DNA of 22,961 bases from Anaerohalosphaeraceae bacterium (GTDB lineage: Bacteria > Planctomycetota > Phycisphaerae > Sedimentisphaerales > Anaerohalosphaeraceae). Position numbers and translations under genes: made by a program. The notes under the pieces were generated by a model. It worked only from the letters and a program-made list of their open reading frames with translations, was not told the DNA's origin and did not search any database. Location of the stretch: the NCBI GenBank assembly GCA_050309605.1, contig JBNRMN010000028.1, positions 1-22,961 on the forward strand, written 5' to 3'. Below, in pieces: positions 1 to 22,961 of the stretch. Numbering within the stretch: the first letter of the stretch is position 1; each line of letters opens with the position of its first letter.

Positions 1-955
<955 letters not shown>

Positions 956-1158
956 GTATCACTGACTCCGTTGTTCAACGGAAATCTTTGATTAGGAATC
1001 AACTTAAAAAAACTCGCTCACGCAACGAGTAACCAAGCTGATGTATCCGGAAAACCGGACGTTTTTTCACACCATTATGGTTTTAAGGACATCGAACCTC
1101 TTCGTCGTGAAGGCTCGAGGCCCTGTGCTCTCGTTGCATTGCGGCACCATTTATGAAC

Positions 1159-1170
1159 TTGTCAATGAGC
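1159..1170 (-). promoter_or_regulatory. boxA-like antitermination element of the rRNA leader
   Basis: The minus strand reads GCTCATTGACAA, resembling rrn boxA (GCTCTTTAACAA), and lies between the promoter and the 16S 5' end. Confidence 0.55.
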
Positions 1171-1280
1171 TTTCGAGATAAAAGGTCTCAAAAACCCGTT
1201 ACCTCGTTTTCGGAAATAATAAGCGGCCAAGCAACCGGTAACCTCTATTGACTTGCCCGCTTTCGCTTTCCGAAAAGATA

Positions 1281-1340
1281 ACTGTAACGCACAAACAAAA
1301 GACTGTCAATACTTTTTCAAAAAATTTTTTAACTTTTTTC
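1281..1340 (-). promoter_or_regulatory. sigma70 rRNA promoter with UP-like A/T tract
   Basis: Minus strand TTGACA (1309-1304), 17 bp, TACAGT (1286-1281), preceded by A/T tracts at 1310-1340. Confidence 0.8.
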
Positions 1341-1634
1341 CCTTCGCCGATTCCGGCCCAAAACCGTTTCGGCGTCGAGTGGCGTCTAAATACACCAAGT
1401 TGGACCGGTTTGCAAGCAAAAATACACGGATTTTTCTGTTTTTTCGGCAAATTGCCTCGCACCCCCCGTGTTTCGTTGGAAACCCCGCCTTCCTGGAAAA
1501 CTATAAGATTTTGAAAAAAAGAGAGTTATAGGAAATTCCACCGTCATTCCGCTCTGGAACGGCGACGTTGAAAAAACCGCTTAAATTAAAAAATGGTGTA
1601 TGAATATCCTGCCGATAATGTCTATATTAGTAGA

Positions 1635-2222
1635 ATGATGACGAAGATACCGCATACAAATGAAAACGAGTCTATGCTGGCGCTGGCCGCCAGCAACGGC
1701 GACAGGGCCGCGCTGGAAAAATTGCTGCAGCGAAACTGGATGTGGCTTAAGGGCATGGTCATAGCCGGAATCTACCGCTTTGACGCGATAGACGACATCC
1801 TGCAGGAAATCTGCATCAAGGTAATCGACAAAATCGACACGCTCAAAGAGCCGGAACGCTTCAAGCCGTGGCTGGCGACGATTGCCCGCCGCGAAATCGT
1901 TAATTTTCGTCGGGAACAGAAAAAACAAACCCAGTTGCTCAATCAGGTGCAGCAGGAGGTCGCCCCCCCCGACCCGCCAAGCCTGAATCAAGAGCACTGG
2001 ACGCAGGAGACCTGCGAATCGATTCTCGACGCCCTGAAGCGGCTGCCGGAAAAATATCGAGAGGTCTTTATATTGAAATATATCAAAGATTATTCGTATG
2101 CCGAAATCGCCGAGGCGCTGGATATTCCGTTTACCACGGTCCAGATTCGGCTGACGCGAAGCCGCCGAATGATTTATGACATTGTCAAAGAACGAATGCG
2201 TAATCGAAACAATCACAGATAG
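1635..2222 (+). CDS. ECF RNA polymerase sigma factor (RpoE/SigW-like); start uncertain (1593/1635/1638)
   Basis: Region 2 motifs (GDRAALEKL...DDILQE...FKPWLATIARR) and region 4 (LPEKYREVFILKYIKDYSYAEIAEALDIPFTTVQIRLTRSR). Confidence 0.92.
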   Translation: MMTKIPHTNENESMLALAASNGDRAALEKLLQRNWMWLKGMVIAGIYRFDAIDDILQEICIKVIDKIDTLKEPERFKPWLATIARREIVNFRREQKKQTQLLNQVQQEVAPPDPPSLNQEHWTQETCESILDALKRLPEKYREVFILKYIKDYSYAEIAEALDIPFTTVQIRLTRSRRMIYDIVKERMRNRNNHR

Positions 2223-2234
2223 ACAGGTGAACCT

Positions 2235-2792
2235 ATGGATAACGAAAAACTGGAAATCCTGATGGGCAAATTCTTCGACGGCGAGATTGAGCCGAGCGAA
2301 AAGCGTTTGCTCGACGCCCAGCTTGCCAACGATCCGCTGAACCGCCGGTTGTTCGAAGAATTCCAGACGCTGCATACCCAGTCGCAGGCTGAGGTCGCCG
2401 CACTGGCCGACCGGGGCCGCCCGTTTGACAAGGTGTTTGCCGCCGCCTGGAATAAGAGCCGGCCGCATCGCCGGCGTCTCAGGCTGCCGGTCGGGACGCT
2501 TCGCTTTGTCTCCGGCATGGCCGCCGGGCTGCTGCTGGCCGTGCTTATTCAGTTGACATACAGCCCTGCCGTTTCGCAGGACGAACCGCTGCTTGCCGGC
2601 TCGGCGATCCAAACGTCGATCCCCATCGCCGGGCCTGACCGCATCCTGACCCGTGCCGCCGGCGAAGGCACATCACCGGTCATCAAGGATGTGGATTACT
2701 ATTATTATATCGATGAAAACGGCCAGCAATGGCTGATCGAAGGATACCGTGAAAATATCAGAACCCAATTGGTCAGCTATCAGGATCTGTAA
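2235..2792 (+). CDS. Membrane-anchored anti-sigma factor (ASD-like, no Zn ligands)
   Basis: Directly follows the ECF gene. The N-terminal LMGKFFDGEIEPSEKRLLDAQL is an anti-sigma-domain pattern, followed by one TM helix (FVSGMAAGLLLAVLI). Confidence 0.78.
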   Translation: MDNEKLEILMGKFFDGEIEPSEKRLLDAQLANDPLNRRLFEEFQTLHTQSQAEVAALADRGRPFDKVFAAAWNKSRPHRRRLRLPVGTLRFVSGMAAGLLLAVLIQLTYSPAVSQDEPLLAGSAIQTSIPIAGPDRILTRAAGEGTSPVIKDVDYYYYIDENGQQWLIEGYRENIRTQLVSYQDL

Positions 2793-2823
2793 GCTGATGA
2801 TTGATTATGGAGGCAAACGTCTT

Positions 2824-3885
2824 ATGCGGCTCATTTTGAACTATGGTCTTGTTATAGTGATGGTGTCCGTTCTGTCGCTGCCGCTGGCGGGCCAGGACGA
2901 AGACAGGCAGCCTCCGCCGCCCCGTCCCTATCTGGGCGCCCGCCTTAGCTCGGACATCCCGAACCTGCTGCGAAAACATCTTCAGCTTGAGCCGGAACAA
3001 GGTCTGTTGATAGAAAATATCTTTCGCAACAGCCCGGCCGACAAAGCGGGACTGGATAAAGACGATATCATTTTAAGCATTAACAACGAACCGCTGACAA
3101 ACCCCCACGAGCTGTTTCGCACCATGCGCAATATCGGTATAGGCGACTCGGCAACAGCCGAAGTAATCCATTTGGGACAACTCCGTAACGTCACCATTAC
3201 CTTTGAAGCCATGGGGCCGCAATTCCGATTCGACCGTTCCGGCTGGAAATACCCCATTGAGCCTGATGAAAGCATGATCTTTCGACCGGGTCGAATGTTT
3301 CGCAGACAGCCGGGCGACCGCGAATGGATTGAAATCCCGTTCGAACAGATCAAAGAGCAAGCCCAAAGCGGGCAGTCGCAGTTGCCAAATCTCGGCACAC
3401 AGTATCATTTTCTTCACGATGACGGACAATCGGAATTCACGATTGTCATTGAAGGCAATCCGAACGAGCCGACCGCGACGGTGATCGTCAAAACCCCGGA
3501 CAAAGAATACTTCACAACGGCCGGACAGATTGATATGCTGCCCAGGGAGTATCAGCAAACGGTTAAGAACGATATCGAAAAGGCCAAACAAACATTTGAA
3601 CGAGGGCGAAACCTGCGCTTTCCACCGCAGATTGACTTCTCGCAATGGCAGCAATTCTTCACCGAAGGCGGACGTCCCCCGCGACCGGACTCACGCGGCC
3701 CCGATCCGCGCGGCCGCGACGGTGACTGGCGCAGGCCGGAGCAAAAAACGCAAGAGGATCCGCCCGGTTCCGAAGAACGACTGGAACGTCAACTGGAAAT
3801 GTTAATCCGGCAGATTGAACAAATGCAGGAACGGCAAAAAGCCCTTGAAGCTTTGCTCGAAGAAAAAAGCCAGGACTCAGACTAA
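2824..3885 (+). CDS. Exported PDZ-domain protein without a protease domain
   Basis: RBS GGAGG at 2809-2813, a signal peptide, an HtrA-type PDZ (PYLGARL...GLLIENIFRNSPADKAGLDKDDIILSIN) and a C-terminal coiled coil. Confidence 0.82.
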   Translation: MRLILNYGLVIVMVSVLSLPLAGQDEDRQPPPPRPYLGARLSSDIPNLLRKHLQLEPEQGLLIENIFRNSPADKAGLDKDDIILSINNEPLTNPHELFRTMRNIGIGDSATAEVIHLGQLRNVTITFEAMGPQFRFDRSGWKYPIEPDESMIFRPGRMFRRQPGDREWIEIPFEQIKEQAQSGQSQLPNLGTQYHFLHDDGQSEFTIVIEGNPNEPTATVIVKTPDKEYFTTAGQIDMLPREYQQTVKNDIEKAKQTFERGRNLRFPPQIDFSQWQQFFTEGGRPPRPDSRGPDPRGRDGDWRRPEQKTQEDPPGSEERLERQLEMLIRQIEQMQERQKALEALLEEKSQDSD

Positions 3886-3905
3886 ACGCCAATTTCAACG
3901 GACAA

Positions 3906-4325
3906 ATGGTTTACACACAGACGCTGCAAGTTCCGACGCACGGCAATTGCCATCTGGTGGATATAACGGCGCAGGTACAACAGGCGCTCGATCAATCCGG
4001 ACTTAAAAACGGTGTAGTCACCGTCTTCAATGTTGGTTCCACGGCCGGAATCACGACGATAGAATTTGAGCCGGGACTGGTCCATCACGATATGAAGGCC
4101 GCGTTTGAAAAACTCGCCCCGGAAAACGCCTCATACGAACACGAAAAGACCTGGCACGATGACAACGGCCACGCCCACGTGCGGGCAAGCCTGCTGGGGC
4201 CGTCGTTGGCTGTTCCTTTCTGCGACGGCGTGCTGACCCTCGGCACATGGCAGCAAATCACCCTGATCGACTTTGACACCCGCAAACGCACCCGAAAGAT
4301 CGTTTGCCAGATCATCGGCGACTAA
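3906..4325 (+). CDS. yjbQ: YjbQ/UPF0047 family protein
   Basis: Motifs VDITAQV, STAGITTIE, NGHAHVRASLLG and LGTWQQITLIDFD. Confidence 0.93.
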   Translation: MVYTQTLQVPTHGNCHLVDITAQVQQALDQSGLKNGVVTVFNVGSTAGITTIEFEPGLVHHDMKAAFEKLAPENASYEHEKTWHDDNGHAHVRASLLGPSLAVPFCDGVLTLGTWQQITLIDFDTRKRTRKIVCQIIGD

Positions 4326-4356
4326 CAGACCGAATTACCCGCAATGAGAGCCTCAA

Positions 4357-4381
4357 GAGCGGCCCGCTTGCGCGGCCGTTC
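4357..4381. repeat. Solitary REP-like hairpin related to the 11954-12617 array
   Basis: GAGCGGCC-cgcttgcgc-GGCCGTTC stem between convergent genes. It contains ccgcttgcgcggccg (4364-4378), identical to the right arm of array units. Confidence 0.6.
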
Positions 4382-4418
4382 GGTCCCTTCATTTTTCGGA
4401 TGCGCGGCATAGATGAAG

Positions 4419-5219
4419 TTATGTCGCGTAGCTGTGCAGACCGGCAAAAAGGCTTGACAGGTTGACCCACAACAGCGTGATAACGATAGAAAGAAGCCCG
4501 ACAATGACCAGCCACAGGCGCATGCGGATGTATTGCTTCGGATGGGCGATGCGCCAGTGAAAGTAGAACATATAGACCAGCCAGCAGACCAGCGACCAAA
4601 GTTCTTTGGGGTCCCACCCCCACCAGTCGCCCCAGGCCAGCTTGCCCCAAACACTGCCAAGAATCAACCCCAGCGACAACAGAGGAAATCCGGCCGCGGC
4701 CATGCCGCAGCTTTGTCGTTCGGCCTCCACCAGACGCTGGCCCTGATAGCCTCCGGCCAGCGCGGCGGCGGCGGGAATAGCCGCTCGGGCCATCAGCACA
4801 TAGGCGATCATATACGCCGCGACGTGCGGGCCGAACAGCACGCTTTGCAAGGCCGGCGGCAGCGGTCTTGTCGCGGCCGAGAACACAAATCCCGGCGGAA
4901 AACACACCAGCACCCCGATCAACGCATCCCCGGCGGACATCACCCACGATCGGCTGTTCTGCATCCGCTCGGTCAGCAGCGAAATCGGCCAAATGAGCAC
5001 GGCCATGAGTAAAAACACCTCAAACAGATTCTGCATCGGCAGGTGCGTGGACAGGATCCATCGGGTGATATAGCTTGCCAGTGCCGCGACAAAAGCCAGC
5101 GCAAACCACCCATAACCGGCCCCGGCTTTGCGCCTGCGCAATACGCTCACCAGTGCCGCCAGATAGCCGGCCATCGTCAGATAAATCAGCATCCCCTGAA
5201 TGTCCCATTTAATCTGCAT
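4419..5219 (-). CDS. ccsA: Cytochrome c biogenesis protein CcsA/ResC (System II)
   Basis: WWD motif WGDWWGWDPKE, HLPMQNLFE, PALQS..HV and C-terminal GLHSYA. The ATG at 5219 has a GGAG RBS and overlaps the upstream stop. Confidence 0.95.
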   Translation of the reverse strand: MQIKWDIQGMLIYLTMAGYLAALVSVLRRRKAGAGYGWFALAFVAALASYITRWILSTHLPMQNLFEVFLLMAVLIWPISLLTERMQNSRSWVMSAGDALIGVLVCFPPGFVFSAATRPLPPALQSVLFGPHVAAYMIAYVLMARAAIPAAAALAGGYQGQRLVEAERQSCGMAAAGFPLLSLGLILGSVWGKLAWGDWWGWDPKELWSLVCWLVYMFYFHWRIAHPKQYIRMRLWLVIVGLLSIVITLLWVNLSSLFAGLHSYAT

Positions 5220-6261
5220 CGGCGGCTCCACGTGATGTGCGGCGGCGCAGCGGCAACACCCAATATTGCCCAAACAGCCCGACACTGAGCAGTGCATACC
5301 CGAAAAAGACAAGTCCGACACCGCGGCTGGATACGACCATAATCCCGCTGTACGGACCGATTTCGTCCTGTCCGAACGTGTTCTGGTAGAAATGGTAGCC
5401 GCCGTAGGCCAGCGGGTCATTGACGCGGATGGTCTTTTCCCGCACGATTTGACCGTCTCTTTCGATTTTCAGCAGGCTTTTGTATTCTTTGGGCTTGTGC
5501 GGCGGCAAATAGCGAGCTAAAAACGGCGCATTCGGCAAAAAATGCGGATCGACCCGTTCAAACACATACTGCCGTGATTCGCTGCCGTCGGGCAGGGTCA
5601 AGGTCACTTCGCAGCCCGGATTGCTGCGGTCCGGCGGCCCCTCAAAACCCTTCATACCCTCGTGGTCCCGCTGAAGCCGCAGATTTTCAAATCGCTGTGT
5701 CAGTGTAACTTTCACGGTGGAGCCGTCGGGGTCTGAAATGTGGACTGTCTGGCCGACTATCACGGGAATAACCCCGATGAGTTTGCCGCTGCGTGCGTAT
5801 ATCCCGATGCTCGGTTCGTCATAATAACTGACGCCGGTTTCGGCCAAATGAACGATAAAAGGCAATTCAAACGGGTCGTGCTGATGGTCTCTATACACCT
5901 GCCGGTCGGCCTGCCCCTGCCGCAGCATCATCACGCCTTTCGTCAATCGCGCCTCCCATCCGGCCGCGGCGCGCAGACGGTGAGCCGCTGAAGACCCCCA
6001 AAGCCCCCCCAGTAACACCGCCACACACCCGGCATGGCACAGCAGTAAAAACGGACGCCGACGAAGCGACTTCCAAAAGACAAAACCGACCGAAAACAGA
6101 GCCGTCAGCAGAATCCAAAACACCGCCAGCGGTGGTGAATTGAAAAACAGCCTGGCCCTGTCAGCGCCCAGAAACGCGCCGGTTATGCTGAAAAGTATCA
6201 ACAGCAGCATAAAAAACAGCGCCAGATTCAGCGTCAGATAACGCGCGACGATTTTGTTCAT
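5209..6261 (-). CDS. resB: Cytochrome c biogenesis protein ResB/CcsB-like
   Basis: Three N-terminal TM helices ending in LLCHAG, IRVNDPLAYGGYHFYQ, a C-terminal TM helix, and coupling to ccsA. Confidence 0.85.
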   Translation of the reverse strand: MNKIVARYLTLNLALFFMLLLILFSITGAFLGADRARLFFNSPPLAVFWILLTALFSVGFVFWKSLRRRPFLLLCHAGCVAVLLGGLWGSSAAHRLRAAAGWEARLTKGVMMLRQGQADRQVYRDHQHDPFELPFIVHLAETGVSYYDEPSIGIYARSGKLIGVIPVIVGQTVHISDPDGSTVKVTLTQRFENLRLQRDHEGMKGFEGPPDRSNPGCEVTLTLPDGSESRQYVFERVDPHFLPNAPFLARYLPPHKPKEYKSLLKIERDGQIVREKTIRVNDPLAYGGYHFYQNTFGQDEIGPYSGIMVVSSRGVGLVFFGYALLSVGLFGQYWVLPLRRRTSRGAADAD

Positions 6262-6452
6262 ACACAGACCGGTTTAAGTGGGTAATCTGTCTTTAATTTC
6301 AGCGATAACTGTCGTAATGACAATGGGTTGGATTATCTTTGCGGAGCTTGGAATTGCAAGAAAAAATATCCGCCGACAAAAGCAAAATCGAACGGATCAG
6401 CCGGCGCGGTCGGCTTGCCTAACGCATCGGCAGCCGCGGGTGCGGCCGGAAC

Positions 6453-6656
6453 TTAGGCGACAACGGCACACATATCGTGGTCGCGAATTTCCTGAGCAAT
6501 CCTGAACGCGGCGTCAAGCGCCAGCGAAAAAACAGGGTCGAGAGGGTCGCAAATGCGATGCGCCTGAAGAAAACACTCCGCCAGCGAGGTGGCGTTCGAA
6601 AAGCCAACCATGCGGATCTGGTCATACATCCAGCCTGAAATCTGTTCCTGTGTCAT
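6453..6656 (-). CDS. Small hypothetical protein (67 aa)
   Basis: Strong RBS AGGAGA about 6 nt before the ATG, an otherwise empty intergenic position, and a sigma28-like promoter upstream. Confidence 0.65.
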   Translation of the reverse strand: MTQEQISGWMYDQIRMVGFSNATSLAECFLQAHRICDPLDPVFSLALDAAFRIAQEIRDHDMCAVVA

Positions 6657-6727
6657 TGCTCATCTCCTAAATCGAAAGACGTGCCGCCGGTTCGAACACG
6701 AACAGACCGGCGCTGCTTTCCACAGGT

Positions 6728-6755
6728 ATATCGGTCGGGCAGCGGGTTTTATTGA
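6728..6755 (-). promoter_or_regulatory. Putative sigma28-like promoter of the 67-aa ORF
   Basis: TCAA-N16-ACCGATAT, compared with the sigma28/SigD consensus TAAA-N15/16-GCCGATA(A/T). Confidence 0.4.
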
Positions 6756-6917
6756 ATTTTTTTGAAATCCGTCCACGACTCGCCCGAACACCCCCACTCC
6801 AAGCCAACAGGCGGCTATAGGTCTGGTATAGGGGTTTTTCCCTATAAGGGGCCGACATTATAGGGGTGATAATAACAGTGATATCTGTATTTTTTTCAGG
6901 ATTGTCCGATAAAACAC

Positions 6918-6945
6918 TAAAGAGTTTGGGGGGGTGTGTCGATAA
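6918..6945 (+). promoter_or_regulatory. Putative sigma28-like promoter of the ParA-CBM gene
   Basis: TAAA-N16-GTCGATAA; the spacer contains a G7 run. Confidence 0.45.
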
Positions 6946-7026
6946 TAACAGTGTGGATAATACGGTTAATAATTCGGTTTTTGGAAAATGCCGGTTTCCC
7001 GGCAGGTTAAAGGAGTAACCCATACC

Positions 7027-8244
7027 ATGAGGACTGTGGCTGTTATCAACCAGAAGGGCGGTTGCGGCAAGACGACGGTGGCGATCAATCTGGCCAGTGC
7101 CCTGGCATCCAAAGGGTATCGGACGCTGCTGGTCGATATGGATCCGCAATCGCACTGCGCGGTCGGGCTGGCGGTTCCCGAAGAACAGATCGAACAAAGT
7201 ATTTATGATGTGCTGATCGGAACCGGACGCGGCGAGCCGATGCGAATCAGTGAGATTCTCTGGCAGATCTGCGAACGGTTTGAGCTGGCGCCGTCCAGTA
7301 TCGATCTGGCGGCTTTTGAGCAGCAGATGGCGGGAGTGGCCGACCGTGAAAATTGCCTGACCAAAGTGCTCCAATCCCTTCGCGATGAGTATGATTATGT
7401 GCTGATTGACTGTCCGCCGTCGGTGGGCTTGCTGACGTTTAACGCACTGCGGGCGTCAACCGATGTGGTCATTCCGGTAGAGATGGGCTATTTTTCGCTG
7501 CACGGCCTCAGCAAGCAGCTTGAGACGCTCCAGGTCCTGTGCCGTCAGTGCGAACAGCACATCAATGTCATGGTGCTGGCCAGCATGTACGACATTCGTA
7601 CCAAGATGGCCCGCGAGATTCTGGCGGAGCTGAAGAAGAATTTCTCAGAGAAAATGTTCAAAACGGTGGTCAATTTCAACACCAAACTCAAAGAAGCCGC
7701 CAGTCTCGGCCAGCCGATCAGCGAGTATGACCCGTCCAGCAAAGGCTTCAAGGACTTTTTGAATCTGGCCGATGAGCTGATCGGAACCGATACACAGATG
7801 CATCGCGCCGAGCTGGTCAATTCGCTGCAGGCCAAGCTGGGCATTATCAGCGCCAGCGCCGACGAACTGCTGGCGACGATCACGCCCGACAGGCAACAAC
7901 AGCAGCAGGTCGAACCATCCGAGGCCGCGGCAACCGCAACCCTCGATGAAAAGCTGGCCGATTTTTACGGCGCTCATCAGCTCAACGGCAAGGTGGTGTT
8001 CTCGACGTTTTATCCGCGAGCCAAAACCGTTCAGATCGCCGGCGACTTCAACGGCTGGAATCCTCAGGAAACCACAATGCAGAAAGTCAGCGACAACGGC
8101 AAATGGCAGCTCCAACTGCCGCTGGAGAAAGGAACCTATCGCTATCGTCTGGTCGTGGACGGCCAGTGGCAGCAGGACCCGTACAATGAACTGACCGAGA
8201 TGAATCCCTTCGGAGAGATGAACTCGGTGCTGTACGTCGATTAA
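7027..8244 (+). CDS. ParA/Soj-family ATPase fused to a C-terminal AMPK-beta-like (CBM48-like) glycogen-binding domain
   Basis: Deviant Walker A KGGCGKTT, VDMDPQ, Walker B YVLIDCPP, then a Q-rich linker and VQIAGDFNGWNP...GKWQLQLPLEKGTYRYRLVVDGQWQQDPYN...NPFGEMNSVL. RBS AGGAG upstream of ATG 7027. Confidence 0.92.
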   Translation: MRTVAVINQKGGCGKTTVAINLASALASKGYRTLLVDMDPQSHCAVGLAVPEEQIEQSIYDVLIGTGRGEPMRISEILWQICERFELAPSSIDLAAFEQQMAGVADRENCLTKVLQSLRDEYDYVLIDCPPSVGLLTFNALRASTDVVIPVEMGYFSLHGLSKQLETLQVLCRQCEQHINVMVLASMYDIRTKMAREILAELKKNFSEKMFKTVVNFNTKLKEAASLGQPISEYDPSSKGFKDFLNLADELIGTDTQMHRAELVNSLQAKLGIISASADELLATITPDRQQQQQVEPSEAAATATLDEKLADFYGAHQLNGKVVFSTFYPRAKTVQIAGDFNGWNPQETTMQKVSDNGKWQLQLPLEKGTYRYRLVVDGQWQQDPYNELTEMNPFGEMNSVLYVD

Positions 8245-8276
8245 GACCGTCTATGACGACCCATCAATACGCAAAG

Positions 8277-8310
8277 GCGAGCGGATAAGCGATTATCGGC
8301 TCGCTTTTTT
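8277..8310 (+). terminator. Rho-independent terminator between convergent genes
   Basis: Stem GCGAGCGGATAA / TTATCGGCTCGC (1 mismatch), GCGA loop, then T6. Confidence 0.8.
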
Positions 8311-8370
8311 CGTTTCTGTCAGATATGTGCCTTTGCTTCTGCCTTGAGCATCCCGGTTCGCGAGGCGTTT

Positions 8371-9735
8371 TTACAGCGCGTTGACAGACCAGCCGGAGCG
8401 ATAGGTTTTGCCGAGAAAGGCGTTGGCCTCAGGCAGGTTTGAAAACTGTTTTGCCTGGGCATCCCAATGAAGGGTTTGCCGCGAAAGCGGCTCACGCAGT
8501 TCCACCCGCAGCGCCACATTGCCCATCAGCACCACCTCGGTCAGACGGCCGGCAAAGACAAAATTGGATCCGGTCGCCGAGCCGGTCTTGCAGGCGGCCA
8601 GCCATTCTTCATAGTGGCCGATGGATCGCGGCAGCGTCTTCGGCGGCGGGGTGTAGTCGCGTCGTCGGGATTCGGGGATGATCCATCCGTCAAGGATTTT
8701 GCCTTTTTCGCCGATGTACAGGGTACCGCCGTCGCCGAGCTGTCGGCCCGATTCCAGTTCCGCCGGCCGCGGCGGCTTGAGGCCGCCGTCATACCACGTC
8801 AGCGTCACCGGCGGCATCTGCTCACGGGCCGGAAAAGAATACGTCACCATTGAAGCGACCGGATAGCTTTCTGCGTTGACGCGGGTACAGGAGGCCTGAA
8901 CCGTTTGCGGGTAATCCAGTTTCAGTGCCCGAAACACCGCATCCATCGAATGGCAGCCGATATCGCCCAGTGCGCCGGTGCCGAAATCCCACCAGCCGCG
9001 CCAGCGGAAGGGATGATAGGCCGGATGATACGGACGCGCAGGCGCCGGCCCCAGCCACATATCCCAGTCCAGATGTCCCGGCACGGCCGGTCTGTCGCCC
9101 GGACGGTCAATGCCCTGCGGCCAATAAACGCCAAACGCCCCCTGCATCGGTCGATCCGTCCAGACGTGAACCTCGCGCACCGGGCCGATAGCCCCGTCGG
9201 CGATCAGTTCCTGAATGCGGGCGGTACCTTCCGAGGCGTGCCCCTGGTTGCCCATCTGAGTGGCAACGTTGTATTTTTGAGCAAATTCAGCCATAAGCCG
9301 GGCTTCTTCAACGGTGTGGGTCAGGGGTTTTTGGCAATAGACATGTTTGCCGCGTTTCATCGCTGCCAGTGCAATAATCGCATGGGTGTGGTCGGGCGTG
9401 GCGATCATCACGGCGTCCAGGTCTTTTTCCTTGTCCAGCATAAGCCGCCAGTCCCGATAGCGCTTGGCGCCTGGAAATGCAGCGTAGGCGCGAGCCGCAA
9501 GCCGGTCATCTACATCGCACAGGGCAGCGATATTGTGTTCGCTGACGCTTTGGGCGTCGGAAAACCCCTTGCCGCCCAGACCGACACAGGCAATGTTGAG
9601 TGTTTCACTGGGCGGCGTTGGCCCGTTGCCCAGGACGTGTCGCGAAACCAGCGTAAAGGCCGCAGCCGCAGTGCTGCATTTGAGGAATTGACGGCGGGTG
9701 GTGTGCGATGGGTGTGCGATTTTCTGTATTTCCAT
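8371..9735 (-). CDS. Tat-exported Gfo/Idh/MocA family oxidoreductase
   Basis: Twin-arginine signal TRRQFLK, NIACVGLGGKG, IATPDHTH, VYCQKPL, LDWDMWLGPAP and GALGDIGCH. Confidence 0.95.
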   Translation of the reverse strand: MEIQKIAHPSHTTRRQFLKCSTAAAAFTLVSRHVLGNGPTPPSETLNIACVGLGGKGFSDAQSVSEHNIAALCDVDDRLAARAYAAFPGAKRYRDWRLMLDKEKDLDAVMIATPDHTHAIIALAAMKRGKHVYCQKPLTHTVEEARLMAEFAQKYNVATQMGNQGHASEGTARIQELIADGAIGPVREVHVWTDRPMQGAFGVYWPQGIDRPGDRPAVPGHLDWDMWLGPAPARPYHPAYHPFRWRGWWDFGTGALGDIGCHSMDAVFRALKLDYPQTVQASCTRVNAESYPVASMVTYSFPAREQMPPVTLTWYDGGLKPPRPAELESGRQLGDGGTLYIGEKGKILDGWIIPESRRRDYTPPPKTLPRSIGHYEEWLAACKTGSATGSNFVFAGRLTEVVLMGNVALRVELREPLSRQTLHWDAQAKQFSNLPEANAFLGKTYRSGWSVNAL

Positions 9736-9795
9736 GAGTTCATCCTCTTTTTTGGGTACCTTGCGGGGTCCTCAATACGCTCGGACAGAGCACGT

Positions 9796-9824
9796 TTGAT
9801 TTTTTTGCCGGTTGTTGCTATAGT
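9796..9824 (+). promoter_or_regulatory. sigma70 promoter of lysA
   Basis: TTGATT-N17-TATAGT with an extended -10 TG. Confidence 0.6.
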
Positions 9825-9884
9825 AACGGTTCTTTGAATACGGACCAAGATAACAAAGCCAAAGGCAATGGAAAAGGATTTAGT

Positions 9885-11162
9885 ATGGATTTATTTCAGT
9901 ACAAAAACGGTCGATTGTATGCGGAAAACGTTGATGTGGACGCCATCGCCCAACAGGTCGGCACGCCGGTGTATATCTATAGCAAGTCGACTGTCCTGGA
10001 TCATTTCAACAAGATTCGGTCGGCGTATGCTGAACTGGATACGATGATCTGCTATTCGGTCAAGGCATGCGGCAATCTCAATCTACTCAAGGTACTGGCC
10101 GATGCCGGCAGCGGGTTTGACATCGTCAGCGGCGGGGAATTGTATCGCGTAATGCAGGCCGGCGGCGACCCGTCCAAAATCGTCTATGCCGGCGTCGGCA
10201 AGACGGATCGGGAAATCAAAGAGGCACTCGACGCGGGAATCGCATACTTTAATATCGAGTCGGAAGCGGAGCTGGAGAATTTGATTGCCCTGACCCGGCA
10301 GGCCGGCAAAACCGCCAAAGCGGCCCTTCGCGTCAATCCGGACATCGAATACGACACGCACAAACACATCACCACCGGCGTCAAGGAAACCAAGTTCGGC
10401 GTCGATATTGAGCGGGCGCAGCGGGTTTTTGCGCAGTACGGCGGCAACGGGGTCGTGGAGTTGTGCGCGATTCACATCCATCTCGGCTCCGGCGGCAAGA
10501 CCATCGACCCGTATGTCAACGGCGTCCGGAAGATTCTGCCGCTGATCGACCGCCTGCGCGACAAAGGACATCGCATCGAGGCGCTGGATTTGGGCGGCGG
10601 CTATGGGGCCGACTATGTGACCGACAGCGTGCCGTCAGCAGCCGATTATGCGTCCGGCATTGTCCCGCTGCTCAAAGACAAAGGGTTGAAATTGATCCTT
10701 GAGCCGGGCAAGAGCATCGTCGCCAACGCCGGCATAATGCTCACGCGAACACTCTACACCAAACAGAGCGGGCGCAAGCGGTTCGTCATTGTCGATGCCG
10801 GAATGAACGACCTGATTCGTCCGTGTCTGTACGAGGCGTTTCACTTTATCTGGCCGACAACGGTCGAGCCGCGCTTCGTGCCGCAAAAACGCACCCCGGA
10901 CGATGCCCTTGAGGGGCTGGAAGCGGTCGATGTCGTCGGGCCGATCTGCGAAAGTGCCGACTTTTTCGCCAAAGATCGCCCCCTGCCGCCAATCCAGCGC
11001 GGCGATTTGCTGGCGATCTTTACCACCGGGGCCTACGGCTACACGATGGCCTGCACCTACAACGCCCGTCCCCTGCCGGCCGAGGTGCTCGTCGATGGCG
11101 ATGCCTTCACCATTATCCGAAAACGCCAGACGTATGAGGATCTGGTCGCCCATGAAAAATAA
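9885..11162 (+). CDS. lysA: Diaminopimelate decarboxylase
   Basis: GTPVYIYS, YSVKAC (PLP lysine), FDIVSGGEL, HIHLGS, LDLGGGYG, EPGK, VVGPICESADFF and GAYG. Confidence 0.97.
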   Translation: MDLFQYKNGRLYAENVDVDAIAQQVGTPVYIYSKSTVLDHFNKIRSAYAELDTMICYSVKACGNLNLLKVLADAGSGFDIVSGGELYRVMQAGGDPSKIVYAGVGKTDREIKEALDAGIAYFNIESEAELENLIALTRQAGKTAKAALRVNPDIEYDTHKHITTGVKETKFGVDIERAQRVFAQYGGNGVVELCAIHIHLGSGGKTIDPYVNGVRKILPLIDRLRDKGHRIEALDLGGGYGADYVTDSVPSAADYASGIVPLLKDKGLKLILEPGKSIVANAGIMLTRTLYTKQSGRKRFVIVDAGMNDLIRPCLYEAFHFIWPTTVEPRFVPQKRTPDDALEGLEAVDVVGPICESADFFAKDRPLPPIQRGDLLAIFTTGAYGYTMACTYNARPLPAEVLVDGDAFTIIRKRQTYEDLVAHEK

Positions 11163-11291
11163 AAAAACTTGAACATTTGTATCGCAGCCATTCTTGGATT
11201 GACCGGATTGGCCGATTTTCTCCGCAATTCCACCCTGGACAAAGTGTCCGGCTCGGCGGCCTCGCTGACCCAAATGCCCGGCAAGATGTCG

Positions 11292-11913
11292 CTATTCGGT
11301 TTTTGCCATATATTGATAGACAACCGCCCATTGGCGGTCAATAGTGAGGGTCAGGGTGCCTTCGGCGCGGCCGTCGGGGGCCAGGTAGCCCAGCAGCCAG
11401 GCGGCGCCGGTTTCTTCGCTGCGGCCGGTTTCGGGGTCGTCGGTCAGCAGGCGGTAAGGGCCTTTGGCGATGAAGAACAGGCGGCTTTTGTCGCGGCCGT
11501 CGGCGTCGGTGTAAGTCTGTTGGATGTCGATGTTGCCTGAAACGTCGGCGGTCAGATGGTACTGTTTGGGCGGATGGGCGTACTGGGCCTGCCAGTCGGC
11601 CCGCACCCGGCCGTCATCGCCGAGGGTAATCTGTACCAGGCCGCGAGGAGCGTCGTTGCGGCTCACCGGCCCGACCAGCGTAAGCGGTGCATTAAGCGTC
11701 GGCTTGGGGGGGGGTGGGCATACGAATCGGCCGGCCCTCGGCAACAAGCAAGTCCTCCAGCAGCCAGGGCCGTTCCTCGACTCCTCTGGGCGGCGTGCGA
11801 AGCGACGGCCCAAATATCGCACGGATATTGACCATATACAGCAACATCACAATGGCCACCGCCGCAAGCACGACAAGCAGCACCGCTCCGCGTTTGTTTG
11901 AATACAGGGTCAT
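11292..11913 (-). pseudogene. Frameshifted gene for a PilX/GspK-like N-terminally anchored protein (shift at G9, 11706-11714)
   Basis: The frame MTLYSNKRG-AVLLVVLAAVAIVMLLY...RMPTPP stops just after the C9 run, while a second frame continues PPKPTLNAPL...YMAKTE. Removing one C gives a single 206-aa ORF. Confidence 0.75.
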
Positions 11914-11953
11914 CACGAAAAGTATATCCGCCGCCGACGCACAATGCAACCCG

Positions 11954-12617
11954 CAACAGCCGAGCGGCGCGAGCGAGCCGGATCATGTGGCGTCTTGGAA
12001 AACGCCCCATCTATCCGCATACCCCCATCGGGCGGCTTGCGCGGCCGCGCTGTTGTGCCGCGCTGGTGCGTTGCGTCATCGTACAATAGCCGAGCGGCGC
12101 AAGCCGCCGGATAACGCGGCGCTATGTCAGACGTTGCCATCTATCCGCATCCCCCCATCGGGCCGCTTGCGCGGCCGCGCTATTGTGCCGCACTGGTGCG
12201 CCGCGTCATCGTACAACAGCCGAGCGGCGCAAGCCGCCGGATCAAGCGGCGTCTTGCAAAACGCCCCATCTATCCGCATACCCCCATCGGGCGGCTTGCG
12301 CGGCCGCGCTATTGAGCCGCGCTGGTGCGTTGCGTCATCGTACAACAGCCGAGCGGCGCAAGCCGCCGGATAATCTTGCGTCTTGCAAAACGCCCCATCT
12401 ATCCGCATCCCCCTATCGGGCCGCTTGCGCGGCCGCGCTATTGTGCCGCGCTGGTGCGCGCGCTGGTGCGTTGCGTCGTCGTACAACAGCCGATCGGCGC
12501 AAGCCGCCGGATAACGCGGCACTATGTCAGACGTTGCCATCTATCCGCATCCCCCTATCGGGCCGCTTGCGCGGCCGCGCTGTTGTGCCGCGATGTTGTG
12601 CCGCACTGGTGCGCCGC
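11954..12617. repeat. Five tandem ~130-bp palindromic units (REPIN/BIME-like)
   Basis: Units start at about 11954, 12084, 12214, 12343 and 12484. Each has ~29-nt imperfect inverted arms (CAACAGCCGAGCGGCGCAAGCCGCCGGAT ... ATCGGGC[G/C]GCTTGCGCGGCCGCGCT[G/A]TTG). Confidence 0.93.
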
Positions 12618-12625
12618 TATGGTGT

Positions 12626-13195
12626 TTATGTCCCGTTATCGATGTCCGGCAGCGGATGCGTCGGGGCACAATTAAGCAGAAACACAACTGCGCGGCGGGC
12701 ATCATCGGTCAGCCGGGTTATTTCGGTGTGCAGGGAACGATCGGGCAGGTAAATCAGTTGCGGCAATTCCTGCCTGATTATTTCCGAGTCATTCCAAAGC
12801 GCGGTCAGCGCGGTCGTTTCGGGTGATTCAGACAGACGGCCAGGCGGCATCGCCACAAAAAGAAACACCGCGACCAGTACCATTGCCGCGGCCGCAACGA
12901 AAGGGCTTCGATAAGCCAGAGACAACCTCGAAACAGTTCGCCCGCGACGTTCATACGAAACATCAAAATCGTGCAGCCGGTTCAACACGGCAGTTTCAAT
13001 CCGCTTGACGTCTTGCGACGAAAGGCCCTTGTCCGGCGCGGTTCGCAAGTGTCCCTCCAGCCGAGCCAGGCGCTGAACATAGGCACGGCATCGCTCGCAG
13101 CGTTGGAGATGTCTGCACAGCCGCGGAGCATTCTCAAGCCCGGCCAGATCGGCTGTCCATCGCATTCGTAATTGATAGAGTTGACACAGCATCAT
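12626..13195 (-). CDS. Zinc-binding (ZAS, zf-HC2-like) anti-sigma factor with one TM helix
   Basis: HLQRCERC matches HxxxCxxC; TM helix FVAAAAMVLVAVFLFVAM; ATGA overlap with the ECF gene. Confidence 0.85.
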   Translation of the reverse strand: MMLCQLYQLRMRWTADLAGLENAPRLCRHLQRCERCRAYVQRLARLEGHLRTAPDKGLSSQDVKRIETAVLNRLHDFDVSYERRGRTVSRLSLAYRSPFVAAAAMVLVAVFLFVAMPPGRLSESPETTALTALWNDSEIIRQELPQLIYLPDRSLHTEITRLTDDARRAVVFLLNCAPTHPLPDIDNGT

Positions 13196-13788
13196 AAACG
13201 GTTCGTCCCTTCAATCAAAACGGTTCGACGCACGGGGTTATCGCCGCGGTTCTCGGCGGCGTGTTGGATGCGCTCGGCCAGCTTTCGGCGCGCCCGATGC
13301 AGCAGGACTCGCACGCCGATTTGTGAACGATTCATAATCTTTGCAATGTCTGCAATCTCCATCTCCTGTTTGTATCGCAGCCACAGGACCGTATGGACGC
13401 TGTCGCCTATTTGCTCGGCCAGTTCCCATAGCCAGTCCTGTTGCGTATCGTCATTGGGCTGTGCATCGATCATTTCGCTGCACGCACGGCCGTCGAGCCG
13501 AGCGGGCTTTTTTTTACGATAACCGGAGACAATCAAACGATAGGCAATGGTAAAGAGCCAGTTCTTCAGCGAAAATCGCGGATCAAAGGTCTGGATATTC
13601 ACGAAGGCCCGCATAAATGTTTCCTGCACGATGTCCTCGGCGTCCTGAACGGTCGGAGCCTTATTGGCGGCAAACTCGCCCAGCGGCCGTGCGTAGCGCC
13701 GAACAATGGCCTCAAACGCCGCCCGGTCGCCTTGCGCGGCGGACCGGGCCAGCTGCTGATCGGTTTGTCGAGGGGCGTTCGGGGGCAT
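13192..13788 (-). CDS. ECF RNA polymerase sigma factor
   Basis: GDRAAFEAIVRRY, DAEDIVQETF, LKNWLFTIAYR and a region 4 HTH (EIADIAKIMNRSQIGVRVLLHRARRKL). Confidence 0.94.
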   Translation of the reverse strand: MPPNAPRQTDQQLARSAAQGDRAAFEAIVRRYARPLGEFAANKAPTVQDAEDIVQETFMRAFVNIQTFDPRFSLKNWLFTIAYRLIVSGYRKKKPARLDGRACSEMIDAQPNDDTQQDWLWELAEQIGDSVHTVLWLRYKQEMEIADIAKIMNRSQIGVRVLLHRARRKLAERIQHAAENRGDNPVRRTVLIEGTNRL

Positions 13789-13805
13789 TGCCGGCCTCGG
13801 TTGTG

Positions 13806-14726
13806 TTATTTGATTTCTTTCGGGGCGTGCTGCCGCATCAGTGCAAACAGCTTGGCCGAGGGATAGCGAAATTCAAAGGCCAGACTGCTGTCGGTTCGTG
13901 TTACGCCGCAGGCCTGAACCAGCGGAGCCAGTTCCGGCAGATGCTGCACTTGCAGTGCGGCAAAGGCCAGCATACCGCGAGCGACCTGTTCGACCTGCCG
14001 GGCCGCCTCGACATGCTTTGCCTCAAGCTGCACAAACGCACACACATCCCCTTCAATCTCGTTGACGATAACGGACATCATTCGGGAGTTTTGCAGCACG
14101 GCGGCGTGATCATGCCCGCCGGTCAGCGAAGATAAATCCGTTGCGGCCGCAGCGACGAAGACACCTTCAGTGCCTTCCAGCAGGGCGCCGAGGGCTGAAT
14201 CAGACTGTGCGGCCAAAGACGCCTTTTGACCGGCCAGCACATCGAGCATTGTCCGAACACGTTCGGCGCTTTGTGAAATCACAATCAGGTTCTCAGCGGC
14301 AAAGGTACCGACTTGGTCTTTGCCGCGCTGCTCATCCTTCCAATGGTACAGCGCAGCGCCCTCGTATTCGCTTTCACGATAGGCTGGATTGATGACCAGC
14401 AGAGAAAGCAGCTTTTCCCGGTCGAATTGGCCCTGGATCAGTGCCACGGCATTGACCTCGTCGGCATCGGGGCCGAAGACGGTCAGGCTGTGAATGTCGC
14501 GGGTCAGATCGCTGCCCAAAAGCTGCTTGAGCGCATCGACTTTGGGCTGATGCTGTCTGAGAATCTCGGCTGTGACCAATTGGCCGAATTGACTGGCCGA
14601 AAAGGACTCAAAATCGACATGAAAAGCCCATTTGGCATCCGCAGGGACAGCCGCCAAGTTCAAGGGAGCGGCAAACAGACCCGCCGAGACGAGGCTGGCC
14701 ATAAGGAACACAAGACACTTTTTCAT
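13806..14726 (-). CDS. Exported hypothetical protein, first gene of the ECF operon
   Basis: 306-aa ORF with RBS AAGGA and Sec signal peptide MKKCLVFLMASLVSAGLFA; ends 17 bp before the ECF gene. Confidence 0.85.
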   Translation of the reverse strand: MKKCLVFLMASLVSAGLFAAPLNLAAVPADAKWAFHVDFESFSASQFGQLVTAEILRQHQPKVDALKQLLGSDLTRDIHSLTVFGPDADEVNAVALIQGQFDREKLLSLLVINPAYRESEYEGAALYHWKDEQRGKDQVGTFAAENLIVISQSAERVRTMLDVLAGQKASLAAQSDSALGALLEGTEGVFVAAAATDLSSLTGGHDHAAVLQNSRMMSVIVNEIEGDVCAFVQLEAKHVEAARQVEQVARGMLAFAALQVQHLPELAPLVQACGVTRTDSSLAFEFRYPSAKLFALMRQHAPKEIK

Positions 14727-14800
14727 AAATCCATCCTTTCATTTACAGGGGGTTGGTTTTTCAGCATACACACCACAATACGGCGCCGATTCATCCCCTA

Positions 14801-14829
14801 CATACGCTTGAAGAACGGATGGCGTTACA
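14801..14829 (-). promoter_or_regulatory. Putative ECF-dependent (autoregulatory) promoter
   Basis: TGTAAC-N17-CGTATG matches the AAC...CGT pattern of SigW/SigX-type promoters, about 75 bp upstream of the operon. Confidence 0.6.
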
Positions 14830-14886
14830 GCAGCCCGGAAAGAATCATTGTTTTTTGTAACGCAATGGATACGGTAAAGGTCTGCG

Positions 14887-15051
14887 TTACGATTTTTCAG
14901 ACAGAATCAACCACATCGCGTGGACCATGCCGGGGATATAACCAAGTATGGTCAGGACTATATTGATCCAGAAGTGCTTTTTGAAGCCGACCTGCAAAAA
15001 TGCACCCAACGGCGGCAGAAGGATCGCCAAAATCAATTTGATTAACTGCAT
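14887..15051 (-). CDS. yqaE: YqaE/Pmp3 family small membrane protein (54 aa; absent from the ORF track)
   Basis: Hand translation gives MQLIKLILAILLPPLGAFLQVGFKKHFWINIVLTILGYIPGMVHAMWLILSEKS, with the LPPLG...INILLT.LGYIPG..HA pattern and RBS GGAG. Confidence 0.93.
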   Translation of the reverse strand: MQLIKLILAILLPPLGAFLQVGFKKHFWINIVLTILGYIPGMVHAMWLILSEKS

Positions 15052-15262
15052 AGTTTTTCTCCACAATAATCAGTCGTAACATTGTTTGGGTATTTTCACC
15101 CCTATGCGAGCTAAATGCAATCTTCTTTTGCAGACAGGATAAAAAACCGCAACCGGGGACACAATATCTTCACGGACGTATGCTTGGCGAATGTGCTGTT
15201 GGATGGTTCGGTTCACGAGACGTTGAACACAGCGCGGTCGAGCCTGCCGCTCAATCCATATC

Positions 15263-15727
15263 CTATGGCATCTTGGCCTCACGGCTGAGGTGCACCAGTT
15301 TCAGGTGGTGGAGCTGATTATTTTTTTCAATCAGCTCACAGGCCGCCTCAGCTTGGGCAAATATCAGCTCAAACAACTGCATATTCGCCTCGGCCGTTTC
15401 GGGGGCGTAACCCTCCAGAAACACCAGCAGATAGCCGCAGTGGACCCGCTCGGTAGCCAACTGACAAGCCGCCACGCAGCCGCCCTGAACCTTCATAATC
15501 AGCGGATCATCGCCATCGTCCAGCCGGTCGCAGACCCGTTCAATCAAACGCTTATTCGGATCGAGCCAATACCCTGCGCGTCCCGGATGGCTTGTTTTCC
15601 ATTGCCGATCCAAATCAGCGACCACCAGCGGCGGCCCGTCCGGCCCGACCGCCGCGAACAAATGACCGCGAACCTGCTCAATCAGCAGATCCGGCGAATC
15701 CAAAATGTCTTTATAGAGGTGTTCCAT
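15263..15727 (-). CDS. Hypothetical protein, possibly a sensor-like (GAF/PocR-like) fold; start uncertain
   Basis: ORF co-oriented with and downstream of the RsbW-like gene; the beta-rich core and C-terminal helix (ELIEKNNQLHHL) are only suggestive. Confidence 0.65.
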   Translation of the reverse strand: MEHLYKDILDSPDLLIEQVRGHLFAAVGPDGPPLVVADLDRQWKTSHPGRAGYWLDPNKRLIERVCDRLDDGDDPLIMKVQGGCVAACQLATERVHCGYLLVFLEGYAPETAEANMQLFELIFAQAEAACELIEKNNQLHHLKLVHLSREAKMP

Positions 15728-15835
15728 AACGTGTCGAATGTCGTCAAAAAAAGCGGGCAACTGACGCAAAAATTGCAAAAAAAATCGAAAAAACAACAAC
15801 TTTTGCCGACCGCAGCGAATGGGCCGTGTGGCCGT

Positions 15836-16291
15836 TTATTCGGAATTGAGGGCTTTGCGGATGCGTCCTTCTTTATCGCGGAATTTGATCATATGCACAC
15901 AGTTGCCCCGCTCGTTGTATTCCACGACATCCATATACGCCCGAATCAGCAGAACGCCGCGTCCGGAGCATTTGTACAGATTGTCGCCGTGGCGGGGATC
16001 GGGCAGGCCTTCCGGATTGAAGCCGGAGCCTTCGTCCGTTATGGAAATGTCGATTTTTTCAGGTGTGATTAAACTTTCAGCCAGGATGCGCTTGTTCGAA
16101 TCGCCGCGGTTGCCGTGCTGAATGGCATTCATAAAGGCCTCTTCGAGTGCCAGATGAACGCCGAAAACTTCATTTTCATCATAGCCCTGCCGTCGCGCAG
16201 CGTCCAGCAGTTCCTGACAGGCTTGCTCCGTGGCTGCACGTTTACCCGGCAGGTTCCAGGATTTGTGCCAGACTGTTTTGGAATTTGTCAA
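15836..16291 (-). CDS. RsbW/SpoIIAB-like anti-sigma factor / Ser kinase (HATPase_c_2)
   Basis: LALEEAFMNAIQHGN, ITDEGSGF and SGRGVLLIRAYMD. A TTG start at 16291 follows GGAGGT (alternative start 16351). Confidence 0.92.
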   Translation of the reverse strand: MTNSKTVWHKSWNLPGKRAATEQACQELLDAARRQGYDENEVFGVHLALEEAFMNAIQHGNRGDSNKRILAESLITPEKIDISITDEGSGFNPEGLPDPRHGDNLYKCSGRGVLLIRAYMDVVEYNERGNCVHMIKFRDKEGRIRKALNSE

Positions 16292-16364
16292 CTGCTCAGC
16301 ACCTCCGGTTTTGCCCCCAGCGTTTTCGCCAACAACGCCGTGCGACGGCAAACGTCATCCGGTA

Positions 16365-16727
16365 TTACCGTTTCAAACCGACCAGTGCGTCGTCCTGATC
16401 GGGGAATATTTCAAAAATCTTGTCCAGCCGGGTAATCCGGAAGACATCCATAATTTTCGGCTCAATGGCGCACAATCGCAATTTGCCGTCTTTTTCATAG
16501 ACTTTTTTGCTGATGCGAATCAGCAGCCCCAGCACGGAACTGGTCAGGAACTTGACATTGGAAAAGTCGATGATTAGCTGGATGTTTTCAGATTGCTCAA
16601 TCAATGGCATAAAAGACCCTTCCAGTGCCTGGATTTGTTCATCTTCCAGGATTTTTTCGTCGGTCAGGGTGGCCACGACGACATTTCCGTGATAGTCAAT
16701 CTGCAAATTTGGACTCATTTGATCCAT
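16365..16727 (-). CDS. STAS-domain anti-anti-sigma factor (RsbV/SpoIIAA-like)
   Basis: LIIDFSNVKFLTSSVLGLL (phospho-Ser motif) and VFRITRLDKIF; RBS GAGGAG. Confidence 0.94.
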   Translation of the reverse strand: MDQMSPNLQIDYHGNVVVATLTDEKILEDEQIQALEGSFMPLIEQSENIQLIIDFSNVKFLTSSVLGLLIRISKKVYEKDGKLRLCAIEPKIMDVFRITRLDKIFEIFPDQDDALVGLKR

Positions 16728-16762
16728 AAAAATCTCCTCAATGACCGGATTTAATGCTTGAA

Positions 16763-16791
16763 ATCGTATATTTCGATGCTGACTCTGTCAA
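16763..16791 (-). promoter_or_regulatory. sigma70 promoter of the STAS-RsbW operon
   Basis: TTGACA-N17-TACGAT. Confidence 0.7.
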
Positions 16792-17105
16792 GAAAAATGC
16801 CGTCTTTGATCATTTTTGCAAAAAAATTCAATTGTCCGGCGTCTTTTTTATGTTTACCTAATTCCAGTTATGTCATATATTTATAACAATTTTAAACAGA
16901 TTACAGCCGGTCTTTTTCTTATTTAGACAAAAATTCCCTTGCAACTCCTGAACAATTGCTGATAATTCGTGTATAAAGATGTGAGTATGTGTACCAGCCG
17001 TTTGCGCCGTGTTTTTGGGTTGAGCAATGAGGTTTTACCGGTCGCCCGGAACGGGATGGAAACCGGAAAAAGGATATAACGGTCATATTTTAGGAGAGTT
17101 AAATC

Positions 17106-17501
17106 ATGAAAATCAGCCGATCCACAGGTTACGCACTGGTTGCGGTAGGGTACATTGCCCAGAACTATAAGGATGGGGCCGTTTTGGCCGCCCGCATTTC
17201 CAAGGAGTACAATATACCGCTGGAGTATCTGTTGAAAATACTGCAACAGTTGGTGCGCGCCAATGTTCTGCGCAGCAAACGCGGCCCTCGCGGCGGTTTT
17301 TTCCTTGCTCGCCCGGCCGAGGAAATCACACTGCTTGAAATCATTGAAGCGGTTGACGGCCCGTTGATGAGCCACATGCATCTGGCAGAACTGACCGGCA
17401 ATGCCGCATTCAGCCGAAAAATGGAAGATACCTGCCGCAAGGCGACCGAAGAGGTGCGCGAGATTTACAGCCGCGCCCGATTGTCCTCAATGCTGGATTA
17501 A
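17106..17501 (+). CDS. Rrf2 family transcriptional regulator
   Basis: MKISRSTGYAL, IPLEYLLKILQQL, SKRGPRGGFFLARPAEEITLLEIIEAVDG; RBS AGGAG. Confidence 0.95.
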   Translation: MKISRSTGYALVAVGYIAQNYKDGAVLAARISKEYNIPLEYLLKILQQLVRANVLRSKRGPRGGFFLARPAEEITLLEIIEAVDGPLMSHMHLAELTGNAAFSRKMEDTCRKATEEVREIYSRARLSSMLD

Positions 17502-17521
17502 GTTCGCGACGCAACACGGGA

Positions 17522-17785
17522 ATGGAAATCCGAGACTTTCAGCAGTTGATTGACCGGCGCTATGGTCAGCGCGACCGGCAGCGGGGAACACCGGCCACAT
17601 TTATGTGGCTGATCGAAGAGGTCGGTGAATTGGCTACAGCGCTGGCCGGTGAGAATGCCGCCAACAAAGAAGAAGAGTTTGCCGATGTCTTTGCGTGGCT
17701 GTGTACGCTGGCCAACATTAATGCGGTGGACCTCGAAAAGGCCATCGAAAAATACACCTCCAATCGTATTGAGGGATTTAAGTAA
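17522..17785 (+). CDS. MazG-like nucleotide pyrophosphohydrolase
   Basis: WLIEEVGELA...EEEFADVFAWLCTLAN...DLEKAIEKY (EExxE...ExxD). Confidence 0.9.
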   Translation: MEIRDFQQLIDRRYGQRDRQRGTPATFMWLIEEVGELATALAGENAANKEEEFADVFAWLCTLANINAVDLEKAIEKYTSNRIEGFK

Positions 17786-17791
17786 TCTGTC

Positions 17792-17823
17792 GGGCAGGCC
17801 GGTCAAAGCCGCCTGCCCATTAA
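17792..17823 (+). terminator. Probable terminator hairpin after the MazG-like gene
   Basis: GGGCAGGC ... GCCTGCCC stem followed by a weak ATTT tract. Confidence 0.5.
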
Positions 17824-17979
17824 ACTGTTAGAAAGTCACTTTGACGTCTTTTGAGACGCTGATCTTCTGTTGAATTTGCAATCAGACCTCTTCCTTCACC
17901 CAAATAGCAGTATCCCCGGGTCTTTTCACATCTGTTTTTGCGAGTGGACTCAAAATAGTAAAATATTCTCTTAATTTAC

Positions 17980-18008
17980 TTGCAATGCCGCCGGAGGGAT
18001 TGTAAAGT
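17980..18008 (+). promoter_or_regulatory. sigma70 promoter of tRNA-Phe
   Basis: TTGCAA-N17-TAAAGT, 27 nt upstream of the tRNA. Confidence 0.6.
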
Positions 18009-18035
18009 AAGGGAGTATTCGCAGGGATGACTTAA

Positions 18036-18108
<73 letters not shown>

Positions 18109-18437
18109 GTTTTTAACATCTTTAATTACATAGACTTACACGTCATTTTATCATTCTTTTTTGTCCATTTTTGGGGGTGTGACATAGTGTGCCAAAACAG
18201 ACTCGGTGGTACTTGATTTAACCTTCCGTATTCTGTCCACTAAATCAGAGTTAATCCAATGCAGACCTGCTTGCAGTCGGGGCGATGGTCAACACCGCTT
18301 CAAGGGGCAAGGTCTTCACTCCAACGGCATAGGAAAGAATTTAAGCCCAACCGCCAACATCAACCTCGATTTTGATCTGAAATCGCCGAAAAAAAAATTA
18401 CGAAAAATTCCTTTTTGTGCCAACTTCGGAACTTGGG

Positions 18438-20537
18438 CTAAAAGTACAACTGCAACCGGGCAAAAAACGTCCTGCCGGGAGTTTCATAGGAGGTAAAGGT
18501 ATTGATGTCCCACACGGCGCCGCGGGTTTCATTGAATACATCCGAGACGCCGACCATCCATTCGCCGGACTGTTGACCGAATTTGCGCGAAAGTGTGATA
18601 TCCAACTGGTTGAAGGTTCCGGCCCGACCGAAGGGGCCGGCCACATTGGTAATGGGGATCACATTATTATAGCAGAAATTGGCCGCGGCGGTCCAGCGGT
18701 CGTCCAGCCGGTACCGAAACCGAAATCCGGCTTTGTGTCGTGACGGCTGATAAGCGCGAATATCGGCATCAATGTCATCGGTGTGAAGCTCATTATACGC
18801 ATACCACGCAGTCAAATCGGCTTGATGAAAATCGTACATCAACTCGGTTTCGGCTCCGTAGGCGTTGGCGCCGCGCTGATTTTCAAACCGAGAGGTGGAC
18901 ACGGGCGAACCGAACATATCGACGGTGGTCGTGCGTGCGCCGATGATGTGCTCCATCCGCTGATAATAGGCGTCGATGCGGACCGTCAGGCGGTCGGATA
19001 AGTGTCCCGAATAACCGGCTTCGAGGGCATAGGCGGATTCGTTTTTCAGCGTTTTTTCGGGCATCAGATACGAAAACATCGGCGGAAGGACGCCGGGCAT
19101 GGCTGAAAAACTGCTGGAGTACGTTTGGCGCACCATCAGCCCGGCAGTGCGATAGCCGCGGCTGGCAGCCAGACGGACGATATGTTCATCGCGGTCATCC
19201 AGGGCATACAGCAGGGCGCTTCGCGCCGACCAGTCCGAGTGCGTCCCGCTGTAGCGATCCAGACGGCCTTGTGTTTCAAGCGTCAAACGATCGGTCAAAC
19301 TCCAGCGATCCACGGCGAAGAGGCCTGCCCAATACTCGTTGTAGGTGGATTTAGGAAAATGAATTTCACCGATTTCTTCGTCATTGCGCATGGTCATCCG
19401 ATTCCATCGGAGGTTGCCGCCGATGGACACGGTATGGTCATCATGGGGCTTGAAGTTGATCTGACCTTCGAGATCATTTTCATAATAGTCATAGCGTGCG
19501 GTGACGTGCGGCAGACGCCTGACGGCGTAATTGCCGAACCATTGCAGATGCGCACTGGTGTCTTCGTCGATCTGATGCTCCAGACGGGCAAAAAGCCGCG
19601 TCGTTTCGGCCGAGGCGTTTCGCATCGGATAGTACCCCACCGATTCCCGGTCGCCGAATCGCGCTGAGCTGTGGCCGATTCCGAATCGCAGCAGACTGCT
19701 GTCGGATATGCTATATTCGGCTTCGGAATCAAATTTCCAGTTCCGGAAAAAATCGCGGGTTTTGTACCGATCAAACCCGATCAGCGAGTTCAGTTCGGGG
19801 AAGGCCGAGACCATTCGTCCTGCGCCGGCGGCACGGGACGATTCACTGTCCTCGTAGCCGGCCGAGATGCGCCAAGCCCATCGGTCGTGCCGGTCGGTAA
19901 CACGAATATGGGTAAAGCTGTCGCCGTATTCATTGATGGTTGTACTCACCAGGTTGTTCAGATCGGGATACGTCGGCCTTTTGGTGATGATATTGATGAC
20001 GCCGTTATACGCGTTGGCGCCCCAGACCGCCCCGCCGGGGCCGCGCACCACTTCGACCCGCTCAATATCTTCGATCAAGACAGGCATCAGCAGCCAGTCG
20101 GCCGTGCCGAAGACCGGATCCAGGGCGGTGCGGCCGTTGATCAGCACGAGCGTGCGGTCTGAATACTGACCAATCATGCCGCGAACGCCGACGTGATATC
20201 GGAAGCGATCCAATCGTCGGACATCAACCCCCGGCACGAATCGAAGCATTTCGGGAATTGTGGTTACGCCGCTGTAATGGAAATCGGACTCGGTCAGGAT
20301 GCTGACCGGTACGGCCGAATGGCTGATCTTCTGTTCGGTACGTGAGGCCGATACAATCACCGGAATATCCATCAACTGTTCCAAACTCAAATCAAACAGG
20401 TTATCGGGGGTCACAGAAGTGGGTCTATCGTTCGGGAAGACGGCGATGGCTGAGGCGGCCGTGCAAAACAGCACAGCCGCAACGTACACGGATACGCAAA
20501 GGCTGCGCCGAATACCATAAGAATGCATTGTTCTCAT
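18438..20537 (-). CDS. TonB-dependent outer-membrane receptor (start uncertain, 20528-20567)
   Basis: Signal peptide, plug domain (IPEMLRFVPGV...LVLINGR...IERVEVVRGPGGAVWGANAYNGVINIITK) and C-terminal PGRTFFARLQLYF. Confidence 0.95.
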   Translation of the reverse strand: MRTMHSYGIRRSLCVSVYVAAVLFCTAASAIAVFPNDRPTSVTPDNLFDLSLEQLMDIPVIVSASRTEQKISHSAVPVSILTESDFHYSGVTTIPEMLRFVPGVDVRRLDRFRYHVGVRGMIGQYSDRTLVLINGRTALDPVFGTADWLLMPVLIEDIERVEVVRGPGGAVWGANAYNGVINIITKRPTYPDLNNLVSTTINEYGDSFTHIRVTDRHDRWAWRISAGYEDSESSRAAGAGRMVSAFPELNSLIGFDRYKTRDFFRNWKFDSEAEYSISDSSLLRFGIGHSSARFGDRESVGYYPMRNASAETTRLFARLEHQIDEDTSAHLQWFGNYAVRRLPHVTARYDYYENDLEGQINFKPHDDHTVSIGGNLRWNRMTMRNDEEIGEIHFPKSTYNEYWAGLFAVDRWSLTDRLTLETQGRLDRYSGTHSDWSARSALLYALDDRDEHIVRLAASRGYRTAGLMVRQTYSSSFSAMPGVLPPMFSYLMPEKTLKNESAYALEAGYSGHLSDRLTVRIDAYYQRMEHIIGARTTTVDMFGSPVSTSRFENQRGANAYGAETELMYDFHQADLTAWYAYNELHTDDIDADIRAYQPSRHKAGFRFRYRLDDRWTAAANFCYNNVIPITNVAGPFGRAGTFNQLDITLSRKFGQQSGEWMVGVSDVFNETRGAVWDINTFTSYETPGRTFFARLQLYF

Positions 20538-20580
20538 CAAAAGGCCTTTCCTTAGAGACATTCTCAATTTCGCGCCGATG

Positions 20581-20608
20581 ACATCGGCAAAAGCGGAAAA
20601 TCTATTAA
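20581..20608 (-). promoter_or_regulatory. Putative sigma28-like promoter of the TonB-dependent receptor
   Basis: TTAA-N16-GCCGATGT; the -10 is one arm of the palindrome GCCGATG-A-CATCGGC (20574-20588). Confidence 0.35.
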
Positions 20609-20774
20609 GAAAGACTTGATGAAAAGAAAATAAACTTTACACGAACTTCATCATTTGCCTTAACAGGAAATGGGCGTATATTTTATCGGATGTGCTGTGC
20701 GCACAATAGATCCCCTCCCGTCGTTTGGGTCTGATAAATCAAGCTCGGTAAAAGAACGGTCGGCTGCCGTGTGG

Positions 20775-21125
20775 TTAATCGGACGAAGCCGTTGCCGGCA
20801 GTTCGATGCTGTCGATGATCACCTGCATATATTTCTGGCGATGGCCGATGCGCTTGCTGCTGTTCTTGCGTCGGCGGTGGTGCGTCGGATAGACCTTGGG
20901 GCCTTTCACCACGGCTTGCTCGGCGTTGACCTTAAAGGTCGCAACGACCTTGGCGCCGTCCAGATAAGGCGTACCGACCCGGACATCCTGCCCGTTGCTG
21001 ACGAACAAGACTTTGTCCAGTTCGATGGTTTTGGCATCGGGCGCCGCCTCGATCAATTCAATATCAATTACATCGCCTTGTTCGACTTTATATTGTTTGC
21101 CGCCTTGTTCAATCACTGCGTACAT
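20775..21125 (-). CDS. rplU: 50S ribosomal protein L21
   Basis: MYAVIEQGGKQYKVEQGD...VGTPYLDGAKV...RRKNSSKRIGHRQ; RBS AGGAG. Confidence 0.98.
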   Translation of the reverse strand: MYAVIEQGGKQYKVEQGDVIDIELIEAAPDAKTIELDKVLFVSNGQDVRVGTPYLDGAKVVATFKVNAEQAVVKGPKVYPTHHRRRKNSSKRIGHRQKYMQVIIDSIELPATASSD

Positions 21126-21176
21126 GCGTTACTCCTGTATCTGTCATTTGATCTACAGCAATATATAAAAATGACG

Positions 21177-21205
21177 AGCATATATACCGCGGGCAAGTTT
21201 GTAAA
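21177..21205 (-). promoter_or_regulatory. sigma70 promoter of rplU
   Basis: TTTACA-N17-TATGCT. Confidence 0.6.
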
Positions 21206-21372
21206 GAAAATTTTTGCTGTTTTGAACAAAATCAGAGAAAATACGGGATTTTCGGCGGGATAAAACAAAATTGGCCTTTACAGCGTCAGGAATCATTGAA
21301 ATCCTGCCTCAGTGTATGCCGAAAAGAGAGAAGCATTAGTCTAATTTTATTTATATTTTGGAGATAAAAAGC

Positions 21373-21519
21373 ATGGAATTGGCGATGATTGACGATCAGA
21401 TGCTGCCGATCAGCGACTTGGGCAAGGCACATCTGGACCGCGGGCTGTACTTTGGCGACGGCGTCTATGAGGTGCTGCGCAGAGCCGATGCAACCCATTC
21501 GCAAAAGTTTTGTTCATGA
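21373..21519 (+). pseudogene. 5' fragment of a class IV (D-amino-acid/branched-chain type) aminotransferase gene
   Basis: Hand translation gives MELAMIDDQMLPISDLGKAHLDRGLYFGDGVYEVLR, with the DRG..FGDGVYE motif and RBS GGAG. Similarity ends near 21482 and the frame stops at 21519. Confidence 0.85.
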
Positions 21520-22152
21520 AAAATACCATTTTAGACCGATTTTTCTGTTTTTTCGTTTTCCCACGATAAGACTGCCCACCCCCAACAGAAAAACCGTTGC
21601 CGGTTCGGGGATGACTTTGACATTCATATAGACGGGATTAAAACCAATGTCCGTTCTGTTTATAAACTCAATATAAAACGGCGAACCATCCGCAAGCCAA
21701 TTTCCCTGAATGCCTTTCAACGGGTTGCCGTCAATCCATGACCAGTCGTCCTGAGCATAAATGTGAATATTCTCCGTCGTTCCGTATTGATAACTTGCAA
21801 TTTCATTGATGCTTCCACCCTTGAGAATAGTGGTCGCATTATCGGTGCGAACAGAAATCAACTGGGTTACGCCATTCAGATATTCCAATTGCGCATTGTT
21901 GAAGAGCAAAATATCATACACGCCGCCGCCGGGATGAGACAAACTCAAAGGCATGGAGGTTGATTTTACAATCAGACGTCCGTTGTCCCGCACTGAAATC
22001 TGATCTGCCCCCCCTCCATCAACAATCAGGGGTGTTTGGTAATTCGACCACTTTACACCGTATTCGTATTCTCCGGCTGTAATAAATCCGTCGCTGTACC
22101 CGGCAAAACCGGCAGACACACAAGCAAAAAACATTGCCATTCTTTTCATCAT
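21514..22152 (-). CDS. PEP-CTERM sorting-domain surface protein
   Basis: RBS GGAG, signal peptide MMKRMAMFFACVSAGFA, and C-terminal VIPEPATVFLLGVGSLIVG-KRKNRK. Confidence 0.93.
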   Translation of the reverse strand: MMKRMAMFFACVSAGFAGYSDGFITAGEYEYGVKWSNYQTPLIVDGGGADQISVRDNGRLIVKSTSMPLSLSHPGGGVYDILLFNNAQLEYLNGVTQLISVRTDNATTILKGGSINEIASYQYGTTENIHIYAQDDWSWIDGNPLKGIQGNWLADGSPFYIEFINRTDIGFNPVYMNVKVIPEPATVFLLGVGSLIVGKRKNRKIGLKWYFS

Positions 22153-22177
22153 CGGTTTCTCCATTCTTTTTAGGTTC

Positions 22178-22207
22178 GCTGTGTGCGGGAGTTTTCCCGC
22201 ACACAGC
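22178..22207. other. Perfect 13-bp hairpin upstream of the PEP-CTERM gene
   Basis: GCTGTGTGCGGGA-GTTT-TCCCGCACACAGC, with no T tract following it on either strand. Confidence 0.8.
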
Positions 22208-22216
22208 AATCGGGTT

Positions 22217-22243
22217 ATATCGTCAAAGTAAGTTCCTACTTGA
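22217..22243 (-). promoter_or_regulatory. Putative sigma28-like promoter of the PEP-CTERM gene
   Basis: TCAA-N15-GACGATAT (equivalently TCAAG-N14). Confidence 0.45.
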
Positions 22244-22961
22244 TTTGAACAGACTCGTTGTGCAACTCCAGCAGATGACCATAGACCGCTTCCATAAACC
22301 GCTGCCACTTTTCAGGGTCAATCTGCTGCTGGATGTCCGGTTCTTCGAGCCAGAGGGTTTCCAGTTGAATAACAGCAAACGCCAGATCAAGTATTTGTTC
22401 TTGGGTGCTTTTTTCCTGAACAGTTTGGATTTCCGCCTTCGCGGAAATGACCATCTCCATCGGCTTAATTTGCGTTTCGCCAAAACCAAACATCATCATT
22501 TCCGGCTGCAAATCCGTCCGCCAGCAGGCTGTCCACAGCCACGGCGCATCCTCAAGGAAGAAGATCAGGTCAGCCAAGTCAATGGCGTACTGGCTGTGTC
22601 CGGTGGTCACATAGTTAAATGTATGACCGTCCGGATACCACGCTGCCATGCTGGAAGCGGTCACATAGCCGGGACTGTTCGGGTCTGTGCGGTACTCGTA
22701 GTCCACATGGTCGGGGTCTGTCAGCGCTGGATCGTTGGGGTCGTGAGCCCGCCAGACACGCGAGAAGCGAGCAAACTCGACCAGATTGACCAATCCGTCA
22801 GCGTTCCAGTCCCATTCGTTGGACACGTTTATATCGCAGATCAATTCATAAGCGCCCATATCCGGGGCTGCGCCGTACACGCGAGGGTTGCCATCCATAT
22901 CCAGTTGGCTGCTGTAATCCAAATAGGGATTGGAGGCGTTAAGGCAAAGGCTTTCAGGGGA
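22236..22961 (-). CDS. 3' part of a larger, probably extracellular protein with choice-of-anchor-Q-like and dockerin-like motifs (begins beyond the window)
   Basis: The frame is open to the window edge: ESLCLNAS...DMDGNPRVYGAAPDMGAYE, then DWNADGLVNLVEF and IDLADL. Confidence 0.85.
   Translation of the reverse strand, partial: SPESLCLNASNPYLDYSSQLDMDGNPRVYGAAPDMGAYELICDINVSNEWDWNADGLVNLVEFARFSRVWRAHDPNDPALTDPDHVDYEYRTDPNSPGYVTASSMAAWYPDGHTFNYVTTGHSQYAIDLADLIFFLEDAPWLWTACWRTDLQPEMMMFGFGETQIKPMEMVISAKAEIQTVQEKSTQEQILDLAFAVIQLETLWLEEPDIQQQIDPEKWQRFMEAVYGHLLELHNESVQIK

Follow-up and report, generated by a model that had tools for sequence, protein, structure and literature searches.

What would a ParA/Soj-type ATPase do with a carbohydrate-binding module (CBM) built into its own polypeptide? 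Glycogen is the most common bacterial carbon store, and to our knowledge the cargoes that ParA/MinD ATPases position (chromosomes, plasmids, carboxysomes, chemoreceptor arrays, flagella) are all handled with the help of a separate adaptor. The 22,961-nt stretch of DNA analyzed here in full (the window), from an Anaerohalosphaeraceae bacterium of the class Phycisphaerae, encodes a fusion in which a domain of known specificity points to the presumed cargo. This makes the family testable, and it is under purifying selection across most of the class. Literature searches found no description of an active positioning or partitioning system for glycogen; a fusion that acts in this way would be the first device to partition a polysaccharide store actively.

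Domain architecture of the fusion gene

The fusion gene is a single open reading frame (6988..8244, forward strand), of which the part from the ATG at 7027 to 8244 is coding and yields a 405-aa product. This ATG is likely the true start, because AAGGAG precedes it and because the translation from it, which begins MRT[V/I]A[V/I]INQKGG, stands without upstream extension in 17 of 30 orthologous loci (the window's own included). The gene and its flanks display the following features:

6945..6973, forward strand: weak candidate match to a sigma-70-like promoter (ATAACA-17-AATAAT), 9 of 12 positions matching
7010..7015, forward strand: ribosome-binding site AAGGAG, read from the sequence, with the ATG 11 nt further on
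7027..7785, forward strand: Soj/ParA-type deviant Walker A ATPase, residues 1-253 (Pfam AAA_31, PDB sequence matches, Foldseek, invariant residues)
7792..7878, forward strand: extra helix past the ATPase core, residues 256-284 (AF2 model, pLDDT 50-70; partly conserved columns)
7879..7941, forward strand: disordered Q-rich linker, residues 285-305 (pLDDT below 50 over 285-303)
7942..8244, forward strand: short helix and CBM48/AMPK-beta-like beta-sandwich, residues 306-405, and stop codon (Pfam, phmmer, model, conservation)
8287..8316, forward strand: terminator-like hairpin (8287-8306) and T-run (TTTTTT) between convergent genes

The promoter match is not significant, since three such sites occur in the region and 1.4 are expected. 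A direct repeat, GATAATAACAGTG, found upstream at 6868 and 6941, was dropped as a regulatory lead and is absent from all other fetched loci. The hairpin starts 43 nt beyond the stop codon of the fusion. The original prediction had the gene ending at its own terminator: the hairpin and T-run are indeed there, but lying between convergent genes they may serve both. A contig of 201 nt, assembled from an RNA-labelled library, matches 7757-7957 exactly, two 151-nt pieces (with 0 and 1 difference) come from two runs labelled 'RNA? (probably DNA)', and the remaining matching pieces are mostly 31-56 nt long and fall on conserved motifs; as libraries of this sort may also contain DNA, these pieces do not show transcription of the gene.

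Residues 1-180 match Pfam AAA_31 with an E-value of 5.4e-52 (176.7 bits, cut-off 27). Sequence matches in the PDB include the ParA structure 8ray (E 6e-51, 177 bits) and Thermus Soj 1wcv (E 8e-45, 157 bits), and a Foldseek search of the PDB retrieves 9a6n, 8ray and 2bek at E-values of 1e-22 to 1e-25 and TM(target) of 0.87-0.89, pointing to a Soj-type fold; the best-scoring NCBIfam equivalog, ParA_partition, reaches 112 bits, below its cut-off of 180. Every motif quoted in the original prediction is found in the translation of 7027-8244: KGGCGKTT (residues 10-17), DMDPQ (37-41), IDCPP (127-131), YDIRTK (188-193) and NTKLKEA (218-224) in the ATPase, and GDFNGW (339-344), GKW (358-360), YRY (371-373) and DGQW (378-381) in the CBM. 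The ATPase thus has the KGGxGK[ST] P-loop with the signature lysine (K10) and the Walker A lysine (K15), the DxD of Walker A' (D37/D39) and the Walker B aspartate (D128), all five residues being invariant in 99 of 99 relatives. We take K220 to be the counterpart of the DNA-binding arginine of Soj; a basic side chain (K or R) is present at K220 and at K222 in 99 of 99 aligned rows, and the predicted retention of basic residues at the presumed nucleoid-binding position is borne out. By analogy with Soj, the ATPase would be expected to dimerize in an ATP-dependent manner and to bind DNA non-specifically.

In the extra helix past the ATPase core, A278 and L281 are invariant and L267 and L282 are conserved at 90% or more; the linker that follows includes a QQQQQ run at residues 292-296. 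For comparisons of identity and dN/dS the linker was defined as residues 257-318. In this interval, identity to the window protein is 22-81%, versus 59-92% in the ATPase, and dN/dS reaches its highest values, 0.05-0.43. The CBM, at 0.016-0.160 (11 pairs) versus 0.018-0.064 for the ATPase (8 pairs), is under purifying selection.

The C-terminal domain matches both Pfam CBM_48 (residues 314-386, E 4.9e-13, 49.6 bits, cut-off 22.4) and AMPK1_CBM (residues 331-404, E 6e-12, 46 bits, cut-off 26.8). Together with AAA_31, these matches are far beyond chance and agree with the predicted order of ParA, Q-rich linker and AMPK-beta/CBM48-like domain. Pfam detects no membrane or secretion domain in the protein. 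The CBM is modeled with a pLDDT of about 90 by AF2 and aligns residue by residue with the AMPK beta CBMs 1z0n, 1z0m, 2f15 and 4y0g (phmmer E about 1e-6): W344, R374 and W381 pair with AMPK-beta1 W100, K126 and W133, and N399 also falls at a sugar-binding position. The first three are invariant in 99 of 99 relatives, and N399 is kept in 98 of 99. According to PMC6274970, glycogen binding by AMPK-beta1 is abolished by W100G and K126Q and weakened by W133L. The sequence of the fusion CBM predicts that it binds glycogen or another alpha-glucan.

A candidate tether between glycogen and the nucleoid

We tentatively propose, at somewhat less than an even chance, that the fusion tethers alpha-glucan particles to the nucleoid, or positions them on it, in an ATP-dependent way. 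The ATP-bound dimer would bind the nucleoid non-specifically, in the manner of Soj, while its two CBM48 modules, on flexible tethers of about 50 residues, would bind alpha-1,4/1,6-glucan (glycogen) particles. Many copies of the fusion on each particle would create an ATP-dependent, reversible link between glycogen and chromosome, the cargo adaptor being part of the ATPase polypeptide itself. This would distribute granules along the nucleoid and divide them between daughter cells, and an effect of the fusion on granule position is predicted. Such a tether would also be a minimal building block with which glucan particles or tagged cargo could be anchored to DNA.

Distribution and relation to other ParA proteins

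Among 201 sampled Phycisphaerae genomes, about 137 carry the fusion, and these represent 19 of 23 families (hand count). The fusion also occurs in Candidatus Omnitrophota clusters. Its ATPase domains form one clade (100/100) with internal branching that tracks taxonomy, and the fusion is vertically inherited within the class. Each of the 5 fusion-less genomes tested encodes a different protein, the C8-type ParA (50-63% identity), which has a clade of its own (100/99); the fusion is therefore an additional copy, an extra paralogue distinct from the widespread C8-type ParA. Two further Soj-like ParAs are encoded in the source genome, and both outscore the fusion against 8ray (210 and 182 bits).

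The original prediction saw no parB beside the gene, and none is present anywhere in the window: the fusion is an orphan, and the full-length parB of the source genome, with all three ParB domains, lies on another contig (C66:26607-27593), with two weak ParB_N matches elsewhere in the genome. No parA is found within 5 kb of this parB, and 19 of the 20 class genomes sampled likewise have parB apart from any parA. Where fusion and parB share a contig, they are 63-170 kb apart in the five genomes read from the family of the source genome, and 4 kb apart in G144. ParB is found in 194 of 201 class genomes, and the fusion is not found in about 64 of the 201 that still have ParB.

These observations bear on the idea that the fusion is the ParA of the orphan chromosomal ParB, with the CBM as an accessory through which partitioning and glycogen would be physically coupled. 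The Soj-like scores of the ATPase to 8ray and Thermus Soj are compatible with it, as are the missing parA next to parB, in the source genome and in the sampled class genomes, and the shared-contig distances. We nevertheless consider the idea improbable: the two other Soj-like ParAs of the source genome score higher to 8ray, the C8-type ParA, in its own clade, is present in every fusion-less genome tested, and ParB is found in more genomes than the fusion.

The same data touch on another reading, in which the fusion is a sensor of the carbon store: the CBM would let a Soj-like ATPase switch sense how much glycogen is present, in a way similar to AMPK, which glycogen inhibits through the beta-subunit CBM (PMC6274970). 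Sequestered on glycogen or released from it, the ATPase would vary in amount on the nucleoid and so adjust replication, segregation or division to the size of the reserve, and granules would not be moved. The structural evidence for such a sensor is that for the tether (the domains, the AMPK-beta alignment, the invariant residues). A sensor needs neither an activator nor a cargo-specific partner, which fits a solitary gene, and the unlinked parB of the class genomes agrees with it. On the other hand, its target was not identified, the fusion clade is separate from that of the widespread C8-type ParA, and the fusion is not found in the many genomes mentioned above that keep ParB. Regulation of DnaA by Soj is known for Bacillus subtilis only. 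We judge this reading unlikely, though less so than a partnership with ParB.

Gene neighborhood

The neighbors of the fusion in the window are housekeeping genes, the downstream one being convergent. The 23 most recurrent neighbor clusters in 63 clustered loci (with PurE, Hsp20, E2 acyltransferase, GluRS and FtsK) are likewise housekeeping or without family match, and none of them contains a glucan gene. The only recurrent element of the neighborhood is a Pfam-less downstream gene, found in 15 of 72 related loci and diverging fast (27% mean column identity). A search of the source genome by tblastn and by an HMM of this partner found no ATPase activator or adaptor gene; the sole match is an intact MinD/FlhG-like ATPase (E 4e-5), which is not an orthologue. 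The model of the downstream partner weakly resembles MinD/FlhG-type folds (Foldseek E 6e-9, TM(target) 0.48), so that a MinD/FlhG-like core is hinted at by the fold search only; a profile comparison of the partner with ParA (hhalign probability 0.3%, E 0.22) shows no sequence relationship. Another downstream gene, of 200-240 aa and seen in 9 of 72 loci, encodes P_proprotein and PEP-CTERM domains; its product looks like a secreted protein that probably has no connection with the fusion. PADLOC gives zero matches in 13 neighbor genes, and its match on the fusion protein itself, a 23-bit P-loop match and nothing else, was discarded.

The original prediction knew of no characterized system of this kind. 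Our literature searches found none either, but the architecture itself has already been catalogued, with an immune reading, by Li, Burroughs and Aravind (bioRxiv 10.64898/2026.10.19.760177), the only paper found to name a ParA-CBM combination. As proposed in that preprint, their 'CBM-containing system' (clade ConB5) is an immune sensor-effector whose CBM recognizes carbohydrates linked to infection, or the depletion of polysaccharide, and triggers a multimerization of ParA that limits the invader. The fast-diverging, weakly MinD/FlhG-like downstream gene fits the 'second inactive ParA' variant described there, and the occurrence of the fusion in Candidatus Omnitrophota clusters is in line with the proposal. 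Within Phycisphaerae, however, purifying selection acts on the CBM, whose binding residues are invariant, and the fusion is widespread and tracks taxonomy instead of occurring sporadically. Apart from the Pfam-less downstream gene, its neighbors are housekeeping or without family match, with no PADLOC match among the 13 searched, and no effector or partner was found in the source genome. The conservation data already bear on the choice between a housekeeping granule tether or sensor and an immune sensor, and we hold an immune role to be quite improbable.

Alpha-glucan genes in carriers and non-carriers

The source genome encodes an operon of a GT4/5 glycosyltransferase, a GH57 protein and a GDE_N+GDE_C debranching enzyme, as well as two alpha-glucan phosphorylases (878 and 545 bits to TIGR02094) and TreZ. 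GlgC and GH13 GlgB were not found in it, and its synthase is only glycogen-synthase-like (132 bits versus a cut-off of 302), which leaves the glycogen pathway incomplete by the usual markers. An orthologue of its GH57 is present in 175 of 201 class genomes, versus 23 of 201 for GH13 GlgB, and one or the other occurs in about 133 of 137 carriers of the fusion versus 57 of 64 non-carriers (hand tally). Profiling against glycogen genes, suggested originally as a check, lends no support to the proposed link, since the difference is slight and the genomes are too closely related for it to count; with glucan genes present almost throughout the class, co-occurrence has little power. Glucan metabolism does not need the fusion, as many genomes with glucan genes lack it: in family f5, the GH57 orthologue is present in 25 of 26 genomes and the fusion was seen in 0 of 26. 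An apparent co-loss of the fusion and the glucan genes in family f3 was weakened by G110 and G117, which have a phosphorylase and GT5, so that only G036 is left lacking every glucan marker.

Three carriers that are 98-100% complete (G056, G092 and G074) match none of five glucan markers (GH57 family, GH13 GlgB, TIGR02094, Pfam Phosphorylase and GT5), yet their CBM is intact. Such genomes would be explained if the CBM bound a different ligand, be it maltodextrin taken up by the cell, an alpha-glucan other than the storage glycogen, or a protein partner, and the ATPase organized an uptake or metabolic machine in place of granules. BcsQ and similar ParA/MinD relatives place polysaccharide machinery, and the fusion protein also matches Pfam CBP_BcsQ (E 8e-15). 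The chance of this reading is nonetheless slim in our estimate: the fusion is devoid of Pfam membrane or secretion domains, its conserved residues correspond to the alpha-glucan contacts of AMPK beta, and no conserved neighbor suggests a machine.

For the tether between glycogen and the nucleoid speak the intact domains, the sugar-contact residues, purifying selection, vertical inheritance, the status as an extra paralogue, the housekeeping neighborhood and the glycogen-type genes of the source genome; against it speak the activator that was not found, the three near-complete carriers without the five markers, the many genomes with glucan genes but no fusion, the incomplete pathway of the source genome and the lack of a glucan gene among the recurrent neighbors. 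Ratchet-type ParA systems require an ATPase activator. A stricter version, in which the fusion would be a single-polypeptide ParA positioning system, one gene sufficing to tether and partition glycogen on the nucleoid with no activator partner in the lineage, appears doubtful.

Comparison with known systems

The fusion has the deviant Walker A motif and signature lysine in common with chromosomal Soj/ParA proteins (Myxococcus xanthus 8RAY, Thermus thermophilus 1WCV/2BEK, Helicobacter pylori 6IUB), at 38-40% identity over about 255 residues and TM(target) of 0.84-0.89, and presumably keeps a basic residue at the position of their DNA-binding arginine (K220). Unlike these proteins, it continues into a C-terminal helix, a linker and a CBM48, and unlike the ParA of chromosomal ParABS systems it has no adjacent parB, belongs to a separate clade and is not the taxon-wide ParA. 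McdA/McdB of carboxysomes and ParC/PpfA likewise involve an orphan ParA-family ATPase, with non-DNA cargo presumed and the nucleoid the likely matrix in the case of the fusion. In McdA/McdB-type systems, a separate adaptor binds the cargo and stimulates the ATPase, whereas the fusion has a built-in cargo domain and no such adaptor was found; its similarity to McdA is low (about 40 bits to 6non/6noo).

The closest counterpart of the C-terminal domain in this comparison is the AMPK beta CBM (CBM48; 1Z0N, 1Z0M, 2F15; phmmer E about 1e-6), with matching W, K/R and W positions. The fusion differs from AMPK beta in joining the CBM to a P-loop ATPase instead of a kinase scaffold and in replacing K126 with arginine. 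AMPK beta L146 presumably corresponds to the Phe or Tyr seen in the alignment of the fusion CBM. The ConB5 'CBM-containing system' has an identical architecture of ParA with a C-terminal AMPK1_CBM, and is presented in its description (bioRxiv 10.64898/2026.10.19.760177) as sporadic, with a fast-evolving CBM and accessory genes, and read as an immune sensor. The accessory genes named there (an upstream TM-CBM gene; a second inactive ParA with an REase) are absent from the window and from the source genome. In contrast to that description, the fusion in Phycisphaerae is widespread and its CBM is conserved, as compared within the class, and the gene is solitary in the source genome.

Architecture and conservation of the fusion protein

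The reading frame of the ParA-CBM48 fusion spans 6988..8244 on the + strand. Its likeliest start is the ATG at 7027, because AAGGAG lies upstream at 7010-7015 (+) and 17 of 30 orthologous loci, counting that of the window, begin with the N-terminus MRT-V-A-V-INQKGG and carry no extension ahead of it. All motifs named in the original prediction are present in the 405-aa translation, and the Pfam families it anticipated (AAA_31, CbiA and AMPK1_CBM) all match above their curated cut-offs, as does CBM_48; an NCBIfam search returned no equivalog at or above its cut-off. The structure was modelled with AlphaFold2 from 24 orthologues, at a mean pLDDT of 78.

Domains and modelled segments of the fusion (residues)
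1-180, AAA_31 (Pfam, E 5.4e-52)
CbiA (Pfam, E 1.3e-19)
1-253, Soj-like core (AlphaFold2 model)
256-284, extra helix (AlphaFold2 model)
285-303, disordered Q-rich stretch (AlphaFold2 model)
306-313, short helix (AlphaFold2 model)
314-386, CBM_48 (Pfam, E 4.9e-13)
316-404, beta-sandwich (AlphaFold2 model, pLDDT about 90)
331-404, AMPK1_CBM (Pfam, E 6e-12)

The modelled core superposes on the Soj/ParA structures 9a6n, 8ray and 2bek (Foldseek, TM(target) 0.87-0.89). By sequence, Myxococcus ParA 8ray (E 6e-51) and Thermus Soj (E 8e-45) come closest among solved proteins; McdA reaches only about 40 bits. The C-terminal 96 residues resemble the pullulanase CBM 2wan (E 2e-8), GlgB 3k1d and the AMPK beta1/beta2 CBMs 1z0n, 1z0m, 2f15 and 4y0g (E about 1e-6). 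In the alignment, chain positions 33, 59 and 66 of 1z0n fall on W344, R374 and W381 of the fusion. We take these positions to be W100, K126 and W133, assuming that the construct begins at residue 68. Glycogen binding is abolished by W100G and K126Q and weakened by W133L, according to a review (PMC6274970).

Across 99 aligned rows (69 proteins of public MAG loci and 30 of the class sample, with the window's protein in twice), no substitution occurs at K10, K15, D37, D39, D128, R191, W344, Y373, R374 or W381; N399 and G396 are kept in 98, and every row has K or R at positions 220 and 222. Identity of 29 orthologues to the window's fusion is 59-92% in the ATPase, 45-99% in the CBM and 22-81% over residues 257-318, the stretch treated as lying between the two domains for identity and dN/dS. 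Nei-Gojobori dN/dS was calculated for 13 pairs, using only those with unsaturated dS.

dN/dS by region (range; usable pairs)
ATPase, 0.018-0.064; 8
CBM, 0.016-0.160; 11
Linker, 0.051-0.434; 10

The low dN/dS and the invariant residues therefore place the ATPase and the sugar-binding site alike under purifying selection; the tether alone is free to vary. The fusion architecture is real, intact and selected.

Distribution and relation to other ParA proteins

Both domains are present in each of the best 120 matches among 5.8 billion proteins, at 74-97% identity to the fusion; the entries that bear a name are MAG proteins from Phycisphaerae, Anaerohalosphaeraceae or Planctomycetota. Scanning one genome per species yielded 585 relatives, and the titles of the 80 retained read Phycisphaerae, Sedimentisphaerales, Tepidisphaerales, Phycisphaerales or (mis)binned planctomycetes. 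The class sample of 201 evenly drawn Phycisphaerae genomes was queried with the whole fusion protein and then with the CBM alone, and carriers were called by eye where both matches share one open frame. By this hand count, with two cases interrupted by a contig end and about three uncertain, the fusion is present in about 137 of the 201 genomes and 19 of 23 families. None was seen in families f3 (0/3), f5 (0/26), f16 (0/7) and f18 (0/1), and f8 has it in only 6 of 27 genomes. When 42 ATPase domains are placed in a maximum-likelihood tree, all 30 fusion proteins group as a single clade (100/100) with a long stem and internal branching that tracks taxonomy. Clusters with this architecture in the ESM Atlas are also commonest in Candidatus Omnitrophota.

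The window's genome encodes three Soj-like ParAs counting the fusion, to which the other two, named after their contigs, show 38% identity.

C43:10555-11349, C43-type ParA, inside a pilM-to-secretin cluster
C8:31963-32838, C8-type ParA, adjoining an unannotated 160-aa ORF
C66:26607-27593, full-length parB with all three ParB domains (locus L003), alone on its contig, parA unlinked

Scores to 8ray are 210 bits for the C43 ParA, 182 for the C8 ParA and 177 for the fusion. The C43 protein (264 aa), the genome's best 8ray match, sits in a pilM / T2SSM-like / secretin cluster (C43:8296-13700, locus L001), a setting that suggests dedication to a pilus or secretion machine.

As the original prediction states, no parB lies beside the fusion; the full-length gene is on another contig, and two weak ParB_N matches occur elsewhere in the genome. 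ParB is found in 194 of the 201 class genomes. Its partner cannot be named by linkage, since 19 of 20 diverse class genomes (loci L131-L150) have no parA gene closer than 5 kb to parB; the exception, G070, representing one family, has a divergent parA adjoining parB. The best ParA in five fusion-less genomes is an orthologue of the C8 type (50-63% identity, 281-353 bits), with only 41-47% identity to the C43 type, and two same-order orthologues cluster with the C8 protein in the tree (100/99). The C8 type is thus the widespread ParA and the fusion an additional paralogue, which makes it less likely, and in our view improbable, that the fusion is the partner of ParB and bears its CBM as an accessory.

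Glucan metabolism in carriers

The original prediction, that the fusion positions glycogen granules, was held open to refutation should carriers often lack glycogen synthesis. The window's genome has neither GlgC nor a GH13 GlgB, and it does carry glycogen-type genes, among them one operon:

C82:24906-29588 (L130:4906-9589), - strand, GT4/GT5 glycosyltransferase, 406-aa GH57 enzyme and GDE_N+GDE_C debranching enzyme

The glycosyltransferase is glycogen-synthase-like (132 bits, cut-off 302), and the operon is a non-classical glycogen gene set; two alpha-glucan phosphorylases and TreZ are also present. In an 1810-aa ORF (C23:20922-26351, locus L005), residues 1145-1405 match a GlgA-like GT5 starch-synthase domain, and the first 1100 residues have no Pfam match.

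Class-wide co-occurrence is a weak test, because a GH57 orthologue occurs in 175 of the 201 genomes and GlgB, in 23, fills most gaps. The gene content of the window's genome does not refute the prediction. The near-complete carriers G056, G092 and G074 have none of five markers (GH57 family, GlgB, TIGR02094, Pfam Phosphorylase, GT5), and in their fusions all key residues of the CBM and the ATPase are intact. All three count as real counter-examples, unless they produce glucan through unrecognised enzymes. That the CBM binds a ligand other than glycogen seems improbable to us. The likeliest role, put forward tentatively, is that the fusion would couple alpha-glucan particles to the nucleoid in an ATP-dependent way, by tethering or partitioning; a switch sensing carbon stores is a less probable function.

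Within the class sample, stand-alone AMPK-beta-like CBM ORFs of 95-190 aa (e.g. G160:C70:10703-10936, G021:C10:39085-39342, G068:C6:109349-109579) occur in fusion-less families (f5), and one genus of the family to which the window belongs has them alongside the fusion; the window's genome has none.

Gene neighbourhood and comparison with known systems

Other features of the window
1-955, - strand, partial 16S rRNA gene (Rfam SSU_rRNA_bacteria, model positions 1-964; 3' part cut by the contig end)
8287-8316, hairpin and T-run 3' of the fusion stop
18036-18108, + strand, tRNA-Phe(GAA)

The fusion is flanked by genes for an ECF sigma factor, a PDZ protein, a UPF0047 protein and LysA, with divergent CcsA-like and ResB-like cytochrome c assembly genes upstream and a convergent Gfo/Idh/MocA oxidoreductase gene downstream. 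The terminator named in the original prediction corresponds to this terminator-like hairpin, which lies between convergent genes and may serve both. The divergent intergenic stretch upstream (6262-7026) is gene-free over 765 nt; within it, an exact 13-nt direct repeat, GATAATAACAGTG, occurs at 6868 and 6941 and is not conserved in relatives.

PADLOC matched none of 13 fusion neighbours. Apart from housekeeping genes (PurE, Hsp20, E2 acyltransferase, GluRS, FtsK, HldE-like), the sole recurring neighbour in 72 related loci is a same-strand gene directly downstream, encoding a Pfam-less protein of 386-747 aa in 15 (L085, L087, L093-L097, L100, L102, L108, L109, L120, L123-L125) and a P_proprotein/PEP-CTERM protein in nine. 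The 15-member family diverges fast (mean column identity 27%) and shows no significant similarity to ParA profiles (hhalign probability 0.3%). Its model combines a MinD/FlhG/FleN-like core (Foldseek E 6e-9, TM(target) 0.48) with a second C-terminal domain, and its consensus contains no P-loop motif. By tblastn and family HMM the window's genome has no orthologue; its sole match, at E 4e-5, is a MinD/FlhG-like ATPase that is intact and has a Walker A of its own. In the window's lineage and closest relatives (L047-L050, L084) the fusion stands alone.

The one relevant paper that literature searches found, a preprint by Li, Burroughs and Aravind (bioRxiv 10.64898/2026.10.19.760177), catalogues the ParA-CBM architecture computationally; some of its variants have a TM-CBM gene upstream, others a second inactive ParA and an REase. 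We found no experimental work on any ParA-CBM member in the literature. The preprint's reading of such fusions as immune sensors accords with the fast-evolving downstream gene of some orders, which fits its second variant, but we consider it improbable here: the fusion is widespread and follows taxonomy, and its CBM is conserved within Phycisphaerae. The system as described there is sporadic with a fast-evolving CBM, and for the Phycisphaerae fusion both premises are contradicted by the distribution and selection data.
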